Origin: Lama glama | Lineage: Eukaryota | Length of the DNA stretch: 64,000 nucleotides | Direction of reading: 5' to 3' | NCBI GenBank assembly: GCA_028534125.1 | Contig: CM052816.1 | Location: forward strand, 27,282,001-27,346,000 | Shown: piece after piece, positions 1 to 64,000 of the stretch | Layout: every line of letters begins with the position of its first letter | How positions within the stretch are numbered: the stretch's first letter is position 1 | Made by a program: the position numbers and the translations under genes | The notes under the pieces: model-generated | The model's database searches: none | Told to the model about the DNA's origin: nothing | What the model saw: only the letters and a program-made list of their open reading frames with translations

Positions 1-112
1 GCTTCCCGTTGCATGTCTTGAGAACCACCCTGGAGAACTAGTGCTTGATTGTGAGCATGGAGTGACATGACACCTCATCATGGACAATGGATTAGCACCA
101 AGGTGGCCTAAA

Positions 113-370
113 TCAGTGCTTCTCAAACTTGAACATGCGCAAATGAATCACCCGGAGAGCTTGTTAATCTGATTCTCCAGTCTGCACTAAAGCCTCAGAA
201 TTTGCATTTCTTTTTTTTTTTTAATAGAGGTACTGGGGATTGAATTTAGGACCTTGTGCATGCTAAGCATACGCTCTACCACTGAGCTATACCCACCACA
301 GCATTTCTAACAAGCTTCCAGGTGATGCTGGTGGTGCAGGTTCTGGTCCTGGACCACACTGTGAGATGCA
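113..370 (+). mobile_element. MER5-like hAT-Charlie MITE interrupted by a SINE
   Basis: CAGTGCTTCTCAAACTT start and 'agaatttgcatttctaacaag...ccaggtgatgctg...ggaccacact' consensus pieces. Confidence 0.8.
212..300 (-). mobile_element. tRNA-derived SINE (camelid Vic-1-like, short form)
   Basis: tRNA-like head (GGGTATAGCTCAGTGGTAGAG on minus), poly(T) on plus, and TSD GCATTTCT at 204-211 and 301-308. Confidence 0.85.
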
Positions 371-2687
371 GGGGCCTGAGCAACCCACTGCCATAGAAGG
401 GTCTGGACTTCTGCAAATGACTCCTTCTCTCTCTGAGAGTCCTTCAACTACAAGATTCTAGGATTCTGTTTCATTACTTGAGTTTTTAATGCCTTTTTTA
501 AGAGTCAGGGCAAAGGAAATCCGTAGACAAAGAGCGCTTATTTTAAATGCGAAGAGCCCCTTGAGAGACAAAATGAAAAGGAAGTGCTTTCAGCAATAAG
601 TGGGGTGTTCTCAGAGATGTTATGAAGCTCCAAAACTAAAACAGCCCTCCACCTCCCCAACACACGCTCTTTCTGTTGCCCTGGATGGGGAAGATGCAAC
701 AGGGAAAACCACTTCTCCCTCAGGAAGGGACTGAAGGACATCACTGCGAAGCCGCACAAGGTGAAAGGCACTTGGCTTCTGCATCAGTTTTGCCTTGTTC
801 CCTTCTTGCCTCAGTGACGCTCTAGATTAGGTGATAGATGCTCTAGAGAGATATCTCTACTTCTGATTTCTCATCCATCCTTACCGCAGGTTCCCTTGAA
901 CCCATTTCTACAAGACGAGCTTTCAACACCAGTTTTGAGGGTGGGAGATATGTTCCTTAGAGTCCCAAAACACCGAAACATGGGAGAGGAGACTGTCTTT
1001 GCCCTGAAGTTTTTTCTCCCTCGAATACTGCCTGATTCCTGACTTTCTTAATTCCACAACCTTCTAGAAAATCGGGGAGCTGTGATGCCTATATCTATGG
1101 ACTAAGCAAAGGGAAAAAATGTTCAAGTTCAAGAAGACAGGGCAAAGATGCTATGTGTCTAAGCCCTGCCACTTCCCACTCTTTTCATTATTTTTGACAC
1201 TGCTAGGGCTTTACTTTTAACTTTTCCATCACCCCCTGCTCCTCTCTTTCCCCTCACTCTTTCTCCCAGAAACATAAGCAAAGTGTTAAGAGATGAAAGG
1301 CAGACAGAGCAGGCCGCTCTGCTTTCCTGAGTAAGTCCTGAGGTTCATTCAAAATAATGGCCATGCACATTCTGTAATGGCAGAAAAAAGCAGCAGATAA
1401 AACTGCCCTTACAATATGATTCCAACCGTACAAAAAATATGCCTCCTGAAAAAAATACTAGAAAGAAAAACAGCTATGTTGTATTGGTGGCATAGTTAAT
1501 TGTAGTTTTTATCTTCCACTTTAATAATTAGGTTACCTTTACAATTTTGTTAAAGAAAAATAAAAAAATAATTGTTTTATTTGACTAACATTCTCATCCA
1601 GATGTTTCACTGTATGTAAATTTTTATTGGAGTTACATAACAAAATCTTTGTCATAAACAGTTGATTCTTTGCTGCATCAGGCTGAAGTGTGCATTTTCT
1701 TGATGGAGATCTTAGCAAATGCATTTCCCTATTCTTTGAGTTGATTTTACATTAAATCATGTGAAATGGATTAATCAGTGGGCTTTTTGATTTAAACTGC
1801 TGTATCAACCTTCACTTTCACGTTCTTAGCATGAAACCTTAATAAAATTGAAAACAGGAGGTTTATATATTTAGTATCATCAGCTATGTCACAGCAGTGT
1901 CAAGAGGACAAATTTCATATCAATGTATTACTCTTGGTGCTGGTTTGAAAATCTTAGAAAACCATATATTTTCAAAGGTTCAGGGTTTGTCACAAAATGT
2001 GCATGCACAGGGACTAAAAATATAGCAAATTTGCAATACTTTTAAATATACATCCAAAATGAGTTTCACCAGATACTAAATTTTAAAAGTATGATTTCCC
2101 TTTACTCACTGTCATACTAGTGATCTTCTCTACTATTCAGGTATTGAAATTCTTTCAGGATCTCTTCTCAAACCCACCCTAGGGCTATTTATTACTGTTA
2201 CATAACTGAGTTTTCCAGCCTCAGCACATCTAAGTTCTCAGATGCAAAGCTGTAGTAATATTTATCTGCTTTCTTTCATAAGAAAATTATACAATGAGCT
2301 AAGCAGATACATATTTTGAAAGAATCACAAAACATTTAAAGTGCCATGAATTGAAACAAATGTGTATTTGAATGCCCAATTAATTAAAAAACTCAAAGTC
2401 AATGAAATTGAATATGTTTGATTTGAACACCATATGTCGACATAACGTACTTGGTGCTCATATGGAGGAAACCGCAGAGAAGAGTTGACACTCACTGCCT
2501 TATGCTGTCCTACATGAGTAGCAGGGATTAAGCAGAGAATACATGCAGACATTTCACAAATAACTTCCTTTTACAGGTGCAAATTTTTCACACATAACTT
2601 CCTTGATGCTAATACTGCGCCCACACTACTGAGCCACCTGTAGATCCTTGGACTACAGTTGCTGTTCAGTGCACTCAACTTCACAGG

Positions 2688-2875
2688 GGCTCTGGAGTCA
2701 GCAGACCTGGTTTTGAATGCAGAACTCTGGGCAACTTATTTGCTCTCTGTGAGCCTCAGTTTCCTCATCAATTAAATGGGCATAATACAGTCCTCCCTCA
2801 GAAAATAATTTTGGGGGCAAACAAGCTGTTTACAGAAGACTTGGCACAATGCCTGGTACACTGAGCACCTGAGAA
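2688..2875 (+). mobile_element. MIR SINE
   Basis: 'ggctctggagtcag...cctcagtttcctcatc...aaatggg...cacaatgcctgg' core. Confidence 0.8.
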
Positions 2876-3914
2876 AGAACTGGGAACTCTCAGAAACAGC
2901 TGTGCAGCTCCAGGCACAGGCAACGTTTCTTCTCAGGCCTTCAATTCCTACTTCTGCCTCTTCCTCTCGCCTGCCTGTGGTATCTGCACTTCCTTCACAT
3001 TTCTTTCCAAAACTTGTTTTTCTCACAAAAATTTAATTTAGTCATGGTGTAGTGTAACTGATGGCAACAGGATTTAAAATATTATCCCTGTCAGGGGAAA
3101 ACAGAGATTTTAATAGGAATCAATGCCTTCAGCTAAAGGAAGGGCACTCCCAGGGGCAGACCCATGGGCACTGGTGAGCTAGTGAAGGTGCAGGGACGCT
3201 GCCCAGGCCCCTGACAACCTCAGCCATGTGCCTCCCTCAGGGCCCAGTGTGGAGCCCAGGGTCCAGGGATGCAGCAGGTGAGCCCTGGGCTGTACCTCTC
3301 ATAGAGAGGCTTCCGAGGGCCACCAACAGGTCTCGCTTGAACTCTTCCTCCTCCGAAAACACTTGAAAAAACAGGCAAAGAGGGCAGGCATGACTCTTGA
3401 CTTTGTAGCCCACGAGGGACGGCAGGAAAGGTGTGTGGTTAAGTCCCGGGGTTGATCTGCTGGGCTGACAGGTTCCCATAAGACCATACTTGGGATGACC
3501 TTGGGTTGAGTTCTGTGTGCACCACTTCTAAGAGGGATGCTGGGAAACTGCAGTCACCCACAAGAAAGCCAGAAGCATGAGCAGAAGACACTCAAAACTG
3601 TGGAGGGAAATTATAGTCTGGAGAAGACAAAACCCAGGGTGACTGCTACCTCCAAACACTTAGTGGTAGCCTTGCTGCGGGCAACTGTCCTCTATGGCTC
3701 CAAAGAACAATGGTCAAGGACTGGAAATTTGAGGGACACTGATTTTGGCTGAAGAAAAACTAACCTTTATGAATGGGAAGCTTCTTGAGACTGAGAGCTC
3801 CCTGTGACCGAAGTGACGAAATACAGGCTGGACAACCCCACGGTCAGGGTAATAAGGATCGCTTTCAAAGATCTGATGGCCTTTGAACTACAGTATTATT
3901 ATCATTTGCCTTTA

Positions 3915-4060
3915 AAAATTCAATTATAATTACAACACATTTTCATTTAACTTTACAGAATAGTTGAAAAAATAAAAACAATACAAAGAGCACCTGTATA
4001 CCATTTATCCATATCTTTCCACTGTCAACACTTTACCCATCTGCTTTTATTATTTGCACC
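3915..4060 (-). mobile_element. Old L1 (L1MC/L1ME-like) 3' fragment
   Basis: Resembles antisense L1MC 3' end ('acagaatagttgaaa...ctgtcaacactttaccc'). Confidence 0.5.
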
Positions 4061-4184
4061 TTCCCACGTTCTCTCAAACTAGCTGATTTCTAGGGTGGTT
4101 TCTTCTACTGGGAGTTAGAATTCTAAAGGTTGAGGCTTCTTTCCATCTAATAAGTTTTTAGAAAAATTGGGATCCTGCTGGCAA

Positions 4185-4385
4185 TGCTCTTCCCAGCACT
4201 TATCACTCTTACCACTATCTGAAATGATCCAGTTTATTTACTCATTTGCTTGCATGTCGTCTGTCACCCCCTAGAATGGAAGTGCTGTGAGAACAGGGGT
4301 CTTGTCTACATCTTGTTCTTCCCTGTGTCTGCAGTGCATAGAATGGAGAACACAAAGGTTAGCTGTGGAATGAATAAATAAAAGA
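4185..4385 (+). mobile_element. L2 3' end
   Basis: 'ctagaatggaagtgctgtgagaacagggg...tgaataaataa' L2 terminus. Confidence 0.75.
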
Positions 4386-5389
4386 ACAAATGGGTCTGAG
4401 GACACCTATCTAGTCAAAGACTTGTTAGTACAAGGATGGATGTTAACATCTGACGATCTACACAAAATAGAAAATGCCTAAATACTTCAGAAAGGTAAAG
4501 AGATAACATCTTTGTCAGGTGGAGTACATTCTAAGTGGCAGAAGGTTTAGGGAAATGTTCCCCTGGAGGGTGCTCCATCAGAAGAAGATGTGGCCTCTTC
4601 TCAGAAGCCAAGGTGTCTTCTGCTGCCACCTGTTTGAAAAGACAGCCATGAAGATGGAAATCTGCAAATGCTCTTGGAACAAATTCCTCCTAGGTTGTTG
4701 AAACAAGAAAGATTGGGAGGCACTGGTAGGGGTGTGGGGGTTATTTCTACATCTGAATGCCCACACAACTAACTGAGATCACCTCAGTTCTTTCAGAAAT
4801 GGATGGTGAAAACTTTACCACATTGAGATTTCTTTCAAAGGAGCTCACAGACAATTCTACAGTGATACTTTGAAGAGACTGAGTTTTCCATGTGTTTCTT
4901 TTTCTAGGCTCACTCTTGCTCTATTAGAAAGTGGCTTACCAGCCTCCAAATGGTCCATCAAAGGAGGTGAACATGTGATTCCATTAAAGAGGACTGAGTT
5001 GTTCCCTCACACATCCATTTCATGTCAGGTCTAATTATTGGTGATTACCTTGAGCAATGGATCTATGCTCTGGGTGATGTTTAAAAGCTTTTGAACTTGA
5101 AACTGGCTTTCTTCTTAACCACAGAATAAATGTGTAACATCAGCTATTGTGGAAGTGGCTACAAGTCATAAGACCTGGAGAAAATGGAATAAACCAGCCC
5201 CAGGAAAAATTATTTTTAAAAGCTTCCGTTAATTCACTTAACTTGGTAAGCAAGAGAAGCTATTTAACAGAGAAAAGGAATTTTCCTCTTCATTGGAGAG
5301 GGAAAATGCTAACTTTTAAAGTTTTCAAAGGATAATATCCTAAAATTAAATCATTGTCCCTAAGTGCAGCTATCTGAGAGACAGTTTAT

Positions 5390-5655
5390 GTAATGGATAA
5401 GAGCAGACTCTAGAGCAGACTTCCTGGGGCTGGAATTCCAGCTCTATAATGTAATTGCTGTGTGACTCTGGGTGAGTTAATTAACTTCTCTGCTCTGTGC
5501 CTCAGTTTGGCATCTGTAATATAAATATCCTAATAGTACTTGTTAGGTAATAGTACTTTAGTTCACAGGGATTTTAGGATTAATTGCATTAATATAAGTA
5601 AAAGGCTTACAGTACCTAGCACATTAAAAACTACTGAAGTATTTGCTATTATTTT
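5390..5655 (+). mobile_element. MIR SINE
   Basis: 'tgtgtgactctgggtgagttaattaacttctc...gtgcctcagtt' core. Confidence 0.8.
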
Positions 5656-7176
5656 TTCTCTCTTACTCCCCATCTCCAACTTAAAAAAGAAAGAAAGAAA
5701 ATCTTGTACCTACAAAGTACCTTCAGATACATCACCTAATTCTTATCCTAACAGTAGCGTGGTAACACTGGCAGAACAAGTTTCTTTTTCATGTTATAGA
5801 TAATGAGTCAGAGGCTCACGGTTGTCTAACTGATGGACAGCTGAATGCTGACTCAGATGGAGGTCTCTGGACTCCGAGGCTGGGGCCTGTCCACTGCGTC
5901 TGCTGCTTCTGTCACTGATCACAGTCAGAGGTTCAGCTTTGAACCTGGCGATGCCTTGTAAGGAGGCACAGCCTGGTAAGTATGATGGCCAAAGCCTCTG
6001 TTAAATCCCACAGAAACTTGAGTGTGCTTGAAATTAAAACATTTTTTAAAAACCAAGATAAATGAAAACTTTCATTTGAACTTAAAACTATCTTCTGTGG
6101 TGTTTCTGACCCACACATTGAAGCATTACTTTCACTTACACCAAAAAACCCCAAGATAAACAAACCTAGATAGAATAATTATTTTCTCCGTTTCATCTAA
6201 ACAAAACGTCAAAAGAAAACAAACAGTCCAGAGAAAAGTAAATTAGCTTTCTACAGGTCCTTTCAGTTCAAAAGGCCTAGAATTTTAGTAGCGGCATAGG
6301 TAAGGACCATCTATTTACATTTAAGCACAATGCACATAATTCGCAGATTATCTTAAGTCTTCCATCATCTGTGGTTCTCAGGATTCCAGTTACTATCAGA
6401 GGTCCAGCTTAGGCAAGGTTAATGGTGATGCTTCAGAGTAATTACTTGGAAAAATAACAAACATCATTTCATAGTTTAATATGCTATGGTATCATTCCCA
6501 TCAATATCCTTTTTATTTTCATTTTTGCCCATCACAGAGAGAAAAGCAGAGAGGCTTAATTTGATTTACAGAGGGGAAAAACAACCCTGAATGTACTTTT
6601 TTTTTTGTCAGGGTGGAGGGGTGCGCAGGGAGAAGAGGTCAGCCAGCTGGTTTTCATCTATATGCCATAATTCTTTGTTTAGTTTACACTATTAAACTCC
6701 AAAGCTCTGCTTTAATCTTAACTGTTACAGTATGCTTACTGCAGATTCTATCATGTCGCGTCCCTGATAGGGTTTCAGACTCTGGCAAGGCACCATCCCC
6801 CAAGCTGGTCCTCGCCATATGGGTAGTAAATGCATCCAACATTTTTTCATTGGCGCCTGCATCATTATGTTTTGTCACCAATGGTTTCTCGGGTTTTCAG
6901 TAAATTGCTGCGTATACTGTGGTTTGGAGCTGCCGCAATGATCGCCTACATTTATTTGTATACAGCCGAGTCCTCATTAGGGCCTCCCTGTCCAGTTAGC
7001 CTTTGGAGGATGACCGAACATCTGCTTGTTGAGGGTGGGGGTGGGTGAGCAGAGAAGCCATAAAAGAAGAAGAAAACAGAAACCAAGAGCAACCAGTGTG
7101 AGGGGAGAGAGCTTCCAGGGAGTCCCCCACACTTGAAAAGTCAGGTCGGAGAGGAGAGGTGGGGAGCGAAACATAC

Positions 7177-7249
7177 CTGATCTGTCTTCATTTTGTGAAT
7201 CACATCTTCGGCACAGTTCCGGGATGGTCTTGAGTGATGTGACTGAATA
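7177..7249 (-). CDS. SNCAIP: Synphilin-1, second coding exon (YSVTSLKTIPELCRRCDSQNEDRS + 1 nt; 73 nt, phase 0 to 1)
   Basis: Continues the previous exon in frame and matches the synphilin-1 sequence. Acceptor is TTCCTATTCAG| and donor is CAG|GTATGT. Confidence 0.97.
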
Positions 7250-7475
7250 CTGAATAGGAAGTCAGAGGAGAGAGAGCATAAAATTTAAAATAAGAGTATT
7301 ACATTGGCTCAAACTGGCTAGAAAATCAAAACACAAGAAGTGATACTTGAGTACAACACGTATATCTAGAAAGTCTATCTAATTTTACCCTAAACGGGCT
7401 GCTGGATGATCTGGCAGCATCCCAAACTCTACCTACAAGCATGTCAGTAGATGCACATTAAAAAGAGGGCTGCAC

Positions 7476-7606
7476 GGGGGAAGGATATAGCTCAAGTGGT
7501 AGAGTGTATGCTCAGCACTCAAGAGGTCCTGAGTCTGTTCGCCAGAACCTCCTCCAAGCGGAAATCAAGGAATAAACCTCATTACCTCCCCCTCACTAAA
7601 AAAAAA
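7476..7606 (+). mobile_element. tRNA-derived SINE (camelid Vic-1-like, long form)
   Basis: GGGGGAAGGATATAGCTCAAGTGGTAGAG head, A-tail, and 15-bp TSD AAAAGAGGGCTG(C/G)AC at 7461-7475 and 7607-7621. Confidence 0.88.
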
Positions 7607-10600
7607 AAAAGAGGGCTGGACAGTTCTTTAACAAACAAGGTGGAGTGTATCCCGCAGACATTCTATCTCTTCTGCTACTTGTGGAAGATGGAAGGATTTT
7701 TCTGACCTTGACAGTTTCTAGAAGACAGCCATAATACTTCCATTCTGAATCCCAAGAGCGAATCTACTCGTGAGAAGCCAGGAGGAGGAACACCCAGCTT
7801 CCTGGGGCATCCAGGGAAGCCAGGAGCCATATCTCTTGGATGACAGAAATGTCCCTAAATGTTGCCACCTGCCACAGATTTTACTGTACTCTCCATGGGA
7901 AATACTGAGGTAATGTTACAAAAAGCAAGAGGAGCATGGCTCCGTGTTTGAAAGCTCATCTATTCCACGTACAGATTAGTCTGAATTGAAAGAAGCCACC
8001 TCGCAGGCTCAGCCCCAGCACCAACTCAGGGGCCGGCTATCAGGATAACAAATTATGACATAAAGGGGCATAAAATCAGAAGAGTAAAATCAATAGCTAT
8101 GATATATGGGGACAATGTCTGATGCCAATCAATCTTTCTTTGGAGAAGGGTGTTTTCAAACAAAATAAATAGGATGAACCCTCTTTAATTAGAGGCCAAG
8201 TCAGGGAGTGTCTTCAATCATACTTTAATTCATAAAACATAGCTGCCTAAAAATAGTTTGCTCTGTACCTTCAATAACAATGTTCTTAGCTAAATGAGCA
8301 TGCATTTGGAATGACTTCACTGCTGCAGAACTGGGAGGGGGATGGAGAAAAAAAAGTTTAATCTAAAAGAAAAATGATCATGGGAAACTCATTAGGATTA
8401 TTCTAGCATTACAAGTGAGGAATGTGTAATTAGGACAGGACACATCTGTCAATAAGAAGGTGCTTTCGTTAGCTTGATATTGACAGATGAAGTAAAGTGT
8501 CTACATTGAGACCCCCCCCCACACCAGCCATCTCCCCACCCCTGTGCTTTCCACACAGTATCAGGACAGCAAGACAGAGGGAGGGGCAGTTGGAGCTATT
8601 GTCAGTCTGCCAACTGCACATCACAAACAAATTAAATTTCCAGGACTTCCAAGTGAAAAACAAAATCTCAGATGACTAATTAGAGAAATTACTCTTACCT
8701 GTCTGATGCAATAACATCCTGTTTACCTTGGCCATTCCTCAGAGACTACAGGTGCTCTGGCAAACCCATTCACACACTTCAGGGAGGCAGGACTGCCTCT
8801 TGAGCCAAAAATGAACTCCAAGGATTTCTTTTCCCCTTTTACATTATGTTCTTTGGGAGTGGGGCATAATATAGGTATAGAAGGCATTTGTGTTACTAAT
8901 AAGTTACCTTATGTTTCTGGCCAAGTACAAGCTCTCTAAGGAAATCTGGTAGCTTCTTGAGACCAGCTGGTACAGGTTAAATAATTACACAGTCTGTAAT
9001 TCAATTAAAACTGGGCCTTTTGTTTCGGCTGCCATGTGCTCCACGAAAACACCCTTTGGCAAAGTCTTACCCTCTTTCCTTTTTCTTCCCCTTTTCTTCC
9101 AAGGCAAAATTTTAGAAAGAAGAAATTTAAGATTGATTGTGTTTAAATACAGTTAATGATAAATTCAATAAGTTTCTCAGTGGGCTTAATGACATGTATT
9201 TCATTAAACCAGGCATGCTGCTATCTGCATTTCCAACCACATATATCCTATCTGCCACTCCCCAACCCCAAGGTCAGGCACGTCAAAATCTCCGATTTAT
9301 TAGCTACACCTTCAAGTCTTCCAATTTGACCTCAAAGGTCCACGGGGTGCAATCACTTTTAATTTGATGAGGTTTAAATTTGAACAGCACAGGCTTCCTG
9401 GTTGGTATGGGGACTGAGCTCCAGGCAGAGACTAGCCTAGCTGAGCTTCACCCACTGTCTCGACCTACATCACACCTGGCAGCTTTGCTGCTCCACCCCT
9501 GGTCATACAGGGAGTCACTTTTGTGAAGGCATCCATCTTAATTCCTTGGGAATAATGACACTGATGAAAAAGTCATGTGCTGCTCCTGGCAATGGAAATA
9601 AAAAGTACAGCAGTCTAAGAAAAAGATGGTATGTTGGCCAGAAAAATCAAAGTTTTGAGTAATTATAAGGGTATATGGAATGTCAAATGCAGCAGTGACT
9701 CCAATCTATCCTGTGAACAAATCTGCCATTCTTTGTAAGGACACACAGGAGAAAATCAATTTGTGGATTTTAGTAAGCACAAACACTGCTCTTTGGATAG
9801 AAGATAAACCTTAAGGGAATGTTGTATAAAAAGTTAAGTTGTGACATGAAGAGACGCAGAGGAAACACACAATTCACAAAATGAACACACAACAATTTTT
9901 CATATTTGCAAATTTGGGAATAAGCAAATGATCCAGGAAGTCTCCCCTCACGAGTGCACTGTACTATCACCTGGGAGCTGAAGGAGACTCCCCAGGCCTT
10001 CACCCCAGTTCACAGGTCAGATGCCCAGTTCCCAGGGTAGCAACTACTGTTACTTTGGCCCTAACAGAACCAAAGCCCAGTATATCTTCCCTGTCTCTTG
10101 ACCCCAAAAATCCAAGACTTTATATTCTGTACCCTTGATTCCTATTATCCGTGAGTGATAAGAAAGGAGAGGGGGCTTGCAGATGGCAGAGAAGACTATT
10201 TCCTATCTCTGTGTTGCTCTCTAATTTATTCTTTCTCTAAAAATCTCCCAGAGGTCATTCCTTGTAGAAACAGCCTTTTTGATCTAGACTTCTTTCCCAC
10301 TCCTCCATCATGCCTTAAGAAAAGCCTCTGCTAAAGGCTGTCCAGTTGTCTCTGCGTCTTCAATGTCCCTGTGCATTCAAAGTTTAGTCCCCCTTCTCAA
10401 ATTTTCTTTACTCTAGGGGCCAGCTTGCCTTCAGTGCCTTCCCCTGGCCAGGGAAATGTCCCTGCTCTGCAAGGCCAGCTTGATTTCTGCTTTCTCTATT
10501 AAATCCTGGGTGATTGCTTCAGCCCTTACTGACCTTACTCTTTTCTGCCCTTGATAAAAAATAAAATAATAATAATAATAATAAAAACCGCCTTGCCTTA

Positions 10601-10839
10601 TGCTCTGTTTTCCACGTGTTAGTGTTGGCTCCCACAAGCGCATGAGGAAAAGAATGATACCCTTGACTTGTACATATGCATGGCACATGATGACTTATTA
10701 GCTGTTTGACTGAAATACTAAGCTGTACACACATTTGATAGATCCCTGAGCATAATATTAATAGATGTTCAAGGGAGTTCTTTCATATTTAGGTCATAAG
10801 TGGGAGTTTCTTCCGTGCTTCCATACTTGCACTAGAATT

Positions 10840-11040
10840 AACTAGCTTTCTAAAATGCAAATTTGACTAAGGTGCTTCTCTGTTTCAAATCCTCCAGTGG
10901 TTTTGCACTGCCTACAGGACAAAGGCCACATGCCTTGGTATGGCTCATGTAGCCCTCCGTGACCTCAGACTAATCTCTCACCTGTGTCCACTTCTTTTGA
11001 TTGTAGTAATACCAAATTTCTTGTGGATCCCCTACAATAC
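10840..11040 (+). mobile_element. L2 fragment
   Basis: 'ctttctaaaatgcaaatttgac...aaatcctccagtgg...ctgcctacaggacaaa' L2-like sequence. Confidence 0.65.
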
Positions 11041-11071
11041 CTTCTCTGGTCCTCCCGGATGGAACTTATCC

Positions 11072-11233
11072 CAGCTTTCAAAGTGTGGTTAAATCAGTGA
11101 CATTAACACCACCTAGGAACCTGTTAGGAATTCACATTCTTGGGCCCCATCCCAGAAACTCGGAGGGCACAGCCCAGCAATCTCTGTTTTTATAAAGGTG
11201 ATCCTGATGCAGACTGAAGCTCAAGAACCACTG
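11072..11233 (-). mobile_element. MER5-like hAT MITE
   Basis: 'tcaaagtgtggt...attcttgggccccatcccaga...aagaaccactg' terminus. Confidence 0.75.
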
Positions 11234-11389
11234 CCCTACCTCATCTCCTTATCTTAGGCACGCGTCCATTATAGAATCTATCACATGGCATTTCACCTAC
11301 ATGCTTACATAACTGCTTTCTGATGGTGGTGGACAAGGTTTTATTTACCAAAGATACTAGGTACTTATTGAACTCAGAAAAAGGAATAC

Positions 11390-11489
11390 NNNNNNNNNNN
11401 NNNNNNNNNNNNNNNNNNNNNNNNNNNNNNNNNNNNNNNNNNNNNNNNNNNNNNNNNNNNNNNNNNNNNNNNNNNNNNNNNNNNNNNNN
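11390..11489. other. Assembly gap (100 N)
   Basis: Run of exactly 100 N. Confidence 1.
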
Positions 11490-11722
11490 GGGTAGAGGGT
11501 GGGAAGGGATAGACTGGGATTTCAAAATTGTAGAATAGATAAACAAGATTACACTGTATAGCACAGGGAAATATACACAAAATGTTATGATAAATCACAG
11601 AGAAAAAAATGTGACAATGAGTGTGTATATGTTCATGAATGACTGAAAAATTGTGCTGAACACTGGAATTTGACACAACATTGTAAAATGATTATAAATC
11701 AATAAAAAATGTTAAAAAAAAT
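11490..11722 (+). mobile_element. Lineage-specific L1 3'UTR and A-tail, cut by the gap
   Basis: 'gggtgggaagggatagactgggatttc...ctgtatagcacaggg...aataaaaaatgttaaaaaaa'. Confidence 0.9.
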
Positions 11723-11859
11723 AGTAATAATGATGGTAGTTATATTTTTAGTAAATCTCCTAACTATGAGTTTAGCAATGTCATCGTGGTATATTTAAAA
11801 GAATAAACGCTTCTAATATATCAACAGCATGAATGCTGCTTGATGCCTTAGCTTTTGGT

Positions 11860-12050
11860 ATAAAGAACAATGGATGTGGAGCCAGAAGCTCTGGATTCCA
11901 GTCCTCGTTCTGACATTTCTTAACTCTGTAGTTCTGGACAAATAAATCATTTCCTATCTCTGGGACTCAGTTTCTTTATAAAACACAGATAATCATAGGA
12001 GATAATGTAAGTGAAGTCAGTTTGCAAGCTGTGAAATGATGTTAAATGTT
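11860..12050 (+). mobile_element. MIR SINE
   Basis: Degenerate MIR core 'tggagccaga...ctctgggactcagtttc'. Confidence 0.65.
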
Positions 12051-12829
12051 TTGGTCTCTTCGCTCTAACACATTGTCCGTGTGTACTACAGCTCTTCCTT
12101 TGTCTTCCTTCCTCTCATGATGTCAAGCTCAGTAGATCAAAACGTGAGAATGGATGAGGCAGGAAGAGGGGGGGCCAAGTCTGGACTGGGAAGGAAAGGA
12201 GGGACAGCCCAGCCTGTCTTAGCACATTATTTGGCTTCTCTGGTCTTTCTTCATCCAAGAGAGCCCATGGCCAAGAACAGACACTGAAACTTAACTTCAC
12301 AAACCACATAGAGTTGCTATGACATAAGACAATCCTACACATCCCCGGCTTACGCCAGTCAACGTTGTCACTCTGCCATGCAAAACAGTTTGAGCACGCA
12401 TGGGATTCATAACAACATAGTGTGATCCTCACACTGGGCTTTGGGGATCTCTGACCACCCTACATACTGCTCAGGACTGAAAAGCTTTGGCCCTTACCCC
12501 TGAGAACTGGAGCCAATTGGGTGAACAAGCAGACATTACTCAAATGGCCACGAGCCACAGAGAGTGAAAGAACTAAAATCCCAAGTACCTTTTCAGGCTA
12601 GAGACTGTTAAACAACTAAGGTCCCATTAAGTTTCCAAAAGAAACAATCAAGCAAGTCATCCAAACAACTATCCTGAAATTCATGATTTCTCACATAGCT
12701 CTCCAAAATTCCAGCAGGCATCTCAACAGTCACGCAATAAAATGGCAAAAATGTGAACACGCAAAGCTGGTAGTGAAAGCAAAAACACACAGCTGAAGTG
12801 AGATTTCTCAGAAACACAGTATTTTTTTT

Positions 12830-13600
12830 TTAAAACTATGACCTCCTCTCCAATGGCCTGACCTTCCAATTCAGGAAGCGTCCTGACTTCACACCCTCCC
12901 CAAGAGATCGCGCTATTTGCCCTTCTCTGGGGATGTGGTACTGACGACTCACCCCTTCAGCACTAGCCCTCTGCTTGTGCTCAGATCTCCTCCTCTCCCA
13001 TCTCCCCAGACTCATGCTCTACCATCACCCCCTCCTCTCTCCTCTTCAGCTACTCTCTCAACATCAAATCTCTCCTCGGATCCTATAAAATGAAACAAAC
13101 ATCCCTGCTGCCTCCTCTATTGGCCACAGGTGGACTTTCCTGCTCTTGGGTTCACAGCTATCTTTGTTGAAAGAATTGCCTTGGTTCCTGTCTCAACTTC
13201 CTCACCTCTGCATTCACTCCTCCAGCCACGACCACATGGCTTCTGTGCCATCACCTGCAGGCTCTGCTCTCACTGTGGCCACCAATGAGCCTTAACCAGG
13301 AAACCCAGTGGCATTTTTCAAACCTTTCCTTTCTAATGACCTATTTCCCACTATCGATCACTTCCTTCTTTACAATCTTTAAATCATCCCTCCCCCTCTT
13401 TTTATCTCCCTTGGTTTTCCTCCTATATCTCTGAAAACTTCTTTCCTATCTCTTTAGTAGAAGCCTCTTTTTCTTTCTACTGCATGGGACACACTTCGGC
13501 ACATTTCCTTCCTCGGAACATTCTTCCCTTTCCACATTCCATGTTTCACAGGTGACTTCACTGACTCCCATAGCTCCAAATACCACCTCTACATAGGGCA
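12830..13600 (+). mobile_element. L2 internal fragment
   Basis: Pyrimidine-rich L2 ORF2 remnant ('cctcacctctgcattcactcctc...caccaatga...tcacttccttctt'). Confidence 0.65.
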
Positions 13601-14059
13601 GACATTGGTGATCTAGATTTTCATATATCTATCCCAGCGTGATCTAAATGTATTTTTTCCCCACCATTCAGTCTCTATTAAAGGAAAGTATTGTAAATAA
13701 TCCTATTTTCAAATGTATTTGATTTTTGCTCTTATTCCTAGGTTTTATCCTATGTTCCAAGAGGTACTTAAAAATCAATAATCAAATTCTTCTATGCTAA
13801 AGCATTGCTTGTGGTTGATACTTGGGAAAATTTAGTAATTCTTTCTGACCATATTAAAATATACCAGGAACAACTCTATTCTAACGCTAATACCTGTAAT
13901 CAGGCAAAAGACAAAGACCCACATTGGGGCCTAACGGTGATGAGAGCACAGCATTGAATGACCCCCTTCTACTGTGAGAAGCGGTCATAGATGGGAAAAG
14001 ATGTGGTGAATGAGGGTGCCCAGAGGTGACCAAGGGGCTGAGCAGAAGTCATTTTCAAT

Positions 14060-14300
14060 GCAGTGGTTACATACATGGATTCCAGGACTACTGCACATGT
14101 TATATCTTGGCTTCGCCATTTTCTAGCTAATTAATCTTAGTTACTTAATCTGTGTATCATCATTTTCTTCATCTGTAAAACAGGGGCTAGTGGAATCTGC
14201 ATCAGAATATGGCTGTGAGGATTATGAGCTAATAATGTACAACATCAGGCATAGTGTCCAATGCCTAGTATGTGTTCAATAAATGTTAGCTATTATTGCT
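14060..14300 (+). mobile_element. MIR SINE
   Basis: 'ttcttcatctgtaaaacagggg...tcaataaatgttagctattatt'. Confidence 0.8.
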
Positions 14301-15984
14301 ACTGTTTACATTTAAAAGTATGAAAAATGAGGATTTAAAGTGAAGCCAAAATACTGGTAACTACTGAGGCAAAAATTACAGATGACAAAAGATTTAGAAA
14401 AGAAAATTATCTTGCAGTAGGGCAGATGGCTGGCTGTAAACTGTTTGACTTCAGTGATTGTCTACTTTTAACTGTGAGCCAATAATTAATCCTCACCAAA
14501 ATAAAAAGGCTGCCAAGAATGGAATTTGATATGGTAATTAAATGTGACCCACCATGAAGTTAACCTGATATTTCATATGCTCAGTTGTTATCATAAGGTA
14601 TTCAAGTCTGTGGCATTCATGTGCAGACGCAGAACCAGGACTGGGGCACTGTAGATATTTAATATATGTTTGTTGAGTAGAATGACACAAAATCTAGCTT
14701 GTTCATAAATGGTAAATAGTGTATGCATAACCTGCCTAGTCAATCTCATAAATGTTATAACTATCAGGCAAGATGAGCATTGAGGGCTATCTGCAGGGTA
14801 AGAGAAGAGGAAATACAAAAATGTGGCAGTTGCTAAATTCTTCTTGGAAATCACTCTATTCATAAGGTTGCTCTCTACCTTCTCAGGGAGAGATGTCAGT
14901 CAGGTCCAAGATTTGAAGTCCAGGGACCTGGGTTCTAGATCTGTACTCTAACAGTAGTTATGGAATGTGAATTTACAATTTATTGTGTCTGGAAGAGATT
15001 ATTCCTAATTCCTATCCCGGTGGGTATTAAGAAAACAAGATAACACAAATAGGATGTTAGAACAAGTGTAACGTTTTGGATGATGGGGAGCTGGAGAAGG
15101 GATGAATGAGAGGTGATTTAGACATGAATACAAGACACTGAAAAAGGAATACTGCAAAAAGTTGGGGCATTCTGAACAGCTGATGAAACTAGATCATACT
15201 GAGAAGCACTAAGGAAAGTTTAAATAGAGGTTAAGAGCAGGGCGATTGCTCAGAAGGGCAGGGCTGAGAGACAGGGACAGCGAAGAAGGGACTGAGGCGA
15301 TAAGAGCCCACCTGAACATCTTGGTCACATTCTAGGAAGCACAGAGGAAAGTATAATAGGGTCTCAGACGGATTCCTTGCTAGAAAGGAGGGGCAAGACA
15401 GGTTCTTTGTACCTTCAGTATCTTTCCAGCCTTTCTCGCACCTAAAACTGGAACACAAGCTGGATTCTTTCCCGCCCAACTCAGCACCTGAACCCTCTGA
15501 TAAGCTCTACAAGCCCGTTCTCAAGCCCTCCCACTGCTGTGAAGTGGCCCATGGTCAGAACGTAATGAAATCCAGGAAGCGTCAGTGGGGTGAGCTGAGT
15601 AAAACGGGGTGCACACAAAACAGAGGGTAGCAGGTATTTTACTGCAAGCAATGCCCAGTCTGTGGGAAGGAAAAATACGAAGACTCACTCAGAGTGAGAT
15701 TTACTTGCCATAAGAATTTGTTTTTCTACCAGACAGTGGTTTAAGCATCTTAGGAAAATGAACACACATAGTTCTGTGCTATTACTCAGGGTTGCAGGAC
15801 TTGGGTCAAAGGGGAGAGTAAAGTGGAAGGATATTTAGTATCTTGATCTCATTTGACTTGCACAAAAAATAGGCTATGCAATTACAAAAAGTGTCAACTT
15901 TCATGAAAGTTGCGGTCATGGTGATACAGAAAGGCAGTAACACTTCTTGTGCTGAGGAATAGCATATTGCGCTGAATTCTACTT

Positions 15985-16150
15985 ATGTGTGTGCACATAT
16001 GTGTGTGTGTATCTACATGTCCATGTCTATGTATATATGCACATGTAGGTGTGTGTATACATATGTGCATATACATAAACGTGCATTTATGTTTGTATAT
16101 AAATATGAGGGTGTGTGTTTACATATATACATATATAAATTTTCATATAT
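15985..16150. repeat. Degenerate (TG/TA)n low-complexity tract
   Basis: Alternating purine-pyrimidine run; the source of several spurious ORFs. Confidence 0.9.
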
Positions 16151-16389
16151 TCTCCTTAAAATCCAGGGCAATAGGTAGAGATGGATTATTATCATTTTAC
16201 AGATGGAAAAGTTGAGATATAATAAAATTAAGAGACTTGCTTAAGTACTCTTGGTTTATCTTATTTTATTTATTTACACTACATACCAACTCCCTTACTT
16301 CCACAAAGCAGTTTGCAATTACTACAGCTGGGGACAGTCATGGGCGAGATGACTAGGTTCAGAGATTCTTCTACTCAACCAAGTTGCTC

Positions 16390-16630
16390 AGAAGAGCATT
16401 ACTCTATGCAGTCAAACAGTTCTGTATTTAAATCATGACCCTGCCACTTATCTATTTGTAACCTTGTGAAAGTCATACTATCTCTCTAAGCCTCGTTTTT
16501 TTTTTAACTGCCAAACAGGGGATGAAAATGGAGCCTGCCTCGCAGAGTTGGTGAGAGGCTTAAACAAGGCAGCTGATTTAAAGAGTTCAGTGCAGGACGG
16601 GGCACAGCCAACACATGATGTTTCATGAGT
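16390..16630 (+). mobile_element. MIR SINE
   Basis: 'ctgccacttatctatttgtaaccttgtgaaagtc...tctctaagcctc'. Confidence 0.7.
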
Positions 16631-17711
16631 GAAGCTCTTTGGTGGGTCCGTGGTTTGGCCTCTGTTTTATTCAGTCCTATATACAATACTATTTTTGAGG
16701 ACAGCAACTTGGCCACTCTTAACACACTTACTACATCGCAGCTTCTAAGAACCCTATGGTAAAATAATATTCCAGAGCATTTTTCTTCTTTAAGACAGAG
16801 AGATCTGGCTTCCATAGGAATAAAGAAGGAAATCCATAGACACATCTGCCGTGACAGTGAAGCCCTACTTTGAACCCCTGTGTTTATGCGTGTCGTCATC
16901 TCTCCCTCACAATTCTGGGGTTATTGCACAACGTTCTGCCCTTTGAGATGGATGGCAGGGTTACAAGAATGTATAGTTTAAACTCTGCATTTTGCAAAAG
17001 AGGAGCATTATTTTTGAGTCTGGGAAACTTCAAAATAACTTGATTGCCTTCTGTGTTTTGTCTCATTAGGTAAAGGCAAAAAACTGCTAGCTGTTTTTCG
17101 GTACCAATATACAGCTTGTGTTTTAATTAAAACAAGAACCAGGCTCACGACCAAAGGGGAAAATCATGAAACAGAAACCCTATAATACGTAAAAAGGCGA
17201 TGGTTGGAGGGTAAGAAGGGGAGTTTTAAACACGGCATCTTTTTTGTAAACATCTTTTTCAAAAGAATTGTGCATTTTCCTTTCCCCTTCCTGCCACTAA
17301 ACTAGGAAAGCCTAAGGGCTGCCAGAAAAGGAGGTTCACAGAATCCTAACAGTATAGGCACGTTTATAGCAGACTACATTGCTTGTTATGCCAGTGAATT
17401 AGCAAGTTGAACACATCTTTGTGGGTTCTTCCCCCCAATGTTAGCATCTGAATTGTCTCCACATAGCCCTTGAGCAGTTGTGAATTTATTGCTCCTGGGT
17501 TACCTAAGCACGCCGAGAACAATCATTTCACTATTTTAGAGGTCATCTCTACTGCTCTCTCCATGAAGTCATAACATAAGCACAATAAGACTCTGGCACG
17601 TTTAAGGTCTTGAACCTGGTTCAGATGAACTACTATAAAATAATCAACCATGTTACAGAGATTGCCAGTTAAAGCAAAGCTTCTTAAGTTTTAAATGGAT
17701 CTAAATAGACC

Positions 17712-17910
17712 AGGGTTGGTCATCCTCATTTTAGGTCAGAAAACTCCTTGTGGAAGGGGATTTTCCTGTGCATTGCAGGATGCTGAGATGCATGCTTGGT
17801 CTCCACCTATCAGAGACTAGAAGTACCTCCTCAGTGATGACAATTAGAAGTGTCTCCAGGTGCTGCCAAATGCTCCCCAGTGGTACGGGTAAAGCCGAGC
17901 CAAGAACTGA
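17712..17910 (-). mobile_element. MER20 hAT MITE
   Basis: 'cctgtgcattgcaggatg...gtctccag...tgccaaatg' matches the reverse complement of the MER20 consensus. Confidence 0.8.
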
Positions 17911-17921
17911 GGCCAACATTG

Positions 17922-18110
17922 GATATTCTGGAGAGAGTGGTCCTAACTAGCTGGGTGACCTGGGAGATTTATGCAACATCTCCACACCTCAGTTTCCTCA
18001 CCTGTGAAATGAAGCTAGTAAGAGTTCCTTTTTCACAGGACTGCTGTGAGGATTAAACAAGACAATGCCTATCCCTTGGGAAGTGCTTCATCAATGTTAA
18101 CCATCACTAT
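17922..18110 (+). mobile_element. MIR SINE
   Basis: 'ctagctgggtgacctggg...cctcagtttcctcacctgtgaaatg...tgaggattaaa'. Confidence 0.8.
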
Positions 18111-18534
18111 AATTTTAACAAATCTATGCGACTTCATTGCTTCCCTTCCGATTTCACTTTAAGTGCAGGTTAAAGAGCCAAACAATAGGAATATACTGAA
18201 AGAGGGGAAAGCTTGAGTGCAGTTACGCAACTATAGATGGAGATCTTTATTTATGTTTCAGAGTGGTTGGGTTCTAGAAGCTCAACTGTTGCATAATCCT
18301 GCATCCTAATGTGTGAAGCAGCTTCAGTTATTGCTTAACATATTCTATTATCTTTCAAGTGGAGATTCCTAATTCATCAAAATTATGAGCTGCTGCCAGA
18401 TGATTCTTCTGTAAATACAACTGCTCTATTGTATTTTTTTTAAGTCTTGACATGATGCCTGGTCTTTTCCCTTGAGTTCTTTCTTCACCACTGGTCATAT
18501 AAATATTATTGTAGTATTCATTGAAATAATAACA

Positions 18535-18730
18535 AAGCTACCATTTTTAAAAGCAACTTACTGTGTGCCAAGATAAGTGCTTCTCATATATTATTATTTC
18601 ACTCAATCCTCAAAACAACCTTAAAAACTAGGTGAGTATCTCAGAGAGGCGAAGTGACTGGGTTGCAGCCAGCAAAGGTCAGAACGAGGCTGGAGCCCAG
18701 ACTGGTGCCTTCAAAACCTATGCTCTTAAA
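18535..18730 (-). mobile_element. MIR SINE
   Basis: 'ttactgtgtgccag...aatcctcaaaacaacc...ctcagagagg...gctcttaa'. Confidence 0.7.
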
Positions 18731-20127
18731 ATACAATTTTGTTATCAAGGCTCAGAGAGCTACCCCAAATTGCTGATCGTTACAGGTGTCCCTTTCTGAA
18801 ACACCTTCCACCCCACCCTACCTTACATCATCATTCACTTTCCTTGTTTTCCTCACCCAGCTCAAAATACCTGGAGAGGGGTGGTTATAAAAGAACCATG
18901 CTCTGATCCATGTTTAAGTCAAGCACAGTGATTTAAAAAGGGAGAAAGAGAGGGTGCGAGATAGCCTCACTTCACATTGGTCTTAATGAGGACTAATAAA
19001 AATTGTCTGGAAGCTGAAATAGGGAATAGCAGAATTCACAAGGGGAAGAGAAGATTCACCCATGGTTGTATCAAACAGGTGATTCCTCAGATCCATCCCA
19101 GAAATCCAGTTCTTGCATACAGTATGCATATTGTACTTCAAGGTAAGGAGTAGAGAAATAACACAGCTGCCAGAGGCATGTTAGACCTTATACTTTTGGG
19201 ACAGTTGCCAGTGGTGACCAAAAACTGAGAAAGCAATGGAAAGTAAGGTCAGAAATTGTGCCTTTGGAGGTCCTGGGAAGAGAAGTTACATAGCTGGTTT
19301 CAGGAACAGCAACCTTCTCATCACATACTCCAAGAGTCAGCCCAAATGGACTAGGCTATGAGAGGTCGACATGTTTGCCGGGTGGCCCCTGGCAGAACAG
19401 ATTACAGAGCCCACGGTCGGTCACATGCAGCTCTAAGCAAGCCGCAGGCAGATGACCCGCTCAGCAGCATGAGTGAAGCTAGAGGCAGCAGGAAGTTTGT
19501 GAACGTCCTGAGAACTCAGGAACTCATCAGCCCACAGTGTTACAGGATAAAGCAGGGCCTCAGAGGTCACCTGGTCCCATTTTTAGCATTGCATTACTCT
19601 TCCTCAATATTCCCAACCAGTGTCCAACATGTGTTCTGATACCTCCAGTGACTGGAACACTGCTGATTTACAGACACGATTACCAAGGCTTTGGTGAACA
19701 CCAAGATGACTCTGGGTGTCAGGATGCTAGACAGTGCTGGCTGTGACACAGCCAGTCATATAAAAGGGATTAACATTGATAGGGTGAATGATGTGCATAA
19801 ATAAACTTATCCAAGTACCCACTAGATGCAGGTACTTTATCAATTCACTCAATAAATAACTTTGACAACAATGAAACAGATGAGGAAGGGGAGGCCCAGT
19901 GAGGTTAAATGCCGTTCTCACCCCAGCTCACAGAAAACGAAGTGGGATTCACTTCTTGGTCCAGGAGGCCCCCAGACTACATACCGTCTGCCACAACAGG
20001 ATTTATGCTGTCAATTTCTGAACGTGGTTGGAAGATTTCAGGATCTACCGACTACAATAGAGAAAGCAGCCCACATAAAGGAAGGCAGAATCACCTAAAA
20101 GCATTGCTTGCAGGTAGCAATACTTAC

Positions 20128-20184
20128 AGAGATGTCATCACTGAAGTCTATTTCATCCAAATCAAGGTATTCAGGGGCTTCCAT
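20128..20184 (-). CDS. SNCAIP: Synphilin-1, first coding exon (MEAPEYLDLDEIDFSDDIS, 19 codons, phase-0 donor)
   Basis: The reverse complement translates to the known synphilin-1 N-terminus. ATG is at 20184 and the GTAAGTA donor at 20127-20121. Confidence 0.97.
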
Positions 20185-20230
20185 TATTCTTCTTTGCACA
20201 TTTTGAGTAAGGTCAAATACTTATAAAGTC
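20185..20230 (-). other. SNCAIP: SNCAIP 5'UTR part of the first coding exon (46 nt)
   Basis: Acceptor TGCTTCTGTCTCGTCCAG| with AG at 20232-20231, preceded by a pyrimidine-rich tract. Confidence 0.85.
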
Positions 20231-23200
20231 CTGGACGAGACAGAAGCACAAAACAAAGGCAAAAAGGTTAGCTGTTTTAGAACCAAAAATCACATCTATA
20301 TTTAGACAAATAAAATGACAAAGGTATTGAGCGCTGCCTTTGAGCACACTTCCTCTCTTCAAACGTCCTCAGCCTGGCTTTCCAGAAGCAGTAAGCACAG
20401 CTCCTCCAGGATCCCCAGGAAGCTCCCAGCGAGCAGCCATGGTCCTGTGCTTTATTTCATTTGTGCCTGTTTGTCTTTGCCAGAGCAGTGACTCAGGTTA
20501 CTCCCCTCTGATCCATATTAAGCCTGACCCTGCTCACATCTAACACTTAACCACACCCTGGATGAAAGAAGGGGCTTCATGGATGGGGAGCAAACCTTGA
20601 AATCTTAAGACAACCATATTCAAATGTTTGTGTGGCATATCCATTACACCTTGTGCGGTGTAATGAATACTGGATCTCTACAGTAATAATACAAGGAGGA
20701 GGCAGATACCAACTAACCGACAGTAATGGGTATTTCAAAATTTGTAATACCACCTCCAGTTCACCCCTCCAAAAAAGAGATCTAAGTACAGCTATAAACC
20801 ACAGAGTTATTGCATTGCCCCCTGCTTCTAACAGCTTTGCCTGACAGTGCCAGACTGACCCAACACAGGCGCCAGGATGTCCTCAGTCAGCACTTGCCTC
20901 GGGGCTGCCTGTGGCAATTCTCTAAATCTGTCAGGGAAGATACATCAATCACCTCCCAGTTCATTTTCCTATCACTCATCATCACCACCACGGTGGCAGC
21001 AGCACCTACAGATGACAAGAACAGAAATAAAGATCTACTGGCAGTACCTTGGTGTGCAGTTACTGTCCGCAGAGGAAACTGTCAGATACCGAAAAGGAGT
21101 CCATTCCCTGTAACTTGTCTTTCTTATTATGAAAACTGTCTCATGTACTCAGACTTGAGTGTCTAAAATAATTTATTTTCTCCTCTTTGGTGTCTCTAAT
21201 GAAGGGGTACCTTGCCGAAGAGTAAGGAATGCATTACTGGAAAGTGGAAGTAAATCTAGGCTGGTGAAAATGAGTTTATCAATATAAGATCAAGAATGTA
21301 AAAATACCTGGTCTTTAAAAGAAAACTCTTGAAGGCATTGATTTATCATTTTGAGTTTTTTTTAACCCCCACAAATAGCGTAATTACAACAAAGGAGGGG
21401 GGAATCACTTGCCATTCTGCACCTCAAACCCATCACTTGACTCAATTTTCAGCGTGTCCTCCCTTCCCTTCATTTTTACATATTTTTAATCATAGTGGAT
21501 ACAGAGTTGACCCAAGAAAGGATTAGGACGCTACCACCATGTTCAAATGAGATTATCCATTTAGAATAAATATTAAAAGTCTTTTCTGAAATCACAGTAC
21601 GGTTTAAAATGAAAAGAAAACCAATTTGTATCTGATATCTATATCAAATTTTATTATTTATAGAAATCTAAAAATAGGGTCTTAAGCAAAGTGCTTGGCA
21701 CAAAAATACATCACTTTTCCTCTAATTCACACAAAGCTTCTCAGAGAAAAACATGCACACTCATACTTGCAAATTACTCAAAATAACTTTCTCTTCCATT
21801 CTGGTGGATTCTGAGACAATCCAGACCTTAGATTCCAGCTTGTCAAGTAACACATTTTCTTCCAGTCCAATTTCTTTTCGTTAAATCTGTACTCCACAAT
21901 GAACTGTTGATTTACAGACTCTATTCCCAAGGCTTTGGTGAGCACAAAGATAATTCTGGGTATCAGGATAGGGTACAGAAACATGGAAACATGAGGAGAT
22001 GAAGCAGAAAAACATGCATCAAAGCTGGAGACTGAGTGGATCTCTAAATATATGGAAATATAAAACTAAATGTGAAAGGGAAAATGAACACGGTTTAATT
22101 AAACAAATTAACAAATAATCATTGAGCCCCTGTTTGAAGGGTTCTTGACAATATGAAGGACAATTTCCATTTGAGCATAGCCATTCTGATGGAACATGTC
22201 CAGTGGATGATATAAATTATGACATGAAAACAGAAAATCTTTATATTTGGACTTGGAGGTTGGCAGTGAGATTCTTTATTCTATAGGCCAGAACACAAGA
22301 GTTACAACTGTTTCAGCTCATTATAGGAAGGCCAGATTTATCTCAGTGGGTTGGATAAGTGGTCCAGCCTCAGACTAAGGGGTCCCAGGTGTACAGGTCT
22401 CTCCTTTACTTCCCAATGGATCCCCAAACACAGCCATCTCCTTTGACATGCCTTATTCTATCCACGACACAATTCCTTTGGTTTGGTTTCCATGCTTCTT
22501 TCTTTTAAGGTGCCACTGTGAAAGTATTACAAACTCATTTACAATGTGCAGAAATCCCTGTGGTTCACCAGTCTTGGCCACATGCCCAACATTAATTGCT
22601 TCTTTTCAGCTGAGACCACAGTTGTCCCAGTGATCGTTACATTGCTGCTTCCTTCCCCCTCTGCCCTTCCACTGAGCATGTGGCGGGCACCCTCTAGCAC
22701 TTTCTTCTGAGGACTTAGGGATGTGATGGAAGGGACGAGGTCAGGTTTACAGCAGCTGCTGTACATAAGCCACCATGATAAGGAAACTGAGCTGGGAGGG
22801 GTGTGCTTTTCTCCTGTGCTCTCCAGACACCATCCCACCCCACACACCAGCCCCCAGTGGAAACCGGCGAGCTCGCCTTTGTGGCTGTCGCACTGGCTCT
22901 GACAGAATGCACACCGACCAAGGGCACACACCAGAGGCCCATGAGCCAACTCTGGTCCACAGATGTGACGCGCTTGGCCCTAGCGGGGTTTGCCAAAATT
23001 TGAATCTTTTGCCAACTTGTAGACTTTTGGTGATTTCACATAACACTGTGGATTCTGGCTTCACTTTAAAAAATATCTGAAGCTTGGGCAGCACAGGCCT
23101 GCATTCTCCATGGTAACAGTTGTCTCAAACTACCTGTCCGGAGAGGCCCTGTGGGGTGTGTGCCCCAGACCCCCAGCACCCTCATCTGCTCTCCTCATTG

Positions 23201-26200
23201 ACACCCTGCCTGGCGTTGGGGGCATCTGAATCGTCCACCCTTCAAAGGAATTCAGTATTAAACATTAAGGGCCATCTTCTCCCCGCTCTTACTTGTACCT
23301 CCTGCCAAACGATACTAACTTCATTTGTATTTCAGCATTGAATTTGTAGTTTACGACTGTTTTAAATTCTCATACCAAAACAGCAGCAAAACAAAACTTC
23401 TTACAAATAAACTACCAGCATGTTTCAGTGTGTGCTTTTCCAGAGCCCCCATTTTATCTCTTAGTACTAGAAAAAGAGAACCTTCGCAAACCCCATAACA
23501 TGCTACGAGGCGGGGATTACGTTTCTTTCACTTTACAACTGGAGGAAGGAGACATTCTTGCCTTGTTGTCACTGGCATTGTGAACCCACATGGTGCCACT
23601 CCACCACTGTGACGAGAGGGGAAGGGCAGAGGCTGTGCCAAGAACAAGCCCAGAAAAAGACAGACACCACCCTCCACATGGCCGGATCGCAGCTTAGACC
23701 TAAGAGGGCCAAACCTGCTCAAGGCCGACGAGAGTGGGTTTACACCTCAGTGAAAAATATTTGTCAGCTTCCTCAGAAAGGGCAGTCCAGCTTAAAACTC
23801 TTTACATGAGATTTGTACTGCTATACATCATAGTTGGCCGTGGGCCCCTCTGGGATCTTAGAGCCCAATCGTCTATAAATGTGTCCTGCACCCTCACCCC
23901 ATCAGCCCCGATTCTACAAGCTGTAGTGCTTGTCCCAGATTCTCCAAGGGCTTTCTTCTGTATTGTCACCCCCTCCCCTTGGCACACCTCTTACAAGCTC
24001 TGTTTTGTAACTCAAGTACTGCTGGCTGATTGAAATCATTCCATTCCAAGCTCAATTGGGCTTTGAATTTCTCTTCACTGACACTGGCGATTTTTAATTT
24101 GCTACTCACTGAGGCAGGTAGGTTGTGTCTTTAATCTTTTTTAAGGTGGGGAAAGGCGAAGATAGACATTGGGCAGGGGGTGGGAGGGTGGAGAGCAGAG
24201 AAAAAGGTAAAGGAAACAATTTCCAATGGCTTAGCTCTGCTAATTTGGGTAGGAAAGATTATAGGGAGGGAAAGAATACAAATAGTAGAATGCGGGGACA
24301 CAGGGCAGGTAACAGGGACCCTCATGCTATGGAGAAGCTATTGGTAACACACTGTACCCCTTCTTCTGATGTGTCCAAGGCACCAGGAGAAACTTTACCC
24401 AAACTCTGGACTGATGCCAGCTAGAGGAGGAAAAGAGCAAAGAAGCAACGAGCATCAACGGTACACAATGTCTGTCGGGTTTTTCCTGCTCTCACAGAGT
24501 TTTGATGAACTGCCAAGAACAGAAGTCCCTCCAGTGCCTATTAAAATGTTCAGCAGGGGCTCATGGCCCTAATGGGTCTATCAACGCTATGTCACCTTCT
24601 CCTGGGTGACCTCAGTGATGGCCCCAACTGCTTCCTTCAGAGAAGATTCAATTTAGGAAAGAGCTCCAAGTAGCCAGGAGTCCAACTGAATAATACAAAG
24701 TAGGCATCCATTTAAAAAATAGCCTCCTCCCTTTAGTCTGATTTTCAGGCAACATTTTACAGTTTTTGCAGAGTGACTTGAAAACTGACTCTGAAAAGAA
24801 TTCCACAGGAAGACTTACAAAAATCTGTTGGGTAATGGCTTGGAGTGGCCGACAAAATTTCTTTGAGAAAGTACCCTCGTTTAATGTACACATTCTGGTG
24901 TGCTTGGCTCATGAAAGGCTCACTGATTTGTGACTACAGTCACATATCACATAAATTGCTCTACTGAAATTCTTCTTCAAATGAATTGCCTCACTCTGCT
25001 TTATAAGGAGTCAGCATGGACTCATTCTGGAGGCTCATGTTACACGGATTTCTCCTTTTCTGCCAAAGTCACTATTGCTACATTTACCAGTGTACTATGA
25101 GGCCTGGTTATTAAAAAGTAAGTTGGGCCTGTCAAAATAAATGAACAGGGTACATTCGGTGATGAGGTAACCTCAGTTGATCTGCATTACAACTTCTTTC
25201 TTTACTCTTTAATTCTCTGATACTTGGGAAACACAGCAGCTGCCTACATCCTTCCACACACACATGCACGTGCGCTCACGCACATGTGCACACACACACA
25301 CGGGCAGATTTGTACTGGGATATACTCTCAGTTTGAAAGCCTTACATCGATACTGAACTTTCTTTCTTTCATAAAACGAGAGCTCAGAAAAAGCTCTAAG
25401 TCCTGGAAGGCTTGGGTGGAAAGAAGTGGAATATATGAAATGTCCCCAGTTGGCTCAGGAGCTTGGCTGGCAAGGAAGCAGCTCATTCCAAATGCTGGAT
25501 TCAGTTTCTTTCAGTCTTTGATTCAACAGTGGCCAGCAGCATGGCAGTCACTAAATGCCTAGTCTTAAGACAGAAAAATGATAGAGGCAAGAAATTTCTA
25601 CTGGAAAGAGGTAACTGAAGAAGAGCCAAGAGGTACCCATGAGCAGAAAGGGGGAAGCACAAGCTGTGTAGATTTGAACTCCTTCTTCATTTATGGAATA
25701 TTCCCACGTGTACATGCTGGCTAAGACTGATGCTACTCTCTAGGCCAGTACAGGGCATACAGCACCGGGGGAAACAGACAAGAAGACAAGCTATTACGAT
25801 ACACTGTGGTCCTTGCTGAGACGAGCAAACACACAGGCGCCTGGGACACCTAACCTAGACCTTGGAGATGCAGGTGAGGGTACAAATGGTGAGGGACTTA
25901 CAGGAGCAGGAGGAAGTGTTTTAGGAAGTGTTAGAGCACGGGCACAGGCCTGGAGGGGACAATCCTGGAGCAGAGTTTCCTGGGAGATGGGTAACATTAA
26001 CACCTATTGCTGTTTCTGCTTCAAAAAAGGGGTCTAGAAGGGTAATGGCCAGGGTGGGCTGGGAAGCACAGTGGTCAGGAGAGTATTTTCAAAGCCAGAG
26101 TGTAAACAGAGCATATGCTGGAATACTGGATTGTCTGGCAGGTTTAGATAAAGTACAAATGAGTATTTGCTATCAAATGGACTTCAATGTAATATATTGA

Positions 26201-26882
26201 GTCTGCTCTAGCTCTGGGGGAGGAGAGCTGTGTTTCCTGCTTGAAGGCTCACAAACATTTGTGAAGCAAAACTTCACACCATGGGCAATGTCTGGGAACT
26301 TTTACATATACTCTGTCACGTTTCACAAAGACCATGGGAGACAAATATCTTTATAATCTCCTTGGTGCAAATAAGGAGACCAAAGCTCAGAGAGGTTCTG
26401 CAACTGCCTAACACACAGCCAGAGTTTCTGATGATAAGTTTGCTTTTCTCCCTTATTTCAGCTTGCCAGAACTGCAGTGGTCAAGTAACACCTCACCTGT
26501 ATCAAACATTTTATTTTTTTCAAATCACCCCCAATACTTTTTATCTGAGTTTATTTATGACAACTCTGTGAAGGAGGCAGAGGGTGTGTATTGCAATTTG
26601 CAATCACATTCTTCCTATTTTACTGATGGTAAAACTCAGGAATGTTTTGGCCAATGTTATGTACTACTAAACAGGTGCAAAGCCAGCTCAGACAAACCAC
26701 TTCCCAATAATAAGTCCAGAGCTCTTCTGATTTGCCCCCTGGACTGTTCAGAAGCATGGGCAGCTCTTTGAACCATCTAGGTCAGAATTCCAAATGTATC
26801 TTCAGCCCTGAACTGTATCCCTTTGGGTGTCCAAGAAGTACAACTCCAAACAAATTGCTCTTTCCTCTCTCCAGCAGAGTCT

Positions 26883-27545
26883 CAATAGAATGGTATATGA
26901 TCCAGCAATCCCACTCCTGGGCATATATCTGAAGGGAACTTTAATTCGAAAAGATATATCCACCCCAGTGTTCACAGCAGCACTATTTACAACAGCCAAA
27001 GACATGGGAACAACCTTAATGTCCATCAATGATGATTGGATAAAGAAGTTGTGGTATATTTATACAATGGAATACTATTCAACCATAAAAAAGAATAAAA
27101 TACTGCCATTTGCAGCAACATGGACGGACCTCGAGACTGTCAGTCTAAGTGAAGTAAGCCAGAAAGAGAAAGACAAATATCATATGATATCACTTATATG
27201 TGGAATCTAAAAAAAAAGACAAATGAACTTATTTACAAAACAGAAACAGATTCACAGACATAGAAAACAAACTTATGGTTACTTGGGGGGAAGGGGATAG
27301 GAAGGGATAAATTGGGAGTTCGACATTTGCAGATACCAACTACTACATATAAAATAGATAAACAACAAGTGTATACTGTATAGTATACACTATATTCAGT
27401 ATCTTGCTGAGAATGAAATGAAAAAGAATGAAATGAAAAAGAATATGAAAATGAATGTATGTTATGTATATGCATGACTGAACTATTATGCTGTACACAA
27501 GAAACTGACACATTGTAAATTGATTATACTTCAATAAAAATAAAC
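26883..27545 (+). mobile_element. 5'-truncated L1 (ORF2 C-terminus, 3'UTR, A-tail)
   Basis: ORF 26827-27210 encodes 'YDPAIPLLGIY...WIKKLWYIYTMEYYS...SLICG', the L1 ORF2 C-terminus. Confidence 0.95.
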
Positions 27546-27833
27546 AGGCATATAATAAGTAGGCATGATTATCATCATTAAAGAAAAGTGTATATAGGCC
27601 TTTGTGTACCTAATATATCTTACCAACAGACATCCCTGAAGTGGCCTATAAATGCATTGTATACCATAGCCAGTTGGTTTAATATTTTATCTTCACCTTC
27701 ATAGAAAATTTGATTATGACCATCCTGCTTTATGTCTTGTTAAAAAGGCAAGTAAAATACCACTGTACTAGAGAACCTTATTCTAGAGATCAGAATTGTT
27801 CTGAGAAATCCCTACAAAGGTCTTTTTGTAGCT

Positions 27834-27871
27834 TTTTTTTTAAAATTGAAGTATAGTTGATTTACAACACA
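27834..27871 (-). mobile_element. Extremely 5'-truncated L1 3' terminus (about 38 nt)
   Basis: Poly(T) followed by 'aattgaagtatagttgatttacaa', with imperfect TSD gtcttttt(g/a)tag at 27820-27831 and 27872-27883. Confidence 0.75.
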
Positions 27872-29191
27872 GTCTTTTTATAGTTTGAGCCCTAGCTTGT
27901 AGTTTAAAGTTCTTGCAAATGATTTAGAGGTAATGTCATTAGTTCTAAAATCTAATACCGAGAATGAATTAACTTCTACCAGAACTTTCCCCAGAAAGGA
28001 CCTTTGTTTTTAAGCCCTGTGTTCAGTTCTGGAAGCCACTCCTTGAGAAAGCCACAGGCAAACTGGAGCACACCAAGACAGGGCAAGAAAGTCAAGACAG
28101 CCAGTGGCTGGAAAACTCTGTCTCAGTGGCATAGCTAAGGAAGTATCTACCTTGGAGAAGAGAAAAAGCACTCCTCTCTCTCTACGAATCTGAACAGCCA
28201 TTAGGTAAAAGGAGGATTTGCCTTCAAGGGTAGCTCTTGAAGAAAGTTTCAGGGATGCCAGTGTCAGCAAAAACTTCCTAATAATGACATTTGGAATGGA
28301 CTTAAATGGAATGGGCTCCTTGATAAGATCACAACCACCCTAGCAAGAAACTGTTCATTTAGAGATTTGGAGGGATCCTCTGAGGGAGAAAGATGACAAT
28401 CCTGCATTGAAAAGGAGAAACACACAACCTTCTAACTAGGAGACTGTGTGCAGTCCCAAACAAGGACCTCAAGACAGTCCTGACCAACTCTGACCCCTCT
28501 CCAAGGTGCTACCATGACAACCTTTGTTGAACTGCCCTTTTCCTATTACATCTGCCAGCCTGATCCCACCGGGAATGTGAATGAAATATGGAGGCTAAGC
28601 GAGAGGAATAGAGAGATAGAGAGCAAGAGACTTAAAGTGAAAATGATTTTTAAAAGAGAACTGGAAAGTTGTTCATTCAGTGAGAATATGATTTACTCTC
28701 TGTTGACGATGAAAACTTACCAATTCCACAAGGACAAAACTATGACCTAATGAGGCCCAAACAAAAAGAAAATATCTGGGAAGAAAAAGGAAACATTTCC
28801 AGCACTGGGAAGTTGAGCCTGGGCGTAGGCCAACCGTGTCTTGTACCGGCTTCTGGAAAGGAACTTTGGAATAATTCAGGAACTGGATCCCTTACTCAGT
28901 TATGCACAGGAACATCCAAATCCAAGTTCCAAATTTTTGGCACACCTGAAGTCATGCTTTATTCTTGATTTTGCAAAGACTGCTTGATTTCTACAGGGGA
29001 TTTGTTTGGCAATTATTATTGAGAATGTATGGAACACAGCTGATAATCCTGATCCCCATTTTAGAGAGAAGTAGACATAACAGCACTGTGTATGAGAGCA
29101 TCAAAGACTACATCAGGAGTCAGTTATCTCGGCTTCGTTCTCCTACCACTCATAGTGTGTGAGAACTATAAACTTCTGAGTAACCTTAGAC

Positions 29192-29378
29192 CGCCGGTTC
29201 TCAAAGTTTAGCCTGCATGAGAATCAACCAGAAGGTTTATTAAAACAAATTGCTGGGTCCAACCCCAGGAGTTTCTGGTTCAGTAGGTCCGGGTTGGGGC
29301 CTGAGAATTTACATTTCTATCAAGTTCCCAGGTGATGCTTGATTCTGCTGGTCCCAGAAACACACTTGAGAACTACTA
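29192..29378 (+). mobile_element. MER5A hAT MITE
   Basis: 'ggttctcaaagt...tcagtaggtc...caagttcccaggtgatgct...cacttgagaac'. Confidence 0.85.
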
Positions 29379-29589
29379 CCTAAGACCAACGGCTGGTCCC
29401 AGCCCTGGCTACATCTGCATTTAATTAAAAGATGGTGATCTCTTTCCCACATCCCCCATCTCCACAGATGTTAACTTCATTATACAGGATCCATGCCTAG
29501 TGCCCTTCTGATTAAACTTCCTCAGTTGACTCCAATAAGCATTTCCCATGAAGACCACCCAGAAACCTCAGAAGGTCTTAAGTCTATGC

Positions 29590-29631
29590 ATGTGTGTGTG
29601 TGTGTGCGTGTGCGTGTGTGTGTGTGTGTGT
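29590..29631. repeat. (TG)n microsatellite with CG interruptions
   Basis: Direct reading. Confidence 0.95.
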
Positions 29632-30067
29632 ACTTTAATTCCCACACTATACAAGGGACAGACGTTGGCCTACCAAACCTTAAAAATTTGGGCCTTGGTT
29701 ACTTTAAAATTTCCTTTCTCTGTAGCACTTCATGGCAACAAAGATGTTCTAAGTTCCTCCTGTTAATGAGATCCAGGTTTATAATTTTAGAGGCTTTTTC
29801 AGATCAAGAATCTCGAGTTAGGGATATCCATTCACTAGAACTATGGTATAATAAATCCCACGTCTACCAATAAAAAAGGAAAATAAAAAATGCAAGAATT
29901 GAATAAGAATTAGCTTAAAATTCAATGCTTACACATCATGTATGCATCATAAGATATTTAAAATTATTACTCATTGAATCTGAAGCAGTCCAAATGGCTA
30001 CACTGACTAACTGTAAAAAATAAAATCCTAGTCATGTATTTTAAATTATAATTATAATGTGCTTATT

Positions 30068-30073
30068 TTTATT
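30068..30073 (-). terminator. Candidate polyadenylation signal AATAAA for ancV1R (alternative ATTAAA at 30317-30322)
   Basis: Hexamer on the minus strand about 860 nt past the stop. The context is AT-rich, so a chance match is possible. Confidence 0.3.
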
Positions 30074-30930
30074 AAACTCAAATTCAGAACAGATTATGAT
30101 GAATATTTTATCAATTCTACCAATTAAAATTTACCAATTTAATAACCAAAAGAGGAAACAAACTCTCTGTAAAATAAGTATTCCTTTTTTTTCTGAAGAG
30201 GAGTATAGTTTGATATTTAGGTGATTAAGTAAGGATAGTGGGCTAAATGTCTGTAGGAACCAAATATTTGCACATCTGTACATACTCAGAGAGTGTGATT
30301 CAGCCAGCACTAATTCTTTAATCCAATGCTTTTATGTAGCCCTCATTTACTAAAGATACTTAGAGGAAGGTAAATGTACAAAATCTGCTTCTAGCTCAGA
30401 TGAGGTACCCTGATTAATGGTGCAAAAACTGAACATTGCATACTTAACTAATGCATTGCCAATATGTGTCAAAGCATTTCAAGATGAAAACACAAGATTA
30501 CTGTTAAATACCTTAAGGAATTCAGCTAGGAAGTGTAATCCTCAGTCTCCACAATCTGCTGGTTTTTTTTTTTTAACACAATACCTTACACAGAGAAAAT
30601 ACTTAATATATTGGTTTTTATGTTGAATTCATTTTGAGACTGCGATGGCTGTTGAATCATTTGAGAATTTCTACACTAAAAACTGTGATATTGTCCAAAA
30701 TAACAAATGTTGAGATGACTGTTTGTCTTCAACTTATGATAACTTCGTGTTCATGTATCTTCCTCTCGTACAGTTTCCCTCAGAAGTCTTTTTGGGGGAG
30801 GAGTCAATCTTCTAGTCCCTCTTTCAGAAACTCTGTTGATGAGAGCTATGGGCACTTCAGGGGCACCTCCCAGTGACATAGTCTGTTTCCCCAAGATTAA
30901 GAGTTGTGGTTTTCATTTTTTTTTTTGTCA

Positions 30931-31932
30931 TTAAGCGTATGGAGAAACAACACCATTTGCAGGCTGTGGTGTGGGTTTTTTCTCTTGGGCACCACAGAAG
31001 GACACCAACTTCATTTTGTAATTTACCAGCATAAGCAGAAAAGGACTGAGAGCAGAGAAGCCTGAAGAGAGGGCTGTGAGAACAGCTGGAAAAAAGACAC
31101 AGGCTGCCAAGTCCTTCAAGAAATAGACTAAGATAAAGTGAGAAATCCAGAGTGGAGTGATCAGCCACATTAATAAAATACTGAACTTGGCTCCTCTAAG
31201 GATTTCAGTTTCTGAATCATCATCTCCAATCCAGATGTCACCATATGTCATCTTCTTTCTTTCCAAAAGGAGAAAAGACATCCAGAAACAGACAAAGACT
31301 AAGATGGATAAAGGAAGAATATCGATCAGAACTAAAAACGTTTTCCCATAGTAAAACTCTACTTGCTTGTTTCCAAAGTCAATTAGGCAGTCTGTGTGAA
31401 TCCTGCTAGTAGACAAGGGGTCTGTATCATTTCCTGCATGCAGGTATTCAGATTTTCTAGCATAAAGCAATACAGGGATGTACACTGCCACTCCAGCCAT
31501 CCAAAGTGCAGAAACCACCTTCAAGGGATGCTCCTGACAGTCCGGGTTTGGAGTCTCACTCAAGGGGTGGACGGTCTGGTAAAGCCTCCGGAGGTAGAGC
31601 AATGCAAAGTGTAACATGAACCAGATGGCCAGGGACGTCGTCAGGGCCTCTGTGAAGCACAGAACTTTGCAGCCGGCCGAATCCAATATGAAACCAGAAG
31701 AATAAACAATTTTCATGACATTCACCACCGAGTTTTTAATGAGGTGGACGGATCCAAGATTGAAAATTAGAAGAAAGGATGTCTGTAAACGCCCAGTGAT
31801 ACATTTCCTTGTAGAGTAAAATAAACAAATGTTTCCAACAAAGCTCACAAGGATTAGAGGGGTGCAAGCGATGATCTCAAGAACATCCGTGGATGGCTTC
31901 ATGGTAAACGGCAAGTCCGTGAGCTCAAGCAT
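30931..31932 (-). CDS. ancV1R: Intronless vomeronasal type-1 (V1R/ORA-family) 7-TM GPCR, ancV1R; 333 aa from the first ATG or 323 aa from the second ATG at 31902
   Basis: The only long ORF in the window, with seven hydrophobic segments. Motifs: TM1 'VSFVGN', TM2 'LLIFNLGSVHL', TM3 'GCKV...SLAIW', ECL2 Cys and NDT sequon, TM5 'IDILP', TM6 'E..RGAK', TM7 'FSALSPF'. ancV1R is known to lie in an SNCAIP intron. The ORF-track start at 31944 is a GTG. Confidence 0.93.
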   Translation of the reverse strand: MLELTDLPFTMKPSTDVLEIIACTPLILVSFVGNICLFYSTRKCITGRLQTSFLLIFNLGSVHLIKNSVVNVMKIVYSSGFILDSAGCKVLCFTEALTTSLAIWFMLHFALLYLRRLYQTVHPLSETPNPDCQEHPLKVVSALWMAGVAVYIPVLLYARKSEYLHAGNDTDPLSTSRIHTDCLIDFGNKQVEFYYGKTFLVLIDILPLSILVFVCFWMSFLLLERKKMTYGDIWIGDDDSETEILRGAKFSILLMWLITPLWISHFILVYFLKDLAACVFFPAVLTALSSGFSALSPFLLMLVNYKMKLVSFCGAQEKKPTPQPANGVVSPYA

Positions 31933-32136
31933 CGTCTGCTTCACTTTGAGTCATCAGGCATTTGGAAAACTTTTATGAAGTCTTTAGCAAAGAAGACCTG
32001 GGTTTTCCTAATCCACTATGTTGACACAATCATCAACTGGTGTCACCATAACAGGTCAGAGATGGTCTATAACAGAATTCTGCTTGCTCGAGTGCTGAGC
32101 TGCTGAAAACAAAACAGCTTCTCAAAAGGGTTCTGC

Positions 32137-32197
32137 TTTATCACCTCTTGGGACTTAACTATAATGAGAAAGTCCTAGGTATCATCACTTAATTAAG
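32137..32197 (-). promoter_or_regulatory. Candidate ancV1R proximal regulatory cluster (O/E-like site plus two homeodomain sites)
   Basis: CCTCTTGGGA at 32144-32153, TAATGA at 32162-32167, palindromic CTTAATTAAG at 32188-32197, and GATAAA (minus) at 32142-32137. Motif match only. Confidence 0.35.
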
Positions 32198-32939
32198 AGT
32201 TCTCAGAAATGTATTTATAACACTGTAATGTAATTTCCTAGATGCAGCGTGATACAATTTTCCACAGTCATGAGGGAGAGAATAAAATTAAATTTGTGAC
32301 AGCAAAGGACACGTGGTCAGAGGTTGAAATGACTCTCTCCACTCATGAAAAAAATTAAAGCGAGAGTGTATGAACAACAATGAGGATTTCCAAACAACAA
32401 AATGACATATTACCAATGACATTAATAACATGATAGAGGTTTATGAAGTAGAGCAGTTTTCTAATTTCTCTACTATTTTTGCAAAGCAGGAATACTGTTA
32501 CCTGTTCTGATGATCTCTTGGGGTTGTTGGGATTACAAAAGAGATGGTAGAAAATATTTCTGCGGCCATAGGGGAGGGAATAAAGAAGAGAGGGAGGGAG
32601 GAAGGAAGGAAGGAAAGGAAAAGGGAAAGGAGGAAGACATTTTTATAAACATGGGCATTATGTCCATGACCAAATCTCTAACTTCCTGGTTAAATACACA
32701 GTCTGACAACTGGGATGTCATTAGGGAGACACTCCCTACCCCTCCCTTCCATCCCCCACCTCCACCTCCACCGCCGAGTCAGCACATGAGGCTAGTAAAA
32801 GATTTCTGTCCTAAGTATGGTTGGAGAGTGCAGAGCAAGGACAGAAAGATGGGAACAGACTATTTTCCCTCTATTTGCTTCTAAGTTTTGCTGTCAATCG
32901 TCCTGTTCTACACTGTCACACATATGCTTCACTCTGACC

Positions 32940-33129
32940 CAGTGGCACACTGGAGCCAGCTTGCACTGACTTGAGCTACTGTGCACATCTCTTCCCAGAG
33001 CTGTGCTCAGTGACTTCACATTGGACGCCTGAAATTGGGTATTCAAGGAGTATTTACACCAGGGGAATTAGCAAATGCTACAAATTAGGGCTTTTGGCCG
33101 GGGAGAGTTGTCTCATTAAGATACTACTG
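32940..33129 (+). mobile_element. MER63-like hAT-Blackjack MITE
   Basis: 'cagtggcacactggagccagc...catctcttccca...ggagtatttacacca...gcaaatgctacaaattagggc'. Confidence 0.75.
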
Positions 33130-33459
33130 GCCTGACCAGAAAAACACAGATTAAAGTGATAAGAAATTAGTTGGTATTTTATCTACATAAGGATAAGATT
33201 GGTATTTGGTGGTACCCACCAACTCCTTCAATAAGGGTATGTGTATGAGGTTTAGAGCACTGTTAACAGGTAGGAAAGCTAGATCTTGCAATTCCATTGT
33301 GGGAAAGCTTGGGCGCTGACACTTCCTACTAAATCCTTCATCCCTAATTGGGTATTAAGACAGGTAGCCAACTCAGAGTCCCCACACCACATTTTTCTTC
33401 CCTAAGAAACATCCATTACCTCAGTGTCAACTGCAGTCAAACGGGTACCCCTGAGTTTG

Positions 33460-33523
33460 TAATAATAATAATAATAATAACAATAATAACAATAATAATA
33501 ATATAGTAATAACACAATAATAA
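33460..33523. repeat. (AAT/AAC)n microsatellite at a MIR tail
   Basis: Direct reading; adjoins a minus-strand MIR at about 33535-33745. Confidence 0.9.
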
Positions 33524-36500
33524 TGCTCATGTTGGCTACCATTTCTTTAACATCAATGTGAGCCAGAACCGTGTTGGTGTTTTACTTTCTAAATGAAACC
33601 TCATTTAACCCTCAATATCATTCTTAGTTCATAGATAAGAAAATAGAAGACCAGAGAGGAAAGTAAATCCTCGTGCTAAGTAATGGACACAGGAATCACA
33701 GCCAGGTGTGACCGATTCAGAAATCACTGGTTTTTAACCACTGCCTCTCCACACGCGCTGTCAGAGCGTGGATTTGCTGTGGACTGCTCTCCGTCTCCCC
33801 CTAATGACTTACAGTCAGCACACCCAACATATAGCGCCTATAATACACTGCTTTTGAGAAGAGTTTCTTTAGGTTTAAAGTACACAAGTTATGAAGATTT
33901 GTGGACAGCAATTAGTCTTCTCCATTCTCCTACAATAATAAAAACGCACATTATGGGCATTTACACTTCTGCATCTTGTAAAGATCTTTAAGCATTCTGT
34001 ACACCAGTTCAAGATGCTTACTTGAAACAGGGCTGTTGCCAGCAGCAACAAGGCCCCCACTCCTGACCGTGTTTGCGCACAGGGACTTCCGGAGTCAATG
34101 TGTAGAGCAGAGAAGGCACACCTAAACAGCAGGCAGCACACAGCCTGCCTTACCTGGAGATTTAATTTGCGGTGATGAATTAAGAAACTGTCTACATGAT
34201 GCTATTTCTCAAATACGTCCTAACAGTAACAACTCATGCAAATATTACTGACTTTTCAGAGCTGAGGGCTAAGGGTAAAAAAACATTTTCTAAATCTCTC
34301 CTCTCTCCCAAAAAATGGCTTACATAAACATTTGCTTTTCAAAGGATTAGTAAACATGTAGCACGTTCCTCTGCATTAAGGCAAAATGTAAAACATAAAT
34401 GTCATTTTTTTCCTTCAGGGTTATTTCTAGACTAGAAAAAAAGCACACATTAAAATATAAGGGGAGTAAAATTAATTTTTGTGAATGTTCGCTTGACTGA
34501 TGGATAACACTTTTCTTTGTTAACTATGACACAATATGGCTAAAGAGGTACCTTCATGAGACTGCCTCATTTCACAGACCCAGCATGGCCTAGATGCTAA
34601 GGATGACACAGAGGAGTGGAAGCTACTGTCCCTGCCTTCAAGAGTCACGTGGTCTAGTCATATGAACACAATGATGCATAATATATATGTTGTATATATT
34701 GTTATATTACATGCATGTATACACACATATATCATTTATTATAAGATATATTTAAATAAATTATTTACTAATAATTAATAAATCATGAATAACACAATGT
34801 ATAATAAACTGCGTGGTCATGAGTACAAGAATAAAACACTGAGAGAAGAGAAGGACCCATGTGGGCAGAACTACTTTTAATCTCCGGGTCACAGTAAAGG
34901 AAACTGCAGCTCCTAGAAGTTAAGCCACTTGCCCTAACCAGCAGGAAGAGATGGGACTGAACTCCAGACCTCCTGCTTTCAACAGTTCTTCCTGAAAGGG
35001 AAAAGGGAAAGAGCAAAGCCAAGTTGACTGACTTGTGAAGCAGAAGTGCTAAGAAACCTGGGTGCTGACTCCAAGTCTCCCCGAGAGCTGCAGCAATGAA
35101 CTCCCGATGGCAGAAAGCCCATTTCTAAGAAGCACGGACATGGCCCAGCGCCAGGGAGGGGACCCAGGAAGCCCTCCTGTGTCCTCCACCTCCGAGGGCT
35201 GCATCCTCCTCCAAGGAAGGTAACTGTCATGCGTCGCTTCAAGGAGGAAAGAAAAAAATTCTTCTGTTGGAAACTAAACATTGGCTCTGCCAATCCGACT
35301 TCACTGAGGTCATTTGAGAACGGAGGAGTTCAAAGGTTCTCTACGGCTTCCATTTACTTTGGCAACAGATTTAACAGAAAAAGAACTGAGGGGGAATTTA
35401 TATGGTCCAGGCCGTTTTCCAAATCGCAAACTGCTAAGGTTATTTAGAATTTACTTTAGCTTGCAATCACACGTAAAGTGGTTCAGATGTAAATGCTTTC
35501 CGTGTGGCTTAAGGCAATCTAGGGTTCCTCAAGGGTACATGTGCAGTTCTAATATTAAAGATTTGGATTCAAAAATCTCAAAGTACTTTGGGTTCCTCTT
35601 GATTAGAGGCTGCTGTTACTTTATGCAACGCTGGGTAGGAGAAGAAATAAAACACACTGCCTTCATTTGGGCATTAAGTTCTCACAGTAGCGCTAAGATA
35701 AACAAATCTCACAGGCTGAGGGAAGGGCATTTACTCCTTTAAATTGAGGATGTAATATAAATAAATGTCTTTTAAGAAGAGATGCCTGAAACTTGAGTCT
35801 AAGTCTGAATCTACAAGAGGGCACTCATTTATTTTGATGATCAGCACAGCGCATATGGGGGCAGCCATGCCCTCCTGAGAGAGGCGCTACTCTAACCAAG
35901 CAGGATAATTCACTAAGTCCCAGAAAGATGCTGCCTGAAATCGTCTCATTTGTTCACTGGCCAGGAACAAATTGATATTTGCATTTTTATATAGAACAAA
36001 ATGGAGGGAATTACCAGATTTTTTATCTTGCAATCCATGGCTGCCTGAAGGTTTTTTCAATTTTCTCTAAGGCCCTCATTTTGTGACCAGCCAGGGTAGG
36101 ACAGAAAACCTCTAGCTCCAAATTAGAAGTGAATGGAGAGGAACTTCAGGCTGGCTGGGGCCACAGCAATTAAATGGTAATTGCCTTTTAGATACACTAA
36201 TACTGCTAATTATATTAGTGTGCTAAGTGCTGGGAAACATGCGTAAGAGCTCCGGGCCACTCTGGTGCAGAAAAGGAGCTAAGATTGATTAAGCCTGGCA
36301 CTGAGCTGGACCCATCACAGAGGTTCTCTCCTGAAATCCTCACACTAACCCATGAGGTATTATTAGCTTCCATAAAGCTGAGTAATTTGCCCCACTGATT
36401 CCAGTTGTACGTGACTGAATCAAGAGTCCCTCAAGAGTTACGTGGCTCCAAAGAGCAGTGGGTTGGCAGAACCTTCAGTAGGAGTGGGGAGAAATATGGG

Positions 36501-37806
36501 ATTAAAAACTGGAAGAAATTTGGTAGCAGAGCAAGATGAGCGTCTTTGAAAACCAGATGGTGAAGAAAAAGTCTGAGAGTGTGAGGACCCTGATGGTGCC
36601 TTTCTTTGCTGTAGGTGGAAAGAGAGGGCCCAGGATGGGGAAGCTTTGTGGGCAGAATCTGGGGCAGCCTCACCATCAGAATACAGGAGGCTGGGAGGGC
36701 AGGAGCTGCCACTGTAAGAAGAGTGGCCCCAACGTCTGAGGCTGAAACGTGTATACACACATATGTTTGTATGCATATAGATGTTTATGTTTAAACACAC
36801 ACAGTGACGTGTGTGTAAGGTGTGTGTAACAAGGTGATCACAGGTCAAATGAAATGGTCAACCCAGTCTGAAGGTTACAAAGTGTTATACAACTGCTAGT
36901 TTTAGTATTTATTTCCTAAAAATCATATAGTCAGTCATAGAGATGCTTTCTGCTCATAACTAGAAGGTGCTACGTGGGCTCTTTGCCAAAGACTGGGATT
37001 CTAAATGCACTGTCTTTGCAGCACAAGCTCAGTTTCTTGGCATGCAGCTGGGGAAAATCTCCCCAACCTTCTCCAGGCCTGACTCCAGCCCTGAGCCCCT
37101 TGGTCTGCATTAAACCCATCGCTGGCTTTTTGCACCCTGATCACACACATCCTCAAGTCTCACTAAGTCTACAAGTAAAACTCATCCCAGCTTTGGATCC
37201 CATCCCATCTTCTCTCTCCTCTCCTCCAAACATCTCAAAAGGGGCATCTACATTCACTGTTGCCACTTTCATGTCTCCTTTTACTTTCTAACCCACCTCA
37301 ACTTTTTACTTCTTTTGCCTTTGAAAATTATTTAAACAAGATCAACTTCCACCGCTAAATCCAATGACACCTAGACCAGTCCAACATTCTTTCTCTTTTT
37401 CCTTTAAAGGTCTAATTTTTTTTTCTCCCTACAGATCCAAGGTCCTGGCCCACTTCTCTTCCCACTCAACCACTGACCCCTGTAGGTACAGATATCCATC
37501 TGCTCCCTGATATCACTATCTGGGTGTCCTATAGGCTCCCCAACTCAAACTTGACCTTACTTAGCAATACCATCACCATCGTCCATCACCCAGATGACGT
37601 TAGAGACTTGGGTATTATTCCTGGCCCACTCTGTCTGCCTCACCTGTGCATTCAATCATTCTGTCAATTAAATTTTTATCCTTTCCATCCTTCCCACCAT
37701 TTCCTTATTACAGCTTCTCATTGTTTCTTGCTTGAATGAATCTGAGATGGATAAAACCAAAGACAGGGAAATTAGTACATTTTTGCTTCTTCAAAATCAT
37801 TCCTCT

Positions 37807-38550
37807 ACCATTATGGAAAACACTATGGAGATTCCTCAAAAAACTAAAAGCAGACTTACCATATGATCCAGCAATCCCACTCCTGGGCATATACCCGGAA
37901 AGAACTCTAATTCAAAAAGATACATGCATCCCAGTGTTCATAGTAGCACTATATACAGTAGCAAAGACATAGAAACAACCTAAATGTCCATAGACAGGTG
38001 ACTGGATAAAGAAGCTGTGGTATATTTATATAATGTAATACTACTCAGCCATAAGAAAGAATAAAATAATGCCATTTACTGCAACATGGATGGATCTGGA
38101 GAGCATCATCCTAAGTGAAGTAAGCCAGAAAGAGAAAGAAAAATACCATATGATATCACTCATATGTGGAATCAAAAAAAAAAAGAAAAAAGAATACACT
38201 AATGAACTCATCTACAAAACAGAAACAGACTCTCAGACATAGTAAACAATCTAATGGTTACTAGGGGGAAGGAGGTGGGAAGGGATAAATTTGGGAGTTT
38301 GAGATTTGCAAATATAAACTACTATATATAAAAATAGATTAAAAAATCAAATTTCTTTGGTATAGCACAAGGAACTATATTCAATATCTTGTAGTAACCT
38401 ACAATGAAAAAGGATATGAAAATAAATATATGTATATGTATTACTAAAACATTATGCTGTACACCAGAAACTGACACACTGTAACTGACTATACTTCAGT
38501 AAAAATAAATAAATAAATAAAATTAAAATCAGAGTCAGTCAGCTAAAAAA
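37807..38550 (+). mobile_element. 5'-truncated L1 (ORF2 C-terminus, 3'UTR, A-tails)
   Basis: 'LWKTLWRFLKKLK..LPYDPAIPLLGIYP' L1 ORF2 sequence, with TSD AAAATCA(T/A)TCCTCT at 37793-37806 and 38551-38564. Confidence 0.95.
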
Positions 38551-38919
38551 AAAATCAATCCTCTGAGGCTACACAACTGACCAAGTGACTTAAAACATAA
38601 TGATGGCCTTGACACTCTGCTACTGAAAACACTTCAGTGTCTTTCCACAGCTTTTAGGGCAGACGGCCAGTTCCTCCTCCAGCCACAGGAAGCCACTCAC
38701 GTGGAGTACCTCCCTCCTGCTCAGCTCCTGCCAACCTCAGACTCACAATGCAAACTTAAACGACACTGATGGGCATGCTGTGAACACCCCATTATGTTCC
38801 CTGTCCTGAGTTTTGGCTTATGTTGATGTCTCTGTGTACATCTCTTTTCTTTCTTGACCCAAACCATCGAGAACCCCGCCCTTGACTTTTCATTTGCCAA
38901 TGAGTGGTGTGATCATTTG

Positions 38920-39455
38920 CCTATTTACTCTCAGATCCATTCTCTCAGGTAACTGTATTTCCTCAGTGTCTTTGTCAGCTGACTGGCTCCTGGCAGGTCT
39001 CGCTAAGGGAAGATTCGGGCAGAAGATTAGAGCGCAGGTCTCTCTCTCTCTATCTCTGTCTCATATTCTCTATCTCTCTGTCTGTCTGTCTGTCTGTCTC
39101 TCTCACTCACACACACGCGCGCGCACACACACACACCCCTCTGCCCTGCTACAGGCAGTGCCTCCTGCATGTCATCAGCTCCCACAAGGCAGCATCAACA
39201 GCATCATTCTCATCATTCTTGACTGTGCTGGACTAAGGCCCTAATTTGCAGGTGGTAATGGATCTCTTTCCTTTATCCTCTCAGCCCTAGGGGTGGTGGT
39301 GGCTCCCCTGCTTTTGCTCATCTCAGGATTGCGTTATCCTGCTTAGTGTGGGGTCTCAGCTCTTCCAGGACCACAGGAACTAATACCCTAATTTCCCTCT
39401 GTCTGAAATATCTAGAGTGGCTTCTGCTTATTCTGACTTGGCCCGACTAGTTCAC
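38920..39455 (+). mobile_element. ERVL solo LTR (LTR33-like) containing a (TC)/(CA) microsatellite
   Basis: 'cagccctaggggtggtggtggctcccctgc...aatttccctctgtctgaaatatctagagtggcttctg' resembles the LTR33 3' end. Confidence 0.65.
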
Positions 39456-39479
39456 TTTGTTTCCTCCTAAAGTTTATTT

Positions 39480-39772
39480 TTTAAAGACTCGACTTAGGGG
39501 TTACTTAGGAAGGAATTCCTAAGGAAGCATTCAAGCCTACGCCCGACTTGGAGTTTAGATTATCTACCACCTCTTCCTCTCTGCAAAGTTCCTCGGCAAA
39601 TTACACTCAATGTACTTATCATACCTTAATATGATTATCTGCTCATGCATCTGCCTCTCTGATGAGATCCTTTCTTTGTCTTGTTCACCACAGTCCACGG
39701 TGCTCAGCACAGAGTCTGGCATATGGAAGGTGCTCAAAAATTTGTTGAATGAATTAAAAAGTTCACTGAATG
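39480..39772 (+). mobile_element. L2 3' end
   Basis: 'cagcacagagtctggcatatggaaggtgctcaaaaatttgttgaatgaat'. Confidence 0.75.
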
Positions 39773-40269
39773 AAGCAGGGGAACCAAACAGGGATTTGTT
39801 ATAAGAAGCAAACTTCAGCTAAGCCACAAAAGGTCTCCAAAATCTTCTGCACCAGTACTATAGAAAGTCTTACCACAAAACAAATCATAGTTCAACACAT
39901 TAAAATAAATATGGGGCATACTGCATTTGGGGGAAGGGCATGTATCATAAAATCAAAGTCGTAACTCCAAAAAATTTAGGGCTCATGGTTCCAAAAAGTC
40001 CAGACAGGGAATTGGGGAAAGTAAGAAAAAGATGGACAATTGACAACAGTGAACACCCCAAACAAGCCTGACCAAGGTTCGGGATGGGCAACAAAGCAGG
40101 TGGGAATCAAAGGGGAAAGAGCCGCCACCAGTACAAACGACAGGTTCTTCTGAGCTTCGTTTCATGTTCAGACTCCAGCCTCACCCAAATGTCTTGCGCG
40201 TGCCTCTTTTTACTACTATTCTCCTCTGTTTCCTTTCATTGGAGAAAACCATTGGCGGCTACTATTTTA

Positions 40270-42560
40270 AAAATTATTGAATAAAAGGAAACTTCCTCAA
40301 TTAAATAAAGACTATTTACAAAACCTTATAGCTAATACCGTAATAGTGAGAAACCCAAAGTTTCCCACTAAGGTCAGGAACAAGGCAAGGGCGTTCGCTC
40401 TCACTGCTCATTTGCAGCACTGGACTGGAAGTCCTAGATGATGCCATCAGACAAAAGGAAATAAAAGTATATATACCAGGAAAGAAGAAATAAAACTGTC
40501 TTTGTTTGCAGAGGACATGATCGTCTATTCAGCAAATCTGAAAGAATCGACAAAAAAACTCCTGGAACCAGTAAGTGATTACAGCAAAGTTGTCAGGCTA
40601 CAAGGTTAATATACAAAGATCAACTGCTTTCCTATATACCAGCAAATAACAAGTGGAGTTTGATATTAAAAACACATGATTTACATTAATACTCCAAAAA
40701 ATGAAATGCTTAGTTAGAACTCTAATAAAATATGTATAATATCTATATGAGGAAAACTATAAAACTCAGATGAATTAAACTAAGGAAGAACTAGATCAAT
40801 AGAAAGAGACTTCATTTTTATGGATAGGAAGACTCCATATTGCCAAGACATCTGTTCTTTTCAACTTGAAAACAAAGTCCCAACAAGTTATTTTGTGGAT
40901 ACTGATAAAATGAGTCTAAAATTTATATGAAAAGGCTGGAGGTACAAAGGCAAAAGAATAGCCAACACAATATTCAAAAGAATAACAAAGCAGGAGGACT
41001 ACCTGACACTTACTATAAAGCTAAACTAATCAAGACAGTGGAGTACTGGTGAAAGAACAGATAAATAGATCAATGGAACAGAACAGGGAGCACAGAACCA
41101 GACCCACATAAATTAAGTCAATTGATATTTGACAAAGGAGCAAAGGCAACAATACAATGCAGCAGAGTCTTTTCAACAAATGGTGCTAGAACAACTGGAC
41201 ATCTACATGCCAAAAAAAGAATCCTGATGCACACTGTACACCCTTCATAAAAAGTAACTCAAAATTGAACACAAATCTAAATGTAAAATACAAAACTATA
41301 AAACTCCTAGAAGATAACATATGGGAATCCTAGAAACCCTTGGGTATGGTGATGACTTTTTAGCTAACACCAAAGGCACAATCGTGAAAGAAAACATTGA
41401 TGATAAGCTGGATTTCATTAAAATCAAAAACTTCTACTCTGTGAAAAACAATGTCAAAAGGTAGGCCAGAGATGGAGAAAATGTTTGTGAAAGATACATC
41501 TAATAAAGAACTATGATCCAAAACATACAAAGAACTTTTAAAACTCAACAATAAAAAAGTGAACAACTAATTTTAAAATAGACCGCAGATCTTAACAGAC
41601 ACCTCCCCAAATAAGAAATACAGATGGCAAAGAAGCATATGAAAAGATGCTCCATATCATATGTTATGAGAGAACTAGAACAATAATAAGATGCCACTAC
41701 CTATCTATTAGAATGACCAAAATACAGAACACTGAGAAATGCTGACAGAAATGTGGAGTAAAAGGAACTTTCATTCATTGCCAGTGGGAATGCAAAATCA
41801 GCCATATTGGAAGATAGTTTGAAGTTTCTTACAGAACTAAACATACAGTTACCATGCCATCCAGCAATTGTGCTCCTGGGTATTCACCCAAAGGAGCTGA
41901 AGACTTAGGTCCACATGAAAATCTGCACAGGGATGTTCACAGCAGCTTTATTCATAACTGCCTAAACTTGGAAGCAATGAAGATGACCTTCAGTAGGTAA
42001 ATGGATAAATAAGCTGGAGTACATCTAGATAATGGAATATAATTCAGCACTAAAAAGAAATGAGCTATAAAGCCATCAAAAGACATGGAGGAACCTTAAA
42101 GGCATATTACTAAGTGAAATAAACCAATCTGAAAAAGCTTCATACTGTCTGATTCCAACTAAATGACATTCTGGAAAAGGCAGAACCATGGAAAGCTTAA
42201 AATGATCAGTGGTTGCCAAGAGTCTGGAGGCGGGGGGAGAGGGATGAACAGGCAGAACACAGAGGATTTACAGGGCCGTGAAAATACTCTGTATGATACC
42301 ATTATGTTGGATACATGTCATTATACATTTGTCCAAAACCATAAACTACAACACTAAGAGGGAACCCTAAAGTAAACTACGAACTTTGAGTGATAATGAT
42401 GTGTCAATGGAGTCCATCAATTGTAACAAATGTCCCGCTCTGGTGAGGGATGCTGATAATGGGGAAGGCTGTGCATGTGTTGGGGCAGGGAGTGTATAGG
42501 AAATCCCTATACTTTCCTCTCAATGTTGCCGTGAACCTAAAACTTCTCTAAAAAAAATTA
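40270..42560 (+). mobile_element. Old L1 (L1MC1-like), degenerate ORF2 3' half plus 3'UTR
   Basis: RT region 'tctttgtttgcagaggacatgatcgtcta' (FADD-like), 'ttcaacaaatggtgct', and an L1MC-type 3'UTR; many stops. Confidence 0.95.
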
Positions 42561-45500
42561 AGTCCTCAAAACAAACAAACAAACAAAAACCCAACCCATT
42601 GATTTTCCAGCACAAACTTATCAGTGTACAGTTAAAAAAAAAAAGAGATCTAAAAGGCCCTGGTGACTTGCTTAAGGCTACACAGATTTCTAATGGCAGA
42701 GCTGGGAAGAGGACACACGCCTCCTGAGTTGTTCTGCCGACACTTTTCACATTTGTTGAAAAATAAATAAATAAATGAGAGTAATAAAAATAAATGAAAT
42801 GAAATTGGGGAAAAAAATACTTTTTGTTTCTCGACATTAAGGCAACTTGACCTCAGGTTGGTTGCTGCCTACGCATTCACACCAAAGCACCCAGTCCAAA
42901 TGACTTCATTAGCAAGACATTCATTAAGTACAGGATGTCACACTTTCACTACAAGTGGGCCAACAAGCGTGGCGGCATAAATGATACACTTGGCTTAAAT
43001 ACAAAATTTTTAGAATAGGCGTCAAAAGTCTTACAACGATCATATCTGAAGAATAAGTAGTTGAACATAGATGCTTATTTTCTCAGATGAATAATATGTG
43101 GTAGGTTTCTTTAAGATATTTTTCAGCTTCAAACCATTTTAAATCAATCAATAGATGGTTGATAAGTCCTCACCAGTTTTTAACACTGTTCTTAGCGCTA
43201 TGACAAATAGGAATTCTGTTGTCTTTCTCCCTTTTTTCCCTTTTTCCTGAAGTCAAGTTGGATCCTCAGTTTAAACACTCTGATTCTCCATTCATTTCCC
43301 CTTTTCCTGGGCCTAACTCTTCCAGGTGAAGTATAGCAAATGGAGCGAATCTCAACCATCAGGGCCCTGGTAAATCTCAGCGACCCTACCTACACAGGGT
43401 CTTCCAGAGAAGGAACTGTCACTTCCAGACCAAGTCCCTTCCAGGAAGCAATGACAACTGGTAGAACAGACAACATGGATATGTGACTACGTGAATTGCT
43501 GGCATTAAGTGCAACAAAAAAGCCAGTGAGACAAACAACAGAATTCATGGTACCTGGAAAAATCAGTGTTTTAAAACACAGATTCTTTCCCTCTTGACCA
43601 CATCTTTTGTCTGTGACTCAAACCCTTATCAAACTTTTCAAACTCCATCCCCCAAGGTGAAGCTAGCTGGAGCACGTGTCGCTGCATTATTCAATTCATC
43701 TGCATGTGTTTGCTATCACTATGTCATGGGGGGGTGGAGGGGGTGCAGCACTGCCAAGGCCACTGAGTGTGGTTCATGCTCAGTTCAGCCTCAGTTGGAC
43801 CCGGCTTCATCCGTCAAACTCCAATTGCGTTCTTGGCTCACTGCATTCTTGTTATCCAGTGAAATGTAGACATTCTCCAGTTTCCTCCTCCCCCATTTCA
43901 TCTGATTTTGCACTTGGTAACCACCACACATTCCTATGAGTTCTCTGACTTCAAACATTCCATTTCTACTGATAAGCTTTAAACTTTTCCTGTTCTAATT
44001 CACGCGATTCTCTTCAAGTCAATATTATAGTCCCTCTGTACATTATTAAGGTTAACAGAAGGCACACCTGGCTCTGACCCCATTTTTCTTTCCATTTGGT
44101 CCATTCCTGGGGTCAAAAAACACCCAGGATCCTGAATTTCCAATATACCCGCTGTGGTGATTTACATTGGTCACCTTATACCTCAGTGGGCCAAAACAGC
44201 TCTCACTCTTGCCAGATTTCTACTCCATCACCCAATGTTCACAGGCATTTAAGTGCTGGAGATGCAGCATCCTCATCTGTGAAACAGGAACATCTGACCT
44301 CTGAGTGCTTTGTGAGGACTGAATGACATCACGTAGGCAGTCCTCAGAATCGTGCTCAGTAGAAGTTAGCTGTTGCTTTTATTATTATTTTCATTACAGG
44401 TCTACTACGGTATCTCCAAGGAGAAGCAAAAGTTCATCACGGCACCAAGGTCAGTGATGATTAGGAAAATCGGGACTCTGTAGCTGGAATTTAAAACATT
44501 TACATACGTTATCTTCCATTCATAGTTGTACCCAAACTGTGGCCATCCTCCAGTAGTAGAAAATTACAAGGGTCACGCTTTCAAAATCATTACTGGCCAG
44601 TTTTATAGATGGTGAAAAGTTGACTGCTGACACAGGGCTGAAGAAGCAAGAAAAATCTTTCTCCCCCTTTTTATGTCTGGTCTGTCATTAGAAACTGATT
44701 ATGTGGAAGCAGAAGATCAAATGATACCGATGGAAAAGCTGATCTGAAAAATCCAAGAGACAGCATGAGCAGACATGCTGAAGAAGATCACACTGGGGAC
44801 CTTCAGGTCAGTGATACAGCTCTTTATCAGGGATGACAATAATTCCACACAGGAAGGCCTGGTTATCCAACTTCCCACAGTTTCAAGGTTGCAGAGGGAT
44901 AGAAAAGTCAGCATAACATGAAAATATTTGTCAACTGACTATTTTAACCACCCCCCACCCCACCCCCCAAACAACAGCCCTTCTGCTTACAAGCAGCTTC
45001 TCTCTATTTCCATTAAATCAACATCTACAGAAGTCAGTCCCACAGTGGTCGTGGGAGGTTTCAAACCCTCCTTCAGCATGACACAAATACAATGCAAGCA
45101 GAAGGGAAGGGAAACTGCAAGCTTGCAAAAGATGCAGGGTCCATGAAATCAGAAAAACAGTGATGCTGGGTAACTGCTTAAAATACACATCAGGTCACTG
45201 GAAAAGTTGGAGCACTTAGTAATTTCAGAAATATATCAACAAGGATGATGGTGTAACAAATGTTTCACAAGAGAATGATTTGACTATTAAAAGACAAAGA
45301 CAAGGCTTTGGATAAGTTGATGAAGCACAAGGGCACTTTTTGTTGTTGCAGAAATAACCATCATTATGTGCTACAAAGACAAACACAAAACAAAAGATGT
45401 CATGTAATACGAATGTATAATTTTGAAAGGACTGACTGCCAATTCATTCTAAAGATCTAACCTAAATCTTATTAAATATAGGCCTAAATGGACCTATTTT

Positions 45501-48016
45501 CATAATTTCAGTTTAACTTTTCAAGACAAATTCCAATGAGGTGAATTTCATTTGTTTGTTTCATTGTTTACTATGAAAACATGTTCTAGTATTTAGTGAC
45601 TTCATTTTTTAAGCGGGCTTTTATTCCAGCCCTGATTACTCTCAGATAATGAGGGCCTCTGGTACATGTAATCATACTTTTTTTTCCCATGGAGAATACT
45701 TGGAGACATTACAAAATAAAACTTAAGTGCTAAGTGAAAGCAATCCAAAGAAACATTTCTCTTCTCCAAGCAGAGTTCCAACTAATGAATTTCATGAAGC
45801 TAAAGAGACAGTACTGCTTTCTACTGCTGTGTTACAGCAACCAATACATGTCAGGTACTTTACATGCTTAACTCCTAAAATTTACAATTCTGCAAAGTTG
45901 TTAGAATCAGCCCTGTTTTAGAGACAGGAAAACCAAGACATGGATTAGGAACCAATCATTAGTTCATAGAGCAGTAACTGGTGGAGAAATGATTACAATC
46001 CACAGTGAATAAGATTCCTAAAGCCCTGAGGAGACAGTCCACCCAGGGCCGGATGCTGGACTTGGTGGGAACTTGCAGTTTTCAGTTCAGTCGCTAATAC
46101 AATGCTATTCATTACCCAGTGTTCATGAGGAATGGAGTTTCTGGGGCTGGCTGTATACCCAGCCCGTCGGGAAGACAGAAGATCCAGAGCTCCAAAGCGG
46201 TTCCAGGCGTTCTGTTCAACTGGTGCTGCTTTAGACATCTGAAGTGCTTCCAAGCACTCTTACGTATTCGCTTGTTGGGGGATATGCTTTTGAGTAGAAA
46301 GGCAGGCTATGTTACTAAATATTTAGGTCTCAACGAGCCAAAAGCTATATTGACATCAAAATGTTAAAATCCAAAAAGAACTCTGGGAAAGTGGTTACAG
46401 GTGCTCCCTGGAACACTGTTTTCCCACTTCTGCATGAAAGCCCAGCCACAAGTCCAAATAATCAACCCTGACTGCATAAAGAGGTCTCTCAAATCCAACA
46501 GGTTCTCTAAGCTGTAGCACATTGTCTGCACAGGAACCTTTGCAGCATGAGATCCTCGTCCTGAGACGCAGAAGGCATTATTATTTGTGACTAGCGACAC
46601 ATGCTCGAGACCAAGCTCTTTATCTCTAAGACTACAGATTCATGAGCTGCTTGGCACTTGGCTTTTAAGGACATAATACTTTTTCCAATAAAAATAAAAT
46701 TAATATGACTTTCAACTAATAGCTATTATATTTCTCTCATAAGATCTCATTAAATAAAGATATTCACTAATTCATTAAGCTTTCTGGAGAAAGGTAGAGT
46801 AAATCTACAAAGTGTATTTGTTTTATTCAAGATCTAAACATCTCATGTTGTTACTCAGGGCAACGGAACATTCAACGTGAAAACTACTCAAAACTTTAAA
46901 TGCTCTGATGTTATTTTGGTAGTTCAAATCTAATAAACTTTCAGAATCTAGGCTTCAGAACATAATTCAGTAAATTATTCTGGACTTGAATGATGTATTT
47001 CTCTGTCTTAAAACAAAAATGACAAATTATTGTTTTTGAAACTATTCTTATTTGAAAATAGTTTTCATATCTACTACATGGAGTGATCTCCTATCTAGAC
47101 AACTGTATATTTTTAATTGTATTAAAAAGTGTCTTTAAAGGTTTCAGGTAAGTTTTAAAACATTGTTAGAAGAAAACCTTAAAAAGCCAAGAATCAGACT
47201 TATTTTTTAATAGATGTGATTTGTTACAAGGAAGACACAAATTCTTAGCCCTGGATTACCTTACTTCTTATTACATAGATTCAGAAATTCCTCTGAGTTC
47301 AAAAGTTCACAGCAACAATTTATAAGGGTCTTAGCTCTGAAGCAAGCCAGAAGGCAAGCGCTGCTTTTAATCAACACTCAGCTACAATCCTTATGCTGAG
47401 GCAGATCTCCAATCGGTGTGATATGGACACTTGCAAGTTCTTACACTGCTAAGACACCTTTTAAAAGAATGATTTTCACAAGGTAAATAACCTGCAGGTA
47501 CATGCATTCCATATTTCTAACTTTTGGGAACTGAAGCCTTAGAGGTTAAAAGAAAAAAAAATAACACTGTGCATACACACTAGATATAAAGGGAGGAAAA
47601 TGGTTTGTCGTGCTAGACATAGTCCAGGAAAAATGTAGTTTTCTCCTGGAAGTCTGATAATGCCTTTATTTGAAGGTTGGAGTCCCCAAAGTGAAGACTC
47701 TAAGGAGACGAGGTGAAAGATGGCAAACAGAGGGGGGATTAGAAGGGATTCCATTATGAAGATTAAGTATTTTCCCCAAGTCTTCCCTTACATATTAAAT
47801 ACTTATTTTTTTTTAATCCTGCAATTTAAACCTATTTATGGGTATGGAAGGACTGGAGACAAATACTAAAATGATGAAGGTATCTTTACCTGAAAGATAT
47901 AAGGCCCTTCCTTCCTCCCCTCATGTACTGAGCACCCGTGTCAGACAAGGCCATGGCGCATTCAGCGTGAACAAGCAGGACAGGCTCGCTGCCTTCAGAA
48001 ACCACATTTTGTAACG

Positions 48017-48228
48017 CAGTGTCGTCCAACAGAACTCGGTGACGATGGGAACGTTCTATATCTGCACTGTCCGATCTGGCAGCCACAAGCAACAGGTGGC
48101 TACTGAGCACTTGTAAGGCGGCCAGTGCAACTAAGGAGCTCAAGTTTAGATTTTCTTTCATTTTAACTTATTACATTTAAATTTAAATAGCCACATGTAG
48201 CTAATGGCTATCCTATTGGACAGCACTG
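48017..48228 (+). mobile_element. MER3-like hAT MITE
   Basis: Terminal inverted repeats CAGTGTCGTCCAA...TTGGACAGCACTG and 'atttaaatagccacatgt'. Confidence 0.85.
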
Positions 48229-48390
48229 TTCCAATGGATTAAGCAGACCATAAACAAGGAAATAAATAAGCATATAAAGTCTTCTCTGGTTTACATAAGT
48301 GCAATAAAGAATAAAAAGGAGGCTCAGGATGGCTGGGGGGAGAAGGTTGGGCTTTTTAAATTACGATGGATCAAGAAAGGCCTCTTTCTG

Positions 48391-48896
48391 GCACAAGATA
48401 TCTTTCCATTTCTCTGTATCATCTTCAATTCCCTCCATCAAAGTTTTAGAGTTTTCAGAGTAAAGGTAACCTCCTCGGTTAAGTTTATTTCTAGGCATTT
48501 GGTTGTTTTTGATGCAATGAAAATGTTTATGCCAGTTATAAAATTCTGGTTTTTGAAGTGAAAAAAAAAAAAAGGTGAATGAAGGGCCACAAATGGCAAA
48601 ATATCCTTCTCTCTTAAGGGTGAGTTGTATTCCATTACATTTATATGTTGCATCTTCTTTATCCATTCATCTATTGACGTGCACTTAGGATGCTTACATA
48701 TCTTGGCAATTATAAGTAATGTTGCTCTTAATAGCAGGGTGTGTGTATGTATCTTTTTGAATTAATTCTTATTTTGTGATTGGCTTTACTCCTTTGATAA
48801 CTATGGAAGTTTAAAAAGCTAAAGCTCTAAATGTTCTTAGAAACAATAAACAGTACATACATGTAAGTTTTTAAAAATATGTGCAGTTAAAAAAAA
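48391..48896 (+). mobile_element. Composite retroposed insert containing two antisense L1 fragments
   Basis: Perfect 18-bp TSD AAGAAAGGCCTCTTTCTG at 48373-48390 and 48897-48914, AATAAA at 48845-48850, and an A-tail. Confidence 0.8.
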
Positions 48897-49428
48897 AAGA
48901 AAGGCCTCTTTCTGTAGGACAAAAGGCAGCAAGGCACAGAAAATGTTGGGGGGGGGGAAGGCCCAAGGTGAGACGGCACTCAGCAGAGAGACAGCAGGAA
49001 GGCTGATGTGGAGGAGACTGGGTGCCAGGGTGAGGGGACAACATCTGAGAAGCAGGTGGAGGTGTGAGTGTGCACAGCCTTATGGCCAGTCGAGGCAAGT
49101 CTGCAGTTTACTCTGATGTGGAGGGAAGCCAGTGAAGGGTTTCAAGTGGAGAGCATCGTGAGCTGATTTATGTTTAATGAGACTGAACAAGAAGCTAGCT
49201 GGAGAACAGATTTCCTACTAGAAGAGTGGAAAAAGCAGTCAGGAGGGAACTGTGCAGTCAGGCCTGATGCTCCAGTGGCTTGGCTAGGACCACACCAGTG
49301 CCAGACTCCACTGTACCAGGAGGGGAGAGCCACCAGGCCCTGGCGACAGGTGATGGCTGGTGAGGGCATATATGTGTGTGAGAAAGGAAAGGGAGAGATG
49401 AAGGAGGAGGATTCCAAAGATAGCTGTA

Positions 49429-49616
49429 CAAGTTTACACTGTATAGCACAGGGAACTATATTCAATATCTTGTAATAACCTATAATGAAAAAGAACATGA
49501 AAATGAACATATACATGTATGTGTATGACTGAAGCGTTATACTGTACACCAGAAATTGACACAATATTGTAAACTGACTATACTTCAATTAAAAAAAAAT
49601 GGGAAAAAAAAAAACC
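49429..49616 (+). mobile_element. 5'-truncated L1 3'UTR
   Basis: L1 3' end plus A-tail, with 15-bp TSD CCAAAGATAG(C/T)TGTA at 49414-49428 and 49617-49631. Confidence 0.9.
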
Positions 49617-49772
49617 CCAAAGATAGTTGTAGAGCTAATCCCAGTATGACCAAACTCAGGGGAGGGAGTGTCATTTGAACCACTGAACAGTGTGAGAAAA
49701 AATGATGCTCCAACTCCCAGAAGCAGTCAAACCAGAACAGCCCTTATCAATGTGTCATGAAGCCTGTGTATC

Positions 49773-49799
<27 letters not shown>
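49773..49799. repeat. (TG)n microsatellite
   Basis: Direct reading. Confidence 0.95.
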
Positions 49800-49804
<5 letters not shown>

Positions 49805-52239
49805 TTTAAGTAAGATGTGCCCAATTACTTCAGTCCAATCAGAAAGAACATCTTTAACTTGAGGCATATAAATTGCATAATGACCTCTTAAAAAGGGAGC
49901 TAACTCTTTACATCTGTTATTGCTAAAATACCTTTTGGGATAGTACTAAACACAATCTACATATGTTTAAACACACATAAATGCCCCCCATCTTCGAAAC
50001 CAGTTATTCTAAACCGTAATCAAATGCTAACTAGTAGGAGAGTTGGGGTACAGAGCACTTAAATCTCCCATTACTTATGTTGTTTTCAAGTGTTTAACCC
50101 TGGAATTGACAACGTTTTCCCTGAGGTAACCGTTGGTGTGTAACGGATAGAAAAGGGGCTTCACAGATAAGGTAGTGTCACTATATGCACGCATTTAACT
50201 TAAATGCAGCTCTACAGAGAGTAGGAGGAAGAAAGGGAAGCAGCTGACAAAGTGTGAGAAATCCCCACTCACCATTCCCCACAACAGCTCTAGGCCTGAG
50301 AATGAACATGGGACTGAAGACAGGAAATTAGCTGTTCCACCCATTGATTTGGTTCCCATTTATTTCATGGTGTGGGGATCTTACCATGTCGGGTGTCCTT
50401 CTAGTGTTACTTTTTCCTATAATGTGGCTCTATATCATCTGATGCACAAAGACAGAGCACGGTTTCCAACGCTGGAGGAAAAACTAGCAGCCCTGGGCTT
50501 ATGGGAAGGTGGATTTTAAGGGCAATTTAATCGGTATTCAAGGGTCACTTTGACTACACAGTTTTTGCCTCATGCTCTGAGCTTATAATCTAATCGCCTT
50601 ATAGGATAGGGGTTCACGGGGTGACATTATTGGCCCAGAGTTGTTTCAACTTTACTTAGAAGGAAAATCATGAAGGACCTTATATGACTCTCCCTTAGCT
50701 TGAAAGAACTTGAAAATCAAGTTTTAGGGCAGGCCATATATATGAAGGACCTTAACACAAACAAAAGAGAATACATACATTTTGAGGAGTCTTACCTATT
50801 ATATTTATGGCCTCTGAAACATGGTTTTAAATCTAAGTTGAGTTTGTTGTGTGTTTACTTATATGACCTCTGGAGAGGTAATAGGGAAATCTTTGCATGG
50901 AATTTCCTTACCTCTCTGGAAATGTCTGTCATATGAGGCTAAACTCTTGAACAAAGAACGTATGCACCCCCCACACACACAAATTTTTATTCTACTAAAG
51001 AGTATATGATCTCAAAATCTAAACATTCCTTTGGAACATAAAACCAGAATTTGTATCCTGGCACTTGCAGATTTGGGAGTGATGCCTAGAAAAACAAACA
51101 TGTTTTCTTTAATTAGTCCTAAAGGAAAAGAAATACAACTGGAAATTAATATTGTTGGTTTTAAAATGCAACAGAAAACATGGGTCATAAACTCTGAAGG
51201 AAATCTGAATCTGTCCTATGCTCTAATCTGAAAAAAAAGTATAAAAACAAATAAAAGGCCAGTTGATCTGCTTTAAAAGGGATGTTTCATTTACTGTTTT
51301 TAATTAGTTTGTGTTTTTGCTCATGTTTAAACTCTTGCTAGGCTGGTCATTGAAAATATCATATAACCCTAGTCACATAACATTAACATGATTACTTCAC
51401 TATATATCTGCTCCAAGACAATCAGCTCAGTCAGGGCAACTTTCCTTTCAATTGCCTTTGCTGAAAAGTTGCATAAACATCCAAGACCAGTTAATTCTTT
51501 CCATGGGCTTTAAGCCTCATTGACATGCAGATGAGACCTGATCAGATGACAGGCCCGGGAGCCAAGCGCTGTGAAGGAGCTTCCCCCACACAGAAAGGCT
51601 GGGGACTCCACTGCACCGGCCCAGAGGAGCGTGCGGCAGGAATTATCTCTGCTCTCATCACAGCCTCTCTGGGAGAACAGGGTCTCCTGTAAAGAATAGT
51701 AGACTACATACAATTCTCAAAACACTCTTTCTGGAACCCAATGAAACATGCAATAAGCAGAAGTGGGAAGGAAATTCTAATCTGTGCCTTAAGAAAATGA
51801 AATACCCAGCTTTCTGAAAGAGGAAGAGTAATTGAATCAAGGAACTGCAAACTCAAGTGTCTCCTGGCCAGGCCAGGGCATGCCAGTGAGCCACCTGGAA
51901 AACCTACCTGAATTCTAAACTCCATGAGGGCAGGGTCTGGCTGGGTCAGTCTGGTTTCCAACTATATCCCAGCATCCTGCCCCATATCTGGGACATGGTA
52001 CTGCTCAGTATGTACGCCTTAAATACGTTAATACGTGTAGTCATCAGTAGCTGTGTAATTTGGGCAACTCACTGTCTCTGGGGGAGCCCTTCTTTTCTTA
52101 GCTTCAAAATATGGGGGTTGGATTATACCAGAGGTTTTCACACTGGCTCAGTCTCAACATACCCCCATCTTGGACCCTCTGTACTATTTCTGCTTTAAGC
52201 ACAGCAGCTGTCTTTTCCCTCTTTTTTCTTATAATTGTT

Positions 52240-52545
52240 ATAATGATTTTAAGCTTTTGGTTGAAAGGTACACAAATCTCAATTGCACAGCTTAATAAAT
52301 TTTTATAAACTGAAGCCATCTCCCTCTTGCCCCATATCAGTCATCACCTCCTCTTCAACCCTAGGTAACCACTATCCTGAATTCTAACACAACAGATTGG
52401 TAGGCCTTGCTAATTGTGTATAAATGGAATCGCACAGTATGTACTCTTGTACCTGGTTTCGTTTGCTCAACATAGTGTTTGGAATATTCATTCACACTGT
52501 TGTGTATAACTGTTGATTCCTTCCAGCTCTACAATTCTATTGATG
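52240..52545 (-). mobile_element. L1ME-like 3' fragment
   Basis: 'aggtaaccactatcctgaattcta...ataaatggaatcgcacagtatgtactc'. Confidence 0.75.
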
Positions 52546-53069
52546 CTAATTAGTAACCCAATGTACAAGAAAAAATACCTTAGAAAGCTTCCAGGGCAAT
52601 TTAACTGATCACTGCAACAAAGAGAACCATAAGCAGATAGAGCCCAGGCAGTATCATCTTTGTCTACATGTGTATTAAAGGATTTCCCATGTAGATGGGG
52701 TTCTGTACCCCCTGGGGGAGGAGTAACTGAAAGCTGGTGGTGATTCCAGTACTGCTCCAGATAAAGTTGTTCAGAATCTACAGTTCTAATTAATTGCTCA
52801 GTTGGAGCCGTGGCGTACCCACTATGGTTAACCACACGTTTATCTGTACAGCAAGCTGTAAAGTGAGTAGCCTGTAACTCAACTGCATGAAGATAACAAA
52901 AGGAAATATTTGTTGAAAAATGGACTAACATCCTCTTTTTAAGGAACCCAACTTGTCTTCTTACGCTCTGTCTTTTGCCCACAATGATTTTTTTCTTGGC
53001 TTGTGACTGGGAGGATTAAAAAGCCTGATTCTTTTTACAAGGTTCATAGTGGGCAAGAAAGAGTTATCT

Positions 53070-53410
53070 GGAGGGAGGGAGGAAGAGGCAGAACACAGAG
53101 GACTTAAAGGGCAGTGAAACTACTCTGTATGACACTGTAATGGTGGAAACAGGCCATTATACATTTGTGTAAACTTGTGAACTGCAGAACTCCAAGAGTG
53201 AACCCTACGGTAAACTGTATGCTTCGGGTGATAATGATATGCAAATACAGGCTCACCAGTTTTAACAAATGCACCACTCTGGTAAGGGATGTTGATCACC
53301 GGGGAGGCCAGGTAAGCCTGGGGGCAGGAAGGTTACAGGAAATCTCTGTGTCTGCCTCTCAGTTTTGCTGTGAATTAAAAACTGCTCTAAAAATAAAGCC
53401 TATTAAAAAT
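53070..53410 (+). mobile_element. L1MC-like 3'UTR fragment
   Basis: Clearly homologous to 42240-42560 in this window. Confidence 0.85.
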
Positions 53411-56400
53411 ATTATGGAAAGTGGGGGAATTGACAAATATCAAGAAACTCCCCATAAAGCATACAATTTATGAAATATTTATACTAATATTTATATTAAT
53501 AACAATTTATACAGTTGTAGCATAGGAAAGGCTGAGAGGCTATTTTTATTAGACAACTCTTCCCATGAACTTTTATAATAACAATATTTCAAACAAAACT
53601 GTTTCTAGCGCTTCTCTTTTTATAAGATGAAAGTATAAATCTTTGTGATATTTCCAGTGTCTGTGAAATCTCAAGAATTGTTTTAGGTGTAAAAGATATC
53701 CTGGTAATTTATTTTATTTTTCTGTATTTAGGATCTCAGTTTGAGAAGGCAAAATTCAGTTTTCAGAGAAAAAGTAAGCTAGGAAATGAGTGACTTTCAA
53801 ACAATACTTGGGTCCTTATCTAATCAAGGTAACAAGAAAACATTTTAAAATAGTCAGAAATGATAAAATTAAAAAGAAACTTAGTTTTTTCATAAGTGAG
53901 GAATTTTTGCCTTTTCTTTCCCTAAATAATCAAAGATAAAATAAGGTCAAAATATAGTACACTGCTTTAAAAAGTTCTGTTATCTAGGACAATTACAAAA
54001 AAGTAAATAATAATCTTTGATTTTGTACACAAGAGCATTAATTGGTAAACTGAAGAAACAAGGCAATCAATATTGAGCAAACTTTCTAAGATTTGAACAA
54101 ATTTCATACTGTGTTTTCAGACTCAGTTACTATAAACTAAGGCAAATAATATTTACTTTCCAAATTTGGTCCTTTATTAGAATAGGATGCAGGTGGTCTG
54201 TGAGGTCAGATTTTATCTCAAAATAATAGTATATTTTCTTTATATTAATACAAAATACATTAATATCAAATAAATAAATATTTTTAAAAAGCTATCTGAA
54301 ATTTTTAAAAGGTTAAAAAACATTTTTTAAAAACCTTCAAGAACGTTTTCTGTAGCAAAAAACTATTTTCTCATCCTTTTATGGAAAACAGGTTTCTAAT
54401 ATTTATGATTCCATAGAATCTTGCAAATTAAAAAAATCAGAATTCCATATTTGAATTTATCTTTCAGTAAGAGAAGATAACTTAGCCCAATAAAGGGGAT
54501 TTTGATCCTATTAATGAGAGTCCAACAGACACTCTAATATTTTAAAAGAAGCCATCAATCTGTGGATATTTTTAAAAAGAAGGCTTAAGAAAAAAATATA
54601 GTTTAAAAAATCACTGGGAACTTCGTGAAGACCTTTGAGATTTTTATGCAAGCAGTGGTGTAATCTTCTCTGATGACAATGTAGAATTGATTACACAAGG
54701 AACTCATTTTTCTTGGAGGGACTGGATGAAATCTGATAAGAGGAGCAGAGACAAAAATATAATACGAAACTTTTACAGAAATTACCACATGTACCAACTT
54801 TACACATTTGTGAAAACATCATAAACAAACATGGAACATTCAAGATTTTGAAAACTGCACTTTGCCAATTGTTTATAAGCTTTATTGATTCCAACACAGC
54901 CACCAGATGAATCAGACATGCCTGCCTGCTAGAGGATATCAGTAGGTGAGATCACAGCATCTTGTTTTTTTGGGGGAAACAAGAGGTCATGATTGCTGAC
55001 AAATCCCTCCGTTATAAAGCCCACATACTGTATACAAATTTTTGGTTTGGGATACAGTTGGCCAGATTTGCTAAGCAGCCAGACTTCCCCGATGAGGTCA
55101 GTACAAACATCCCAGTCAGAGCTGAGTTCAAACACAGAAGATGTTGCATGCTGCTGATTAGTGCCCTTTGTTCAGGCCTGTCTAGGTCCTAATGTCATTA
55201 AACATAAAACAAAAAAGCTGCTTAATGGCTATGCCAAGTACACGACCACTGCAGATGAAGTAATATGTCTTTAATCAGTCAACATTCTTAATTATCCTCT
55301 GGAATGAAAAAGCACATCTATTAATGGGGGCAAAAGATGTAAAATGAGGAGAGAAGACATCACAAAACAAAACTTAGACAGAGTAACAAAATCATAAAAA
55401 AGATAGCACTTTCATATCAAAGAGAACACAAAAGTATATATGCTGAATCAAAAGAAAAAAGTTGGAGCTGTACCAGAGATAAAATAAGATCCGGGCTACA
55501 GTAACGATACTAGGCGCACTAGACACAGTTAATGTTTCTAACAAAGCTCTTCAGCAGTAAAGACAGTACACAGCACTCAACACTGCCAGCAAGAATAAAC
55601 ACTGCATGTCTCAGTTACTGCATGGCTTTTGGTGTTCAGGCTTCCGTGGAGCCTCAAGAAATCCCTCAGTACCAGCCCATTCTACTCTCCTTACCCCAAT
55701 GTGAACACTCTGATCTCATCTCCTACCTTCTTTTCATTCCATCTTCTCATCTGGGACCCACCTTTCTGTCAGGCTTTGCTGGGAAGCAGCCTGAGCTCAG
55801 TTTGCATACCTGTCTTATGACCCCAGTCATACACACTCTGTGGGCTCCAGGCTTTCTTGCACTCATAAGCACACACACAAAAAACGAAAATAACATGGTT
55901 TTGGCCTTTAAACCCTTGTAATTATGGTTGATCAATGATGAGCTATGAGTCAGAGACTGAACTAAAATACAGAAAGGCAATTTATAAGATTTTCCTAGTA
56001 ATCGACAATGATTCAAGCAAAACTCGTTAATCTTTGTAAACACGTTGTGAGGCATTATTCTTTAGGCACAAAAGAAATGCACAAATCTAAATTATAATAT
56101 CCAGAGCATACTGAAGTAAAATAATATTAAAAATTACGTCATCCCAATTGAAAAATATACTAGTTGAAACTAATTCTAGGAAACCAAATTAAGAAAAAAG
56201 AAGAAATCATCTTCTATATTTGAAGGGAACTTAATCAATCACCTCCGACAGTTCTTTAAAACACAAAAATCAGCAAACCTATTTGTGTATTTACAAGTCT
56301 TTTCATGAGGGATGGACCCCAGGATTCAGATATTGCCATGCTTAACTGATTCCAAACCTAGAAATGTGCTGTGAACAAGAAAAGCAATTTTTAAAATGAA

Positions 56401-57073
56401 CCTGTACAAATAAACTTTTACTACAGTGGAATGAAACTTTGAGATTCTCCCCACCATTGTGCTCTTTTCCATCATTTCCAAACTTGAGGACTTACTGAGT
56501 GTCAATCTAGTATGAGAAAATTATAATATTCATGAAGGGAGAAAGACAAAGTGGAGGCTTTTTCTAAAGAACACTGAGCTGATGGGAGAGCCAAGGACTG
56601 TGGAAGTTCAGAGGTGGTCTATGGGCTGGCCAGGAGAGGCTGTGATAAGTAGACAGACAGGACAGCCACAGGCAGGGAAGGGAAGAGGTTCATCAGAGGT
56701 ATTCCGGCTTGATGGAGCACCATAGGTTTAGGAGATAAAGGGCATACTTGTGGCCAGAGCAGGGTGCACAGTGGGACAGTAGAGCAGAAGAGATCAGAGA
56801 GCGTGAGGTGTGGAAAGTCTGCAGAGGCCCGGCCTGCCAGGTCCTCTACCTCTCAGAAACGCAAGTAGCACTATGCTGCCTCCTCTAAAGACAGGAAATA
56901 AAAGCAGAAAAAACACATTAAAGAAATACCTAGTTCAAAATACAGAAATAAGTTATCTTGCTCAAGAATATTCTCTTTCTTGTCAATGAAGACTTAACAT
57001 GCTACCATTACTTTTCAAACTTGACATATTTAAGGGGAAACCTTAAAGGTTTGCAGTATATTAAAACAGCGTT

Positions 57074-57275
57074 ACTAGATTTAAAATAGATAAGCAAGTA
57101 CCTATTGTATAGCACAGGCAACTATATTTGATTTCTTATAATAGGCTATAACAGAAAACAATCTGAAAATATATGTATATATTTATGTATGTATATGTAT
57201 AACTAACTGGGTCGCTTTGTTGTACACCTGAAACTAACATTGAAATCAACTACACTTCAATAAAAAACAAAATTA
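57074..57275 (+). mobile_element. 5'-truncated L1 3'UTR
   Basis: L1 3' end with TSD AAAACAG(C/T)GTT at 57063-57073 and 57276-57286. Confidence 0.85.
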
Positions 57276-57370
57276 AAAACAGTGTTTGTAGGAGGAAAAT
57301 CATATCTAGATTCATTTCCTTGATTGTAAAGCAAAGTACTGGAGGTTTTAACACCTTTCTGATGCACCAT

Positions 57371-57539
57371 CAGTGGTATCCGCAAGAGAACCTCACGGTA
57401 AGCTTTAACAAATAGTTGCTCTCAAGCTCTAACCCTCAGAGATTCCGATTTAGCTGTTCCGGGAGTGGAGCCTGGGTGGCGGTAATTTTAAAGACTCCTC
57501 AAGCAATTTTAAAGTCTGGCCAGAGTTGAGAATTACTGT
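57371..57539. mobile_element. MER5-like hAT MITE, degenerate
   Basis: 'cagagattccgattta...agttgagaattactg' terminus. Confidence 0.6.
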
Positions 57540-60500
57540 GCCAAATAAATATTCTGTGATGAGACAAATAAATAATTTGGGTTTTAAATGAAGAGAGCAA
57601 CTGAGGCACATTCTATTCATAATTTCTGGTGATGGATAACTCAGAGCAGTGGCTTTACTCACAAGGTTTTCATTAGCAGAGAAAAATTGGTAACAGGAAA
57701 AGGCTCAGCCACTTTTTCACTGAAGCAGTGAAAAACATCATTCTGGGTTATTACCTTAAATAAATCCATTAAAATTATATCATAAGGAAAAAGTTTAAGC
57801 TATAATTGCAGCAATGAACTGGAGTAAAGACTGAATCAAGTAGACATAATCTTTCTTTTCTGACAAAATCATACAACAGTTCAACCTAAACTAGAGCTAT
57901 TGTTTCAAAAAACACTCAAAAACGTCATCAATTTTCCCAAGAGTTTCTCTCACCCTTTGGTTCTGAAGTAATTCTCATATGAATCATCTACTTACGTCCT
58001 CATCCATTTTTTGTTCTCTTTTTAAATTGTTCATTGGTCTAACTCTGCTGGGTCCTCACTTATCAATGGATTTACATGTGATTCAGGCAGTTCTCCAACA
58101 TCGATTGTTCTGAATTAATGAATCCTTGCAATCAATTTGTTTTGTTATATGGATTGTATGTACACTACATTTTAGCATTGCATTTTTTTGCACTAAATTG
58201 TTGTAAGCATCCCAAAGCTGATTGATTAAAACATTAACCTGATGAGGTTTCATAAAACCTCTTTTATAATGAGTCATGTCATCAGTGAGTATTTTTCTCT
58301 TACGACAGCTCACCTGTCCATCTATGAGGACTTAGATGACAAAGGCTCCTGCTAACACACCACTTACTTGAGAGCATCAAGGTCATGATTAGTCATCCCC
58401 TAGACCATAATATTCCAGAAAGTGAAAGCCAGGTTTACATATCTTCTTTTTCCCCCTTTAATGAACAAAGATGTCTTAACAAACATGAAGGAATAAACTT
58501 TATAAACAGTTGTTTCTATGTTTCACATTTCTTTAAGGAACATATAAAATACTTGGAAAATTAGAAAGTTTTCCATTTGTATACCAATTGTTAAAATATT
58601 TTGAATAAAAGGTATATGTTTCTCAGAATCTGAAATCATGGGGGAATCCCAGAAATTTGAGAAAAATATAATATAATCACTACTTGGAGCATTTTTTACT
58701 TACCGAAAACCACTTTTAAGAGATAAAAACAAAATGTATATAATTTACTTTGCTTATAATACGCTTGGTTATGTTGAATAGTCAAGGCTGAGCAAAAAGG
58801 GAAATAGAAAGGGAAACACTTATATTTTTATATCAAAAATGGTATTAGAGGAAAAATCAGGACGAATGTTTCCCAAATTCATTTTTCCCTTCCCTCAAAG
58901 AACTTCACAGTTCTATTTTGGATAAAAAAGAGTAAGATACTTCTTTTCATGATATTCTACAAATAAGACACAAGTAGAACTGTTTGAATAAAGTGCTCAT
59001 TCCAAGATGTCATATTGAATGCGTTTAGTTAAAAATGTAAAGTATTTCTAGAAATTGAGAACTTAATCAGAAGGGAGACAAAGGAAAATGAGTATTTAAT
59101 TTTTTTTTCAAATTGGGGATATCTATCCATATGTGAAAGTACCAAGGACTTTCAGCTTACCTGGAGAAACAACATATTCTTATATGGCTAGGCTTATATT
59201 TTAGCATGCTCTACACATGTGCACACACACACATACACAAACACACACTTTTGTTATCTTTGCAGTCTGGCCCCTAGCACAGAAGCCTGTCAAGAGACAA
59301 AAAAGAAGTCATTCCCTAAAGCACTCCTACAACCAAAGAAAGCAGAGCTGGTGAGCAGATGTTCTTTGTGGTAAAGATGCTATAATGACCACTTTTTATC
59401 CCAGCTAGCTTTGAAAAGCATTTCTCACACAGACCTTCCAGAAAACTGGAATATATTATGGATGATAAAGAATTCATAGTCTATCTTTTCAAATAATTTG
59501 TGGATAAAATGAAGAAACTTAAATAACACCGGCTTCTTGAAGGTTCTACTGAAGTATATGTTTTTTGCTTCAACTGCATTAAAACATTCAGTTATCTCTA
59601 ATCTAATGATAAAATTAGCTCACTCACATCTGGGAATCATTCCTGCAAAGCTTACCTCAAGCTTTGTTCTAATTATTTGATAATATTGTTAATGTGATTT
59701 TTAAAAAACTCCACACAATCCATTGACAACTGCTTTCGTTATATCCATATCATTAGTGTCTCTTAACAGCCCCACAGTTCATATATTTCAGTAGTCAATA
59801 TTATTACTTTCTTTGTGGCTATGAAAAGGTTTTAGAATTTACTTCTTAGCTTTATGCCACTATGGACTGGACATGTCAAAAACAGAACCAAACAGAACAT
59901 TTCAACCCCACTTTCATTGACCCAAATTCCAGGAAGTTATCGGATAAGCAGATAAAAATGTGAAAGTCCTATTATTCAGTGACCAGAAGGAAGATGTGTC
60001 CACTAATTCAGCTGTCTTGGAGATTATCTCTAATATTTTTACAGCTCTAAAACTCTATCAGTCCATGAATTCATCCTTTGTAGGGGACAGAATACAGTTG
60101 AGTTCATTGGTCAAACTGCCTTCTACTTGAAAGAAGAGAAAAGCTTTATTTTGACTTTGGAAAAATCATCAGCTATTTGAGACAAATTCTATTCCCTCAT
60201 CTTTAACACTGGGATCCTACTTTTAATCTCTTCTACTGATGTTAATGTACTTAGAAAACATAAAGCCACATAGGGCAAATTTTGGGATACATTATGGGAA
60301 AAATGAAACACATTTTTCAGTTTTAAAAAAGTCTTTGAGAGGATGAATTCTTAAGAACTACAAAAATGCAACTACACCATATAGTGTAAGCCATTCTGTT
60401 GGATGTCTGAAAGTCACAGGAACATGAATTTCTTGAATCTCTAACACTTCCAGAAAGATCTGTAACTGTGGGGTGCAGTGGACCACCTCAGGGAAGAAAA

Positions 60501-62159
60501 TCACTAGAGGGCATGTCCTCCTGGGGGCAGAGCCAGATCGCATCCATCTCTGTATCCCCCATATCACCTAATATGTTTTGCATGTAATGGAAACTCAATA
60601 TGGCTATCGCTCAAACATATTCCTAAAATGTTCTGCCATTAGACAGAATTTCAGGGAATGGCAGCCCTGTACTCTTTTCCTTCTTTTTTTGTTCCCTGTC
60701 ACCTCATCCCATTATCATTATAAAACTATATCAAAAACCTCGACTCCAGATGTTGAGCAATGTTATAATCTACGAAGGATAAGATATGGTCATGACATAC
60801 CACAAATGGAGGATGGGAATAACACTGGACAGAGTATCAGAGAACGTTTTCAGGCGAGGATCTATCACTAGTACACCATGTAAGACTGGATGAGTCAACT
60901 CCTCTTCAAGTCCCAGCAAATAAAGAAATAGGATAGGCCATTCACCTTGGTTCTTCCACTTCCGTAACTAATTTAGGATAAACGATGCCCAATCCATAGC
61001 CCAAGGGCTGCCTTGGACTCTTCAGGACTTTACAGACATCTCAGGGAGCAGGTATGAGGAAATGGAAAAAAAAATCCAGTATTCTTATTAATTATATTGA
61101 TCCTATGTTTAAAAGTAAGAAACATTAGGTTCCTTGAAAGAGCTAAATAGGCATTATAATTAAGAAACACAGGAGGGCACTCTAATCAACCAACAACAAT
61201 GCATTGGATACGAACATTTTTTGAAAGATAAATTGTCACAGCCTTTTTGTGACGATACTAGTGAATTCTGGCCATCTTCTCATGGCCAGGTCAGTCATTC
61301 TTGTCTCATAAAATTTCAAGTGGTGCTCAGTACACAGCCTGAAGGGGCTACATTCTTCACCTTGCCTGGTACACATGTCCATAATTCTTCAAGACAAAAA
61401 CACATTTGGTGGAATGTGTATCTTGACTATTTGCTAAGCTGACAGTACTTTATCCTATTCATTTCTGGGTCTTACAACTAAGCTAAGGATTTTGTGTTCC
61501 ATCTTTATGATGAAATGCAGATTTCCTATTAAAGGCAACTACTTCAATTCAAAAAATGGATGTAATGGTACTTAAAAACATTTGCAACTGGTTAAATTGA
61601 GGGAGCTGAAAAAAGTAAGTAGAAAACAAAAAAATTATGAAAATATAGAATAAAAATTTTAAACTCAGTGGATAAATTATCTTCTTTAAATTCCAAACTT
61701 CAGTTGTTAGATCTCAAACTACAAAACAAGCATTTCAAAGAATATTGAACTTCTTCTTCTGTACCTTCCCGTGAAACACCTAATGGTAGCCTTTTGCTTA
61801 CTGACACATTTTCAATGGTTGCTTGCACAATAAATGTTGGTATTTTCTAACTGTTTTCTCACTTCATGTATCATCTGGGCTTTCTCTCCTCATTTCCTTA
61901 CAGCTCAAAGCTTTCTCTTATCTGAAACCATTGTTTGTTCGACATGAAAAATATACTCTGGTACCACTAATTCCATCAAATAAGGGGAAAAACCTAAACC
62001 TCAATTATGAAACAATTAATTATAAAACCACTTGGTAGTATTATTATACTAGAAGCTGTGCTACTTCCTCATTGAAAATTCTCTCAATTTATCTTAAGGT
62101 ATATTTGTGATCATTAATATCCTCACTTTACCTTTTCAAAGCCAACTGTCTCTAAATAA

Positions 62160-62440
62160 TTGACTCATTTAGTCAACAATTATTCATGGATTGCAAGTTA
62201 TGTGCCAGGCATTGATCAGTGCTCTGCAGTTATCGTAATGAATAAAATCTCCTGCTCTCATGTAGCTAATATTTTGATGGGGGAGAAAGATAACAGACAA
62301 TTAAACACATAATAACTTCAGGTGAGACAGGTCCTAGGAAGATAAACAGAACAGGAGAGGATGACAGTTACAGGGTTCTGCCATTTTTGAAGAGGGGCTA
62401 TAGAGAGCCTGGTAAGATAATGCTTCAGTACAGGTGTCTG
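62160..62440 (-). mobile_element. L2 3' end
   Basis: 'tcatttagtcaacaat...tatgtgccaggca...cctgctctcatg'. Confidence 0.7.
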
Positions 62441-62560
62441 AAAAGAAAAAAAAGGACCCATCCTGGCCTTAGACCTTAGCCTCACCATAGCTTGGTCATC
62501 ACCAGAGCTGCTATTTTGATCCCTCTGAAACTATAGTTTCTTATCCGGAGAAGCACAGAG

Positions 62561-62769
62561 CAATGCTTCTCAAACTGGGATGATTCTGCTTTAGAGGATA
62601 CTGGGCAATGCCTGGACATTTCTGTCACAACTGGGAGGAGGTTGCTGCCCACACGCAGTCAGTAGAGGCCAGAGATGCTGCTAAATATCCTACAGTGCAC
62701 AGGGACAGCCCCACAACAACAAAGGATCTGGCCCCAAATGTCAGTAGAACCCGGGATGAGAAAACCCTG
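62561..62769 (+). mobile_element. MER20 hAT MITE
   Basis: 'ggcaatgcctggaca...gtagaggccagagatgctgctaaatatcctacagtgcacagggacagcccc...aaaccctg'. Confidence 0.9.
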
Positions 62770-63704
62770 CCATAGAGGATGAAGCAAGCTTGGCCTTTCC
62801 CAAACCCTTAATACCTCCCTAAGAGAAGACAAATACCAGTACACCATTTTTAAAGAATATCTATGCAGAGCTTACTTACAAAACTTAGTGATTCATTAAA
62901 GCAAAACATAATTACTAATATTTTATTATTTCAGTTTAGGTATGTTCCTTCATACAAAAGCCATCTGTTCTTTCAAATATCCTACAATTAAATTTGTACT
63001 ACCTTCAACAGTCTCCAGTTAAAATTACTGCATTTTAAAAAATGTGTACCTAATATAATATGTCTCCACTTGAATGAAAGATTTCAGACAGTACTGATTG
63101 TTAGATGTGAGATGGTGACACAAAGCGGGAACATGAGAAAACTACTTGGCCGGCAGGAGTTTAGCTCCATAAATGAATATTTATTCACCCACAATTAAGA
63201 GGCAAGCCGAAAATAATACTTTGTTGATTTAGTTTCACAGCTAAGTATTTAAGTAGGTTTCAGCATTAAAATGTTCAATTATTGTTGTGTCACTGGAAAA
63301 TCTGGCTGGTATGAAGGACATACAATGTTCATAATGAACATATCTATTAAAACTGTTCTAAGATGCCATCTGTCATGGCATTTCTTCCAATGTAAGTGTA
63401 ATCACAAGTTTAAGAGGAAAAGAAGAAAAAGACATTCTATTTTGTTTCTTACTTAAGGCAAATACAGTGATAGAGTTTCACATATCAATTGCAAAAATCC
63501 CCTATACATCTATGTTAAGATAAGATATATCTCTGATAAGAACAATATATCTTAAACATTCTGCCACTGGAAAAAGAGCACTGCCTGCTTATCACACCAT
63601 CACCAGGAAAACAAGTGACAGAAGAAGAGGCTAACACTATGGAATGCATTATACACAGTGTTGAGGGAAGGAGACAGTTGAGGGGACCCAAGGCTGTGTT
63701 AAGG

Positions 63705-63920
63705 GCATGGGCTTTGGGGCCAGAGTTGAGTCCCTTCACCACCATTAATCTGAAAAATAACCATGGCAAGTTCCTTAACCTCTCTATAAGCTCCAGTTTC
63801 TTCATCTGTCAACTGGGGATCATGGTCATCAAAGATCCCCCCAGGACTGACATCAGGATTAAGTGCGACAGTGACTGAGAGTATGTGCACTTCTCCAGGG
63901 GCTCCATAAGTATTCAATAA
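63705..63920 (+). mobile_element. MIR SINE
   Basis: 'ggcaagttccttaacctctct...cagtttcttcatctgtcaactgggg'. Confidence 0.8.
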
Positions 63921-64000
63921 TGACTGATGGCCTTATTGATGTAACAAGATGCATCTGGACTGAAATGAGCCTGCCTTTGTAAGCACCCAAATCCATATCC

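Follow-up and report, generated by a model that had tools for sequence, protein, structure and literature searches.

The minus strand of the window, the 64-kb stretch of DNA analysed here (C1:27282001-27346000 of a 2.35-Gb assembly), very probably carries at 30931-31902 the South American camelid orthologue of ancV1R, a single-exon and single-copy gene that is most likely functional. It is predicted to encode a seven-helix GPCR of class-A type with 323 residues, or 333 when the upstream ATG is used. An intact ancV1R in camelids is already known, since the alpaca and three camels (Bactrian, wild Bactrian and Arabian) are tabulated as intact in Table S1 of Zhang & Nikaido 2020 (PMC7290294). The sole new element is a modest and statistically weak speed-up of protein change along the llama-alpaca lineage.

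The original prediction described an uninterrupted ORF of 333 codons, and such a frame was found at exactly 30931..31932 on the minus strand (Table 1). The stop-to-stop frame comprises 339 codons, and with the base composition of the window the probability of 339 codons staying open is about 2e-10. Fifteen frames of at least 120 aa occur across the 64 kb, and the runner-up is 175 aa long. A chance ORF was considered as an explanation and ruled out on these odds and on the length of the runner-up frame. The conserved start is assigned to the second ATG (31902), because methionine occupies the column of ORF codon 11 in all 62 aligned mammalian sequences and the extension upstream of it is present in 10 of the 62. 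Camelids account for four of these 10. The resulting length of 972 bp is that of most intact ancV1Rs, according to Zhang & Nikaido 2020 (PMC7290294). A tblastn search of the protein against the 2.35-Gb assembly, in which five candidates were scored, gave a single match, with residues 1-323 covered and no internal stop.

Table 1. Positions of the ancV1R and SNCAIP features in the window and of the helices in the predicted protein.
Feature	Position	Strand	Length	Remarks
ancV1R ORF from first in-frame ATG	30931..31932	-	333 codons + TAA stop	uninterrupted
Conserved ancV1R CDS from second ATG	30931..31902	-	323 codons + stop, 972 bp	single exon
N-terminal extension	first 10 codons of the 333-codon ORF	-	10 codons	in 10/62 aligned mammalian sequences
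SNCAIP (synphilin-1) first coding exon, coding part only	20128..20184	-	19 codons	ATG at 20184; MEAPEYLDLDEIDFSDDIS
SNCAIP second coding exon	7178..7252	-	25 codons	YSVTSLKTIPELCRRCDSQNEDRS plus 1 residue
Seven long helices (AlphaFold2 model)	residues 5-34, 41-68, 75-111, 126-147, 179-218, 229-260, 270-294

Protein searches point to ancV1R as the identity of this gene. Among 5.8 billion clustered proteins, 75 homologues were found, the top one being a 333-aa dromedary 'uncharacterized protein' with 96% identity. One of the 75, from tarsier, bears the name 'ancient vomeronasal 1 receptor' and is 78% identical to the window protein; matches with this name from Xenopus and Anolis were obtained as well. 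A profile built from 15 divergent ancV1R members and searched with a cut-off of 0.01 collected 95 proteins, all of them at E <= 1e-56 and none weaker up to the cut-off. These matches extend to Xenopus, squamates, coelacanth, lungfish, bichir, and gar, and from protein names and from percent identity to the query all 95 appear to be ancV1R orthologues, fragments, or fusion models. The window protein aligns to 49 other orthologues at 39-99% identity. An exhaustive phmmer search against 1.84 billion representatives returned 13 proteins, of which one is a louse GPCR with a weak match (E 5.7e-4) and the other 12 are orthologues or fragments, with no V1R or T2R outgroup among the 13. In a metagenome scan for host-derived ancV1R copies, 210 pattern stretches matched and none of them encoded a relative.

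The window protein differs from two alpaca models at three and four residues and from the camel models at 14, and its exact sequence is absent from a collection of 15 billion proteins. The source is therefore a South American camelid near the alpaca reference, though distinct from it. At the nucleotide level, 5 of 969 bases differ between the window CDS and the published 'Alpaca' ancV1R, as read by eye from the alignment of Zhang & Nikaido. RefSeq holds 'uncharacterized protein' models for Vicugna pacos (P0078 and P0079), Camelus dromedarius (P0001 and P0077), and Camelus ferus (P0076), and these alpaca and camel ancV1Rs are like the window copy in gene, length, frame, and host gene. Residue 328 is V in the window, G in the alpaca, and I in the camels. 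The alpaca models carry N at both 197 and 332, whereas the window keeps K197 and Y332.

The predicted structure is that of a seven-helix receptor. An AlphaFold2 model built from 50 sequences (mean pLDDT 71, pTM 0.72) shows the seven helices that had been claimed at the outset. A crude Kyte-Doolittle scan gave clear peaks for six of them, with TM2 below threshold, so that hydropathy by itself yields no clean seven-segment count. Thirty-one columns are invariant over 50 orthologues including the window, and C78 and C172 are among the invariant residues, located at the top of TM3 and in ECL2 of the model. A TM3-ECL2 cysteine pair is a hallmark of class-A GPCRs. The best 50 listed PDB matches from Foldseek are all GPCRs, nearly all of them class-A peptide or lipid receptors, with TM-scores of 0.44-0.75 (most 0.56-0.75), E of about 1e-7 to 1e-6, and identities of 12-20%. 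The top PDB match of the sequence profile is neuropeptide FF receptor 2, at 4e-5.

V1R/ORA-type motifs had also been claimed for the protein, and in that form the claim did not survive: Pfam gave no family for the window protein even at E <= 1, and the V1R likeness is remote and confined to profile-profile comparison. Whole-genome scans returned 123 matches to the V1R model (PF03402) and 35 to the TAS2R model (PF05296), and the ancV1R locus is in neither set. When the 50 orthologues were compared with Pfam, 7tm_1 was touched by 23, TAS2R by 14, and V1R by three (the V1R count being taken at E <= 0.01). The lack of a Pfam V1R match and this distribution of family matches would fit a receptor from a different GPCR family, such as a peptide receptor, on which the vomeronasal label is wrong. 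Peptide receptors are also the top PDB matches in both sequence and fold, the Atlas neighbours are 7tm_1 clusters, and orthologues have been named NPY-receptor-like, GPR176, bradykinin-receptor-like, or T2R-like by annotation pipelines. However, these PDB matches are weak, with identities of 12-20%, and published in situ results locate ancV1R to vomeronasal neurons, alongside TRPC2, Gi2, and Go.

Comparison with receptors from the same genome also argues against another family. The comparison set consisted of 18 full-length V1R ORFs (from 30 fetched loci) and 12 T2R ORFs (from 20 loci). In hhalign, the ancV1R profile matched the V1R profile at 95% (E 3.9e-8, 274 columns) and the T2R profile at 68.7% (E 4.6e-5, 270 columns); ancV1R is by this measure closer to V1R than to T2R. 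The V1R and T2R profiles matched each other at 97.4% (E 1.6e-11, 288 columns). A FastTree phylogeny of 45 sequences gave three monophyletic groups, ancV1R, V1R, and T2R. The ancV1R clade contains all 15 of its members with support 1.0, is separate from the 18 V1Rs and 12 T2Rs of the same genome, and includes the named ancV1Rs of Anolis and Xenopus alongside the window protein. Its position as sister to the V1Rs holds under midpoint rooting only, and this placement too speaks against a receptor of another family, which is highly improbable. The window protein stands outside the canonical V1Rs and T2Rs and within the ancV1R clade, and the original identification as ancV1R is upheld by the named homologues, by the fully supported 15-member clade, and by the difference of 5 in 969 bases from the alpaca. 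The V1R label remains remote and depends mainly on published phylogeny together with the remote profile similarity.

Canonical V1Rs (PF03402), like ancV1R, have an intronless CDS of about 300-330 codons and seven helices. In contrast to the canonical V1R model, with its 123 genome matches, ancV1R is single-copy and located outside clusters. Unlike canonical V1Rs, it has one-to-one orthologues all the way from bichir to mammals. It is reportedly present in all vomeronasal neurons and does not follow the one-receptor-per-neuron rule of canonical V1Rs. T2Rs (PF05296) have a fold and size in common with ancV1R at the superfamily level, and several amphibian ancV1R orthologues have been given the T2R label by pipelines, but the two form separate clades and their profile similarity is weaker than that of V1R. 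The teleost receptors V1R5/V1R6 (ORA5/ORA6) are the phylogenetically closest outgroups of ancV1R in the account of PMC7290294, and ancV1R itself is reportedly lost in teleosts (PMC8822828).

The gene lies upstream of the coding exons of SNCAIP. A six-frame scan located MEAPEYLDLDEIDFSDDIS on the minus strand, where its ATG is at 20184, and this peptide is presumably the N-terminus of synphilin-1. The in-frame codon that follows it reads V and therefore begins with GT, resembling a splice donor. The second coding exon (7252..7178, minus strand) is identical at 25 of 25 residues to the synphilin portion of P0074, a fusion model from hamster. The distance from the last base of the ancV1R ORF to the first SNCAIP coding exon was measured as 10,747 bp, with the ORF upstream and the strand shared. 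The figure of about 10.7 kb put forward in the original prediction is thereby confirmed, as is the common strand, because the ORF and both coding exons (20184; 7252..7178) are all on the minus strand.

As to the placement inside an SNCAIP intron, strand and distance stood, and no SNCAIP exon was identified upstream of the ORF. The intron itself depends on PMC7290294, which places all ancV1Rs within SNCAIP intron 1, and on a candidate CpG island. No CpG island is present within the 64-kb window. In the 100 kb past the upstream end of the window, a strong island of 1.8 kb (C1:27373401-27375200, GC 0.67, o/e 0.85) occurs 59.5 kb upstream of the ORF and is a plausible candidate for the SNCAIP promoter. 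The highest CpG o/e of the window (0.58) falls within the ancV1R ORF. A position away from V1R clusters had likewise been proposed and agrees with the genome scan, in which about 26.5 Mb separate the gene from the closest PF03402 match on its contig. Among the listed V1R-model matches on large contigs, most are on contig C12. Four neighbouring ORFs were compared with Pfam, and the sole match was PRIMA1 at E 0.0068, below its cut-off. Of the sequencing runs compared, 14 DNA runs under four organism codes contain at least 0.91 of the sampled words, and RNA runs contain 0.14-0.27.

The original prediction further held that ancV1R is easily missed by annotation. This is not the case in camelids, where the 'uncharacterized protein' models of the camels and the alpaca already cover it, and outside camelids the gene is misnamed, not missed. 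Pipelines have called it 'uncharacterized', NPY-receptor-like, T2R-like, and GPR176-like, and some models are fused to synphilin-1 or to RPL10A-like sequence.

Protein change has been unequal between the two camelid branches. Thirteen sites set the window and the alpaca apart from both camels, and at about 10 of these the camels hold the mammalian majority residue. In a quick IQ-TREE ML tree, the lamine stem is 0.051 substitutions per site long, and the camel branches measure 0 and 0.004. Tajima counts were 6-8 versus 0-2 in 12 window-versus-camel tests and 7-10 versus 1-2 in six alpaca-versus-dromedary tests; all 18 agreed in direction, and P varied with the outgroup between 0.008 and 0.29. 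Nucleotide differences were counted by eye between the window and the published Arabian camel, alpaca, pig, whale, and perissodactyl sequences. The window and dromedary CDSs differ at 19 positions, 14 nonsynonymous and five synonymous. After outgroup polarisation, 12 nonsynonymous and four synonymous changes fall on the window lineage, and two and one on the dromedary lineage. Codon 198 is ambiguous in this polarised count. With site counts computed from the window ORF and a transition bias of 1-4, omega on the window lineage is 0.89-1.21, which, from just 16 substitutions counted by eye, is compatible with omega = 1. This is marginally above (P = 0.12-0.04) the background omega of about 0.4 for ancV1R, a value taken from Zhang & Nikaido 2020 (PMC7290294).

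These figures bear on whether the gene is intact by inertia, with purifying selection relaxed in South American camelids and ancV1R drifting towards a pseudogene. Such drift is described for ancV1R in some mammals of doubtful vomeronasal function in PMC7290294. Inertia would agree with a lineage omega of about 0.9-1.2 (12 nonsynonymous and four synonymous changes by eye), with a lamine stem of 0.051 beside camel branches of 0-0.004, and with the uniform direction of the 18 Tajima tests. It would also agree with the alpaca models, which add K197N and also Y332N, the latter at a position where 57 of 57 other mammals, like the window, have Y. However, all 12 lineage replacements avoid the 44% of sites with conservation of at least 90% across 58 other mammals (permutation P = 0.0009). 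The window protein shows no deviation at sites at least 95% conserved (31% of 323 sites, 58 other mammals), at which the median for other mammals is one. The conserved core is still protected, since no conserved site has been replaced, and the extra change is found at variable and mostly outward-facing positions.

Further observations weigh against inertia. Two independent lamine assemblies (window and alpaca) both carry an intact frame, the dependence of the Tajima P on the outgroup (0.008-0.29) makes the asymmetry modest, and the background omega of ancV1R is already about 0.4. At least 18 full-length V1R ORFs are retained in the genome, and the alpaca vomeronasal organ has mature receptor cells. 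The intact frame as such is estimated to be weak evidence against neutral drift, given the few substitutions. A dN/dS near 1 had been named in the original prediction as speaking against its own reading; a value of about 0.9-1.2 was indeed obtained from 16 substitutions, and it is offset by the sparing of conserved sites in all 12 replacements. Survival by inertia is quite unlikely on this evidence.

The replacements may instead be adaptive, reshaping the outward-facing surface of a functional receptor whose binding has shifted. In the model, seven of the 12 are extracellular (TM1 outer end, ECL1, TM3 top, three in ECL2, and TM5 top), and an omega of about 1 or above with a conserved core would suit such retuning. 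But the extracellular loops vary more than the rest of the alignment in any case, so that this placement may be without significance. There are too few changes for a branch-site test, and at eight of the 12 sites intact genes of other mammals carry the same residue. Adaptive retuning is unlikely. A broader reading, in which the lamine shift is either a retuning of the 'universal' receptor or a first stage of relaxation with the organ still present, is put forward tentatively as a possibility of fairly low probability. It sets the normally slow, one-to-one evolution of ancV1R beside about 12 lamine versus about two camel replacements since the two groups split, an omega near 1, the seven extracellular positions, and the change of an otherwise invariant C-terminal Tyr in the alpaca.

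The best reading of the camelid copy from its sequence is that it is most likely functional, because its frame is intact, all residues invariant from lungfish to mammals are kept, and conserved positions have been avoided by replacements. Independent of ancV1R, a working vomeronasal system is supported by two lines of evidence. At least 18 canonical V1Rs with full-length open frames are present in the genome of the window (18 of 30 fetched loci). Histology in PMC11144526 describes OMP-positive receptor cells in the vomeronasal sensory epithelium of the alpaca.

In published work, ancV1R is expressed in all vomeronasal sensory neurons of mouse, amphibians, bichir, lungfish, and gar. It is reportedly co-expressed there with canonical V1Rs or V2Rs, as well as with TRPC2, Gi2, and Go. 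By analogy, camelid ancV1R would be transcribed in vomeronasal sensory neurons alongside one canonical V1R or V2R per cell, probably from its own promoter within the host gene SNCAIP. The protein would then signal in the Gi2/Go-TRPC2 pathway, and it may act as a common co-receptor or partner of the other receptors or as a broadly tuned receptor.

In mammals, ancV1R serves as a genetic marker of a working vomeronasal organ. The additional intact camelid copy agrees with the published status of the alpaca and the camels and comes as no surprise for the field, and its practical value lies in the annotation of ancV1R. The possible speed-up of the protein in the llama group may offer a small lead for the study of vomeronasal evolution.

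ancV1R is a nested gene that has been handled wrongly by annotation pipelines, of which two public protein models are examples. The hamster model P0074, named 'Synphilin-1' (578 aa), is a chimera that joins ancV1R residues 1-179 to SNCAIP from its second coding exon onward. The dog model P0065, named '60S ribosomal protein L10a' (345 aa), is also a chimera, in which an RPL10A-like N-terminus is followed by the last 200 residues of ancV1R.

Most canonical V1R matches on the large contigs of the llama assembly (G000) were located by a V1R-model genome scan in several clusters on another contig, C12, at approximately 0.7-13 Mb. In these clusters, stop-bearing copies are interspersed with intact ones. 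Cross-matches of canonical V1Rs to the TAS2R model have E-values between 1e-10 and 1e-5, and no such match of ancV1R was found in the G000 genome scan.

Two CpG islands are candidates for the SNCAIP promoter. The stronger one is on the SNCAIP side, at a distance of 59.5 kb upstream from the ORF. Within the window, CpG observed/expected reaches its maximum (0.58) at 31501-32100, a stretch that takes in the sequence just upstream of the ORF as well as its 5' half. The positions of these islands and of the other features are listed in the table.

Features in and around the window (positions are those of the window unless assigned to C1, the G000 contig that holds it)
Feature	Position	Strand	Remarks
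Assembly gap, 100 N	11390-11489		In the intron that separates the first two coding exons of SNCAIP
Open frame, 132 aa	26812-27210	+	
Open frames with alternating-residue runs (VCVCV..., SLSLSL..., THTH...)	29475-29873, 38858-39244	+	
TATAAA	32219	minus	The first ATG of the ORF follows 287 bp downstream
Strong CpG island, 1.8 kb	G000 C1:27373401-27375200		Window-equivalent 91401-93200, outside the window; GC 0.67, CpG o/e 0.85
Weaker CpG island, 500 bp	G000 C1:27365501-27366000		

The 132-aa frame resembles a C-terminal fragment of LINE-1 ORF2; a Pfam search of this frame returned no matches at E <= 0.01. The residue patterns of the alternating frames point to dinucleotide microsatellites. The AT skew of 0.26 at 40001-42000 and the shift in GC skew between 12-14 kb (-0.23) and 14-16 kb (+0.17) are probably due to interspersed repeats.

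Compared with the window, the alpaca reference (Vicugna pacos models P0078 and P0079) carries the replacements K197N, V328G, and Y332N at ORF codons 197, 328, and 332 (window 30934-31932 numbering). Y332 is invariant in the other mammals (57 of 57), and K197 is found in 55 of 58 mammals.

In cetaceans, frame-breaking gaps and in-frame stops are present in the whale ancV1R sequences of the published alignment, as given in part 20 of its supplement (PMC7290294). The blue whale model P0056 (236 aa) is truncated at the N-terminus. These gaps and stops are consistent with the reported loss of ancV1R in cetaceans, as is the truncated model.
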